A DNA stretch of 64,000 nucleotides, from positions 62,001 through 126,000 of the forward strand of contig JALMLS010000353.1 of the NCBI GenBank assembly GCA_038496445.1. Direction: 5' to 3'. Below are positions 1 to 64,000 of this stretch, in pieces (within the stretch, counting starts at the first letter, position 1; every line of letters begins with the position of its first letter). The position numbers and the translations under genes were made by a program. The notes under the pieces were generated by a model. The model did no database searches. It was not told the DNA's origin and saw only the letters and a program-made list of their open reading frames with translations. Origin of the DNA: Trichosphaerium sp. ATCC 40318 (lineage: Eukaryota > Protista > Tubulinea).

Positions 1-3000
1 CTTAGCGAAGGCAAACTTGCACGACTGATCAATGATAGTTCCAGGCAAACTAAACCAAAAGTGTTAGGAATCAAGTTACATATTTTGTAGTACTCTTTTA
101 TGAGAAGCTCAACTTCTGGGTTAGCTTCAGAGTGCATCAAACGAGGATGCTGACAAATAGTCTTCATCAAGCTGATAGCAGACAAAGGCGAGTCTGTTTT
201 ATTTAAGGCCTAAAGAAAGTTCATTTTATTGTGTAAAGGGAGAAAAAAACAAGAAAGCTGCTTTTATACCTTTCGGACGGCTGGCATGTTTATAAACTTG
301 TTGTAAATAGAAATCTGACACTCAGTAAGTGTTAGCCATACAACAAGGTCATTCTTTCTTCCCTTGATGTTCAAGTTTTTCAACTAAAATAGAAAGTTAG
401 GCAAAGCACATCTATTCTCAAAGAAAAGACTTCGAATTTCTTACCTCACGCTTTTCACGACGTAAAAAGTATGGTGCAATTAGATTGCGTAGAGACTCCT
501 CCATTTTAAAACCAAGCTCCTTTTCAAAGGCTGTAGCTTTCTTATCGTGACTCTGTAAAGAAAATCATCAGACACAAAGATTTGCAAGCCATGACAAAAA
601 ATTCTTTTGGACGTACACGAATTATCTTGGTTTCGTACTCCCTTTTAAACGTACGATAATCACCCATCAAGGTACCATTACAAGCCCAGTCGAACAGCGC
701 CCATAATTCCTTTGAATATAAATCAGTAAAAGCCAAAAAACAGAAAAGAATCATCGTACCTTGTGGTTGTTCATAATTGGAGTACCAGTCAATAAAATTT
801 TATGTCTCGCTGGTACTTTTCTTAAAGCAATGGACCGTTTTTTCTTTGCGTCCTTGATGTTATGTCCTTCATCAAGAATAACATAATCCCACTTGAATTC
901 TTCATCATCACTATCAAGATATTTACCAGCAAGAAGATCGGTATTAGTGCGAACCATATCTAACATTGTTGTCAAGAGAAGAATAAAAAACAGAAAAAAA
1001 TAAGAAAAGTAAACGTACCGTAAGTGGTCAGTACAATACCACCTGATTGCATAATATCATGCACCATGCGCTTTCTTTGTAACTTTGTTTTGTCACTTAG
1101 AAGAGTTCCAAGGACAGGTTGACCCTTAGTAATAAGCCTACATTTAGTTAGAACAAAGATCTAGAAAAAACTTGATCTAACAAACTATAGCGTACCATTT
1201 ATCAAGTTCTTGCATCCAATTCAGCAACACTGACTTTGGCAATACTAATAGAACATTGAATGCGTAACCACATCCAAGAACACCATATAGAAAGGCAATA
1301 ACCTTAACAAGACATAAGTCAGACTCGAAAAATTAACAAAGTCTCTTTGCTACACACCTGTATTGTTTTTCCCAAACCCATATCATCGCCCATTATTCCT
1401 CCAGAATTCTTTAAATGGAGATCCCACAGGAATTTTACACCATCACGTTGATGCCTAAGAAACAGATCAGACTCAACAAACACGAAACAAACAAAAAGAG
1501 AAACTTACTTGTATAGTTTCTCGTAAATGCTCGCAGGTATACGAAACCTCTCCTCTCTGTTTGTAGCAAAAGGTCTCAACATATAGAACTTTGCAAGGTC
1601 ACCATTACGTTTTGTACGTATTGTCCTGAACCAAGAATTTTCAAGCTCCTTAGTGCAAGTCAAAAAAAAACTTAAAAAAAATTGAAGAAGAAAAATCTTT
1701 TTTTAAAGCACGCGGGCTAACATACCTCATATTCGGTGTTACCTTTCACACACCTACGTACAACGCGTTCGTTTGTTGGCGTCAATTTAGGCTTTAGTTT
1801 GCCATCAGGAGAACGCACAACATCAACGACTTGTTCAGTAGGCTTAGGAAACAATGAAGGATCGTCTTCAGGATCAGGTTGTGTTGTACCACAAATAGAA
1901 ACGCGTCTAGACTTACGCTTCTTAGGTGCAGGAGAAAGAAGCATATTAGGCTTGGGTAGGGATTGCTTCTGAGGTGAGGCGTTTGGTTTGTCCACAGGTT
2001 CAGCCATATCTTCATACTCGCTCTCTGGAAGAGCAGGTGGTGTGTACTGAGGGTGTGACTGCTTCTTAGGCGTGACAACAGGCATGCTAATATCAAGGTT
2101 ATCCAATTTCTCAGTAAGAGCTCCTACGCTCTCAGAGTCACTGCAAACAGCTTGCTCCTGGTCCTACCAACACTTTAGCATTGGCTTCAAAAAAAAGCTC
2201 AACTGAGCGAATGAACGTACCGCAGTGTCTCTTGGTTGGTCTTCAACGAAAGGAGCGTTATTTTCTTCCTCTGGGAACAAATCCGCCACCCATGATCGCT
2301 TTTCGTCCGTTTCTTCTTCACCAATTTGGATGGCTTCAGGTTGTTCATTTGTAGTCTCCTCAACAGCGCTTTGCTCATCTACGACTTCCATAGAATCTAC
2401 ATTCGAAGCTTCTACTTCCATTTCATCGCACTCGGGGTTGTTTTCTTCAACAGGTACTTCTAGTACTTCTTCAATCAATTCTTCTTCTATAGGCGATTCT
2501 TCGATTATATTATCATCTTCTTCAGTACTTTCTGGCTCTGTAGCAACATCTTCATTGTCGACGCGTTCTACATCAATCGGCTGGTCGCCTATTACTTCTG
2601 ATGGATGCTCAACCACTTCTTCGTTGGTAGAAGTTTCGTTGACGGAAGTGTCTTCATCTTCTTCAACTGGCTCCGAGTGAGAAGGTTCTGGGCTAACCTC
2701 TTGCTCCTTTCTCATTGCTTCTCGAAAAGGAGAGGGCCGCTGTGTGAAAAATAAGCGGGAAAACAACTTGTACTGCAAAAAAAACGTACAAAGACAGTAT
2801 CATCCTTAACAGGCTCTGGCCTTTCTTGTAGAGCAATTACGGTTGACGTTGTCTGTGAATTATCATCACTGTGTGTTGGTGTCTGTTCGTTTATTTCAGT
2901 TTCCTGCGAGTTCTCTGGAGTTGAACTAGAAGGTTACTCAGCGAAATGCACCGCGTGGCGACAAGAAAAACGAAAAGAAAAATCTGACAGATACAAGGAG

Positions 3001-3605
3001 CTTTTGAAAGTATGATTACTACACGTACGTCGCAACAGGGTCTAAGTGCTCAAGAGATTCGTTAGCTGTATCAACATTTTCTTTGTCCTCCTCTAGTTCA
3101 TCCTCTGTCTTTGTAAACACTTTGATGGCTAAAGGCTTTGGCTGCTTTCTTGACGTGTCACTCGCCCTGATGATCGCAAAGTAAGAAGAGAATAAAGTTC
3201 TGCGTGTCACTTACTTCTTTTTGGGTTTAGGTTGTGAACCAGATAACAAAGCGGCGTATTGCGGCAAAGAAGTCTGAGATTTTGCCTTTTTCTGTTTTCT
3301 GTACTTTATCTATAAACAAGGCGTTGGAATGAGCTCTGGGCATACAGTTAGCGTACCCGAAGCTGTTTAAGCTTCGCTTGTAGCTTGTCACTTGGTTTAA
3401 TAGCTCCTGCCTTTCGTAGCGCGCGAATAGCTTTGTCGAACCTCTGTTCTGCTTCGTATGCTTTAGACATAACAACAAAGTCTGTGTAAGCTTTTCGTTT
3501 TGCTTTCGTTAGTTTTGTTGTAGCTTCATTATTTACATTAGTGCTAACTGGTGTTAACACTGTTGGTCTTGAAAAGAGCCTCCTGACTCGTTTTGGAGAA
3601 CTCAT
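1..3605 (-). CDS. ERCC6L: SNF2-family DNA translocase, ERCC6L/PICH-like; multi-exon, runs off the left edge
   Basis: ATG at 3605. TPR-like N-terminus (KAYEAEQRFDKAIRALRKA) and acidic linker, then helicase motifs GGIMGDDMGLGKTIQ, WDYVILDEGHNIK, LLTGTPIMNN, ELWALFDWACNGTLMG, LIAPYFLRREK, RKNDLVVWL. Confidence 0.85.
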
Positions 3606-4027
3606 TGTTTAGACAATCATATAGCTCTGGGGATAATGATGAGTATAGTAATATTCGCCACAGAGGTGTTGTCACGGTGAAAATTAAAACCGTTGCTTAT
3701 TTAAATGTTCGCGCGGGAAAATCAAATGCTGTGAACGTCACAAATAAGTGTGGTTCCGTTTGGGTATACAACCGAGTAATTAACGGCGTTTAAACAAACT
3801 GCAATTCAAATACAGACTTAATGCCTTCTAAGTCGTATCAACGCAAAACACATCAATATCACAATGAACGCAACATCTCATGTTAGCGCCCATAACGCTA
3901 TATACTATTCCGTAGTATTTCGTTCTGATTTAATTTCTTGCTTTGCGGTCTAGTGCCTGCGCTCACTGCACAGTACCAAAAGGTACCAACTAGCTCTAAT
4001 TTTTGTTTTCTCTGTTTCTTTTTCTTT

Positions 4028-4104
4028 ATGATGAGTAAAAAGTAACCCTTACGCTGTTTATCGGAAGGATCGTGTCGATAAACACCTTTTAATGACTATC
4101 CTGA
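4028..4104 (+). ncRNA. Box C/D snoRNA-like RNA, copy 1
   Basis: ATGATGA (box C) ... CTGA (box D), 77 nt, internal hairpin TGTTTATCG/CGATAAACA, T-rich flanks. Confidence 0.7.
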
Positions 4105-4266
4105 AACTTTTTCTCTTCTATTTCCTTCGAACCATTTTTCTATTGGCCTGCCGCTTACTTTAATACGCTAGCTCAATAACGATGGTAAATACATTAAACT
4201 CCACTAAGCAACCTGACACGATAACGTACGAAAACTTTTCGTTTTTTCTGTTTCTCAAAGTAGCCT

Positions 4267-4343
4267 ATGATGAGTAAAAAGTAACCCTTACGCTGTTTAT
4301 CGGAAGGACCGTGTCGATAAACACCTTCAAATGACTATCCTGA
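4267..4343 (+). ncRNA. Box C/D snoRNA-like RNA, copy 2
   Basis: Near-identical to copy 1; terminal stem GCCT/AGGC closes the C and D boxes. Confidence 0.72.
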
Positions 4344-4730
4344 GGCCTTTTTTTGTTTTATTCTTTTCTGCTTAATTTTACAAGCTTCGGTTTGTTAATT
4401 GTCTACTTTAGGATTTGGGCTTGCTCCTGACCTGCTATTATATGTTTTCTTACAGGTATACAGTAGTATACACCTGTAGAGGCACCTACTAGTCACAAAC
4501 AAGCTCAAGGATGATAACACCAAAAGAAAAGTTGATAGCTTTCCTTTTTGCCTTCCTTTATGACAACAGTGACGAAAGAAGCTTTGATTTATTACCTATC
4601 ACTGCGCTTTCACATTCGTGTATTAGATACACCCACTGTAACGTCCTGCTTGAAAGTACAAGACGACATGACATTTTTTTGTAGCGTACGTACTTTTTTT
4701 GGTTTTTGGTTTTTCTTGAATTTATGGCCT

Positions 4731-4808
4731 ATGATGAATAAAAAGTAACCCTTACGCTGTTTATCGGAAGGATCGTGTCGATAAACACCTTTTAATAGAC
4801 TATCCTGA
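4731..4808 (+). ncRNA. Box C/D snoRNA-like RNA, copy 3
   Basis: Near-identical to copies 1-2 with a 1-nt insertion before box D; GCCT/AGGC terminal stem. Confidence 0.72.
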
Positions 4809-5042
4809 GGCTTTTCAAATGAAAAAAAAGACTTTTTTTTGAAGATACAAGTGACACGTTTTGACACCTACATAGGAATACTACTTGTAAGCGACAGATA
4901 TTTATTATGTGTTAATATCATTTACACAATGCGATTGCAAGAGTTGATTCAGCAATGTTATTAATAATAAACGTTTATTTTAATCATAACTGCGTTTGTT
5001 GGTTTGTTTTTCTTTGTTCGGAGCGCCACTGTTTGTTTTATT

Positions 5043-5988
5043 TTATTTCATTCTTGCTGTTGAGTTTGCTCTTTGAAACTCTGGGTCAAAATCGATCAGA
5101 ATCACCGTCCTTGGAAACTGCTTGTCAGGCACTTTCTGTATCCTAGTATCGACAACAGCACTCTAGTTCATCATTGATTAAAAACAAAGATTATGTCATT
5201 CTAAAGAAAATTTACGCACAAACTCTGCAGCGTCCAGAAGTCCTTGAACTATCCCACCAACGAATGATGCACAATTAAGACCTATTCGGTAATGTTGACC
5301 TCAAAGACCAAAATATTGAAACAAGCTAACCTGTAAGATCCTTGGGTACAGAGATGTACTCAGTAACTATTGGTTCGTCATCAATAATCATATCTAGATG
5401 AAGGTTAATTTGATTTATCTTAATCTAACTCTGAAAGTGTTTGCTGTACAGTTGAGACGTACACTGCACATCCTTGGTAGCGCTTGAACGCAAATCAGTC
5501 GCCGCTCGGCCGAATAAAACTTTCCAAACCTTACAATAAGAGTTAGTACATAAACAAGTATTTTTCAAAGCGTATAGGTACCGTGTTTTGTATCCAGTAA
5601 AGAATACGTTTAATGTCAACCTCACGTTTGCTTACTTTATCTTTCCAATTGAAATACTCCATAAGTCGCATACCCATAGCGTGTCCTAGGTCTACAAGCC
5701 TGTAGTTTATTATTAACGAAAAAAAACACGTGGATGCGAATATTTTACAAAAAGTCGCTAGTGTACATTACCTGCGTTGTAAGTCCCTTACTCTAGTTAC
5801 TTTTCTTTGAGAGTATTGTATATAACCCAAAAATAATAATGAGAAAGAGCTCAGGCATACCTAATGCTTCATATGAGCTTTTCTATTTACATTTGCCTAT
5901 TCCCTTTGAATTTGACTACCTCTTTTTTACCACGTGACAGAGACCTGTCTAGTATGTTTGCTGTCTTGTTTCTGGATCGCTTAGACAT
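5043..5988 (-). CDS. TRAPPC5: TRAPP complex subunit 5 (Trs31), multi-exon
   Basis: Exons read MSKRSRNKTANILDRSLSRGKKE / VCLSSFSLLF / VWKVLFGR / YMIIDDEPIVTEYISVPKD / LNCASFVGGIVQGLLDAAEF / RTVILIDFD. Confidence 0.9.
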
Positions 5989-7320
5989 ACTACGCAATCG
6001 TACAACTGTTTACTGGAATGTGAAAAAAGTTTAAAGCTAACTTAGCGATCGTCGTTATTATTTGAATCAATCTTGACTCTGCAAATACTCACAAGCCTCA
6101 TGTCACGTAGTGCGTCCACTATTGTGTTGTAGTAGTCCTTTGAGGCGCCTTTTCGCGTTTTGTCACTTACATTTGTTTTAGAGCGTAAGGTAACCCATTC
6201 GGAATTGATTACGCGTATAGAGAAGTTTAAAGAACACTTATGCGAGAAATCGGCACACTGTGTCGAAAGCGTGGGTGCAGCGATGAGTTTAGACACAAAC
6301 GACCTTGATGCACTCATTGAAGCCATTGGCGAACGCACAGATACACGTACGTATCTTCCAACTGCTCAAGATTGAAAATTTTGCAACGACGTTTTAAAGT
6401 TGTTTATTTGGTTGCAAAATATACGTTCATTGTTACTTCCCTTCATATATCCACACACGTGTTTTTTTTTTGGACTTTTTATCAATCAAAAACGCAGTAT
6501 TGCTTTAGGCCTCTGAAATGGCACAATATGCTCGTTGTTGTGCCCCTCCCTACATTTCTCGTTTTTTGCACTCACAAAGCTAGTTTTTTGTTTTCTACTT
6601 GTGTTATTCACTTTTTTATTCGTAGAAAATCTATTAAAAAAGAGTAATGTGGCTCTGCAAAAGCAAGGCAAACAGCTTGGAGCACAAGGCAAGCTAGCGA
6701 CTAAAAATCAGATGGTGTGGTGTATATTATCATTGAAATTCCCAGGTACTATCATAAATCAGACCTCAGAAAGCAAAAAACTAAAACAAAACGACTGTCC
6801 TGAAGTCAAATTATTTTGTTAAATCAAATGGAAAATATGTACGTTAACAACCTTTTACCCAATTCTTTTTTTTTACATAAGTTTAACTTATCGGTTACCT
6901 AGATCTTGTATAAAAATTTAGAAAGTTGATTGGTACCGCCAACTATCTACAACCGTTGTATCATAATGTAAAAAAAACTACAAAAAGTAAAAATAAAAAA
7001 AAAAACTTGTACATACAATTCAGTATCCTGTTCAATTGATAGATCATTACTGTGAACCAGTATAATTCATTCTCACTTTTCAGAGGGCGTACGAGTGACT
7101 CAATTACATATAGGTGTTCTATTCTTACATGGGAAAGAAGTCAAACGGGAATATAAAGAAAAATAAATTTCCAACCAAAACAATCCAATGTGCACATCAA
7201 CACAAGACTAGCGGCCTTGTTGGTTGTATTTATAAGTTATTGCAACACTTCGAAAAGATCAATGAGCTAGTACTGTTGCAGATGGTGAGATATCTTAATT
7301 CAATTTAATCGGAATTGGTC

Positions 7321-7909
7321 AGTCCTTCTGGACAAATCTTCCTCTATTACGTGATCTGGCTCATCGTGCTATCATCCGCACACTTAAATGCTCTTACAAT
7401 ACCCCACTAATCACTATTACTTGGATCTTATTCAAATCTCCTCCGGCTACCCTAGCCACTATCCTGTGTGCTGCTGAAAGGCTTGCATACCCATACACTC
7501 CATTTACACTATACAACTTGGCTAATCTTAAACCTAAACATCAAGTCGAATTCTTAGTCTTATTACGCATGGTATGGCTTGAGTACAATAACATACATCA
7601 CGGTAGTAGCATGTGCTCCCGACAACAATTCCTCCACAAGTTTAAACACGAGCGCCTACAGGCGTTTCTTAAGTCAAACATTATTCCGAACTTTCTACAA
7701 ACCTGGTCAGCTTTTTCAGCTTGACACGATCATTCTCAGGGCGGTTGGGTCACACCCACACAATTACGGTCCTAGTAGGAGGCGTCCTGCTCTTCCCGCG
7801 TTGAGAGCGGTAGGTGCAACTCCTATGTAAACCCTTGGCTAGCCCCAATGTACGCTAGCCTGCGATTGGGTCGTTCAGTGCAAAGCAGACAAATAAAAGT
7901 AAAGTAAAG
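7321..7909 (+). mobile_element. 5'-truncated non-LTR retrotransposon (L1/Tx1-like 3' end)
   Basis: Direct repeat TAATCGGAATTGGTC at 7306-7320 and 7910-7924. Startless open frame 7320-7724 (…LRMVWLEYNNIHH…FLQTW), GC-richer 3' UTR, AATAAA and (AAAGT)n tail. Confidence 0.8.
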
Positions 7910-8013
7910 TAATCGGAATTGGTCTCCATTTAGTGGTTGCTCATTCACGTAATTTCACTTGTTTCTTAGCTGACTATGTTAAGCTTGTATCTTAAACAAT
8001 CTCAGCTTCACCA

Positions 8014-8973
8014 ATGTTGCTTAGGTTCCTCGCTTTAGCGGTACTCTTAACTACTTCGTATTGCCAAAGTAACGATGTAAGTAAACTAATAATGATCGTA
8101 TCTTGTCAGTTGAACTTATGTACTATTAGCTCGCTTTATGGCCAATGACCACCCCATTTCCAATGGGTCCTCCGGTGTATAGCGTTGATCCTTCTTTTGA
8201 GGCCTCCGGAGTTACTGCTGATGCGTCAGAAAGTCTAGTAGACGTTATGGCCACTCCAGACCTTACCGACAGCTGCATACAAGCACGTATTTGTCATCGT
8301 AAGTAACGAACACTAACAACCTCAAAAAATAGTCGGGAGCCTTCCTTGCGGATACTACGGATACAAACGCAAAATTCGAATTTACGTTTACCAGCACCGA
8401 ATATGAGGGACCGGGCCAAGCGAGGTACTTAATTCGAGGTCTGAGACGACACGAATGCCACAATAACAACAATTTTTCTTTGCTTGATTTTTATGCTGCT
8501 AGATCTTAACCCTTTTTCACGTGATTTTGTTACAACCAAAATTATTCGCGTCACCTTCCGTTTTTTTTTCATTGGCTCATTTTTCTCGGACATCTATTTA
8601 ACTTCGTATGTGTAGAGTTACCATGTCAGCTACTGAAGCTGCAAGCTATCGAATATATAAAGGAGATGACCTATGGCCTTTTGTTGAAAATACCCACGTA
8701 ACCCAAGGGCCTGGAGCGATAACAGTTACTCTCGATTTTCCAGTAACTCTTAACACGCCAATTACTATATCTATTCAACCTTTTGGTAAGTGAAAAAAAC
8801 CCCAACTCAACGCAACTTTACACCCTTGTTATTCGGTTCTTTGTGTTAATTGTTGACTTTGATTGTTTTCAGGTGCTGCTTTAGTTGGCAATACTCCAAC
8901 TGTTTGCTTTGAAAGTGCTTTTGAAGTTGTCATACCTTGTACCAGAAGAATTACGAGTGTTAGCTGGACCTAA
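8014..8973 (+). CDS. Secreted hypothetical protein, multi-exon
   Basis: Signal peptide MLLRFLALAVLLTTSYCQ; GT-AG introns join open exons ending …RRITSVSWT*. Confidence 0.55.
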
Positions 8974-9438
8974 ATAGAACGTATCACTGAGGAATGTTCA
9001 AATAAAACCCTCTATTGGTATCAACTGCAATGTCTCATTACGACTTTGATTTGATAAATTGATTTTCTGTATTCCTAATTTTGGCATCCTTTTTTTTTTC
9101 AGACAAGGTGACTGCAGCTGTCTGGTGTCTTCAGCGTTTTCAACTTTGTCTTGTTTAGATAAAGGGCATAAACTTGAGCTATCAGAAAACCAAGTGGTTT
9201 TATTTGGTATCTATCGAATGACCATTCATGTGGCAAAGCTCGCTCTTTTTGTACATCTCAACAAGCGCACTTTGAGCAAAAAACAGGAAAGGGTACAATT
9301 ACTCTTTAGACTTTAATTTCATTCGTTCCAGTGCTTTGGTTGCACAGTACTGTATTGAGAACAGTACAAAAAAACGTGGATGCTCAGGAAAGTCCTTAAC
9401 TAAATCAGCAAGAAGAGGGAGGAATATATCCTATTTAT

Positions 9439-10335
9439 TTAAGCAGTACAGCCACAATTCCCGTTATTCGTGAGGATCACATTAGGACTAGCACCATCGC
9501 CATCAATAGAAGCATCACCGTTGTAGCAAAAATGAAAACCGTTGTAAACATAGAACCTTGTAAAACGCCATCCGTCATTACTGAAATTCCTTACTTCAAG
9601 ACTGGAAAAGGTTCGAAGAGGGTCTTTTACTGGAGCTGTAATAAAGAAATGATCAACAGCGCCTCGTTTAAAGTCATCTACACGTGTGTCATCAAGGTTG
9701 GTACTCCATGATGATGTTGAACCGTCTGTGTAGACATATCTGTATCTGATAGCACCATCTGTTTCAGCATAACCAGCTGTACTTGTTGTTGTCATTACAA
9801 AAGTACCTTCGGTGTCAGTATTTGGCGGAGGAGGTGTTGTAGGTGGTTGTGTCGTTGGAGGCAACGTGGTAGGAGGTACCGTTGTTGGAGGGAGCGTTGT
9901 TGGTAGGATTGTTGGCGGTTGAGTTGTTGGCGGTTGAGTTGTTGGTGGTCGAACTTTTTGTACAATATCTCCAGCCTCAAAACCAGGAATAGTAGGGCAT
10001 GAGGTACTGAAAAACAAGTTACAGATATAGTTTTGGTAGCTTTTGTAGTATCCACAACGAGAATCGTCATCACACAGTTGTTGGCATTCAGCTTTTGTAA
10101 CAGATTTATCTGCAGGGAAAGTACAGTCTCCGGGACCTCCCGCCCAGGCGCAATGGGTTACAGTTGAACCAGGGAGGTCTCCATTGCAGTACACAAACTC
10201 TCCGCCCCACATATCTTTGCGACATGCGGAACACTCTAGCGTTGTTCCAAAAGCGATTGTGTTGTAAGTATTACAACAAACTATTGATATTAAAGTAATA
10301 TTGACTATAAAGAGGGTCACTGAGGTACGTGTCAT
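9439..10335 (-). CDS. Secreted Cys-rich (PAN/apple-like) - mucin - PLAT/LH2 protein, intronless
   Basis: Signal peptide, CQQLCDDDSRCGYY, (PPTT[QLV])n repeats, PLAT signature TSTAGYAETD…DDFKRGAVDHF…NDGW. Confidence 0.75.
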   Translation of the reverse strand: MTRTSVTLFIVNITLISIVCCNTYNTIAFGTTLECSACRKDMWGGEFVYCNGDLPGSTVTHCAWAGGPGDCTFPADKSVTKAECQQLCDDDSRCGYYKSYQNYICNLFFSTSCPTIPGFEAGDIVQKVRPPTTQPPTTQPPTILPTTLPPTTVPPTTLPPTTQPPTTPPPPNTDTEGTFVMTTTSTAGYAETDGAIRYRYVYTDGSTSSWSTNLDDTRVDDFKRGAVDHFFITAPVKDPLRTFSSLEVRNFSNDGWRFTRFYVYNGFHFCYNGDASIDGDGASPNVILTNNGNCGCTA

Positions 10336-11812
10336 CTTTGTATGATAAGGTCAATTGTGTTTGCTTTTCAATTTCAAAACAGCAGGGAAATTTCGCGTAT
10401 GGATTTTTTTTCTGTTTGAAGATCAAAATTTTTATTAAAGGTGTAGACATATTACTAGATGGATGGCTTTTTTTTTTTTACAGCCACCATAAACACAAAA
10501 ATTGTACACGTTTCAATGATTGCAATTAATTGTTGAAGTATCGGTTTTCGGATTTATTTTTGTGGCTTAGATCTCACCTACACTCATAAACTAACCCAAA
10601 AATAGACTCATCATTGAAGGCTGGTTGTTAAAACATTGTGTGCACCATTTGAAATAAATTCTTCTAAAAACTCAAAAAATGTGTCAACGTTATAAAAGCG
10701 TTTGTTGAATCAATTTCTTCTCATCCACTTAGCCTAATCCAAAGGTTTCATAGCAAAAGGTACCCTTTTTCACGACTGTTTATAATTCTAAGCCAATGTT
10801 CTCAAAAAACGGTAGCAAACTAAAGATGATAATTAGATCTCTTTAGTCACTTGGTTCTATTCGTCAAGCACTCTTAAACAACTTCTCAAACATCAACTGT
10901 CCGTAAGTATTCTAAATTTATTGATATCCGTATGTTCTTTGTGTTGTCTGGAAAGCTCTACGGTAAGTAGAACACAACGTTTTTAAACTGTAAACTACAA
11001 AAATTCAAACCTTGTCAACATTACCAATGGTCTCCCAAACAAGTTTCTTGCTGTCGTAGCCGCTTCCTTCGAGGTTCAAGAATTTTAGCACAATAAACGT
11101 CAGATGGACACAATAGTATTCCTGTAAGCAGTACGCTGTATCAATGACCAGCAGCGAGGTACGAAATATTGGGTATCTACAGTCATTAGCAGAACATAAT
11201 CACCAGTTTATTTTTATATTTTCTTGTATTGTATTTCTATTCTTGTTCTTGTAGCGTTACCATGTGATCTGTTCGCGCTTTTAGGATAGTCAATGTTAGG
11301 TTGACAGTTCAAGTTGAAGACTTGATTAAAAGTTGGGCTGGAGAGCAATGTTTGGGAGGCTGTGACATACTGACAGTGCTTGTTATCTGCGATGTATCAT
11401 AAGGTACATGTCCTAATAATAAGAGGAAAAAAGATGCTTGAAGTATGATTGTTGCTAAAAACCACATAGTAGTTTCTTCACGTGTCCTTCATACTTCCTT
11501 ATATTGACATGAGACTTGTGACTGACGCGTGGAAATACTCCTAGTACAAGAGGACAATACTTTTAAAGAGCTAGTATCTTGTTTGCCTGTAATAGTCTTT
11601 TACTTTTCCCGACCGCACGTGATACAATAATTGTCTTATTTTAGTAAAAACAGTCAAACTTAGTTAAACTTCATTTGTGGATACTCTTGATACTTCCACA
11701 CTTGGTATGAGACCTTATCTTTAGTAGAGCCTTATCATTTTTTAAGTCCAGATTTCCACGCGCCGTTTCAGTTCTTTTCTCAACTTCCGCAAGAAAACAC
11801 ACAATTTACACT

Positions 11813-12622
11813 ATGAGTACCGTAGACAAACCTAGGCCCACAAGTAATCACCATTCTATGGCCATAATATCACCTTCTAAAAATCATCTTTCGCACCAAA
11901 CAAAGCGCATAGGTGTAAAGAAAGCTAACGCTGGTACGTAGGTTGTATCTCAAGGAAAACTTTTCAAAAAAACTTTTAAAATGTACAATGTAGGCGTGCT
12001 TGGGCTTACTGGGTTCTTCATCGCGTTAAACACCATATCTCTCGTTGATATATTCCGCCCTGAAGCTAAACTTAACACTATATGGTTGCTGCTCACTGTA
12101 TTTGGAGGCGTTCTACAAACAATGGGCGGATTGTTTGACTTTCAGCATGGGAACACTCTCTCATCCATAATTTTCTTAGTTTTTGGCCTTCACTGGGTAG
12201 CTACTGGGATAACAATGGGAAGGATAAAGTTATTAGAACCTGTAGTAGTTGTAGATGATCCTGATGAGTTCGAACTTGGATTCTATTTCATCACGTTAAC
12301 TCTTCTTGTACTTGTTTTTATTGTTTTCGCAATAGCCAATCCTGAAAGCAACTGGTTACTAGTACTGACATTAAGTGTTGTTCTTATAAAGCTTGTCATT
12401 GATACAGTTAATGTTTGGACAAAGAGCACTGTCGTCAAAAGATTAAGTGGGGTATTTGGTGTGATAGCAGCACTTTTAGTTTTGTATACATTACTAGCTG
12501 CAGGTTTGTCAGAGGTAGGTGTCTCACTTCCAACATACAAGTTTCAAAAAGATGGCAGTTCTGTAAGGCGCTTAATACTTAATTGCAGAAGCACTAATGA
12601 CAAACACAAAGGAATAAACTGA
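11813..12622 (+). CDS. GPR1/FUN34/YaaH (SatP) acetate transporter family
   Basis: One intron gives ANAGVLGLTGF (cf. NPAPLGL); FGGVLQ, GNT, FGLHW; about 6 TM segments. Confidence 0.85.
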
Positions 12623-12965
12623 CAAGAATACTTCTGTGTTAGGAACCGATTTGGCACCAGCCAACCCTGCAACTATAGTTTTTAAAGCGATCATCGTGCT
12701 TGTTGCTGTTGATTTTGTACGCGGAGACTATCGCTTGATGTTTAATAAATTGGTGCTGAAAGTTGAACTCTGGTTGTAAAAAGCCTCTAATTCTTTGTAG
12801 GGTTTAAACTGAGTTTGTTCGTCTACAAATGATACTTGAACTTGTAGGAAAATCTTTTGTGAAACAGAGGTGCACTGTTTACGACTTTTAATCGGAAAAA
12901 GCGAAAAGTGGTGATTCACAATTTAAGCCAAATTTTTTGAGACACAAAAAATTATCCGATAGTAG

Positions 12966-13904
12966 ATGACGGTAACGACTCTCGTACTCTTCACCCTTGC
13001 TCTTGTCCTTCTAGTACGTACACCAACCGCCTACAAACTGCGAGCTCGAATTACAGAGCAGCGAGGCGCTAGTAGGATCCGATTTGGAGTAACTTATAAT
13101 TAGGCAGCGTCGAAACCTTGTTGTGTCTATGACGCTAGTACCGATAGTTGTATCGACGGTTCTTGTTCTCACCTAGGCGCTGGGCTTCCTAACGCTCTTC
13201 CTACAGTATGCAAACTGGTTAAAAAGACAGTTATCGGTACGTTATTAAAACAAAACCAAAAAAGCTTCATTAAAACCGTTTCGGTTTCTAACACGTGTCA
13301 AGATGGCCACTATGAGAAACGCTGTGCCTGCGTTGTTAAAGAAGATACCCCGTATCTTGTTACAACTAGTTGTGTAAAAGACAGGTTAGGCAATTGTCGG
13401 GATTCTCTTTGCAAAGCGCGAATGGGAAGACTTGGATTTGATGATGGTATTTGCTGGGACACCTCAGAAGGATGTCAATGTCTCATTTGCCATGATGAAA
13501 GAGAATGTTGTCAATTGGTCCGAAACGAGTGTAAAGATATATCATGCAGCAAACGTGGTGACGCTACTGATGTAAAAACTCGTTGCTTAAAGGTAGACAG
13601 ACCAACACCTTACGGTATGTCTGCAATGCTTTAGAAGTTGCTTCTTTTTTTTTACTTCAGAAAAAACTCTGACAACAAGTTGCTTCAAGGTACCCAAACT
13701 GATTGTTTGTGCGTTCCACGTAACACTGACTTGATTGGGGCATGCAAAACACCTCTTTCTACATCTCCACTTCAGTGCGAGGATGAAGGTTGCGCTGAAA
13801 AGCTCACTGGTAATGGATTCCGTAATATACTTGGATGTACTCATGCAAGAAGACCTCTTACAAGCCCAATAGATAGTAGATGCTTATGTTCTATTTGTGA
13901 TTAA
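12966..13904 (+). CDS. Secreted cysteine-rich protein, multi-exon
   Basis: Signal peptide MTVTTLVLFTLALVLL followed by Cys-dense exons (KPCCVYD…, CQCLIC…CC, CLCSICD*). Confidence 0.65.
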
Positions 13905-13986
13905 ATAAATAATATCACTCACTACCTCATATTGGACTTAAAATCGATAAAATTGAACTATAACTTACAGTTGTATTAAAAGAGAA

Positions 13987-14057
13987 AGCCTCAGGTAGGG
14001 TCGAACCTACAACCTTTAGTTCCGGAAACCACTGCTCTACCATTGAGCTACAAAGGC
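13987..14057 (-). tRNA. tRNA-Arg(CCG)-like, atypical or pseudogene
   Basis: GCCTTTG-TA-GCTC AATGGTA GAGC-A-GTGGT TTCCGGA ACTAA-AGGTT-GTAGG TTCGAC CCTAC-CTGAGGC, followed by a T run. Confidence 0.75.
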
Positions 14058-14633
14058 TTGCTGTTGACTGTAAGACCTGCTGTGTCAGATCGCGCTCGGA
14101 GTATACAAACATTATATAGGACGTGCAACTTGGGATACTAACGCTCAAGCTTCTCTCGGTTTTCGATTTTTATATTGACTTTTTGAAAATATTGAAAATA
14201 AATCTTAAGTTAGAAGTTGTGAGGTTTGTAGTACTGTTCACAGGTGAGTGGTTTATTGTGTTTGTTGACAAAGTAGTGCGTGTGTGATACTCTAAGTATT
14301 GTTTGAAGCGAGCTAGTACGTAATTAGGTTAGTTTAACACCTTTTAAGGATTGGTTTCACTGTACATACCACGTCATCTTGACAATATACTGTAATTGCG
14401 AGAACAAATAATGTAAGAAAGTGTAGTAACATTGGTGATTGCGTAGATGACTTTAAGGTTCTGCGAGCTTAACCAGCTGTTTAGGCACAATTAGAAAAAC
14501 AAAAGTCACTTTTCACATTAAAAACTTGCTTGGTCCCACAAGAAGTACAACAATATGTTGCAAGAGCAAAAAAAGGCTTCTTTTCAACATTAAAGTGCTG
14601 GGTCACGTGTTTTCAAACAGTTATTACTTTATA

Positions 14634-16472
14634 ATGACTTCCAAACGCCCTTACGCAGAATCAAATACTGTAGCCTCATTACAACAAGGACTAGCTATAG
14701 ACGACATACTTTACCATGTGACATTTTTTCTAGAGTTCAAAGACAGATTCAGGTGATTAAACATTAAAACCCGCCAACATAAACCACTCAAACTTTTTTG
14801 TAGGTTTCAAACAGTTTGTAACCAATGGTACAAAATAGCTTTTAAAACATGTCTAGAAGTACCAGAAGATGTCAGAGTGCCTGGTGAGTGGGTAATTAAG
14901 CGGTATCTATCACGATCAGGTCAGAAACAATACACTTTGAGCGAAGCTTCTTTGATGCCTCTCCTAACGGATTTCTTGGTACTACTCGCGCACTAGAGGA
15001 ACGTTAAGATTTTTGTAGTCTGATCCTAAGTGCCATCTATCTGAAATCAAGTTATATTGCTACGACGACGATGATATAGGTAAGTACAGTTGGGTTTTTC
15101 GGTCGCCTGACTTTTGTTAAATTTCTCAACGGTTTTCTTATTTTTTTTGTAGCTGATGAAGTTTATGATAAATTCTTCAACGCTTTGGCCTCTTGCAAAT
15201 CATGCCAAACTCTATTCACGAATATGGAAAATTCTGTTTCTAGATGTGCCGATTTAAACCATTTAACGAGTTTCTTTTGTCAACAGATACGCGTAAAGGC
15301 ACGTGATTTATTTTTGGCGCGAAAACAAATTCCCAGAAAACTTTTATCTTTTCTCATAAGAACTTGCAGTTTTTAACGAAATTAATACACAGGGTGATGA
15401 CCTAGTTAAATTATGTTCCAAAGGAAAATTAAGGAAGCTGTTTCTTAACAATAACAGACTTCCAATATCATCAATAAGCGCAATAAGTCAATGTAAAGAA
15501 CTGAGACATCTTCGACTTGGTTATCAAGGATTTCAAGATGAAGGTGTTAAGAAAATAGCTGATCTTATTGGTGAGCTACCTTCGATCAAAAAGGTAGAGA
15601 TTCAAGAACAATGTACTTTTGAGACAGCGGCAAGACTTCAAACAATTGCAACAAAAAGAAACATTGAAATAATAAGCAGTGGTGGCTTCAAAATGTACGA
15701 CAAGAACCCTTTTAAAGATATTTGCATTGTTAACAAGGATCAGTTTTTAGTACTGTATACTTACTTCGCCTTTAGTGATGGTGAGACAAGGTTTATTACT
15801 GCCACAATGACTGGACTCAAAGAATGTGAACCTACAGAAAATCCTTTCTATATTTCTCTTGATGATGTAACATTGGAACAAAAGCATGTAGATACGCCTT
15901 TAGAGCTCAAGTACAACACAACTTTTATCGTTTACATACATGTATAATACAATAACTAATGTTTTATTCAAGATATGGAGACTTGGTTGATACTGCAGAC
16001 TACAGGTTTGGTTGTATTCAATTTACTATACCATGCTTACAAAGTAAATTAGAGGTGTTGGTCTTTATGTTGTAGGGCGTAAGGTTACTGGAGAGTTAAT
16101 TCTTGAAAAGACAATTGGAGAATATGGCTACATGGTACGTTGAACTCATTGTTTCTTCGTGTTTGCAGGTTAGAAGCCGGTCGTTTTACTTTCTATTTTA
16201 GATTCCTCCTTCTTTCCATCATTTACCACGAAATTCGTGGAACGATCATGTTACTGATATTGGATGGGATGATGTTGACGAATACGGAGTGTACTATAAC
16301 GATGATGTATAAAGAGCTGCCAACAAAATCCAAAAAAAATACTAATTTGTTGTTGTTTTTTTTTTGTGTTGGTCCTTAGGAACGGACAAATTATCATTAT
16401 AATAGATTGTTGGGTTTCAAAAAAATAAGCCTAGGTTCACCAAAAACAAAAAGTGGTGCACTGGCGCAATAA
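14634..16472 (+). CDS. F-box + LRR-like protein, multi-exon (3' end approximate)
   Basis: IDDILYHVTFFLEFKDRFR/FQTVCNQW F-box; LRKLFLNNN and LRHLRLGYQGFQDEG LRR-like units. Confidence 0.65.
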
Positions 16473-16772
16473 AGATAAACGATTTAAATTAATTTGTAAA
16501 GTTTGTTGCAACTTGAAGTTTGTTTAATTATGGAGGTTATTTACGTTCTTCTTAGATTTTTCTTTGGCGAGTACTTGCGTATTATGTACACAGAACGCGA
16601 CAAAATAAATTGGCGTTCGACATTGATTTTTTGTGCTGCACAAACAAAAGAAAATCCGGTGGATTCCACCCTTTTAGACTTTTGCTGACTTTGTGTTTTC
16701 TGTTGCCGAAGTGTTACACTTACACCTCTTGTAGTGTTGACTTAGTACATGAACCTGTAGAACAACACAACC

Positions 16773-19700
16773 ATGGTAGGCCGTTTACAGCGTATTTGTA
16801 CAATTTACGCTTATTTTTACATTACTAGACGCTTAAATATCGCCTCAGCGGTTCTTTGGCCACATTGTCAGGTGTGGGCAGCTTTTTGATTATTTTATCA
16901 TACATACTCGTGAAAAACCTACGCAAACATCCGTACTCTATGATTTTATGGCTTTCGGTGTCGGACATGTGTCTAGCGTTAAAATTTGGTATAACGTCTG
17001 TTATTCCCGACTCTGAGAAGTACTTCTTTGTAAGCATAGTTACGTGTACTTACTGGTGGTAGTTTACAGTACAAAGAAGGCTGGTGTATTACTCAAGCCG
17101 CCTGGGTTCAATTCTTCGCTCTGGGTATGCCTGCGCAACATATTTAACCGTGAGAGAGGTGTCTGAGACATTAAATCTAAGTTGAAGACTCAGTAACTAC
17201 AAAACAACTTTTTGTTTTGCTTCTGTCAAATCATCGCTCACTTTGTTTTCCTCCAGCTTCTGTTTCGTGGACTGGCATGATATCTCTAAATTTGATACTA
17301 AAACTGAAGAATCCTTTCACAGATACATCAGCCTACGAAAAATGGTATCACGTTGTAGTATGGACTCTAAGTGTTACTACAACAATTGTACGAACATTCT
17401 CTCAATCTTTTTTTTTTTGAGTGTAATCACGTTTTTTTGTTGACATTTGTTTTTAGCTCTTTTGTACCCTTGGTGATCCTAAACCGAGCGGTGACGGAAC
17501 GTACGCATCGTTTTAACCTTTATATGTCATGTGATTAATTAAATGGACAAAAGTTGCTGGTTTGGTGCTAAGGATCCTTACTGGCGTTTCTTATTTTATA
17601 TACCTCTTGTTGTATATTGGATACTTGGTTTTGTTGCTCTAGGAGCAACATGGAAGCGCTTGAATAGGCTACAACTTTACGGCGTACGTATAATCATTAT
17701 GACGTACTTACATGCATCTAAAACGCTTTTAGTCAGTCCGTATGCTTGTAATCAGACAGTCTCTCTATGTACTTGGTATGTAACGGTTTTGTTGTTCTTA
17801 CATTTTGAGGAGTAAAGTGAAGTTAACTCATTTTTTTTTGTAGTGTTTTTCGTCTGCTGGAGTGCACCTCTAGCGCATCAATTGGCTCAATGGATAAGCC
17901 CTGATAAATTTAAAGCTGGTATTAGTTGTTGTATGTTAGTTCTTGGCTCACTGTTAAAACGTAGGTACATATAATGGCGTTCTAGTTTATCTTGATATTA
18001 TTGGACAAACATCTCAAGTACGCCAGTTTCTTTGATGTTGATGTTGAATATTGACTGTTGATTGATTAGGGATTCTGGAACGCTCTTGTTTGGATTACAT
18101 CTCCTGCTTTCTTTGTGGCAGTATATTATGGTATTATAAAGAAGTACCTAAAATGTTTTGACTGTTGGAAGGGTGGCAATTCAGAAAATGAGGTAAGCTT
18201 TTATTATTAGCTGTTGTCACAGAAATGAAAAAAGTAAAGTACAGTTTTTGTTGGTGCTTACTCTGGGTATTAGAAAGAATTTTTGTTAAAGATTGAACAA
18301 CAAGATTTTGTACATATAGACGCGATCTTAAGAAAGAATATCATTACAGGCAAGCTTGGTTTATCTGCAAATCATCTTGGAACAAAATTAACTGGCTATT
18401 TTCACTGTGCGCGAATGATCTAGCTTACTTTGTTGTAGGACTCCTAACTGGTATTGCTGACTCGGTAAGTTACTAAAGTTTTTGTTGATTGTTGTGTATT
18501 TGTACTTAACGTGATATAAGGTAGCAAGGATGCGAGATGAGCCTCAAAATATAACTTCTAACTCGCCTTTGTTTAAAGAAATTAGTCAAGATAAAAAGCG
18601 TGTGTATGTGGACCAAATACTTGTAACGTGATTTTGTTTTTGTTAAAATAATATTAGGTACAACCCTGGCGATATGGATCACCTTTCTAGTACAGGACTC
18701 GCCATAGAAACAGTTGTGCGTATCAAACTCAACAACCAAAAGAAATAAATAAATTCTATTTAGAATCGTCACTCAAGGCCTGGTCCAACTGCCTCATTCG
18801 AATTCTCTTTCACCGACTACGCTCCTAGTGTACGTTTAGCTATTAATTATTATTTCGTGTCATATCAATGTGTCAGCAACACGTTTAAACACAACATATT
18901 TGTATTCATCTAACGTGACTATTTAGGTGTTTCATCAGCTTCGCTTGCAAGCTGGAATGGATTCTAAAACGTATATGGTAATTATAAAGCTATTTTGATA
19001 ATATTTGGGTTCTAACTTAGTTTATAAAAGAGTTCTCTTGACCCAGCAGTGTTCCTTAAAAACTTTGCAAGTCAAAAATTTTCTGCTGGAAAGAGTGGGA
19101 GTTTCTTCTGTTTCTCTCCTGACAAGAAATTGGCTGTAAAGACAGTATCTCATAGTGAGACAAAGTTGTTGGTTAAAATACTTCCACACTACTACAGGGT
19201 ACGCAGGAAACGACAAAAAAAAAATAGATTTCACAACGAAAAGACCCCAGTTCAATTTTTTTTGAATTTCAAACGCAAAGATTTTCTGGTATTGATTTTA
19301 ACCCTTTGTATAGCATTTGCAGACGTTCCCTTCTTCCTTACTGAACCGATTCTATGGTTGTTATAAGTTAAAGTTATCACGACTTGACCCAATATACGTC
19401 ATAGTAATTAATAATATTTTTATGTCAGCACCAAAATTATCAAGCACTTTTGACCTCAAAGTACGTTCTACGATTCATCTATTTCATACATAATGGCTTA
19501 AATTATCTAAACTTATCATTTAAAAAAGGGTTCATGGGTAGCTAGAAAAGCAGATCCAGGTGAGAGCCTTGGAAAGGATAACGACTTTGTTGAACAGAAC
19601 CTTAAAATTAAAATTGCAGAAGAAGAACGAACACAACTAATGCAAATGCTAAATGTTGATGCTAACGTACGTTAATATAATACTGTTGTCGCAATTTTAC

Positions 19701-20439
19701 GGGTTCAAAAAACAAACCAAATGAACTCAACCGGCAAACTACTTAAGCTCTGTTAATCAATTTTTTCTCCTTAGTTTTTAAGACATGTGAACATCATGGA
19801 CTACTCAGTGTTGCTTGGTATATGCAAGCATGATAGAAAGTCTACAAATAGTACATCGTATCAATTAAGACCTTTAAATGTCTCTGGTGGTGTATCTATT
19901 GCAAGGTACGTGGTTGCAAGTGTAACACCGTTTTCCTTTTCGCGCAGGAAAAAATATTAATTTTTTTTTGGAAATAGGACGCTTAGCCAAGAGCAAGTAC
20001 AAAGCGGTCTTGAATCAAGTGACGGACGTGAAGTTTATTATATTGGTATTATAGATGTTTTACAGTCATACAATTTTTCAAAAAAGGCTGAACGCCTTGC
20101 AAAGGTTTACTTGAAGTGTGTAGATAAGGTAATTAGTTTTGGTGTATATTTTTTGACTTTGAATCTCCGCTGGGTGGCTGGTAATTTAGTATTAATTTAA
20201 TGTATAGAATGGTGTATCAGTGCAACATCCAAGACAATATGCGGAGAGATTTTTATCATTCTTTGAGGAGCACATTATCAGCCCCAATGATAATTGTACG
20301 TTTTTTCTTTAAACAAGTTGTTTTATGCATCACCAACATTAATTTAATATCCTTCTTTTTAGTATATCAAGATTCTGGAACTACAATACCTTTATTCTCT
20401 AATGACACTGAGGATAGAGAATTACTCATTAAGCCTTGA
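16773..20439 (+). CDS. GPCR-PIPK fusion (7TM receptor + PI4P 5-kinase; RpkA-like)
   Basis: cAMP-receptor-like TMs (LRKHPYSMILWLSVSD, YEKWYHVVVW, CWF, SQGFWNALVW), then GKSGSFF…KT, FDLKGS, KDNDF, MDYSVLLG, GIIDVLQSY. Confidence 0.9.
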
Positions 20440-20889
20440 AAGAAAAAACCGAAAAAAGTAAGAAGAAAAAAAAGATTACTTTACAACTTGTACAGAAATA
20501 AAAAAATCGAACTTGTACATTGTCCACATTCTGCTTCTTGATGTATTTATGTTGGAGACTCATAAAAGAATCAAACGCGTTTATGTAGGTCAGTTTGAGG
20601 CGGTTGAGAAAGTACCCTTGTAAGCTGTTTTGGCTCCAGATTTGATGGTCAAATCCGTTATTTTAAGTTGCCACAGCCTATTACCGCTTAACGCGGTGTA
20701 ATTACCTCTTAAACAACCACTGGAACTTTGGTTTATACAGTGGCATCATTCGTGCTTCTTTGTTGTGCATTCTAGGTTTTGTCAACGCGCGGCAAGTTTA
20801 CATTGCGTATAATGTCATCTAACGTATGTGATGCGCGATTGGTATCCTTTAATCAACGCTCGGTCCAATCACTGACTTTTTTGAATAGA

Positions 20890-23397
20890 ATGACTCCCAA
20901 AGGAGCCCATTCCGCGTTAAGGAAGAGAATAAGGCGAATCTAGGCGAATTTGGCATTCCAAAGCCAGCCAAACGTAAAGCAAATTACACATTGACCAGCC
21001 CGACATCAAAGAGGCTTAAAACAAAGAATAACGCCGATTTCATCAAACAGCGACCACATTTGCAAAGATTCGGATCGAACGAGTGGAGTAAGATTTTATC
21101 GAAACCGAAAAGCTGTATTAACCCTCACACAGATGTTGATGACATTGACATGGATGAAGTGGAGCTACCAGATGATGACTTAGCTGACTTTGCAGTTTTC
21201 TACACGCCAAAGAAAGAAACGAAAGCAACCCTGTTAACAAAAGTCAAGATACCAAAAAAAGAATCATCGACATCTTCCAAATCAAAAGACTTAGACCCTA
21301 TTATGAATGATGATAGTGATGAAGAAGACTGTGTTATTATATCACAATCAAGCCCGCCCATAAAGAAAGAGCCTAAGCGAGTTATCAAGCGTACTAGGAG
21401 TGCACCTGGAACGCCAGTTGGAAAGTTAAGAGACACAAAATTAACAAGTTTTTTCCGTTCTCCAACACCAAAGAAAAGAACATTGAGTAGACGTAACTCC
21501 ATGCCTGCTACTGGAGGTACACTGACCGGATGGTTGGGCATCAAAAACTCTATCAAAGCACCTCCTGTGTCACCCAAAGCTACATCTAAAAAAAGCCCTG
21601 CCAAGACTCCTAAAAAGCGTGGCTTTTGGGGTAGTGTTAAACCTGTCAAGTCTCCTACTGGAGCAATACAGAAGCGCGGAAATGGTAAGAAAAGACCAGT
21701 ACCTTATTACAAGAAAGTACCTAACACTGTCTTCATTGGTGCGCTTGTACTGGTTTTTTGTGTTTAAACTAATTTTGTTTTAAAAGTTGATGGGTTCAGT
21801 GGAGCTTATGAGACACTCCCTGAAGGTGGTGTATATTTCTTGACTCACTTTCATAGTGATCACTATGGCGGACTATCCAAAAAGTTTAACCGTGGCACTA
21901 TATGTACGATACTAGTGGTTTTAAAGCAAGTTGGTTTTTCTCATTTTGTTTGGGTATAGATTGTACCAGTATCACTAAAAAATTGGTTGTTATGAGGTTG
22001 GGCGTTAATCCAGATTGCATTACAGGTACTTTGTTAGTCTTTGTTGTTATTTAATGAACTCTCTTAGTTATTCCAATGAACACAGAGGTTATGGTTAAAG
22101 GAGTTGTTGTTAACATTTATTGATGCTCATCATTGTCCAGGTATTCTTTTGTTATAAAACATTTGATATCTGGCTTACGCTTATGCTAGGTGCTGCTATG
22201 ATTTTGTTTAAGTTTCCCAATGGCCATACACATTTACATTCTGGGGATTGTCGATTCAATATGTACTGTTTTATAGACTTGTTGGCTTGTTTCTTTCGTT
22301 TTTTGTTTTGTGAAATTGTTTTTCATGTTCCTTGCTTTTTCAGGCTGACAGTGACTAACTGGTTTCGTTTTAGAAACCTCGAAGATCATAAAATGCTTTC
22401 AAAGATAAATATAACTAACTTGTACTTGGATACAACTTATTGCAAGCCAGAACACTCGTTTCCAAAGCAAACTGAGGTATTTACAGTTTTTCCTTCTTTG
22501 TTATTTGACTTATAGCTTTGTTCAGATTATAAATGCTGTAATGAACATAATCGCAGATCAAAAGCGTATTGGTGGTACAGGATTTTTGTTTGGCACTTAC
22601 ACAATTGGTACCTACAGTGATTTTGAGAAAGTCTTGGTTTTTTTTTAACAGTTTTTTTTCTCAGGTAAAGAAAAACTTTTCCTTGAGGCAGCTCGTATCT
22701 ATGGTATGCGTATATACGCAAAACCTGACAAGTAAGAAATAGTGGAGTTATTGTATTGTTAATATTGTATATAGGCGTAAAATACTGGATCAGTTGGAGC
22801 TACCTAAAAGTATTACAGATTTGTTTACTACTCAAAAACATCTTGCACAAATTCACGTTGTTTCTATGAAGCAAGTGACACTACCAAGTACTTGAGTTTG
22901 TTGTGGTTTATGTTGATATTAACTATTATTTTGATTAGACTTGGAGATGTATATTAGAGACAATAAGTACTTTAGAAGACTCGTTGCGTTTTGTCCTACT
23001 GGATGGAATTTTTCGAAAGGAAAAAGACAAAAAAGAGATAGTACACCCTTTTATACTATTCATCGAGGTCGGTTTGGTAATACTCTAAAGTATAGCGTTC
23101 CTTATAGGTACAAAGATTGATACTATTTGAAGAAGAGCGGATTCTTGAAGCTTTGAGATTTGTTGTGTTTTTTCTTTTTTTTTTTACGGTTTTGTAACAC
23201 GTGTTTTTTCTATAGTGAGCATTCTAGCTTTAGTGAACTTAGAGAGTTTGTTAAAGTTGCGAAACCTAAGTGGATTATTCCTACTGTAAATAATAAAGGG
23301 TGGGATGCAACTCAGGTACAAATACTTTGAAAATGTTTTGAGTGATTGTCTTTGTTCTTATGTTATTATTTAGCGTATGGTTAACATGCTAAGATGA
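20890..23397 (+). CDS. DCLRE1A: DNA cross-link repair nuclease SNM1/PSO2 (MBL/beta-CASP)
   Basis: FLTHFHSDHYGGL, DAHHCPGA, HSGDCRF, LYLDTTY, GKEK, PTGW, VPYSEHSSF, IIPTVN. Confidence 0.88.
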
Positions 23398-23633
23398 TTG
23401 CAATGATGTAGCACACAATATTGCTTATGAAACTAAACACACCCCTATGTAACAATAGAAACAACCCTGTTATGAAAATGAATTACAAAAATCACGTGAT
23501 TGTTACATGAAATTCAGAAAAGTTGAGACTTTTTCATGTGACTAAACCCATTCAGAGATACTTATGTTGGTTTAACCTTAATCTCCCAGAAGTATTTTGC
23601 TGTCGTCTTGTAATCAGCAGCATTTAATAGGTA

Positions 23634-26600
23634 ATGGATAGATTTTGGACAGTTGAAGAAGTGTGCAGCTGGTTAAAGCTTAACGGCGTTGATAACGTTG
23701 AAAGTATAAGGTTTGTTTCGCTGTTTATGTCCAAACGGTGTAATTCGATTATAGACAGCATAAAATCAATGGAGAAACATTAATGGTACTAACAAAGCCT
23801 ACGTTGATGAATAATCTTGGCTTCAACGAGCGTATGAACATCATATTTTATTATTATTTTGGGCTTGGTTTAACAACAGCTCATTGCTTACAGGAACCAG
23901 TCAGAGCATCCTAGATAAAATAGCATATCTACGTAATACTTTGTATGCCAAGCAATCTCAGATCTACACGTCAGAAGTACGGTACAACTTGTTATTGAAG
24001 TTAAGTTATGATAGTTTGAAACAAATCAAAGAAAGTGTTCTTTGTCTCCGACAACAAAGCGAGCAAAGTTAATCGCAGCCCCACCTGTACAAGACAATAC
24101 GATGGTATGTAATTTACTAGTGAACGGTTGGTATCTATCTTACAGCTGCTCTAGATTCACGACCTACCTTTAGAAGTTCTAGTTCACATTCTTGGTTTCA
24201 TTCCAACAGAACATGCTGGAAAATGCAGACAAGTTTGTCATTGTTGGTTTGCCGTATGCATAGAGCATCTACGCCAAGTAACCTATGTTGATCTTACGTC
24301 AAAAGGTAAGAGTGAAATATAGCGTCCAACGTTTCCTCTAATTAACTCTGTTCCCAAAGGGAGTAAACCACGTGCTGAACTTCGTGCATTGATGAATAAA
24401 AAGAGTATTCATGAGCTTACAATAAGATGTTTGGTTGAGTTGTTTCCAACTCTTACTACGTAGCCCTAGGATCTTATCAACAATCACGTGACTTGTTTAC
24501 TCTAGGGAATTGATTGACATGACTTCTGACTTTACTTCAACAGATGCACTGGTTAGTTGTCGAACTGCGCTTTGGTATTCTTACACGTGTTTTAGAGTAT
24601 TGAGGTCAGTCAGATCTCAAACAAACTATCAATGGAGTGGCTTGCCTTGGTATTAAACTATATACCTCTTACAAAGCTATCGTTAAAGAGACTTCCTTCA
24701 GCTGAAGAAGTATTGCTTTTCTGCTATGAACAGTACCTACTAAATAATGTTATTTCTAATTCACGTTAAACTAGTGGTGGTTTGGACAAACTGGAGCACT
24801 TGGAATGTACTTTGGAGCATGCAAGCAACCAATTTTTAGATTCAATTGCTACACAGTACGTCTGGTCTTTGTGGAGGTGTAATTGATTGTTTAGGTTAAA
24901 AGATCTACGTTGTAAGACCAACGAGTTTACGGCGATAAGCAAGAAAGTAGCAAAGCTAACGAACTTGCAATCGTTGTCTATTATGCCTGTATCAGTTGTA
25001 CGAGACTTTACACTACCCAGAGTGGAATGGCGCCTTCCTAAACAGCTCAAGTACTTTTGTTTATTATTTGTTTGGTTGTACTTAGTATAACCTTAACAGG
25101 AAGCTGCAGTTAACCTGTGAGAACTATTTAACTCTAGATTGCCCTAATCTCAGGGTTCTATATTTTACTGTAGAAGATCAAGCGTGGATGGGTGTAGTAC
25201 GTAAAAACCTTTACTTTAACAACTCTTTACAGCTTCAAACTAGAATACAATACTTTTCGGGCTTGTGACACAACTTCAGGAGCTGAGTTACTCCACAGCT
25301 TATGGAACTTCTGGGACTATTTCTGGTAGTATGGTATCAACAACTCTTCAACACCTAACGCTTAAATCTTTTTGCCTAAAAAAGGTACACAAGCTGTTAT
25401 CTTTTCAAAAGTAATATATTTTCAACAGATAGAAATAACTGCACCTAAACTCAAGACAGCACAAATACTTGGCACAAAGTCTTTACACCTTAATTGTGAA
25501 TCTCTTTCTAAGCTTTCAACGCATGACGATTATTCAGGCTATTTCCCTAACCTTAGCGTGTTCACAGGAAAGCAGTACGTACCACACAGTAATAACTTAC
25601 ACTTCTTAATAAGTCGGTTTCTTTTAAGTGTCCCTCCAACAGTAGAAGTTTTACAAGCCGACGAGCTTGACTACCGGGGAATGAAATACTTAAAATATGC
25701 ATGCTTCCTCTATAACTATGAAATCATACGAGATATTGAACTTGTGCCATCATTGAAGTATTTCATAGTCAACAGTTCATCCAATACTTCAATAAGCAAC
25801 AGAAATATCATCTATCTCTCAAACTTTAGTCTGAATACAGATACGATCAGTGAAGCAGATTTCGTTGTTGATTGTCCTTCGTTGGTGTGTTGTTTTATCA
25901 CTAATACATTGCTTTTTTTTGACCATTCTTTAGTTGACTTTAGCGTTGAAGAAGTTATCACGTTTTCCTCTTATTTCTTTGGTAACGACGAATATAAGAC
26001 ACTTGGAGCTACATAAAATACAAAAGTTTGATCCTTTAGTATGTAGGGTCACTATAAGGCAGTTGAAGCACTTGAAAACACTCATTCTTTTTCGTTTCAC
26101 TGAATATTTGGTTGACGTAATTACTATTCAAAATGATTCACTTCAAACTGTTGGTAAGTAAACCCACGTTCAAGTAATATTCTAAAGACTGCTCTAATTT
26201 TAGCGTTGTCAGATGAAGTAGATGAACAATGTGAAGTTGTTGTTAACAAGTTAATCCTTCAAACACCTAACCTTGTTTCACTCTTTGTTGATAGCGTAAA
26301 ATGTAAAGAAATCACGTGGGGAGATAAACCAATGACCAAGCTATACTCAGTACATTTGCAAGGTATACATCTAGATGATCATATATGCAAACCAGGTTCT
26401 CCTTTTCCTTTCCCGTCTATAAGACACCTTTGCTTGAAGCAATCAGTATTCACTTTAAAGTTGCTTAAACAAATTGTACACAATTGCAAGTATTTAAAGT
26501 CGGTACGTGCCTACAGCTTGCAAACAAGAATATCCAATGACTCATTGTTATGTTAAAGGTGGACTTGTCTGATTGTACAGATTTTGCTGAAAAGATGGAA

Positions 26601-26732
26601 TTTATTGAGAAGAAGGCAAATTGCAATTCAACGAATGTGACTGCGATTAGAATCCCACATAGATATGACGATATGCCTGAGCTCATTGCGTATGAAAGAG
26701 ACTTAGATGCACAATCATGGATGAATTTCTAG
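23634..26732 (+). CDS. SAM + F-box + LRR protein, multi-exon
   Basis: WTVEEVCSWL…INGETLMVLT…LG (SAM), DLPLEVLVHILGFI…RQVCHCW (F-box), many LxxLxL repeats. Confidence 0.7.
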
Positions 26733-26811
26733 TGTGAACAGGAAGTGAAATGGCAAACAAATTAGCTAGAAAGACAAGGTTGATTGAATTTTGTATTTTA
26801 CAGTAAAAGTT

Positions 26812-29800
26812 TCATTCAAAATTTACAATTGCAATTTTCTCTAGCTTTTTATGAGCCATAGCATCTAATCTACACAAGATAATTTTCTCTTTTTCAAGCT
26901 CAGGTCGACCAAAATTAGTGTAAATGTTGACTTTAACCTAAAATAAACATGTTAAGATTAAAATCGGAAAAAAAATCAAAGCTCAACCAAATATGTGAAC
27001 GCAGTCAAGTTGTACGTACTGTAATGCCATCAGTGAGAACTCTTTTTCCTGGAGAGAATAGACGAACGGAAATTGTATAGTCACCAGCCAAGGCTTCCCT
27101 TACCTACGCAAATAAAGTTAAACCCAAAATCCTATTGGTATGTTTTATTCACATACTGTATACTCAACAGGTCCATATCCTTGTGAAAAATCTCTTGATA
27201 GCATACCCCCGTTCTTTGTTGTGTTATTGAACGAATGACATTGTGTACCATCAGGCTAAAAATTAAGCAAGTAAGTAAAATGAGAAAAATATGAGAATTT
27301 GTTTTATTCTTACCTCTGTTATGAATAGCTCTACATCTGTCATATCTGTATCCCAAGTACATACAACACGCATATCAACGTTAAGAGGATTAGAAAGAAG
27401 AACATTAACATAATCAGGTAAGTTCTGTAGACGAAGTCCATGACATTTTTGAGCAATACTACACATATCCATCATACAAACCATCTCAACTTGACTAACA
27501 ACAGTAGTTAGTAAGAAACGAATAACATTATTTTAAACTCGTAAAACAAGGATTGCTTTGTCAAAAAGAAGATTTGTTTGTGGCCGTACTTGAAGCGTTC
27601 ATCCCATTTCTTTGTAACAATTTTTGATAATTCTTCTGTCGCTTCAAAATAAAGTCCTTTACGTGCTAGTGCATGTGAAAGGTCTCTGTGATTTTGAGGT
27701 TCTTCTGGACGCATTTCACACAGTCTCTTATACATGTGAATAGCTTCATCATTTTCACCATAAGCCTCAAGCAAGTATGCCATCATCCTGTACAAACAAA
27801 AAATGAGTACCAGACCTTTTTGTCTTGCGTTTTCTTCGCTCTTTGTATTTTTTTCTTTGTACCTCAAATACTTTGGTTGATCGATAGATATCTCTGCAAG
27901 ATTACTAGCAACGGACAAAGCTTGTTTGTTATAATTTCTTACAAAGCTGAACCAAGCAAGGTCAAAAGCAGTATTTACATCATATCTCATTGTAGCAATT
28001 TCGTTCTTCTGGTACAAGTTGAGAATACTACTCTCAGATGCCTACAGACTTTAGCCAAACTAATCAAACAACAAAACAAAGAAGTATTATTAGCTTGAAT
28101 AAAGACATGTGCGTACATTTGGTTGAAGTTGTTTAACATACTTTGAAGACATGTAATGTTCACAAACTTCTACAGTAAGTTTTCTTTGTTTTTTAGCTTT
28201 CATTGGTCCTTGAATGTATATGAAGGTCTATTCATAACATAGTAAGCAAAAAAGAGTGAGAGTATTAAACAACGTACATGTCTCTTTGTACTTAAACTCT
28301 CATGATTGTTTGAAACTTCGTCAGTAACACCCGAAATAGTTAAAGTCTGCGACATGTCTTTTAAGCTGTATCCTGTAAAGTCTAAGTAAAACAACACTGG
28401 TGCCTAATTATTGTTCTGGTACCTCTCGCAGCAAGTTCATAAGGTTCATAGTTGTCACTTGTAGGAGCTGGGGCAATGTACTTCTATAAATAATAGTCAA
28501 CAAAAACAGATTAAAAATTGTGATTGTCGTACATGATGCTCTGTACCAGAATGACGAGATTGGCTAATGTAATTAATTACTTAATTTGTTGTTAATAGGT
28601 ATTACGAACCGATAAGGAGGAGTGGTATTCTGGTAAGCATTTAAATTTGAGCTAAAATGAACAATACTTCTCATGTATGACTTTCTCCATATAAGAACAC
28701 CAACAAACAACCCACCAAGAACACCTATGACTACAGCGCCAATAGCAACGTCTATTTAAAAAATCCAAGTTAACTATCATTGGGTAATAATAGCTTGTGG
28801 TAACGCACAATAAGTCCATCCAAGTATCCACCAGAATAACCAAGAAGAAAAAGATACAACAGAAGAGAAGCTTGGAATCAGGTTCCATAAAAACAATATT
28901 GCATTGTACTGCCATCCAAAAGTATACTTCCAGGGTAATAGATACACTATTAATCCAACAGCAAAGAACATAATAATCCAAAAAACAAAAGAAAAAGAGG
29001 ATTGGCTTTTACGAGTTTTGTAATATCTTGGATCCATATTATCTAAAAAAATAAGAAAAATGTGAGAATTCAAACTTCTCTTGGAACAGTTGCCGTACAT
29101 CCTACAGTAGGTACTGGTTCATAAGATGCTGAACCCATTTTCATTTTTCTTGACTTCTTCTTGTACAAGGTGCGTGGTATATAATTAACAGAGCTTGATA
29201 CAGCTCCAGCAACATTACTGATTGCTCCACCAATTGCAGCTCCAACAGCACCTACCCACCTTCTTCTTCTCAGACGATTAGACTGTTTGCGAAACCTAAG
29301 ACTTGAAGACTGAAGGCTTTCGCTCTGAGCAACCAAGTCTTCTAAACGCTCTCCACGTTCCACAATCTTGTCTATACTTTGAACCATCTTAAAAATTTGT
29401 TAGTACACTTAGCTTAGATACTGAAAAGTTGTACCACTTCTTTAACATGTTCTATATTTGATTCAACATCAGCAATTTTGCTGTATTGTCTCCTACGTGG
29501 GCGCAATTTTGCTGCTCCCTTGCGACTGACTCGCTTCTTCTGTTTCCCTCCTCTAGTAGGTTTGTTTGATTTCTTTGGTGGAGGTGGTATGGCTGCACAG
29601 TCTTGGTCTCCTCCCCAGCCACCTGGTGCTGCAGAATAGGGCGTGGTCTGTGTTTTTAATCTTGACGATCGCCTAGGTGCAGGACAAGCTTGTGGTGCTG
29701 TTGTTGGTATCATAGATTTTCCTGCCGGTGGTGCTTGTGCACTTGAGAAAAGACTAGATACTCTTCCCAACATACTTTGGTTTTCGTTACTCATATATTT

Positions 29801-32800
29801 TAACAGGCTAGCATCAGCTTCTTCTGGTGCGATTTCTGGTTCTGGTTCTGGGAGTGGTGCCATATCACCATCATATAACCCGTCCTTTTCATCAATATCA
29901 TTCAGTGCCGTACTAATATCAGAACGACTATCTAATTCATCTGTCGGCGGTACATCATACATTTCACCGCCCAGTTCCTGCAAACAATCTTCCGTATTTT
30001 CATACTGTATCTTTGACTGTTCAATTGGGAGCGATTGTGATTGATCATTAAAGGTACCAAAGTCATCACTGTCATCATCAAAGAGCGATAAACCTGCTCC
30101 ACCTTCACCTTCACACTCAGAAGAATCTCTGCTATTAAAATCTGAAACAGGAGCTGGAACAGAAGCTGCAGCTAGAGATGTTGGAAAACTGGTTGGTAGG
30201 CTTGTTCGAGGGCGATATTCATCTCTAATGCCACCCAATAATGAAAGGCGCCTTTTTCCATCAGCTTTTTTTTCTCGTGCGTTGTTTAAAACAGGAGGCG
30301 GAGCAGGAGCTCCAGATGTCGGATAAATACTTGGTTTTTTAGGTATAGGGGCGTCGTCATCATCGTCATCATCGCCATCATCTCTATCATCGCTATCATC
30401 ACTACCATCGTCACCAAAGAAGGAGAATCCCATCTCACTGTCGGAATCAGTGTCACTTACTTCAGCAAAAGGATCAGGAGCTGCTGCGGCGGCGGCTACT
30501 GGTATTTCGTTTATACCCAATTTGACATCCTCAGGCCAAGTATCGTCAGATCCAAACAAATCAAAGCCCATATCTTCATCATCTTCTTCCTCTTGTTCGT
30601 CTTCATTATCAAAAAGATGTACTGGTAATTGTTGTTGTTGTTTTCTGTCGCTGACTACTAACTTGCTGATGTCTGGAGTGATTCGTTTCAGTTTCTTATC
30701 TGATTTCTTTCCTTTTTTTCCTTTTATTTTCTTTTCGACATCTGGAGTATCCTCTTTATCACGTGAAGATCTACGATTTCTTCGAACACTTAAAGGAGCA
30801 TCAGCTAATTTCACGCGCTTTTGTCTTTCAAGCTTCATCACCTCCTTCTAAGAACTAGGTGAGCAACACACAATGTTGTAAACAATAATATAGTACCATC
30901 TTTGTTTGAAGCTGAGTTGGTTTTGTATCTTCGATAGGTTCAGCTTCATTATGGCTCACCAAGTCAAGGTTGTCAAAGTCAAATTCGAAAGGACTGAATT
31001 CAAGCTCTTTTTGATTTTTTTCTTCACGTGGTACTGTTTGGTATTCCGAAACACGTTTCTCGAAAAAATTTGTAGACCCAGCAACGAACTTACTCTTTTT
31101 AAACTGAAGAGGAACATCAGCAATCTTGAAAGCTTGATTATAATCTGTTCCTAAACCGTCCATTTGTGTGAATGATTGGAAATGAAGCATTTGGTCCACT
31201 TTATCAAAATCAGACTGCTTGTAGCTCCACCTGTGTTAATGGTTAACGTAGTTGAACATAAACCAAACAATACTCACCATGTTTTTCGCCTTTCCCATAA
31301 ATTGAGAACTCTGTTTAATTTCTCGTATAGTTCGTTCTCTCTATGCTTCATCTTTTCTTCCATAATAGCAGCGTAACTGGAAACAAGATCAGGAAGAGAA
31401 GATGGTGGCTCAATCTCATATCTGATGTACTACACAGAATTAGAAATAGTTATCATTTATTTGTTGTTTTACCTGATCTAGAGTCTCAAGTACGATAAGC
31501 GATGCACCTTCAGTTACCAACGTGAACTCTTTTCCGACTTCCATTATTTTATCCTCTAAAGAATCATCGTCTTTAGCATCCAAAGTCAATTCTTCTATCT
31601 TCCTCTATTGAACAAAGTCAAAAAAGATATACATCATGTTGGGTAAAAGACTTACTTGAGCCCAGAATCTTGGCGCTAATCTGTCGTGATCTAATGAATC
31701 ACATAAAGGTAAATCGAATGTTACTGACTTTATAACTTCTCGCGAGGTAAAGTATCCATAATTGAGCTTGATTTTAACTGATTTGATAGCTTTTTTTGTT
31801 ATTGCTTTGGTATTTAATTTTGCTGAGATTTTAAAGTTTGATGTAATAGGTGTTCTTGCTGAAGGATATATCTATTACAAGTTATTCTGGGTTTACTTCT
31901 AAAGCCCTTTTACCTCTTCTATTATGTCTTTAGGATATTCAGCATACAAGAAACCAAACGTAGGTCGTGTCAAAATTGATGCAAAAGACGCTACGTTATA
32001 AGACTCATTCAAATTAAAAAATGATCCTCCGCTCTTTCTTGACCATAACCTTACTTTTGTTTAGATCCTGTAACATAATGAAATAATTGACGTACTTCAG
32101 TAGGGTGAAATTGGACTGTACAGATGCGCTGAAGAAGTGCACGGGAACTGAAAGAATAAGTACGGCCGCCAGTAAAATCGCTCCAACTCACCTTCAAACT
32201 TTGGCATTTCCTTAGATCCAACTGTATCCATCCCGTTTGTAAACGCCATGAAGAAATCGTATGCTTCGCCACTCGGCCCTTTAGCAGGAGCCTTTAGGAG
32301 ACTCATATTGGTACCTGAATAAAGGTTGGTAATTGTACAAAAAAAATAGCAAAGTACCGCCATCATAATGAAGAGTCCTTAGATACTGTATAAGATCACG
32401 TGTATTCTTTGAAGAAAACTTCTTTGGTGAAGTATCCATTGAAAATCCAAAAGAGTAAAGATGAATATTAAATGGATTAGAGCGAGATAATTGATCTACA
32501 ATTTTTCCTAGGGCTGTGAACGTTTTATCATCTTTTTGACTGCGAGACCTACAAACATACTACGTAAAAACAAACAGCATAAAACGGCTTGTACCTGTCC
32601 CAGTAAATGCCTACAGTTGAGAGTTTTCTTTGACGAGATGCGGAAGTTTTATGTTCGATATTATCACTGATGGCGAAGTAAGTGCCTACAAAGGTTAGTA
32701 AGGCGAACAAAACCAAAATATGGTTCAAAAAAAAAGTACCATCTTTGTGATATCCCGACGCAATGTGCGCTTGTGAATTGTTTTGATGACAAGGTATGAA

Positions 32801-33865
32801 CAAGGTCAAATCTTCATTTAGTTTCTGATTTTCACACGTGGCTTTAACAATTGTACATGTACGAGAACCAGAAATAATACATTTCTTAGAAAATGTGCCA
32901 TTACTCTTCACAATTGGAGTGCCAACCACTGTATCACATAGAATTTTAACCTTTATCAACGTGTCAATATTATCAAGCAAATAGCCAAGGAGTATCCGTA
33001 CGTTTAAGTCACATGTACGTGGTTTGCCATTAACGTTTAGCGGTAATTTGTATGTGTAGCCGTTATTAGCGTAAGGCAAATCGAGTGTATAGTGAACACG
33101 GACTGTTCGATATCCATTCGCAGGCACCGGATATACACGTGTTTTGAAGACATTACCTGCCTAATATTAAATAATAAGTACAGACTTGTCATCCAAAAGA
33201 ACAATAATCACGTGTCAAAAAAGTTTCTGTGTTTACACATACCACTTTCTCAATAATTGCAGGCCCACGTCTCTCATGGCGCACCTCTGTCTCAAAAGCA
33301 ACCCTAAAGAAGAGTAATCAAAAACAAGAAATAGTGCTGACGTTGACAAAAAAGGAAGAGGTGTAGATAAGGCACAGTTCTGTTACGTAACGTAAAATCA
33401 AAAAAAGAAAAAACACAAAACATTGCAGTTTTTATTTGAAAGTCGGCAGTACTTCTGCTGTCTAGGTGTTAGTTTTCGTACCTCGCTTTCTCTTTAGGGC
33501 ATATTACGCCTGGAACCATTTTACCGTTGACATCAATAGCGTATCCACAAACGCTGCTATCTAGTTTGCATTAGCGCTTATATAGCACTTAGGGCATTAA
33601 AGCGCTTCTAGAAGTACCTTCAGGCAAAGGCATAACAAGTTCGGCTTCAACGTCTTTCTTGCTATCGTTACGCCATTTCATTGTAAGTATAGTCTCTGTA
33701 TGCAGTTTTTAGCTTAAAACAGCACAATACATTTTAAACGCATAAAAAGAAACAAAATTAGTTAATCGTACCTGAGAGGAATTTGTTGACATTTGCTTGT
33801 ACATGTAGGCTGTCAAGGGCAAGTTTTGTACTTGTACCCTTAACAACTAACTCCAGCGTAGTCAT
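26812..33865 (-). CDS. VIT - vWA-like - long variable linker (with TM segments) - TPR - DUF2135/YfaP-like protein
   Basis: VIT: EAELVMPLP, GYAIDVNGKMVPGV, KARVAFETEVR…GP, FKTRVYPVPANGYRTVRV. Then GIYWD, FTNGMDT, RFWAQ, SLIVLETLDQYIRYEIEPP, WERRKTWW. C-terminus: RPEEPQNHRDL, DMRVVCTWDTDMTDVEL, SRDFSQGYGPVEY. Confidence 0.85.
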
Positions 33866-34276
33866 TTTACTATTTATAAACACACCACGTTGTATACGTG
33901 TTATAGACTTGTTGTGGTTCGAATTTCACTGATACTAAGACCGTCAACGTTTGCAATCAATAAGTCAAATGATTTACTTCACAGTCGATGAGAGTCAATG
34001 AGACAAAGCTTATCCATAATCAGTATTTTATAGCGACTTGTGACTTTCTTTCAACACGTGTGTACTGACAAGGGCAACAAAATTTCTCGAGAAACTTCTC
34101 TTCATTTTTTGGTCTTTTTTTTTAATTATCTAGTTACGTTACAGCAAGGAACCAACATCTAGTATACTGTGGGTATTTCTTGAGGTGCTAGCATAAGGTA
34201 ATTCTTGCCCAGGTACTGAGAAAGGGATTTATGTTGTTGCCTTTACAACCTATTTTACATTGTTTTGGGGTAATAG

Positions 34277-35044
34277 TTAGTTTTTAGAAACAGCGTCAGA
34301 AAGCCATTTAAGAGCTTCAAATAAATTATCACCCGTTGTGCATGAAGTGCCAATTATATGGGACTTTGGAGATGGTAATGCAGCCATGCCTATTTCATCT
34401 TTAACCTCTTCTACAGACATTGCTTCTTTCAAATCCTACAAAGTTCATTAAATGTCTTTGTAACAATCTCATTTGACAGCACCATCTTGTTTGCCAATAC
34501 AAGCACCACAGCATCTTTAAGCTCTTCTGCTCGTGTGAGTAGTTGTAGCTCAAGTGCAGCTTCATATTGTTGTCAGTAAGCTAGGCAAGGCGCATCACAG
34601 TTTACCTTTCTCCATTGATTCACGGTCAGTTGCATCAACAACAAATATTATAGCCTTTGCTCTACAGTAAGTAAGTACCAACTGTAGGCAATATATGACG
34701 TGTACCCTTTATAGTAGTGTTTATACAACAGCCTGAATTTCTCATCCAGTCCAAGTGTGAAACTGTTAAACGTTATTCTTTGAAGCATACCAAACACAAT
34801 ATGTTTGAGGGTACGTAATAAACTGCAGGTTCTTGTAATTGTTCTCTTGTACATTCAGGCCTGTATTTGGTATAAGTGCTAACTCGTTAAAACTTGTTTA
34901 GGGACCTATTGTTGGAATTGTAGTTATTGTATTCCCTAGGCGTAGTTTAAATATGAAACTGGTTTTTCCAGCGCCAGATAGGCCCAATAACAAAATGCGG
35001 ATAGTTTCTTGCTCAGGACTAAAGAATTTCACTGCGTTTCCCAT
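34277..35044 (-). CDS. ARF-family small GTPase with degenerate G3 motif
   Basis: MGN myristoylation start, [38 protein letters not shown]; FTLGLD replaces WDVGGQ. Confidence 0.85.
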
Positions 35045-36003
35045 GAACGACCGTATTAGTTGTCCTTCGTGCTAGAGGCGCCTTTATTGGCATTAAGTCA
35101 CAACAACTGAAAGAACAGCTAAACGTTTACGTACCGTCGTATTCTCTCACGTGAATACTAGCTCGGTATTTGGACGGGTAGGCTAACGATGAACCGGTTA
35201 TTAAAGCTTTTGACCCAAAACAAACCACAGACTGGGAAACGTACTCAAAGCTCTGTCAGACTACATTAACAACGTTCGAACATGAACCATCTTGGTAAGC
35301 GTGTTTTCACGCATGCCAAACCAATTTCTTTTCAAACCCTACTATCGAGTTCTCGAAAGCACTCACTTGTACACCACTACTGGTGAGGCTAAAACCACTG
35401 TTCGATAGAACTGATGCAAGCCAAAGATCGCGCGGTGTTTGGTATGGACTGAAGACCTCCTTTGCGTTCGTCTTGTGCTACAAGTCGTATTGTGGTTACG
35501 GTTTTAGCGATAACTGGAACCTTTTGATTCCAAAATCGGCAACGGCGCCTGTGACATATCTGAAGTAACCAAACAGCGTAAATCAAGGTTTGCTAGTATG
35601 TTTGCTAAAAAAAAGAGCGTAAACACTCAGTTTAATCGTTCTCTTGCTCGCAATTGAGTTGAATGCAATGGGGATAGGCGTTTTCGACAAAATGATACGA
35701 TTTTTGATCACCTTAAACCAGTTTCGCTATTTTTTTTTTATGATTGATAATTATTTGTCAAAAAGTGCTGAAATTTCAAGCCTTTTAGCCATTTATTAGC
35801 ATAATAGCAAACGCAACACAAGCAACGCACCTCAACAGCAACAAACATCCAAGTAACAGTACGTTTTCACCGTTTTTTAGCACTATTTACGTCGAAAACC
35901 TAAACCGCACCTCTCTTCCTTCCCTCAGAGCCTTGTGTACCTTGTTCTTGCTCTGTACTAGGTAGGAAACAAACCCAACTGATTTTGACTTTTACTAGAC
36001 ATC

Positions 36004-37353
36004 ATGGCAGAAAGGATTGAACTGTTCGTAAACGCTGAACCTGACCATGTTCTCCGCCGCATGCTTTTAGACGCAAAAGGGATCGGTGAAAAAACTGTGG
36101 AGCAAGTATTGGCACTTCGTCGTCAAGGAGGCGTCACTGTTTTTAACTTATCTTCTATTCGTTTGCACAAGCGCATACGTCAACATTTTATTGTCAAGTA
36201 CGAGACGCAGAAACCGTCCAATGATGGAACAAGCTTTTGCGCCTCTAAGAGCAGTGTTAGCCATCATACTGTGCCTCCAACTGCTCCAGTTCAATACAGT
36301 ATGCAGCAAGTTAGAAGACGTGCTCCAGGTACAGAGAACAAACTCATTCTGCATTGATAATAACTTGTGCGTAGGAACTGTGGTTACTCATCTCACCTGT
36401 ATTTGCACTAAAAAACTTGTATCGTTTGATAAGCTATCAGTACTGAACCATGAAGGAAAACATGTTGTTGTAACACCAAAATGCGTTGAAAAATCGATTT
36501 CAATGATAACTAGACGTCACGCTGACGCGTCTAAGATGTTTAAACTCCAGGATGTACACTGCATTCAGTGCATGAAAATTATTGGAAAAGTCCTAAAGCT
36601 TGGTACTTGTGGAACTAGTTTTTATTTTACTCTCTAACATGTTATAGACACTCTTCGTGTTTGCTTCAAGCAGGATATTGTTCAAGTAAGGGTAAAAAAG
36701 CACCGTAACCGCGTATATCATCATCCAGTAAAGAACTATATGCGTCAGATGCCAAAAGCTAGTACGAAGTTTTAATTGAACTTTATGTAAAGTTAACTGA
36801 CAAAATAGATGTCTGTGTTCAACCCGAATCTGTCTGCTACGACATAGTTCATGCTATAACTGAAGGAGTGAAGGGCATGAGACTGAGTGATGCATTTTTA
36901 AAAGTAGACAGTGTCGTAAGAGTAGAAGCTTTGGTTGATCATCCAACCAACAGAAGGGGAAGACTAATGACAAACATTGCCCGAAGGTATTAGTTATATT
37001 TCCTTTCTTGTATTAACAGTTGTTAAAGCGTACTGGAATCAGGAAGAATAGAATTGTGGTTAAAAGCTGATGCAGGAGATTTCCATGTGAAGAGATTTGA
37101 TATGGTGATACGTGACATGCTTAATGTTAGAGTTGTATCACCAAAAATATTCAAACTCATTGTACAGTTTCAACCAGATGTGGTTTATGTTTCTGAAGGC
37201 AATGAGCGTATTAGTGAGGTATCATTGAATGCATGGATGGAGCAAGTGTGCGCACGTGGTGCCTACAAGATAGCTTCTAAAACTTCTACTTATAACCAAG
37301 TAATACCTCCAAAAGTCAGCAACTCAATTAATGTTGTCATCGAGGACTTCTAA
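36004..37353 (+). CDS. Hypothetical protein: HhH-like N-terminus, Yippee-like Zn motif, possible KH-like C-terminus
   Basis: KGIGEKTVEQVLALR (HhH). An intron near 36329-36374 joins to CIC…DVHCIQCMKIIG. Further exons run to a stop at 37353. Confidence 0.5.
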
Positions 37354-37643
37354 CAAGAAAAACGCCAACTATCCATACATCATAAAATCAATGTAGTGTT
37401 TAGCTTCTGAGCTTAAAATCAATAAAACTTCATTGTCTTATTTATGTTCTTGTAATGGATTGACAATCTTACTTACTAAAGTGATCACTCTATTTCACCA
37501 GTTTGCAAGAAAAACTTGAACCAAACAACACCTTAAATATGAACTACTTGGTAGTGTACGCATGGTGCAACAACAGTGTAAGGTTTGTATTCAAATTTAT
37601 TTTTGAAAAAAGACACTAAACTAATTGAAGGAATGGTATGGTT

Positions 37644-40106
37644 TTAAAGGTCTGTTCCTATGTTTTGCTTGCGCCTTTTTTTATAAATGCGATAAGGAAA
37701 TATAACTTCTGGTTTCATAAACCCAATCACAATAACAATCACCAACACAGCAACAACAATAATCACAGCTGCAGCAATCAATCCATACTTTAGTCCATTA
37801 TTATTATCACTATAATCCCCAAGACACGTGTCAGTAAACGCTACGAATATCTGGCCAACACCACCTAAACCCACAGTAAATTACAAACAACAATTATCAA
37901 GAGTTTAAAAGCTCACTTTTTGTTGTGTCAAGTGACTGACTGCGGCACTCAAATATAGTATCAAAATCTACCATGAGTCCAGTTGTGTTGATCGCACATG
38001 ATGCTTGAATAAGAGGGGTTTCAGGTGTTGATACAGGGACATTGCTATCTGTAACGATTTTGATTGACGCATCTGTTAAGTCAATACATCCTGAGACGTT
38101 GAGTATTGAGGTGTAGTCAAGTGTAAGTGTGTTTCCAGATCTCCAACTCAAGTCACCTAACATGTCACAATTATTTCATGCCATGGCGTTGCATTTATTT
38201 GTTACCTGTGATTGTTATCAAAGTGTTCCCAACAAAACTGATATCTGCATCAACAATGTAATCTCCTTCAATTGTGCAAGTGTTGTTAGATGTACAGTTA
38301 AGTTGTGGTGCCACTATTACAAGTATAAGATAAACAAACCATAGGAAATGAAACCTGGTTGAGTAGAAGTTGGCATCAGGCTAGGTGCTGGAGCGATTGT
38401 TGGAACCCTCACGTCATCAAGTGTAAACACTACAAAAGTATTGTTGTCAATTATCAATATAGTTCCATTCTTATCTACTGTTGCTACAGCTATCGTATTC
38501 ACAGAATTGTAAAGTGTTCGCGTTGAATTTTCTAAATGTACAATCAGCACAAATAGGCAACAAAAGCAGGTTTCAATGCATTACCATTGTTTGATAACAA
38601 CAAAGTTGTATTAGAAGCCTCAAGCACAAATTCACCAGTTTGAGGGTAATAATGAACTCCACTTCCTTTATTTGTCGCATCTACCTCTACACTATAAAAT
38701 ACTGTTTTCTGGCTCAGTAACGTTTGAAAACTCAAAGAACTGTAGGGACCGATCATTGGTGACAACAAACACTGTACTGTTCAGGAATGCTACACCCTAA
38801 AACAGAAATTCGTTGGGGTTTTCATTTTGAATGTAAAACACGTGTTTTTGATTATTTCGCAATGAATTTTCAAATATTTACCTGTGGAAAAGGGTTTATA
38901 AAGGTTTCATGACTGTAAATACCATCAACCATATCTGTTTTAAGAAGTAAGTTGATCCTTTGGCTGAACTAACGATGTTCCAAACGAAACAATTTCTTCG
39001 TATTGAAAAAATAAACAGCAGTGCTCAAATAAGTTCTACCAATTTTCAACAGCCTCATGGAGTTGTTTCATCAAGACATAATCCAAAGCTTTAGCAAAAC
39101 AAATATGACTTTTGAGCACATGTGAACCCGAACAGCACATAGTAGAGAAATTAAAACCGGTTACGTTTCGGGCATACTTTCGTTACGTTTGGTATTCTAT
39201 TCGTTTGGAACATCGTTAGGCTGAACTTACTGGTTTCCAAGTTGTATCTATATATTCCGCGAACATCGGCGTGAACGGCAACAAGCAGATACTTGTTGGA
39301 AGGGTCAATTGCAATTTGTCTAAAACTCTGAGGATTGTTACTATTGAAATCCAAGTAACGTTCAAAATTCAATGATGAATCAAAGACAACCTTGTCGTTA
39401 GTTAGATCTAAACTGTATATTTAATGTCGTACAATTTCTTTAGTGCCATTACCAGTCGTTACATAAATATCACCATTTGGGGTCATTGCCATTCCTTAGC
39501 AAAGCTCATGATTGGCAAGTTAATGGGTTTAATTCTGTTACCTTGAGGACTTTGCAGACCAAAACTTTGGTATCCTTCCGAGTCATTCCAATGTGTTATC
39601 CTATCAATTTCGCTTCCTAATACACCAGTAGCAAGCAACACGAAACTTAGTACATACCAGTAAGGTTGAATAAAACTAGCGCCTTCATTTCATCAGAAGC
39701 CACAATGATGTACTCTTCAGTTACAAGTATACTTTGAGGAGATGTCACATTTAATAATAAAGTTCCGTTCAAAGAAGCTAAAAGCAACCTAAAGCTAATG
39801 GTTACCAAGAAAAAAAGATTGACGAAAGGTAAATTGAAAAAAAGTTAATACGAAAACTAATTAACCAGTATTTGGTTAGTACTCGCTTACGCGACTGATT
39901 TTTTCAATAAAAAAAATTTACCGTATGAGTACTTCTATTCGCGGTATATCGCCAAAGTATTGGAGTGGGAAGTCTTATCAGTAGCCGAAAGCAAAATACA
40001 TGAAAAAAAGAATTCAAACTTTTTTTGCGCTAAACGCACGTGATACTTGAGCTACAACTAGTACTAACGAAGTGCTAAATAATACGGTAAACAGAGAAGC
40101 TATCAT
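37644..40106 (-). CDS. Type I membrane protein, beta-propeller-like ectodomain (paralog A)
   Basis: Signal peptide; PQSIL, PQGMA, RQIAIDP, PQGVAF repeats; Cys stalk; TM; KPEVIFPY tail. Confidence 0.7.
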
Positions 40107-40284
40107 AAATAAATGTGTTTCTATTAAGATGCGGCTATTCCACAAATTGTAGCACCTAAAAATCTCCTTTTATGGCAAACGGTCAAAGCAAGTAACTCTA
40201 CAGTATTATTGTGTCATTCAAATGAATGGATAATAATATCTTGACATTTTATTTACTAAGGTTGGTTCTTAACAATTTGGTGTT

Positions 40285-40700
40285 TTTTTGCTTTCTAACG
40301 TTGTACTTTGCCTATAAATGCGATAAGGAAATATAACTTCTGGTTTCATAAACCCAATCACAATGACAATCACCAACACAGCAACAACAACTGTAGCAAT
40401 CAATCCATACTTTAGTCCATAATTATTGTCACTATAATACCAAGACACGTGTCAGTAAGTTTCCACTATTATCTACTGTTGCCACTGCCATTTGACTTGA
40501 CGGTGTGTTAAGTCGTTTATATACACTACCTGATAGCAATCAGTGAGTACTTAACTACTAAAAAACAAGCAGTTACCATTTGAAGTCGTAAATAATTAAT
40601 GCCGGGTCCCTGTTATCACTCGAAGAAACAACAATTTTATCGCTAGTGACGTATACTTTGAGGATTAAGCTAAAGATAGGTCAAAAAACAATAAAAAAAA
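40285..40700 (-). pseudogene. Collapsed fragment of the propeller membrane-protein family
   Basis: 40310-40456 is near-identical to the paralog A TM exon (with a deletion) and is fused directly to scraps of internal exons. Confidence 0.7.
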
Positions 40701-41030
40701 AGTTAATGTGAATGCTAATGCCTTTTTGGTTAGAGTAGTGGCTGAAGAAATAATGTAGTCTTTTATCCTTTAAATTGTCTCATCGCACGAAGAGCAATTG
40801 GACAAGGAAACCGTTAAAGTCTCCAGTGGCATCAGATGAGAAAGAAACCTTTTTTTTTTTTTGCGTTCTACTTTCTAAACGCCTCTTTTTAATCAATATT
40901 GTGTCAATGGACAATACTCTGAAATGAGGATTATAAGCTTAACACTTTATTTATTGAGATTTGTTGGTACAGTGTAACTGTACTTGCGATACACCACTAA
41001 GGCCAGAATCGTTGGTTCAAACTTCTCTTT

Positions 41031-43247
41031 CTATAGCTTCCTGCGCCTTGTATAAAAGCGATATGGAAATATAACTTCTGGTTTCATAAACCCAATCACA
41101 ATGACAATCACCAACACAGCAACAACAATAATCACAGCTGCAGCAATCAATCCATACTTTAGTCCATTATTATCAGTATCATCTTCAAGGCACGTGTCAG
41201 CAAACACAACGAATATCTGACCAACACCACCTGAAACGTGATAGATTGAATTAGTTTAAAATCATCAAGTGTTTAGACATACTTTTTGTTGTGTCAAGTG
41301 ACTGACTGCGGCACTCAAATATAGTATCAAAATCTACCATGAGTCCAGTTGTGTTGATTGCACATGATGCTTGAATAAGAGGGGTTTCTGGTGTTGATAC
41401 AGGGACGTTGTTATCTGTTAAAACAACTTTGATTGAAGCATCTGTTAAGTCAATACATCCTGAGACGTTGAGTATTGAGGAGTATTCAAGTGTAAGTGTG
41501 TTTCCAGATCTCCAACTCAAGTCACCTAAAATGTCATAAATATTTACAACGGTGTATTATTTATTACCTGTGATTGTTATCAAAGTGTTCCCAACAAAAC
41601 TGATATCCTCATCAATAATGTAATCTCCTTCAATTGTGCAAGTGCCGTTAGATGTGCAGTTAGGTTGTGGTCCCACTAGAACAAGTGTAAGGTGAAGCAA
41701 TCATTGAATGCGCAAACTTGAAGACATCGTACTGTTGGTTAAAGAGGGCGGAATAGTTGTTGGTAAAAGCATCAGACCCAAGTCGTTAGGCGTGTATACT
41801 TTAAAGGTATCGTTGTCGATTATTAATACATTTCCAAGAGCATCTATTGTTGCGACTACTATAAAATCCGAGGACAAAGCGCTAAGTTGTTTATACACAG
41901 TACCTAATAACAATGAGTTCACATTAAAAAACCCTATTCACCATTATCATGTAGCAAGAACGTTGAATTCTGACCCTCTAGTACAAAAAATCCATCAGCA
42001 CGTGCATAGTTATGAACCCCTCTCCCGTCTCCTTCCCCGGGCAACGAGATATTATGCAACAAAGTGTCATTGTATGTAAGCGCAGGATGTATAAAAAACT
42101 CAAAGAAGAGCAGGGAACTCGCACTGGTGGCAACAAACATTGTATTGTTCAAGAATGCTACACCCTACAACAGAAATCACGTTGGGTTTTTTTCAACATG
42201 AGCTTAATTCGCTTGTATTAAAACTATAGCATAATGGTATACTAACCTGTGGGTTTATTCCTTTAAACTCAGCATGTTCGTAAACGCCCTGAAATGAACC
42301 TGTTTTGACACGATCAGTAAAAATTTGTACCTAAAGATAAAGTTGTACCTGACAAACTGTATCTATGTATTCCGTTATGTTCTGAAAATACAGCTATGAG
42401 AAGACATGTATCAAATGGATCAATTGCGAGTTGTCTCATAGTATCTGCCGGAGTGTTGTTCAGGCTTAAAAATTTGATAAATCCCAAAGACGAGTTAAAG
42501 ACAACCTTACTGTGAGTCAGATTTAGTATTGTACGCACTATCGTACAATTTCTTTGGTGTCAATACCAGTCGTAACATAAATATCACCATTTGAGGTCAT
42601 TGCCATTCCTTAAACAAACTTAGGTTGTCCAGCGTGCAAGTATAAGCAAAACAACATGCAAAAAATTTTTAGTTTGAAAGAAACGGCGAAGTTACCTTGT
42701 GGGTGCCTTCCAATAAACTCATAGGTTTGACCACTAGAGTCCCACGATGTTTTAATATCAATTTCCATTCCTTCCAATGTCACTCAGCGACCGATAAAGT
42801 AGAATACATACCAGTTAAGTCATAAATAGCTAGCGCTCGAGTAGTAATGTTATTATCATTCATAGCCACAATGATATTTTCATTTGTTACAAGTATACTT
42901 TGAGGACCTGTTACGTTCAATGTTGTATTCAAGAAAGCTAAAAATAATCCGTTAGGCTCTTAATACGAAAACCTAATTAATCTATGCGCCTTATGACTTC
43001 ACAGCTTTGTTTAGCGTTGCCGAAAGAAAAAATTAATAATTCGTATCTAATTATCTCAAGTAGTGTTATCTTTTTGAGCCACCATTGAGTTGGAAATCGT
43101 ACAGTCTCCAGTGGAGTTCATACGAAAAAAGAAATTAACTAATCTAAATTTTGTTCTAGTTTACTTAGAAGTAAACGCACGTGGTAATTGAGCGACAACA
43201 AAACCAAAAGAACCAAAAAATAAAATAATAACGAGAGGTGCGCCCAT
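41031..43247 (-). CDS. Type I membrane protein, beta-propeller-like (paralog B)
   Basis: MGAPLVIILFFGSFGFVVAQ; same exon series as A; KPEVIFPYRF tail. Confidence 0.7.
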
Positions 43248-44807
43248 TGAGAGTTTAAGTCAAACTGGCACAAATTCTTTTATTGGACGAAAAAAGCTTA
43301 GGATATTTCGCACTAAAGAGAATTTTATTATGTAGTTCCCATTTGGAAAAGAAATTGCAAAGTTCTTAGCAGCAAACAAAACGTGAAAGTATATTTTTGT
43401 GCATTATCTACTATGTTCCTGAGTTAAGTTTTTTACATGCGTTTTTTACAAATTATAGGCAAATAGTCTCATCCCCAACGTCGCGTGTTCCATCATAGAC
43501 ATCTAGAAAGCTCCAATCAATTGCCTTGTATACTCTAGTATCATTGGAAGGAGTTTGGCTACAAACGCGATATCCAATGTTTCGTTTTTTTTGTGCTGTG
43601 GCAACTTCTTCATTGTACTCAACCCTCAAGCACCTGGCCTTGCGTAGGCGTGATTTTGAGTGGTTTTAGGTATTTTTTATTTGCGTTAGATTCACGCGTT
43701 CTTGTTGATCTACAATACCAGATTGGAGGAGAGAATACGTCTCACTCAGCTTCGATCCCCTGGATCACGTAGCCAGAGACCCTTCCCATTTATTAAATTG
43801 GAGTTATCTCTTGTACATATACAACAAATTACCTAAATCAATTGAAACATTCAATCAATCAACACAACAACTTTTGGAATCGTAATCTGCCATTGTATAG
43901 AACTGCTACTTGCTGATGTTGTTTTACGATACTACCGTACTTAAACAACTACCTCGCTTATCAAACGCCAGTAAAATACTTATTTATACTGTCATTAATT
44001 AATGGTTCACTAGGCCTGAATTTCTTTCTGATAACCTCAGAAAGTGGGCTAAGGTCAAAAAAAACAATAAAAACAGTTAAAAGATGTTTCCCACCGTGTG
44101 TGCGTGTATACAAGAAGCGGAACTGGTTAATAAAATTCTCTCTAATTAGTACGAGATTGTATAAATCCGGGCATCTCTACACAACCTCCAACATCATAAC
44201 ACAGCAAGCCTAAATAACCCCATCAAAACATACCAGAGGCCAGATGTTCTTTCTTCCAAGGGATTACATCACTGTCTTGGGTTGGTTGAACGAGGATCTA
44301 CAGTCAGCGAACTATGAACACGAACATGTTAGGTTTTTAAGTGAATTTACAGAAAGCAAGATGGCCACGCTTCTATGTTCGTACCTTTTGTTACTTCGAT
44401 TCTTAATGGTACTACGATGGTTTTAATACAAGGAGAGGATTTCAAAGAGCTACTTAAGTATTATTGAACCTGATAACCTCACAGTAGTAAAGGATGGCAT
44501 TCAACATTGGTGATTGAATCGATCCAGTACGTTTAAGTAGGAAAAAACTAAGAATAGTGTTACGCTTTGAACTTTTCGAAATCTGTTCAACAAATTTAAT
44601 ATGAATTCCTGTTGACAAAGAAAATCCCTAGCAGTGTAAATGCAACATTTGACTCTACCAGTAATCCCAAGGACTCAAGATCAACATACAGTCAAACTGC
44701 TTTTGAAAAAGCACAAAATACCTGTTCCGACTCAATATTTCCACCACGAACAAATACAGAACAGACGCTTTAATTTTCTCCAAGGATGTAGATAAGTAAT
44801 TTATTTA

Positions 44808-46976
44808 TCAAGGGTCATTTTGTTGTCTTTTTCTGTAAATGTGATAAGGAAATATAGCTTCTGGTTTAACAAAACCAATCACAACAATGATCACAATAAT
44901 AGCAATAACGACAATAATACCTGTAGCAATTAATCCATATTTTAGTCCATTGTCATCCCCACCATCAAGGCAGGTGTCAGATAACACAACAAACACAATA
45001 GATATATCTCTAACTTCTAAAATCAGGTTAAGGCGGTCTCAACAGCACTCTAACTTGGGGAACGCACTTGTTGTGTCAAGAGACTGACTGCGACATGGTA
45101 TATCATCAAAGTCAACCATGAGTCCCGTTGTATTGACATCACAAGATGATAGAAGAAAGTTGATGCGTTCAGAATCAGGATGCCCATTATCGAGGTTAGA
45201 CATAATGCTGATAGAAGCGTTTGTTAAGTCAACACATCCTGAGATGTTGAGTATCGTGGAGTAGTCGAGTGTAAGGGTATTTCCAGGTTCCCAACTCAAG
45301 TCACCTACAATAACATTGTTATCAAATTGTATAAGTTTTTGTTGGCTACCTGTGACTGTTATCAACGTTTTATCAACAAAATTTATATCCATATCAACTA
45401 CCAAGTCTCCATCAATCGTACACACACTTGACGTGCAATTAAACTCCATTTCTAAGGAACAAAATGAGATTTACTATGGTACAAGAGAGCACAACCTGTG
45501 GGTATTGTAGGAGCAAAGTTCAATAGGATGTGTTTGTGTAAAATCCCATCACCAATGCTGTATATAATCCCATTTCTATCAGTGGTGGCTACAACGATAT
45601 CATTTGTAGTGGAGAGCTCAGATATACTCATACAAAGGGAGCCTAATTTCTACAGCTTAGCAAAAAGATATTATTTCTACGAAATACCTACCATCGTCAT
45701 GTAGAATGTGAATTGCCCTTTCTCCCTCAAGTAAGAAAAGTCCTTTCTTTGGGTAGTTGTGCACTGATACTCCACTCTCTAGTATATTACGTGAAGCTAC
45801 TTGTTCTATCAATGCATCACTAACATCATCTTGGGTAAGGTTAAAGAAGTATAAATTGTGTCTTCCAGGAACAACAAAGATAACGTCATTAATGAAAGCT
45901 ACGCCCTATAACTCTTTTAGTCTACTAATTTCAACACTAGTGTATATTACCTGTGGATATATTCCGTCAAAACTACCGTAAACAACTTGTAGTGAAAGTC
46001 GATACGATCCGGAGGCAGTAACAACAGGTAACATATATCTATGTATACCACGATTTACAGCGCTATGATCAGCAACGAGAAGATATGTCTCAGAAGAGTC
46101 AATAGCTAGCTGTCTTAATTCAGCTGGTTGACTTTCTTCAAGGTATAAGGTATGTGTAAGATGTAAAGACGAATTAAATACTGCCTGCGCGGGATGTTAA
46201 AATTAAAGGTATTACAGCTAACTCACTATTGGAGATGAAGAAAGGCCAGTAGTTACATAAATATCACGACTTTTTGTCACTGTCATTCCTAAAGACGTTC
46301 AATAGGTATTGTACGGTTCTAGTACCTTGAGGGTGAGGACCACGAAAGTTTACAAACGCACCATCAATGTCCAAATTTTCTATATTTTGCATTTTTTGGC
46401 CTTGACTCATCAGCTACAGCGATAGAACCTTCTTGTACCTTCTAAGCCAAACACTTGAAGTCGTCCATTCACAGCCACAACAATTTTGTCATCAATCACC
46501 AGTATACTTTGAGGACGCGTTGTAAGACCCACCAACGGAACATCTGCCAAACCTGAATTGCAGTAAGAAAAAAATATCACGTGAAGTTTCAAAAGTGTTT
46601 GAAATGGCTAATAACACCTTTATAGCATGTCCGTTTAACCTAGAAGCTGGCGCTCCTGTAAAACACGCCTGTTCAGTAGACACTCACACGATTGTAGTTT
46701 TGATACGACTACGTTCTGTACGGTGAGTAGTATCCAACAGACACGTTTTAGAGTGTGACAGCTTGTTGGTATAACGGTCTTGTTACGCTAGCTATTTTAT
46801 GTTGAAAAAAATTATCTAAAATAGAGTGTTTAACTTCATGCTGCTCATAGTAGGAACAGAAAACAAAATAAACCAAATTGACTTGAAAAGGGTATTCGTG
46901 TTCAATACGCACGTGATACTTGAGCGGCAATAATGTAGATATATACAATTAATATAATACGAAGAAGAGTATTCAT
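44808..46976 (-). CDS. Type I membrane protein, beta-propeller-like (paralog C)
   Basis: MNTLLRIILIV…AAQ; RPQSIL, RQLAID repeats; KPEAIFPY tail. Confidence 0.7.
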
Positions 46977-47361
46977 AACAATAAAAATTGGAACTAACTA
47001 TCGCTAGAAATTTCACACATTTCCATCTTCAAGTGAGCGGGATAATGTATTTAGAAAATCATGTTAGTGCAATATAGAAAACTGAGTACGGTAGGTAGGA
47101 TCATTTTGTTTTCTATCACACTTAAGATTTTTTATAATGAGGCGTTTTACGAAACCATCACGTTGGCCATTTTCATCCTGCGCTTTATGTTTTTCTGGAT
47201 TCGAGTTTTAGTATTCCATTTTCATGCCACTCTTTATGTTCAACTTCACGTTTGTTATCTTTGAAATAGGCTTGACGTTTTAATTGAAAATATTAGTAAA
47301 ACTTGAATGAAACAGACAATAATCTTTTGTCGACGCAAGAAACTGGCATAGAAAACGAAAT

Positions 47362-49461
47362 TTATTTATTAAGCTCAATTTGTTGTACATTTTTTTGATG
47401 TCTTTTTCTGTACATGTGATAAGGGAATATAGCTTCTGGTTTAACAAAACCAATCACAACAATAATCACAATAACAGCAATAACAACAATAACACCTGTA
47501 GCGATTAATCCATATTTTAGTCCATTGTCATCTCCACCATCAAGGCAGGTGTCAGTGAACACAACAAATGCAATAGATATCTCTCTAACGTCTAAATCAG
47601 GTTAAAACGGCCTCAACATCATTGTAACTTTGGGAACGTACTTGTTGTGTCAAGAGACTGACTGCGACATGGTATATCATCGAATTCAACCGTAAGCCCT
47701 GTTGTATCGATATCACATGATGATTGAAGAAGGTGTTTAGATGCAGAAGTGCCATTTTCAGAAACAAGCTTAATTGAACCGTTTGTTAAGTTAGCACAAC
47801 CTGAGACGTTGAGTATCGTGGAGTATTCAAGTGTTAGAGTGTTTCCAACTACCCAGCTCAAGTCACCTAACAAATGGCATAAGTTAAGTTCAATAAAAAA
47901 CCTTAAGTGTTGGCCTTGTTACCTGTTATTGTAATCAGTGTTTTATCCACAAAATTAAAATTCATATCAACAATGAAGTCTCCGTCAAATACACATTCAC
48001 GTTCAGAACAAGCTAAAGAATTATCCGGTAAGCGTATAGGCTTTAAGAAACTCATGACGAACGCTGGTTTGCTGTAGGAGGAAGCGTAACAGGAAAAGTC
48101 AAAGTCTCTTTGGTTAATTGTCCACCCGCGGTAACTATGTAAATATTTCCCAACTCGTCTGTGGTTACTACACCATGCGCAAGAAAAGTCTTATAAATAC
48201 TACCTTTTTGTACAGTTAGATTGTTAATCATTATTGCTAATAAGTGAAAGCGTACCATTGTTGAAGAGCAAGTAGGTTGCGTTTGTTCCCTCAAGTAAAA
48301 AGTAGTCCTTATCAGGGAAATTGTGAACCGATAGTTTACTATCTATCAGACCAGGAAAATCAATACTATTCACAATTGTATAGTCATCAGTCTTGTCATT
48401 CTCAGAGAACTCAAATATGACAATGGAGTCTTTGGCTGATACAACAAATGTTGTGTTCGTTATGAATGCTACTCCCTATGATAAATGTTTCTTAGATACA
48501 CGTGCATGATGTAGAAATAACGAAACAAACAAACCTGTGGATCTTCGCCTTCCCAGCTGCCGTGTTCGTAAATAATGTCATAAGAGCCTTCAAAAGAAAT
48601 TGGAATGGTTGTAAAAAGTAGTAACCAGTACCAGTAATCGTGTATCTGAGGATGCCACGATTTCCACGCGCGTGATTTGCAACCAGAATAAACTGACCTG
48701 AGGGATCAATTGCTATCTGCCTGATCTGATCGCCTGGATTGTTGCTAAGGGGTATTGATTTTTTGTATTGCAAAGAGGAGTCAAAAACAACCTACGAGTG
48801 ACATTAAAATAATGGTAAAACAAACACTTGTTTTTTGATTTACAATTTCTTCACCAGGGAAGCCAGTTGTAACATAAATATCATTTCCAAACATAGTCAT
48901 TGCTAAAAATAACAGTAAGTGTACGACGAGATGATAAGAGCATCAACCTGTAGGGAATTTTGAGTTAAATACCGATTCTGCACCGTCGCTATTGTTCCAA
49001 TCTTGTACTTGGTTTACAAAAGTTCCTAGAACGTTAATGCCACAAATCAAAAACCTACCGTACCATTTAAGTCGTAAACAAGTAATGAGCCACCACTTTC
49101 ACTCACGGCTGCAATGATGGTTTCGTTGAAAATGAGTACTGCTTTAGCGTTCCTTGCCAATTCGATATTAGAGATAGCTACAGAGATAGTGAAAAAATAA
49201 CCTAACAATCTCCTATTACGAGTGGGCTCTGGTATTCCATGAGTCGGAAAAATTAGTTTGCCCCATTTGCTTACATATTGAAATGCATTGGAAACTTACG
49301 CATCACATAAGTCCCCGTGTTGACGAAAACGAAAATAAAAGAACAACAATTTGAACCAAAAAAAAAACGTGAACGGTTTGAATTTCTTATGAGCACGCAC
49401 GTGTTGATTGGGCTATAACAATACCAACAAGTAGAATAGTCACTAGATAAATTGTTTCCAT
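47362..49461 (-). CDS. Type I membrane protein, beta-propeller-like (paralog D)
   Basis: METIYLVTILLVGIVIAQ; IRQIAIDP; KPEAIFPY tail; 3' exon near-identical to C. Confidence 0.7.
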
Positions 49462-49782
49462 TTTCCTTGCTATACAAATATCTGGGCTTAATTCTCAGTC
49501 GTGGCGAACAGCAACTGTTAAACAGAAGTACTTCTCGCTAGTATTAAAACTATCTTGTGAAAAAGTCAAACATGGTTAGCTAACTAAAATATTTTCCACG
49601 TGCTCATTCTGTATGGATCTTATGTTCTTGTACGCTTCAATTAACAGCAATTCAACCGCAATCTATTTCCTGCTACGGAAATATTAATTTCTCCGTTTCT
49701 ATTCTTGGATCACGTAAATGTGGGTTTTTTTTCATCATATTCGTTCGCTCTCAACACTTTATTGGGTTGTACACTAAGGGAC

Positions 49783-51546
49783 TTAAGCCCCAATTTTTCT
49801 TAGTACAATACCATAAGGCCTAACATACTTTGTTTCATCTACAACTATCCATGTTTGCCCGTTACCTGTTTCCCAAACATGATCTGGGTGAACCCTACAT
49901 TGAAAAGCGACTTCATAAGTAGCACCACCAAACGAAATTGGAGCTTTGTAGCATTGCTCAACATCACGAGCAAAATAGATTCCCTTCGCAGGAATAGGAC
50001 CTTTACCATTAGTTGATTGTTTTTTGCCGTAAGCATTGGCGGATCCTGGAACAACCTGACGAGATTGAGCAATGCCTGAAAAAAGTTAAGTAGCAGAAAA
50101 AAACAAATTAAAAAAATAGTCTTGCGCACCTTTTGCTGACGTTAGATTTCCGTTTGGTCCATGAAAAGCTGCTACCCATTCACCAGGTGAGTTATTCATA
50201 GATATCCAACTGTTGTCCTCGTACAGGCCTAATACCCTCAAACCATACCTATAGTGTGTCAACGACATTTGTAAGTTTTAATTGTATGTTAAAGGAACCT
50301 TTTCCATTGGCTTGAAGGTTGGTAGTAAATACTATTTCCGCGTTTTTGCTTATCGCCATTGGCACAAGGAAATTGAATATCTCCACGCTCATCAAAATCA
50401 CCAGGAGAGAGCTTTAAAGTGTCCATCACAGCTTTTAATTCAAGCGAAATATTTTTGAAAGCTGTCGGATATTTTGTTGTGAAGTGAGCTGAGAGCCGTT
50501 GCTTCTTACTAAGAATAGCTTGGGATGTGTCAATATCACTGGGGCTTAGTCTTTGTAGGACTGCTGCAGGTATAATGGCTTGTAACTTGACCGAACCATG
50601 CTTCATACCAAGGATGATGACTTGCTCCATTGGAATACTTAGAGCCTTTGAGATTTCTTCGCGAACTTCGAGTTCTTTTTCTCTTTGTAATTCCGGTTCA
50701 TTCTTGAGGTCACTGAATGTTTTACCATTCAAAAATTCTTGTTCGTAGAATGAAAGCTCTAGTACACAAGCGTCAGAAGGTCTAGAGCTGATGATTTGAA
50801 TGTTTGATTTCTTCTTTTCTTCAATGTTAAAATCGACGCCACATTCTTCGAAAGCTGATGTTAGAACACTCGTCAATGTCTTTAATTCCTCGTTTCTTTG
50901 AGTGTCTTTGTCATCGAATACTTTCTTTTCGATTTCAGATAGCTTTTGTTCCGTTGTTACAACCGCCTTCTTGTCAGCATCTTTCAAACCGTCGACATAA
51001 AAACTGCGTAATTCCGTGTTCAGACGTTCAGCTATTTCGAAGTCGTTACCAAACCTCTCCTTCTCTTCTTCGCTCACTGTTACCACTTCCTTATCGTTAA
51101 AGTCAATGTATTCTTCTTTTTCACTGTACGAATTGATAATGCTTTTTGTCAGCACGTCGCTGAGACCTTGAAAAGACGGTCAACTCTAAGACATCGTGTT
51201 TAACTTTTTTAGCGACGTTACCTAGTTTAACAAAATTACAAGCTCCTCTTCTCATGTTAACAGTTTTACAAGAGTCATCACACAGTAATCTACCATCTAC
51301 AAGAAACTGGTAATAGTAAGTTCCTGGCTGGAGTTCTACAGTTCCTTCAAATGAACCGTCAGAATTTTGCTCCAATTCCATTGGCATTTCCCAGTTATGC
51401 CATGACCCTATGACTGACGCTGTACTCCCATTGTGAGTCCACCGAAAACCTAACGTAGTATGTAAGCTTTTTTGGCCACAACAGCATTTCAGGGTGACAT
51501 ACGGAGAGTTGTTGTCATAGTTGTTGGATATTGTTAAGTTGGTCAT
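49783..51546 (-). CDS. CBM48 (AMPK-beta-type glycogen-binding) + SEA-like + NEURL4/Gig2-like ADP-ribosyltransferase-fold protein
   Basis: FRW…VIGSWHNW…LQPGTYYYQFLVDG; GMKHGSVKLQ; RGNSIYYQPSSQWKRYGLRV…W…AFHG…GIYF…FQCRVHP…VRPYGIVLRK. An intron at ~51171-51222 joins the two ORFs. Confidence 0.7.
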
Positions 51547-51880
51547 TATATCTTAACCTAAGCAGTTCCTTTGGCAGGAACTCTGGTTTGAAAACTGATC
51601 AGCATACATGTAAGGCGTTCCAACATGCTTAATATAATAGAGGTTATCGTAGAACGGTCCCAGCTTGCCGCTACAAATTTTTTGGCAAACGCAAATAAAC
51701 AGACTTAAATCAATCAAGTTTTGAAAAAAATGTCACGTGACAGTTATGTCAATTTAGCTGCTACAAACGTTCCCACTTACCATCTACTTTGTCTTGATAA
51801 CGTAGGCCTCCAGCAAAAACGAGAAGTATGACTTTGGAAGACAATGAAAAGATGTTTACTAGCTTGTGACCTTATTAGTA

Positions 51881-53173
51881 ATGTCCAGCGCCAAGAAACA
51901 ATGTTTAGATGGAGAATCAAATGATGTTGTTATGAACCTACTTGGATTACCAATCGAATTAATCGAGAGAATGTGTATAATGATGCCAGTAGATTCTATA
52001 GGCGTGTTTAGAAGCTCTTGTTCCGCTTTAAATCATATTTGTTCCTCTAATTCGGTTTGGCACCAAATTACGTTAAAAACCATCAAAGACGCTGCAAAAC
52101 CTCCTGAAATGACCTGGCAGGAGTTTTTCCGTCTTCAATACCTTTGTATCCTTCCAAGATCTTGTGGCAAAGCGACAATACACTTGGCTGATGTCAAAGG
52201 AGAGTCAGATTCCAAAGAGATCATTGCCATAATAAAAGAGAAGTATCCTGGCCTTTTTCAAGGTAAAACAACTTTTTTCCATTTGAACATTATGAAACTC
52301 GTTCATGCGTGTTGATATAAAAAGTTGCAGTGGTTTGCTACATTTCGCGAAATGGCAGCGAGTTCTATTTCTTCGAAATCCGTTCTTTTGCAAACCCAGT
52401 AGTTCAAATTTGACAACCTTTTTTGTCACGTGACTTGACTTTTTTCTTTGTCACAAAGTTGTATTTCGGTTCTTTACAAAGTGTTAACTTTTCATTACCT
52501 AGAGCTCCGTCGTGGAGATGTTTTAGAAGATATCTCTAGCTCTGGGTATAGGTAAAAGACTGCTTTAACTAGCTATTTGTAACGTTGCTATCTAAGATCG
52601 GCAGGAGGTCACATGGTAGATGTTTCACTAGACGGAACAAAAGAAATCGTACCGTAAGTATTTATTTTACTTACAAACCTTTATTTTCATAAATACTGCG
52701 CAAGCTTTGTACTTATTATAATAAAAAGATTGGAGTGCAGTTGGGATGACTATGGCTCACCCAGAAAGGAATTTGCAGCAATATCAGATTTTCCTTTTGG
52801 ATACTACGATGACATGACTGAGAACACTAAATATGTCAACAAGGAGGATACACCTGAAGATGATAAGATATCAGCCCAATTTTATTGGCACGCTGAGTAC
52901 GCCTATATGTACCTAGACAAAGAAAAGCTGGGGCTCAAGGACATTAATCAAGAAAGTGCTATCCACGCAGCACCTAGAGTGGTTTACCTAGCATTTACTT
53001 ACAAAGAAGAAAAGTATGCTATTGTATCAGCTGATCGTAAATTTATTGATGAGATAAATACTTCTAATGGTTGCTGGTGTAGTAGTATGGAAGCAGGAAA
53101 GACTTTGGATACTGTAGCCACTCACTCCGGCATACCTAAAAAGAACATAATAGCTTACCCAGGATGTTACTGA
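51881..53173 (+). CDS. F-box protein with uncharacterised C-terminal domain
   Basis: LLGLPIELIERMCIMM…SCSALNHICSSNSVW; later exons LRRGDVL…GYR…DDYG.P.EF. Confidence 0.7.
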
Positions 53174-53438
53174 AATGATTCTTGAGCTTACTTCAAAAAA
53201 CGCACAGAACATTCAATCAAACCAAGCCTGTTTAGAGGTTTCAAACGCCAGCAATCAGTGACTTGCCACTACATTTCGGTACTGAAGTTGGTGCCCAAGA
53301 GATAGATTGAACAAAGCATAAGCTTACCCTCAATAAAAGCAATCGTTTTAGAAAAGAATTAACTGCCAACGTAATTGATAAGGGGTAAAAATTTATTTCG
53401 GATTATAAAGTTGCTATGATGAGTATTTGTTGTTTTAG

Positions 53439-54479
53439 TTACATCTCGACAGAGTCTTCGTTGCAATCCCAACCAATTGGAAAACCTTTAGCAGGAGAAT
53501 TAAGCATCCTAGCTTGTGTTATGCCGTCGAATTTTCCCATAGAAGCTTCAGGAATGTGCTTTGATGGCCTGTTGTTCATATTCCAGAGCCTTAAGTAAGT
53601 TAGCGATTAAGTCGTATTTCGGAGATGGTTCGAAAAAATGAGACAGAAACTTACGTTTGGAATGCAAGAACATCAACGTTACCGATATCTTCACCACTAC
53701 GGAAACGATAATGATGTTTTTCTGAAGGTGTATCAATTCTTCCAGTGTTTCTATTGACAGAGACTGCGTTGAAGCTGAATGTGAACATTCTACGTCTGAA
53801 GTCCTTATCCGATTGTACAATATCGATATCAAGTCCGTCTCCGCGAGAAATTGGACCTGAAACGCAAATGATGAGAAAAAGACCCAGGAGTACTAGAAGT
53901 CGTTGCACGACTTTGAGTAAACGCGTACTTGGTGGGTAGTTCTCCATTAGACAGTTCTTTACTGTTCTTTCTTCTGTAGCCCACTTGTAGATTAGGTATT
54001 GCTCTGGTAGTGTTCTTATTGCGCTCATGATATCAATATCTAATGGCTCAACGCGAGGGTCACTAACACTGTTGACGACAATGTTTATCAATTGATTGGT
54101 AGCTTTTGTTTGTAGGTATCTAAGGAACAAAGGCGTGAGCACTTCTAGACGTTTTTTCGTAGTTGCAAAGAATTCTTCGCTTTCTTCAAGAAAACGTACG
54201 GGTTGACCTTCTTTGGGTCGTAGTGAAGACGTTTAACTCCCTCGAACGATCTTAGGGTACCAGGGCGAAGGCAATTCATTTGGGTTATGATTTGTTTTGA
54301 AAGCCCTTTAACTTCATGAGGTGAACAAGCAGGCCTTTTAAGCACTAATTAGAGCGTTAATTTACGGTTAAAGTGAAATAAGCAAGCTCACCATCTGCAA
54401 CTGTTCCTTGAGCTTGTGAGAGGGCTATACAGAGAGTAAATACAACCAATAAGGCTGCCAGTGTTTGTGTTGTGCGCAT
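53439..54479 (-). CDS. Secreted peptidase-M15-like + peptidoglycan-binding-like protein
   Basis: Signal peptide; CS…VKGLSKQIITQMNCL, SAIRTLPEQYLIYKW, GLDID, VLAFQ, G.FDGITQARMLNSPAKGF. Confidence 0.6.
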
Positions 54480-55207
54480 TGTGTTGCTTTTGTGGTTGTT
54501 TTCTGTATATTCCTGTTTAGGCGACTGCTTTCTTATTTAAGCAGATGGAAGACATAAGTGTCATAGAAATGACCCGCTTAGCCATCATAGAGGCAATAAT
54601 GCGTATAATTGTTCTAAGGCAGCAAGCAAATGTAAAAGTAAACAGTCATTGGGTTTTTGAGAATAACAAGATGAAAAATAAATGATACAACATGCAACGT
54701 AGTTTTTTTGCTACCAACGCTCGTGTGTAATGCTTGGTACCAGTCAGCTTTATTAATTTTATACTATCTAACAACAAATAGTCAACTTGAGCATGAGAAC
54801 GGCAGGAAAAAAAGCGTTTACTGACTTGTTTACTCTCACAAACGGTCCTGGCTTCAGCCAATTAGCTGACGGCTAAGAAGCTCAGCAACACAATCTGCAA
54901 TCGGTTAACCTTTAAAAATGAGAGGTTTTGTTGGTGTTATAACATGGCACCATGCTCTCAACTATTTAATTTGTTTATGTATCGATACATAGGCCCAAAA
55001 CTATAAAATCGAACTCGATAGTAGGACAAACGAAGTTTTTGTAAGGAATGTATTTGAAATGAGATAAGAGTGTAGGTGAAAAATGATTACTATACTAATG
55101 CAGCGCACAAAAGTGTCACATGCACATTGTTGGGTGGATAGTGAAGTAAAAAACCTACATCCGCTCAGAGAAGTAATTAATAAATAAGCACATCAATTTA
55201 ATTCGTT

Positions 55208-55822
55208 TTATATCTGTACAACCCCACGATCAACTAGTTCGCCAACTTCATTCCAATTCTTGTACTCGCCCTTTAGTTTATCATCAACATAACAACACTT
55301 TCTACGCAACTGTCCATTACAAAACCACATCTTTAGCTCTCCTTCTAATTTACCTTTTACATAGTTATGCTCTTCCCATATTTTACCATTACTATGCCAT
55401 TGCTTAAACACTCCTTCAAGCTTACCATCAACAAAGTTAAAATGTCGATGTAATTGACCATCTTCATACCAATACTTAACATCTCCTTCAAGTCTACCAT
55501 CGACATAAAATTGCTTCCTTTGTAGCTGCCCATTATTATGCCAATTTCTAAAATCACCATGACGCTTACCATGTCTCCAGTACTCTCTACAAACAATCTG
55601 TGATACTGAAACACCATCGAGAGAATCTCGTTGACTTGTGGTTCTCCTTTTTTGCCATTTACCATGCTTGTTAAACTCTCTATCAAATCTTGTTATAGTT
55701 GCCGTTTGTTTACATAACAGAGGCATCGCGAAATACGCGTCAAAGTCTAAATCGGCGATGACAAGTTGTAGCTCTTTCGGAAGCGTAAAGAAGTGGCAAC
55801 AACATGATTGTTTGGTGCTCAT
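55208..55822 (-). CDS. F-box-like + MORN-variant repeat protein, intronless
   Basis: First ATG at 55822; FTLPKELQLVI; four to five G..EG..K.W..NGQL repeats. Confidence 0.8.
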   Translation of the reverse strand: MSTKQSCCCHFFTLPKELQLVIADLDFDAYFAMPLLCKQTATITRFDREFNKHGKWQKRRTTSQRDSLDGVSVSQIVCREYWRHGKRHGDFRNWHNNGQLQRKQFYVDGRLEGDVKYWYEDGQLHRHFNFVDGKLEGVFKQWHSNGKIWEEHNYVKGKLEGELKMWFCNGQLRRKCCYVDDKLKGEYKNWNEVGELVDRGVVQI

Positions 55823-56501
55823 GCTTCTATTTTCCGTACGTTGTAGCGTTGTAGCGTATTTAGAACGCTTGGGAGCAGTAATACTGTTTGATTTGTTGTC
55901 AATCGTGTAAAGTCGCCCAGTTGTACTCAAGATACACCAACAATATCACCACGCGAGAAAAAGAGTCACGGGTTTGTAGAGTACTAGATTGTGGTACATA
56001 CCATTAATACCATCAGATTTATATCGTATCCACGAGAAATCTAACGGAAATCTCATACAATTTCATATTTTTTACTGAGATAGTTTCAGGACTTGCTAAT
56101 GAATGTGTTAACACTGAACTTTCGAAGCTTAATGCTGCCACAAAAAGGGGGGAAATAGTATACAGTTGTTGCGTACCTCTCACGTGAGAAGAAACCAAAG
56201 CAAAGTTAAATACGTCATAACTATCAAAACAACAGACTTAGTGAGATTACACGATTTCTGTAATGATATATAACAAAAAGAAAGGTCAAGAACTCTGCAT
56301 TGTTTTATACGTTTACTGAACTCATAGTGTTAAGTTCAACGTGATATTTGAATTTCTACTTTCGCAGTATTTTTGTGATACTAGCATTTGATCAAACATG
56401 TAGGTAATGCAACGAGCTAAAATACCTGACTACTTCAATAGAATCTTGTTGACCAACGTGTTTATGCCTGTTATTCAAATACAGTTATTTTGGTACATAC
56501 A

Positions 56502-59080
56502 TTAACCGTCCATATTATCTATTGGTATATGGTTCTTATCAAGAACAGCTTCTGATACAAAGTGACGGTCCCTTCTGCGAAAAGGGAATATAAATGAAGG
56601 ATATTTAAACGCTACAAAAATGAGGACAAGAACAACAAGGAGTACTACAACACCAACTGTAGATGCTGCTATAATTGTAATATTTCTATTATCTTTAGCA
56701 TCACTTGTGCAATCATTGTCAAAAGAAAGAGTGAATACCAGGTTTGTTTCTAACAAAATCTTGAGTATTGATCCATTTTGGAGTTTGTTTTGTAAAAGTG
56801 ATGTACGTTCAATGGCTGCTTTCCCTGTAACACAATCATCATCAGTCTCCACATTTACAGACCCTAAATCAGGCATGCACCCAGGAGGTATTTGGAAAGG
56901 TTTCAAAGTGACAGTATCTCCGCCATTCGCGTTCAAAGAACTTGTGTTGACAAAAACAGTGCCTAAAAATGTGTTAGATAAAGATACCAAATCATACAAT
57001 AGTACCATTAATCTCGATACAACCTGAGGTTATTACTATCGATGTATCACTACCTATACGTATACTGTCTCCAACCAATGTTAGGTTACCTAATTATAAA
57101 GAATAAGCAACCTTTGGGATGGGGCTGGGTGCTGATTAATTACCAATAATTGTTATTGAAATCGAAACCAAATTAGTTGTATTTAAACTGTCTCCTTCGA
57201 CAACCCAATTCCCATTAACACAAACTGCTGTTGATAACGGTTTTTCTCCGATACAATCAGTGAAATCGTTTGGGGCTTGTACAGGGGTAGCGTGTGTGGG
57301 TGAGTAAGGGTACTCAAACATGCCTTCGAGATTTATTAACAAGTACTAGTTCTGGTGAAGTAGGTTGTATACATACCTATCGTTGGTGTTTGCGATCGTA
57401 TTGCTCCTTCAAAATCATCCGTTACTTCATCTATATGTACGCCAAGTCCAAAGAGAGATGAGGTATTCATCAGTTGTACATTTCGAGCAAAGTTTTTTTC
57501 TGGAACACCAACGAATTTTGAATCAACGTTTGTATTGCCATTTATTGGAGTGTTAATCAAATACACAGTCGGGTCAAAGTTGTTATTCGTAAGTCCTATA
57601 TATATTGTTACACAGAGAAAATGGGAATTAAGTGAGATAAGTACTTGACGAATCTGGAAGGCCGACCGTGGTTTGCATTAGCATATTGCTGCTAACATGA
57701 GTTATACAATGATAAAATTAGTTGTTGGCGCACCCTGTGAATATGTTGTTCTTAAAAACACAACAATTCCAATCATAGTATTCGCTTAAGTTGTGAAAGA
57801 CATTGTAAAACATCTTTACATTATTCGTAGATGAACCAATAACAGTAGAAGCATCTAAAATTAAGTTGTTTGAAAAAATAACACCATCAACTGCCACGTT
57901 CTCCTTTAGCAAAGCGTTGCCATTTAGGGATATGACGTTTCTTTAAGCAGATATTTAGTATACTTCATCATATATATAGGGGCACCTGTTTATTGATAAG
58001 CGTTCTGTACTTGTGAGCAACTCAAGAAATACATTTCCTTCAAAAAACGAATCTTCAATTGTCTTCACAGTGCGTAAGCTCAGTTAAAGTTTTAACGTTG
58101 TTATCTACGTACAATATCCTCTGTTTTATTCCATATACGGAACGCTGCCGAGTAATTGCCAGACACACGCACGTGAGACAACGAAATATTCGAACATCTG
58201 AAAATCTCAACACCTCAAAAAACTATTTTAGAAAAAAATTGCCAAAACATGGTTGATTATACCTCTTGAGTTTGCTACACCAGCGTAGCCTTCTCCAGGA
58301 TATAAACCTTACCAAAAATAAGATTAGGAAACAATGATGATACGTGCTATCTAAGCTACTAGCAGTAATTGTAATATTCTCAATAGTAATATTGTAGCTG
58401 TCAGTTGCAAGCGCGATTCCATGACGCCCGCATTCACGGAAGACCATGTTTGATAAATGAATGTCGTGACAATTATCGCATCCAAATCCTCTAGCTTTAA
58501 CAAGAAACTTTAGTATGATGCCAAGACAGACATGCACGTACAAAAAGAGTGGCCAACAGTAAGTCCAGATATACGGATGTGATGACTGCTCACAAATCCA
58601 AGTGCGGCGAAGAGCCACAAATCTTCATCGCTGGTGGGATCCCATGATGATAAAGGCGGTACGTTATTATTAGGAAATCGTAACTGAAAGACTGCTTCAT
58701 CGCCTAAAGAAGTAAGACTAAAAGCGTGGTACAAAATAACAAATTAAGTGTACCATCTGCGTTTTGTATTATTATTGGATTCTCTTTAGTACCGCGTAGC
58801 TCTATAAGACGATCTCGCGCAGAAGAGAAATCAGATATAATGTATTCATAAGTACCACCGCCTACAATAATGGTATCGCCCGGTAATACTTCTGGCAAGT
58901 TCTGAAAACCGCTTGCTCTATTTCTAAATAAAGTATTAAAATCCGCATCTTGACGTTTAATACTCACGTGATCGTACCGTTTCCGCTACCGTTCGGCGCT
59001 AGGTAGTATGTTTTGCTGTAAATGTTGGTAAAAACGGTACTAGACACAAGCAAAACTATATACACTGAAAATCTCGTCAT
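56502..59080 (-). CDS. Type I membrane protein with right-handed beta-helix (pectin-lyase-like) ectodomain (paralog E)
   Basis: Signal peptide, TYYLAPNGSG, PGDTIIVGGGTY, GTKENPIII, NNL/YNVF/KNNIF, VDSKFV…DFEGAIRS, TM, FIFPF. Confidence 0.75.
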
Positions 59081-59249
59081 TCTACGCGTAGCAATAGCTC
59101 TTACAGAAAGCCAATTAAAACGTCAACAACATTCTTGGGAACATTCCTCAAAAAGATCCCACATAGACCAAATGTTGTAAGCGAACTTGCCTATCAATTG
59201 AATATCATCTCTAAAGTAGAATACGTCCTTCTGTACAGAAGCAAAAAGC

Positions 59250-60002
59250 TAGAGATGGCAGAAATACCGGTCCGAACCGGTTCCGGACCGAAACGCAAAG
59301 ACCGGTCCGTAAACGGTCCAAACGGTCCGCTGTCAAAGGGAGTACCCTTGGAAAATCAGAAAAATAGCCGAAAAAGGAATTTTTGTCAAAGGGTACTCCC
59401 TTGGATTTTTATCGGTCCAAACGGTCCTTGTCACAAAATCTCAGAACCCTCCATCTATTGACCTACTCACTGTGTGCATGCACATAAGGTGGCTGTACAC
59501 TTTTTGTGGCAGGTTTGAATATCACCACTTTTTTTTTTTCATACCTAAAATAGTTTAGATACTATTATTTCGCGTAAGCAATGCACTTGATAAGTTGCTC
59601 TACGCGCACAAAGTGATAAAAAGATGTTTGGGTGAAAGTGTATGAAAGTATGTAACATCACGTGATTTTGTCCAAATGTCAAAATAACGTCACCACAGGC
59701 ACATTTTGACTCAAAAAAAGTAGCGGTTAGGCCAGCGTGACCTTGTTTTACCGCGCTAAACTTAATTTTGTTAAAACGGGCTGATTGAGGGCCTTCAACC
59801 ACTCTATGTGTAGAACTCTCAATTTTAAGGCGTTTCAGGCTACTTTTATTCAAAATAAAGTGAGTGGTGGTTCAAAAAGAAGCCACTTACATTGTTATTC
59901 ACTGAATGAATACTGCTCTTGTTCTAAATCACGGACCGGTTACGGACCGAAAACCGATATATTGAAACCGGACCGGTATCGGACCGGTATTTGCCACCTC
60001 TA
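59250..60002. mobile_element. Non-autonomous hAT-type DNA transposon (MITE-like), 753 bp
   Basis: TIRs TAGAGATGGCAGAAATACCGGTCCGA / TCGGACCGGTATTTGCCACCTCTA; 8-bp TSD CAAAAAGC (59242-59249 and 60003-60010); subterminal CGGTCC/GGACCG repeats. Confidence 0.88.
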
Positions 60003-60111
60003 CAAAAAGCCGAAAGAGATGGACTTGTAGGCAACAACTCAAGCAAGCACGTGTAGAAGCATAAAGTACTGTCTCTTGCAAACAAGCTTTATAATAAAAA
60101 TGTGTTTATTG

Positions 60112-62728
60112 TTAATCAGACTCCTGATTCTCATGAACAGCTCCAGATACAGTGTAGCGACTCTGTCGGCGAAAAGGAAACAGGAACTTAGGAAATGTAA
60201 GCGCCACAATAACGAGAGCGACAACAGCCAGGAGTACGACAACACCAACTGTTGATAGCGCTATAACTGTAATATTATTGCTCATTCCTTTCTCATCACT
60301 TGTGCAATCATTATCAAAAGAAAGAGTGAACACCAGGTTCGTTTCTAAACAAGATCTTGAGTATTGATCCATTGTGGAGTTTGTTTTGAAAAAATGATGT
60401 ACGTTCAATGGCTGCTTTCCCTGTAACACAATCATCATCAGTCTCCACATTTACAGACCCTAAATCAGGCGTGCACCCAGGAGGTAGTTGAAACGTATTC
60501 AAGGTGACTGTGTCTCCACTGTTCGCACTAAGGGAACTTGTGTTGACAAAAACAGTGCCTACAAATGTGTTAGATAAAGATACCAAATCAGACAATAGTA
60601 CCATTAATCTCAATACAACCTGAGGTTATTACTATCGATGTATCACTACCTATACGTATACTGTCTCCAACCAATGTTAGGTTACCTAATTATAAAGAAT
60701 AAGGAACCGTTGGGATGGGGTGATTGGTACTGATTGATTACCAATAATTGTTATTGAAATCGAAACCAAATTAGTTGTATTTAAACTGTCTCCTTCGACA
60801 ACCCAATCCCCATCGATACACACCGCATTCGAAAATGGTTTATCGCCAATACATATTATTTGCATCGTTGGAGGAGGTGGTGTAACGACTGCAGATGAAA
60901 AGAAAGCTGGATACTCAAACATGCCTTCAAAATGTGTAAACAAAAGCACAAAACAACAGCGATGAAATACCTATTGTTGGTGTTGAAGATCGGGGTACTC
61001 CGTCGAAATCATACCCAACTTCTACTACTACTAATCCTCCACCCAGAAGATATGACGTATTAAGCAATCGGACATTTTGAGGCAAGTTTTTTTCTGGAAC
61101 ACCAAAGAATTTTGGATCAACGTTTGTATTGCCATTTGCGGTGTTAATCAAATACACAGTGGGGTCAAAGTTGTTATTAAGAACAGTAGGAGCTATATAA
61201 AGATTAAACAAAGATATGAGTTAAGTACTGATAGTACCACCTGGGGAGAATGGAATCTCTAGTTCCGAGAACCCACGATCCCTAAGGTCACATTAGTGCA
61301 TGTTTAACGGAATTATTTGCAGCGAACCCTGAGAATATATTGTTCTTATAATAACAGCAATCCCAATCAGGGTCATCGTTTAAGTTGTGGAATACATTAT
61401 AAAACATCTTGATTTCATTCAAAGTCAAATCATTCTTCACAATTGTAGACGCGCCCAAAATGAGATTGTTTGAAAAAACAATATCATTGTGTTGATTATT
61501 ATCATACGTCCATACTAGAGGAGCTTCATTATTCAGAGATATCACATTACTTGAGTAACCACTTTAGTATATATGTTTATGAATAGATTATAAAGCTGTA
61601 CCTCTTTATTGCTACGCGTATTGCGTCGGTGAGCAACTCAAGAAATACTCCATTCCCATCGAAAAACGAATCTTCAATAGTCTTGGCACGTGAGTGAGCT
61701 CGTTTAAAGTTGTAATTTTTAACTTACCACTTCGTGTATTGTTGAGGAAAGGTGTATAGCTCCAGAATAATTCCCAGAAATACTCACATGCGATAATGAA
61801 ACACCCCGTGTACTCTTGTATAATTGAACACCTCATGAAAAACCTTAGATAAGGATTTCACCCACCTAGGTACTGTACCTTTTGAGGCAACCTCATTCTC
61901 ATAACCGCTCTCAGGATACAGCCCTTTGATCAAAGGAATTAGTATAAAGATATAGTGCGTTCAATGTTACGTACTAGCTAAGCTATCGGCTATAATAGTA
62001 CTATTCTCAATCGTAATATTGTATGTGTCGGAAGCAAGCATGATTGCATGACGTCCACATTCGCGGAAGACCATGTTTGACAAGTGAATGTTGTGACAAA
62101 AATCGCATCCAAATCCTCTAGCTTACAAAGAACATAAGTATAAGAACAAGACACGTGTACATACAAAAAGAGTGGCCTACAGTAAGTCCAGTTATACGGA
62201 CATAAAAACTGTCCCGAAACCCAAGTGCGGCGAAGAGCCACAAATTGTCCTGGCCCTCAGGCCATGATGATAAGGACGGTATGTTGTCCGAAGGAAACCG
62301 TAGCTCAAATACTGGTTGAGTACCTACCAAAGTAAGATATAAAAAAAATTGATTTATGACACAAATACAATGCCTTACCATTGGCGTTTCGTATTGTTAT
62401 TGGGTTATCTATAGTACCCTGCATCCGAATAAGACTATTGGTAGCTGGTAGTGCAAATGTCAGATAATAAGTTCCTCCACCAACTATAATAGTATCCCCG
62501 GGTTTAACATCTACTAAACTCTGTAAAGTGCCAGCAGGGTTACTGAAAAAAAATGCTTAGTTTAGAATTTCCTTGTACTGTTACGAGTAAAACATCGCTA
62601 AAAACCCATAGTACTCACGTGATCGAACCGTTTCCCATACCGCGTGGAGTGAGGAAGAAAGTATGCGCAGTAACTTTCGTACATAGTACAATAATAACAA
62701 GTGTAATTATACAGATCAAGTGGGCCAT
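60112..62728 (-). CDS. Type I membrane protein with beta-helix ectodomain (paralog F)
   Basis: MAHLICIITLV…TFFLTPRGMG, PGDTIIVGGGTY; same exons as E; TM and FLFPF tail. Confidence 0.75.
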
Positions 62729-63364
62729 TTATGCACTTTCTGCTTGTCTCAGTTTGTATGTTAAGTGTCAACATCAGTCTTGGGAACAAAATGTATTTTT
62801 TCTCTCGCTTGTTGTGTAAGTAAAACAAAGGGAAGGTATTGAAAAGGTCGAGTATTTTTTTTTTTGCTTGGGTAAGAAAAGGGGACTTCAACTTTTTAAG
62901 GAAAGAGAGTTTCGTGGATAATGTGCACCGGTAGCATGTACGTCGGTAACGTCAAACGTATTTAACAAGCGTACAACAATAGTTACAAGCTGTTTATAAA
63001 GAGCTTACCATGAGGTGTTTTAATATTCGTAGCCTACCCTGTTTAATATCTTTAGGTAAAAATGAACAAATTTGCTGTAAGCGCTTGTTGTTTTGAAACA
63101 AATGCAGTGCTAGCGCAAAAAAATCACGTGCGCATCACGTGATAAAACGTTAGTAATAAATTGTTTAGTTCAAACGTGAAAACAGAAACGTCAATTCACT
63201 CAACAAAATACTTGCTAACGCCACAAAAAACAATTCATACGAAATATTGAAATTTATCAAAAAAAAATTTTACACTTTTTTATTTTCAAGAGTTGGAGAG
63301 TTGGGTTGGTATCACATACACCTTTTTTTCCATTTTTTGTAAACAACAACTAACAGCTTCCTTC

Positions 63365-64000
63365 TTAGCTAGCTTTTCCCAACTCTTGTTTTTTAGCTAA
63401 CGATTTCAATCCATGGTAAATGAATGAATCAAGAATACCAGCAACAGTAAATACACCACCTACAATAGCACAGACGCCTGTCAAGAAGTGCGCAAATGAC
63501 TTTCGAGATTCCGTAAATGTCACCATAATAGGCGAAAGGTCATACATGAAGAATACACCTATTGCGAAGATTAAAAAAAAACGATTAAAAAAAAAACTGG
63601 CAGAATTTTTTGTTCGTTCATTTCTGTTTACCTGGAAGACCTTGATTTGAGTTTTTCTCTAGTTTACGGACATGTTCAGTAACAGAGAATTGATTAGTAT
63701 AGATTGTTTCACCTACCAATAAAGTGAGTTTAAATAGCAGACATGTTTTCACGCGTAAAAAGCCTGTAAGTAATGTTTTTGAAAAAAACAAAAAAAAAAT
63801 TAACATAACTAGCCATTGCGTACTGTTCAAGTGTTCATATGTTGTTGGTACTACCTTGATGAAGTATTGGTACATAGGAGCCATCTTAGGTTCTAAAAAT
63901 CGGTCAGAACAAGAGATAAAGCCAACAAACTCAAAAAAGAAAAAAATTCATTAAAACCAAAACAAAAAAAACCGTTCATCACTCTTACCATCCCATATTT
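63365..64000 (-). CDS. ERGIC3: ERGIC3/Erv46, 3' exons (starts beyond the window)
   Basis: MYQYFIKVVPT, TNQFSVTEH, GLPGVFFMYDLSPI, FLTGVCAIVGGVFTVAG, ELGK. Confidence 0.92.

Follow-up and report, generated by a model that had tools for sequence, protein, structure and literature searches.

A VAMP-type R-SNARE helix in the variable loop of a predicted VIT-vWA-TPR-DUF2135 scaffold of Trichosphaerium

The analysed window, a stretch of 64,000 nucleotides from Trichosphaerium sp. ATCC 40318 (contig JALMLS010000353.1, positions 62,001 to 126,000), carries on its minus strand an intron-rich gene in which a VAMP-type R-SNARE helix lies between exons of a predicted VIT-vWA region and exons of a TPR-DUF2135 region (Table 1). 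For the VIT domain, two exon pieces gave Pfam matches, one to profile positions 16-43 (E 0.009; 16.6 bits) and one to 42-70 (E 0.0005; 20.5 bits), both below the cut-off. In the vWA/MIDAS region, DRSRS and GGT motifs could be read in exons near 32560-32290; Pfam returned no vWA match at exon level, and BLASTP to the vWA of contig L001, a contig from another organism described below, gave an E value of 0.003 only. At the 3' end, TPR repeats ahead of the C-terminal domain were detected with Pfam TPR_14 (E 1.8e-4) and with TPR-type models of NCBIfam (down to 6e-6), all below cut-off and mutually consistent. Exons f and g were collinear with residues 143-160 and 163-191 of Escherichia coli YfaP (DUF2135), with BLASTP E values of 8e-6 and 4e-7, respectively. 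Neither Pfam nor NCBIfam matched the exon pieces of the vWA or of DUF2135, Pfam detected no WD40/Lgl propeller or PH domain in any exon scanned, no scaffold paralogues were found within the window, and Rfam gave no match over 26-34.5 kb.

Table 1 Features of the SNARE-bearing gene, listed in the direction of transcription; positions are those of the window.
Feature	Position	Strand	Evidence
VIT-domain exons	33472..33708	-	two collinear sub-threshold Pfam VIT matches
Upstream loop exon, 113 codons	30897..31235	-	open frame; X2 contig
Linker exon, 471 codons, acidic, disordered, no Pfam domain	29435..30847	-	open frame; X2 contigs
R-SNARE motif, N-terminal part, layers -7 to -4, 3' end of linker exon	29435..29479	-	N-half matrix rank, alignment
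Predicted 47-nt phase-0 GT-AG intron within the SNARE motif	29388..29434	-	direct reading; donor type
R-SNARE motif, C-terminal part, layers -3 to +8, with juxtamembrane-type RRRRW	29256..29387	-	Pfam, PDB, phmmer
Gly/Ala-rich helix where VAMPs have their transmembrane anchor	29187..29255	-	hydropathy, alignment, single-sequence AlphaFold model
Basic spacer around KKKSRKMKM; exon S ends here in phase 1	29099..29186	-	modelled as disordered
Predicted exon T1 (234 nt), phase 1 at both ends and hence skippable, two hydrophobic segments (one strong, one weak)	28809..29042	-	phase chain, hydropathy
Predicted exon T2, strong transmembrane-type helix, then basic stop and tail with PPYR	28606..28751	-	phase chain, hydropathy
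RNA-confirmed exons a-g: spacer, TPR, DUF2135	27148..28483	-	run X1 spliced contigs
Individual exons a-g	28483-28423, 28372-28278, 28227-28117, 28041-27863, 27787-27590, 27494-27314, 27255-27148	-	

RNA contigs came from the only two sequencing runs that matched this locus, X1 and X2, both weakly. Spliced contigs of X1, with at most one mismatch, confirmed six 3' introns, and one X1 contig extended 19 letters past 28483; the end of exon g was taken from the reading frame, the RNA contig reaching only 27206. Contigs of the related run X2 mapped to 29457-29608 and 30687-30837 in the linker exon and to 30989-31168 in the upstream loop exon, which a predicted 49-nt intron (30896-30848) joins to the linker exon. 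Eight of the ten listed X2 differences were non-synonymous, and relaxed constraint would also fit. Neither run gave RNA contig coverage of 28484-29456, SNARE exon included; splicing within the motif, exons T1 and T2 and the connection to the TPR-DUF2135 half are therefore predictions. The linker exon also carries P-stalk-like acidic motifs.

Exon S (29387-29099, minus strand) alone matched the Pfam Synaptobrevin profile (PF00957) at 50.3 bits (E 2.1e-13), above the curated cut-off of 26.4. Of the 89 profile positions, the match covered 19 to 66 and stopped there. The N-terminal part of the motif, KIADVESNIEHVKEV (29479-29435, 15 residues), ends at the splice donor of the preceding exon. Scored with an N-half matrix derived from 23 canonical R-SNAREs, it ranked first among the 55,707 stop-free 15-mers in six frames of the whole window (14.3 bits vs 9.1 for the runner-up). 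MAFFT alignment revealed that the two exon pieces abut with neither gap nor overlap, and alignment together with direct reading gave all 16 heptad layers (I V I V M S I R L L S L S F S L), the zero-layer Arg being encoded by CGT at 29357-29355. Against solved structures, the SNARE exon matched VAMP4 (PDB 2nps_A, E 7.9e-7), the nearest chains being VAMP4, VAMP8, Snc1 and VAMP7. Exhaustive phmmer searching of 1.84 billion representatives returned 90 VAMP-type matches to exon S, the named top matches being VAMP7, and assignment of the window helix to a VAMP subfamily lies beyond the resolution of 60 residues. No second SNARE motif besides the helix at 29479-29256 was found in the 64-kb window. 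The VAMP-type R-SNARE helix is genuine, complete and split by a predicted intron. The first-pass annotation had placed a full VAMP-like R-SNARE helix with its zero-layer Arg at 29256-29482, coordinates that Pfam and the N-half matrix reproduced essentially exactly.

The intron within the motif starts with GTACAAC, contains a TACTAAC branch site and ends in AG. All eight RNA-confirmed introns of the gene start with GTA, and the predicted SNARE intron donor does likewise. A splice within the motif had been proposed before, at ~29388-29432; this agrees with the intron predicted here, whose bounds are read as 29434-29388. Downstream, the exon chain from the linker exon (L) through S, T1 and T2 to exons a-g is free of stops and arrives in the correct phase at the RNA-confirmed 3' exons with three short predicted introns, leaving a frame open for more than 1000 codons; a comparable path with at most three short introns was obtained in 4 of 300 dinucleotide shuffles. 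A minimal-intron path search upstream gave a path differing from the RNA-supported one and was excluded from the evidence. The two hydrophobic segments of exon T1 had Kyte-Doolittle values of 2.58 and 1.53. Its predicted donor, GTGCGT, is atypical against the GTA of all eight confirmed introns, and no relatives of the exon were found with Pfam or in the ESM Atlas. The helix of exon T2 reached 2.65, and position 28605 was the sole in-phase GTA donor ahead of the stop in the candidate list (hand arithmetic), exon a then being reached in phase 0. In the T-rich T1/T2 region a second frame is also open. Exon S itself begins with ATG, and retention of the intron 29098-29043 would lead to a stop at 29072-29070. 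An independent VAMP gene starting at this ATG was ruled out, the first third of the motif lying upstream of the intron in a long open reading frame.

The helix is in frame with ~590 upstream codons of acidic loop, and neither a longin domain nor any Pfam family was detected in the 475-residue upstream open reading frame or in the preceding one (30855-31199). In the predicted protein it lies ~650 residues into a variable loop of roughly 1000 residues and is internal rather than C-terminal, with ~1200 residues before it and several hundred after. These in-frame acidic exons, the lack of a longin, the VIT, TPR and DUF2135 flanks and the in-phase chain agree with the earlier proposal that the helix sits inside a non-SNARE protein. 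The accompanying wording ('host VAMP7s', 'targets to phagosomes') implied a pathogen effector and was set aside: the gene is the amoeba's own. Protease bait, tomosyn-like inhibitor and targeting signal, the functions suggested earlier, all stand as candidates.

Where a VAMP would carry its transmembrane anchor, exon S encodes 23 Gly/Ala-rich residues directly after RRRRW. The maximum 19-residue Kyte-Doolittle mean of this stretch was 1.59, compared with 2.38-3.21 for the anchors of six canonical VAMP matches, and basic residues flank it on both sides. In the MAFFT alignment it lined up with the VAMP anchors. The single-sequence AlphaFold model of exon S consisted of one helix (residues 2-67), with pLDDT ~75 at residues 41-60, which comprise the juxtamembrane residues and most of the Gly/Ala stretch, the latter modelled as continuous with the SNARE helix. 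Exon S thus lacks the hydrophobic anchor that in an R-SNARE directly follows the basic-Trp segment, and the Gly/Ala helix is probably a de-hydrophobised relic of it. The frame remains open for 61 codons in all after RRRRW. Both parts of the earlier observation, a Gly/Ala stretch in place of the usual transmembrane segment and an open reading frame continuing past it, were borne out. Because the predicted exons T1 and T2 encode strongly hydrophobic helices, the protein may be membrane-bound some 45-60 residues past the motif.

A second example was found on contig L001 (Logan assembly, run ERR3696740), which encodes a weak VIT and a VWA_3 domain (1e-22). The open reading frame immediately after them on that strand, P0064, has a Synaptobrevin match (5e-12) and a non-hydrophobic tail. 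P0064 and exon S shared 43% identity over 65 residues (E 8e-14). Since no similarity was detectable between the L001 scaffold and that of the window, the L001 example may be an independent event. P0095, a relative of P0064, keeps both flanks at 45% identity and has a different insert at the SNARE spot; an IBB domain in P0095 was downgraded (18.9 bits vs the Pfam cut-off of 23.8). In a further R-SNARE, P0034, a spacer precedes a strong transmembrane helix. Besides P0064, phmmer against the 1.84 billion representatives, a library that does not include the window's protein, returned only short VAMP-type matches and no orthologue. Word-index protein searches gave no match for exon S and only P0064 and P0095 for P0064, whole or SNARE region. 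Viral contigs and plasmids (tblastn) gave no match; among prokaryotic genomes, the DUF2135 exon query gave none, and the exon/YfaP alignment query recovered enterobacterial yfaP loci only. Exon f had no usable match in the ESM Atlas, PADLOC gave no match, and the literature search found no paper describing a VAMP-type helix within a VIT-vWA-TPR-DUF2135 scaffold. A metagenome scan match, L003, was a canonical longin VAMP7 of a GC-rich organism and was not relevant.

With the motif intact, its frame continuous, its anchor weak and its flanking domains in place, we tentatively favour, at somewhat under even odds, a captured VAMP cassette that the variable loop of the VIT-vWA scaffold displays; the cassette would bind partners and not fuse membranes. 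A VAMP helix would have been captured as genomic exons into the scaffold loop, and the anchor directly after the motif would have softened into a Gly/Ala helix, any real membrane segment lying at least 45 residues beyond. Expressed in a single transcript across the SNARE exon, the helix would zipper with partners of endosomal VAMPs, either cognate Q-SNAREs or VAMP-recognising proteins. Because there is no tightly coupled anchor, it could not pull two membranes together, and it would act as an exposed binding module incapable of fusion, linking the VIT-vWA scaffold with those partners in a tomosyn-like mechanism with the helix as adaptor or bait.

A rival proposal, which we consider rather unlikely, is that the scaffold is a surveillance protein with an integrated decoy, the VAMP helix mimicking the host target of SNARE-cleaving proteases or SNARE-binding effectors. 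An attack on the bait would alter the contact of the loop-tethered C-terminal domain with the vWA and so provoke a response. That the loop insert differs among related scaffolds, being a SNARE in P0064 and something else in P0095, would suit such a role, as would the acidic motifs of the linker exon, the mostly non-synonymous X2 differences and the position of yfaP, the DUF2135 namesake, next to an alpha-2-macroglobulin gene in E. coli. On the other hand, there is no known effector, cleavage site or signalling output, and neither PADLOC nor the literature search provided a precedent.

The same X2 differences would also be expected if the helix were a neutral relic, a recently landed VAMP gene fragment with no function of its own in an insertion-tolerant loop. 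This is unlikely: all 16 layers and the zero-layer Arg have stayed intact across an intron, the frame is open for more than 1000 codons, and a similar anchor-less R-SNARE occurs in the VIT-vWA gene of another organism. The decayed anchor and the lack of any cassette-bearing orthologue among the 1.84 billion representatives nonetheless fit a relic, and so does the loop, which in this family is long, disordered and poorly conserved (PMC10539598).

It is improbable, too, that the protein is a true fusogenic, membrane-anchored R-SNARE with a giant N-terminal extension, anchored by the Gly/Ala stretch or by the helices of T1 and T2. The strong hydrophobicity of the latter, the modelled continuity of the Gly/Ala stretch with the SNARE helix and the spaced arrangement of P0034 speak for it; however, the Gly/Ala stretch falls far below VAMP anchors and has basic residues on both sides, the first strong helix starts ~60 residues past the motif, and the open reading frame runs on into TPR-DUF2135. 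McNew and colleagues reportedly found in 1999 that fusion is lost when a long flexible spacer separates the motif from its anchor, which also counts against a fusogenic protein. Least probable is a gene-model artefact, in which separate VIT-vWA, short VAMP-like and TPR-DUF2135 genes would leave the helix outside the larger protein: the RNA gap, the ATG of exon S and the stop on intron retention would allow it, but the N-terminal third of the motif ends a 471-codon open frame upstream of the intron, X2 contigs lie on the linker frame up to 29457, and the chain runs in phase to RNA-confirmed exons, with an X1 contig extending past 28483.

The occurrence of a complete VAMP helix of 16 layers, its anchor disabled, in VIT-vWA scaffolds of two unrelated organisms suggests a so far undescribed use of SNARE helices and would offer an entry point to what the long loop of VWA5A-type proteins does. 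Taken further, to a point that we regard as speculative and not probable, the captured cassette would belong to a family of intracellular VIT-vWA surveillance proteins in amoebae and other protists whose tether loops display host machinery targeted by pathogens, here an endosomal VAMP helix made harmless by the disabled anchor; effector binding or cleavage would free the C-terminal domain from the vWA and switch the protein on. Such proteins would amount to an integrated-decoy system in eukaryotes with no relation to NLRs. Loop inserts acting as baits would give protists a cell-autonomous immunity of a new kind; loop inserts acting as adaptors would instead define a family delivering one activity to many cell machineries.

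Among known systems, plant NLR integrated decoys offer an analogy only: they share with the window protein a copy of a host domain inside a larger scaffold and an insert that varies among paralogues, whereas the window protein lacks an NLR and any other recognised immune signalling domain. The helix resembles those of the endosomal and post-Golgi R-SNAREs VAMP4, VAMP7, VAMP8 and Snc1 in its 40-56% identity over ~45 residues, its 16 layers, the zero-layer Arg and the basic-Trp juxtamembrane end; unlike them, the window protein has no longin, carries the Gly/Ala helix (1.59) for an anchor and has ~1200 residues ahead of the motif. Q-SNAREs bind tomosyn (STXBP5/Sro7 family) and amisyn (STXBP6) in complexes that do not drive fusion, and to our knowledge R-SNARE motifs outside true SNAREs are known only in these two, as fusion brakes. 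As in tomosyn and amisyn, the R-SNARE motif here is the only one in a large non-SNARE carrier and has no transmembrane anchor coupled directly to it; in contrast to them, the predicted carrier is VIT-vWA-TPR-DUF2135, with no WD40/Lgl or PH domain, the motif lies in a loop and not at the C-terminus, and hydrophobic helices may follow it. In Dictyostelium Vwa1 and human VWA5A, a long disordered loop, poorly conserved among intracellular VIT-vWA proteins, connects the VIT-vWA core to the C-terminal domain, and the roles of VWA5A-type proteins are poorly understood (PMC10539598; SNARE, 0 occurrences). The predicted window protein would have the same core followed by a long disordered loop tethering a C-terminal domain, and its SNARE lies in that loop; it differs in a TPR and DUF2135 C-terminal domain, putatively of the bacterial-type branch, and in a loop of ~1000 residues with a SNARE helix. 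P0064 on L001, in turn, has a C-terminal domain of VWA5A type and a short loop; its VIT and VWA_3 open reading frames precede an R-SNARE with a non-hydrophobic tail, an order that the predicted window gene would share.

The open reading frame piece at 29387-29073 (minus strand) alone matched the Pfam Synaptobrevin profile (E 2.1e-13; 50.3 bits, cut-off 26.4) across positions 19-66 of 89. The first-pass annotation had proposed that this R-SNARE helix is spliced, and it was right in substance: the two pieces of the motif flank a 47-nt, phase 0 intron (GTACAAC...TACTAAC...AG), which directly follows KIADVESNIEHVKEV, the 3' end of a 471-codon exon. When a position matrix for the 15 residues before the core, built from 23 canonical R-SNAREs, was applied to all 55,707 stop-free 15-mers in six frames, KIADVESNIEHVKEV ranked best (14.3 bits, the next 9.1). 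Aligned to canonical VAMPs by MAFFT, the pieces from the two exons lay end to end with neither gap nor overlap, and 16 of 16 layers were present (I V I V M S I R L L S L S F S L), including the zero-layer Arg. An HMM built from the core revealed no second SNARE motif in the window.

Searched exhaustively with phmmer, 1.84 billion representatives yielded 90 matches at E <= 1e-3, all 51-420 residues long and 36-56% identical in the core only; the top named matches were VAMP7. Among solved structures, the best was VAMP4 (7.9e-7), followed by VAMP8, Snc1, VAMP7, and VAMP2. On sequence similarity, the motif is of the endosomal or post-Golgi VAMP type, 60 residues being too few to fix the subfamily. 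No longin domain or other Pfam family was found in the scanned upstream ORFs.

Features of the gene carrying the R-SNARE motif and its surroundings
Feature	Position	Strand	Remark
Arf-family GTPase gene, last exon	34277-34432	minus	Pfam Arf 1.4e-5
113-codon exon	31235-30897	minus	joined to linker exon via predicted 49-nt intron
Linker exon	30847-29435	minus	acidic, disordered
DEDMGFDLFG	30580-30551	minus	in acidic run
DSEMGFSFFG	30442-30413	minus	in acidic run
Tandem repeat, 9 or 18 nt	30354-30410		encodes poly-Asp run of linker
Further acidic-aromatic motifs	30094-30044		in linker exon
KIADVESNIEHVKEV	29479-29435	minus	first part of motif
Predicted intron within motif	29434-29388	minus
Exon S	29387-29099	minus	larger, C-terminal part of motif
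Zero-layer Arg	29357-29355	minus
Predicted intron	29098-29043	minus
T1	28809-29042	minus	predicted exon, 234 nt
Predicted intron	28808-28752	minus
T2	28751-28606	minus	predicted exon
PPYR	28620-28609	minus	PPxY-type
Predicted intron	28605-28484	minus	ends before 28483

The window consists of eukaryotic DNA that is rich in AT, and its introns are short and of the GT-AG type. RNA contigs from the related run X2 were 90-99% identical to the window, covered 29457-29608, 30687-30837, and 30989-31168, and confirmed the introns 31913-31872 and 32739-32685. Two exons further upstream gave collinear Pfam VIT matches, both sub-threshold; for the MIDAS site of a vWA domain, the motifs DRSRS and GGT were readable, but the exon-level profile search gave no match. 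All searches were run exon by exon. The two peptides in the acidic runs of the linker exon resemble the conserved C-terminal peptide of ribosomal P-stalk proteins, and no Pfam family was found for these motifs. The Arf-family gene is the immediate upstream neighbor of the VIT-vWA gene.

Downstream, spliced contigs from run X1 (at most one mismatch) confirmed six introns between 28422 and 27256, and one contig extended 19 letters past 28483. These 3' exons encode TPR and a domain with two exons that match, collinearly, E. coli YfaP (E 8e-6 and 4e-7), the namesake of DUF2135. In E. coli K-12, yfaP sits in the cluster yfaA-yfaT-yfaS-yfaQ-yfaP (L004 9368-18645), in which yfaS, a pseudogene in K-12, corresponds to the bacterial alpha-2-macroglobulin, a protease trap with a bait region. 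Neither run gave RNA contigs over 28484-29456, where the exons are predicted. The predicted chain from exon S is stop-free and meets the RNA-confirmed exon in the correct phase; when the 772-nt stretch was dinucleotide-shuffled 300 times, only 4 shuffles allowed an in-phase path free of stops with at most three short introns. Further, 28605 is the sole in-phase GTA donor before the T2 stop (candidate donor list, manual phase arithmetic). The chain is weakened by the T1 donor, GTGCGT, and by a second frame that is also open across the same T-rich region. Both T1 and T2 encode strongly hydrophobic helices (hydropathy 2.58 and 2.65). T1 has phase 1 at both ends, so that skipping it preserves the frame; T1 may be an alternative exon, one that would alter how many membrane helices there are. 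PPYR lies in the tail behind the predicted transmembrane helix of T2; PPxY-type motifs are targets of WW-domain ubiquitin ligases.

Because the motif is intact, it should still bind VAMP partners, and we tentatively favor the reading that the variable loop of the scaffold displays the helix as a non-fusogenic binding cassette, which may serve as adaptor or bait. That it is instead a specific integrated decoy seems unlikely, and a neutral relic slightly more so. Over 27413-31088, eight of ten listed differences between the X2 contigs and the window were non-synonymous, in scaffold and loop exons alike, a result compatible with fast evolution or relaxed constraint and favoring neither. Following RRRRW, a 23-residue Gly/Ala-rich stretch, bordered by basic residues on both sides, could be aligned by MAFFT to VAMP transmembrane anchors, and its best 19-residue hydropathy was 1.59 versus 2.38-3.21 in the six canonical matches measured. 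We read it as a de-hydrophobised relic of a VAMP anchor, and a true anchored SNARE appears improbable. Least probable of all is a gene-model artefact, in which the helix would not belong to a larger protein. AlphaFold, run on the single sequence and giving a low-confidence model (mean pLDDT 63), placed residues 2-67 in one helix and the remainder in disorder.

One of the 90 phmmer matches, P0064, extended past the core. On its contig, which comes from another organism, the Synaptobrevin ORF (5e-12) stands immediately after same-strand ORFs for VIT (weak) and VWA_3 (1e-22), and the motif of P0064 likewise leads into a small-residue, non-hydrophobic tail. In a word search P0064 had a sole relative, P0095, which shares both flanks (45% identity) but carries, at the site of the SNARE, a different insert of 260 residues; this insert matched IBB below threshold. 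Since no similarity was detectable between the scaffolds of P0064 and the window, each may have captured its SNARE independently. Another R-SNARE, P0034 (L002 12-815, JGI metagenome 3300044998; Pfam 7.5e-17), has after its motif a Gly/Ala/Ser-rich, non-hydrophobic spacer of ~100 residues and then a strong transmembrane helix; its contig begins 11 bases ahead of the ORF. For Dictyostelium Vwa1 and human VWA5A, PMC10539598 describes a long disordered loop as the tether between the vWA and C-terminal domains; it also describes a clade common to bacteria and some protists. That paper does not mention SNAREs, and our literature search found no papers that deal with DUF2135 or report SNARE motifs within VIT-vWA proteins.

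For the displayed binding cassette, the weakened anchor, together with any real membrane helix lying ~60 residues away, should prevent fusion; wide spacing of the motif from its anchor reportedly has this effect in linker-length work. Such non-fusogenic binding would liken the helix, in mechanism, to tomosyn.

Follow-up and report, generated by a model that had tools for sequence, protein, structure and literature searches.

The 64-kb window, the whole stretch of DNA analysed here, is eukaryote-like (37% G+C, with short GT..AG introns). On its minus strand lies a predicted gene of the VIT/vWA/DUF2135 family. Within it, where the conserved N-terminal half gives way to a long linker, is an exon that encodes a stretch resembling the C-terminal tail of R2, the ribonucleotide reductase (RNR) small subunit.

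Organization of the host gene

The predicted features of the locus, in the direction of transcription, are listed below.

31278..33865, minus strand: N-terminal half of the gene, with an ATG at 33865, VIT exons and a diverged vWA-like region (Pfam, tblastn and blastp)
31231..31277, minus strand: upstream intron, 47 nt, GTGAGT..CAG (splice-site reading)
30897..31230, minus strand: internal coding exon carrying the R2-like piece, 334 nt, entered in phase 2 and left in phase 0 (stop-free stretch with AG and GT borders)
30848..30896, minus strand: downstream intron, 49 nt, GTACTA..TAG, which opens straight into a 477-codon stop-free stretch in phase 0
29435..30847, minus strand: 471-codon exon encoding an acidic/basic low-complexity linker (stop-free stretch)
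29388..29434, minus strand: intron before the R-SNARE exon, 47 nt (splice-site reading)
29259..29387, minus strand: R-SNARE (synaptobrevin) motif exon (PF00957, E=2.1e-13, 50.3 bits, cut-off 26.4)
28573..29258, minus strand: 3' region with three alternative hydrophobic anchor segments, depending on splice choice (by eye)
27154..27921, minus strand: TPR and DUF2135-like C-terminal half of the family (tblastn with residues 773-950 of the bacterial-type relative L055, E=3e-17; Pfam TPR_14)

The VIT domain (PF08487) is split over two consecutive exons, which matched positions 16-43 (E=9e-3) and 42-70 (E=5e-4) of the Pfam model and were matched in blastp by 97-120 of the 120 listed family proteins. 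The vWA-like region contains a D-x-S-x-S motif and its exons were matched by 1-7 of these proteins; Pfam and PDB searches with the spliced gene model, run exon by exon, gave no vWA match. The last family-conserved exons of the N-terminal half are 31604..31473 and 31429..31278. A metagenome scan with a VIT exon recovered L055, an intronless bacterial-type relative with an ORF of 1078 aa carrying VIT, TPR, DUF2135 and LysM, and residues 66-564 of this ORF aligned with window positions 33705..31373 in tblastn.

Blastp with the exons of the two halves gave matches to the N-terminal half in 115-120 of the 120 listed family proteins, to the C-terminal half (27921..27154) in 114-115, and to both halves in collinear order in 114-120. 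All of the listed proteins with a source name are bacterial, from groups such as Victivallales, Lentisphaeria and Planctomycetota. Bacterial VIT/vWA/TPR/DUF2135 proteins such as L055 and a Victivallales 'DUF2135 domain-containing protein' (P0009) are collinear with the host gene in both halves, at 30-65% identity. In contrast to them, the host gene has spliceosomal-type introns and, by reading, no signal peptide, and its linker consists of the R2-like piece, the 471-codon acidic stretch and the R-SNARE motif. The predicted gene is an intron-bearing member of an otherwise bacterial VIT/vWA/DUF2135 family.

The linker between the two halves of the family varies from 105 to 993 residues (median 150). 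The R2-like exon begins exactly where the conserved N-terminal half stops, which is the start of this variable linker. We considered whether the start of the exon might be a continuation of the conserved VIT family block, and this was ruled out, as a profile of the family stretch did not match the exon.

The 471-codon exon contains an 18-nt tandem repeat and a number of short motifs that are acidic and rich in Phe, and its last ~17 codons, read by eye, start the SNARE motif. The linker matched no Pfam family, and a word search with the 477-residue stretch gave no relatives. The SNARE motif of the locus clears the Pfam cut-off for R-SNAREs (PF00957), and candidates for a hydrophobic anchor come after it, including a strong transmembrane exon candidate at 28751..28573 on the minus strand. 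R-SNAREs have a short or longin-type N-terminus, whereas the extension predicted here is ~1,200 residues or more, as estimated from the coordinates of exons that were not joined, and includes VIT/vWA and the R2-like piece. Searches for an exon path from the SNARE exon to the TPR exon gave no path at strict settings and trivial paths at loose ones; an in-frame exon chain upstream of 27921..27154 is present by eye. The locus may be one giant gene, or a gene running from VIT to SNARE and a separate TPR/DUF2135 gene.

Splicing of the R2-like exon

The exon is bordered by AG at 31232-31231 and GT at 30896-30895 and lies within a 126-codon stop-free stretch. Its phases are compatible with both neighbours, the family-conserved exon 31429..31278 before it and the 477-codon stretch after it. 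Since 334 nt is not a multiple of three, skipping of the exon would break the frame. An alternative donor, GTGAGC at 30959, would end the exon at 30960 in the same phase, and the R2-like piece stays in either way. In these models, the VIT half and the 471-codon linker that leads to the R-SNARE motif stay in frame with each other only if the exon is included. The earlier note on this DNA had described the R2-like tail as embedded in the VIT protein, and predicted splicing agrees, as it puts the piece, read in frame, into one of the coding exons of the VIT gene. It was predicted to lie inside the VIT protein in every gene model that could be built.

GC and GC3 of the exon are the same as those of the neighbouring exons, so that a test for foreign composition is uninformative. 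A search of the flanks for repeats that might mark an insertion gave only short ones, at the level expected by chance.

Identity of the R2-tail-like segment

The features within the exon are as follows.

30975..31079, minus strand: R2-tail-like segment, 35 codons, exon residues 51-85 (translation; its PDB matches are all R2 C-termini)
31038..31079, minus strand: core of 14 codons, G-S-TNFFEKRVSEYQ, with a Glu six residues before the Tyr (13/14 identical to R2)
31041..31043, minus strand: Tyr codon (exon residue 63), equivalent of the R2 radical-transfer Tyr (alignment)
30975..30989, minus strand: F-E-F-D-F, internal here, a hydrophobic-x-x-acid-Phe motif that resembles the final five residues of R2 (motif count)

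Translation of the minus strand at 31079..30975 gave exactly the 35 residues of the segment, and translation of the plus strand at the same site gave no such peptide. A phmmer search with the exon against 177,635 distinct PDB sequences returned eight matches at E<=10, and all eight were RNR small subunits aligned at their C-terminal ends. The best was yeast Rnr2 (E=3.9e-4, residues 344-396 of 399); the others included mouse R2, human p53R2, human R2, yeast Rnr4 and Plasmodium R2. In keeping with this, a pattern scan of 185,579 prokaryotic genomes, one per species, gave 52 confirmed loci, every one of them the 3' end of an R2 (nrdB) ORF of 323-396 aa. These came mostly from Flavobacteriaceae, with others from Saprospiraceae, one Chlamydiales and one Woesearchaeota genome. 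Exon residues G51 and T53-Y63 were invariant across an alignment with seven R2s from these loci.

When five full-length bacterial R2s were compared with the whole window by tblastn, only R2 residues ~253-329, the final ~75 of these proteins, aligned at this site, at 31205..30975, and in the alignment of one of them (L001) the final residue of R2 fell on window position 30975. The di-iron part of R2 had no match anywhere in the 64 kb (best other E=0.2). Against all PDB chains the best E-value was ~3e-4, and R2s, at ~24 bits, fall below the cut-off of a library of 1.84 billion proteins. Bacterial R2s scored 19-26 bits against the exon and eukaryotic R2s 20-25 bits, scores that are alike and do not separate the donor lineage. 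Taken together, these alignments identify the segment as a descendant of the tail of a eukaryote-type class Ia R2. The match to the class Ia R2 terminus asserted in the earlier note was thus recovered in PDB, in the prokaryotic scan and by tblastn, and its statement that no di-iron domain is present held across the window.

The segment resembles the class Ia R2 tail (Rnr2/RRM2/p53R2, and the eukaryote-like NrdB of Bacteroidota and Chlamydiales) in its core, its Tyr and the spacing of its end motif. It differs from R2 proteins in being internal, in an unrelated gene, and in having neither a di-iron domain nor a recognisable preceding helix. Pfam and NCBIfam searches of the exon gave no family match, including to Ribonuc_red_sm, and neither a second copy of the exon nor an R2 gene was found in the 64-kb window. 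Of four features that define an R2, the tail stretch with its Glu and Tyr was present, and the ferritin-like di-metal/radical-Tyr bundle, the free C-terminal end and the last helix before the tail were absent. By these features the segment is not an R2. Without the metal and radical domain, the piece cannot serve as a subunit of the enzyme.

The R2 tail, which is disordered alone, is ordered throughout in the active complex and wraps into the active site of R1, to which it supplies a Tyr; this radical-transfer Tyr is Y356 in E. coli, and a conserved Glu positions the tail (PMC11482829). A single-sequence AlphaFold model of the exon was of low confidence (pLDDT 54, pTM 0.14), and by this model the exon is without a fold of its own, as one would predict for a tail that takes on order only when bound.

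Extent of the R2 similarity

Exon residues 51-64 retain 13/14 strongly conserved R2 columns, and the 12-mer from T to Q within them is identical in human p53R2 chain 3hf1_A. Tyr 63 of the exon pairs with residue 370 (Y370) of mouse R2 chain 1h0n_A, in agreement with the earlier proposal that the segment holds the radical-transfer Tyr. The 50 exon residues upstream retain 4/24 strongly conserved R2 columns; they scored -1.0 bits against a profile of the last R2 helix before the tail, and 973 of 2000 shuffles equalled that score. The upstream 50 residues are consequently not demonstrably R2-derived, as judged by this comparison, and similarity outside the 14-residue core was not significant on its own. 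We had considered an argument for selection in which the helix had decayed and the tail had been kept. It was dropped, since the shuffle test leaves the helix part without demonstrable R2 ancestry, and recent capture of the tail alone fits the pattern equally well.

All of 50 R2 termini end in Phe, and 39 of the 50 end in hydrophobic-x-x-acid-Phe. The exon has exactly one such motif, F-E-F-D-F, and its end lies 22 residues from the Tyr, as compared with 14-24 (mode 21) among the 50 R2s. Shuffles of this Phe/Asp/Glu-rich stretch gave an end motif in the allowed range 7.6% of the time (p about 0.08), so that F-E-F-D-F alone would be only weakly above chance. The motif is followed by 26 further exon codons and then by the long ORF, and is not at a free C-terminus. 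Since it is internal, the free terminal carboxylate recognised by R1 is absent. In yeast R1, the final Asp-Phe of R2 and its terminal carboxylate occupy a basic subsite, and the carboxylate contacts S691, Q692 and K723 (PMC3483043). The description of the segment as holding the R1-binding peptide therefore stands in part: an R2-like end motif is present at the right distance from the Tyr, but it is internal and has no terminal carboxylate.

The captured piece is ~35-45 codons long, essentially the stretch delimited in the earlier note, and goes back to the 3' end of a class Ia R2 gene of eukaryote type; the part that is demonstrably R2 is the 14-residue core. We judge the in-frame 35-codon copy of an R2 tail in an unrelated VIT-domain gene to be real and unusual.

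Searches for related sequences

None of the 120 listed VIT/DUF2135 family proteins contained the R2-like exon, the acidic stretch, the SNARE exon or the R2 motif. A search with the exon of 1.84 billion representative proteins gave three matches, all of them repeat or low-complexity artefacts, and no true relative. A word search with the exon gave no candidates, within length limits that leave out full-length kin. No orthologue with the insert was found in these searches. Pox-, irido-, asfar- and herpesviruses also have R2s (PMC2900304); no signs of a virus, and no link to a giant virus, were seen among the sequences examined in the 64-kb window. A limited literature search found no description of a natural protein that has an R2 tail without the enzyme domain, nor of a VIT-SNARE fusion.

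Possible activity of the segment

For decades, peptides from the R2 C-terminus have served as artificial agents that compete for the groove on R1. Among the small proteins that inhibit R1 are yeast Sml1, fission-yeast Spd1 and their relatives. To our knowledge, the natural R1 inhibitors described so far are small proteins unrelated to R2, and we know of no inhibitor of the Sml1/Spd1 type that is derived from R2.

That the segment docks onto R1 or inhibits it is plausible, purely as an inference. If the segment has any activity, the most likely one would be docking onto R1 in competition with genuine R2, a proposal that we make tentatively and to which we assign somewhat less than an even chance. 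The piece would act as an exposed, unstructured linear motif on the side of the anchor that it shares with the R-SNARE motif, and SNARE topology would place that side in the cytosol, where R1 works. It keeps the Glu and Tyr, residues that would lie in the R1 active-site cleft as they do in the holoenzyme, together with an acidic-aromatic end motif at the right spacing, and such competitive docking would serve to damp RNR or to tether it. A genuine R2 tail would be expected to bind more strongly, since the segment has no terminal carboxylate; as a speculation, the Asp after the last Phe might partly stand in for it.

We regard docking as the likeliest activity because 13 of the 14 core residues, Glu and Tyr included, and the spacing of the end motif are kept. 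Docking is further favoured by the behaviour of R2 itself, as R2 C-terminal peptides, of which the last seven residues are an example, competitively inhibit R1 (PMC3483043), and an R2 that is catalytically dead but has an intact R1-binding end is dominant negative (PMC2900304). It is also favoured because the exon is stop-free, phase-compatible, unskippable without a frame break and similar in composition to its neighbours, and because, with a pLDDT of 54 and no fold of its own, it resembles a tail that is disordered until bound (PMC11482829). The proposal is weakened because no orthologue with the insert offers a test of selection, and because the end motif is internal and ~8% probable by shuffling.

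Synthetic R2 peptide inhibitors (the P7 heptapeptide and peptidomimetics) are likewise an R2 end without a catalytic domain and compete with R2 for the R1 groove (PMC3483043). Unlike P7-type peptides, the segment is natural, much longer, with the Glu/Tyr stretch included, and part of a large protein. Also missing from it is the terminal carboxylate, which in the complex with yeast R1 contributes an ion pair as well as two hydrogen bonds (PMC3483043). If the docking proposal holds, the segment would be like Sml1 and Spd1 in effect: a disordered polypeptide without catalysis of its own that would bind R1 and reduce the activity of RNR.

Nearly as likely as R1 docking is a functionless captured fragment, a reading that we consider quite possible. 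Here a fragment of an R2 gene or transcript would have been captured into a tolerant, low-complexity VIT linker, for example as filler DNA or as a duplicated piece of a terminal exon, and would be translated with no R1 binding, its core intact only because the capture was recent. The linker in which the insert sits ranges from 105 to 993 residues across the family. Among both the 1.84 billion proteins and the 120 listed family proteins the insert has no counterpart, and it is demonstrably R2-like in the tail alone. All of this is consistent with a relic, as are an end motif that is not at a free C-terminus, the form recognised by R1 (PMC3483043), and a composition equal to that of the host exons, so that nothing dates the capture as old. 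However, a 13/14 match with no frameshift or stop in 126 open codons would require either very recent capture or constraint, and the piece covers, at native spacing, the Glu/Tyr stretch as well as the end motif, the two elements that contact R1.

That the segment is not in the mature protein, being an R2 pseudogene remnant in an intron or the product of a wrong gene model, seems to us improbable. The VIT gene could stop at 30857-30855, with the linker and SNARE motif belonging to a separate gene, and an in-frame ATG does follow that stop, at 30838; alternatively, the VIT half could splice past the segment to the TPR/DUF2135 half, and the two halves of the family do lie 3.4 kb apart on one strand. 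Yet 126 codons are stop-free in DNA that is 63% A+T, the entry phase fits the donor of the preceding family-conserved exon via a canonical 47-nt intron, and the exit phase fits the 477-codon open stretch via a 49-nt intron. In the separate-gene variant, the stop would be only 16 nt from the next ATG, as compared with about 410 nt between neighbouring genes, and the tail would still be inside the VIT protein. That a short acidic/aromatic stretch came to look like the R2 tail by chance or convergence is scarcely credible. The exon flanks and the end motif are not significant alone, and R2 matches miss the E-value cut-off when 1.84 billion proteins are searched, as such a likeness would allow, but all 8 PDB matches and all 52 genome loci are R2 tails in the same register, the best match reaches E=3e-4 against 177,635 sequences, and 12 consecutive residues are identical to human p53R2.

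An extension of the docking proposal is that the R2 tail serves as a built-in decoy, which a large, membrane-anchored VIT/vWA and R-SNARE protein of a eukaryote would expose on the side presumed to be cytosolic, and through which it would capture or inhibit R1 and tie dNTP supply to a membrane compartment. We consider this elaboration unlikely; if true, it would represent the first natural R1 regulator derived from R2 itself. A natural R2 tail without the enzyme domain would mean that evolution had used the same trick as the peptide inhibitors, and a natural carrier of such a tail would offer a new handle on the localisation or throttling of RNR. Even if inert, the segment would be a clean case in which the disordered linker of a bacterial-looking gene took up a very short fragment of a functional motif, and such a capture bears on how linear motifs are born.

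An intron-bearing gene of bacterial family

The gene that carries the R2-like piece (33865..31278 and putatively 27921..27154, minus strand) belongs to the VIT/vWA/TPR/DUF2135 family, whose named members in our search were from bacteria only (Victivallales, Lentisphaeria, Planctomycetota, Chthoniobacteraceae and others). The introns of the window gene are of spliceosomal type, approximately 43-50 nt in length, and no signal peptide was evident in it. Since these features occur in an otherwise bacterial family, the sequence suggests an old transfer of the gene from bacteria to a eukaryote.

Acidic linker and R-SNARE motif between the conserved halves

The two conserved halves of the gene are separated by 3.4 kb, which contain the following features:

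30959..30954, minus strand, strong alternative splice donor GTGAGC, just 3' of the R2-like end motif
30847..29435, minus strand, acidic linker with several short acidic Phe-rich motifs
29435..29259, minus strand, R-SNARE (synaptobrevin) motif

The GTGAGC donor has the same phase as the donor at 30896; in sequence it almost matches the real donor of the preceding exon, the two forming a 10-nt direct repeat (D1). Within the locus, the 471-codon linker is followed by the R-SNARE motif. The linker motifs, which are D/E-rich runs containing F-x-x-F plus a single D-F-G-x-F-like site, resemble adaptor- or ear-domain-binding linear motifs in sequence; an 18-nt tandem repeat (30354-30410) encodes an Asp-rich run. 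The 3' end after the SNARE motif (29258..28573, minus strand) allows three alternative membrane-anchor readings. A literature search of a limited set of papers found no VIT/vWA-SNARE combination.

Prokaryotic R2s with a eukaryote-like tail

The 12-mer of the eukaryotic R2 tail was present in R2s from many Bacteroidota (loci L001-L048 of the genome scan), a Chlamydiales (L049) and an archaeal Woesearchaeota MAG (L009), and these tails end in F-D-x-D-F-like motifs. Judged by tail sequence alone, eukaryotic R2s and these prokaryotic R2s are indistinguishable.

Neighboring genes

Other features of the window were:

11981..12622, plus strand, GPR1/FUN34/YaaH-family membrane protein
13986..14058, minus strand, single tRNA-Arg(CCG) gene
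35044..34277, minus strand, Arf/Arl-like small GTPase gene interrupted by several short introns, read from translation only
51546..51121, minus strand, AMPK-beta-type carbohydrate-binding module
55930..55208, minus strand, MORN-repeat protein

No viral hallmark was found among the ten large ORFs scanned, and the GPR1/FUN34/YaaH, AMPK-beta-type and MORN-repeat genes are ordinary cellular genes. The tRNA was the only Rfam or ARAGORN match in the whole window. The GTPase gene is the immediate upstream neighbor of the VIT gene, approximately 410 nt from the ATG of the latter.
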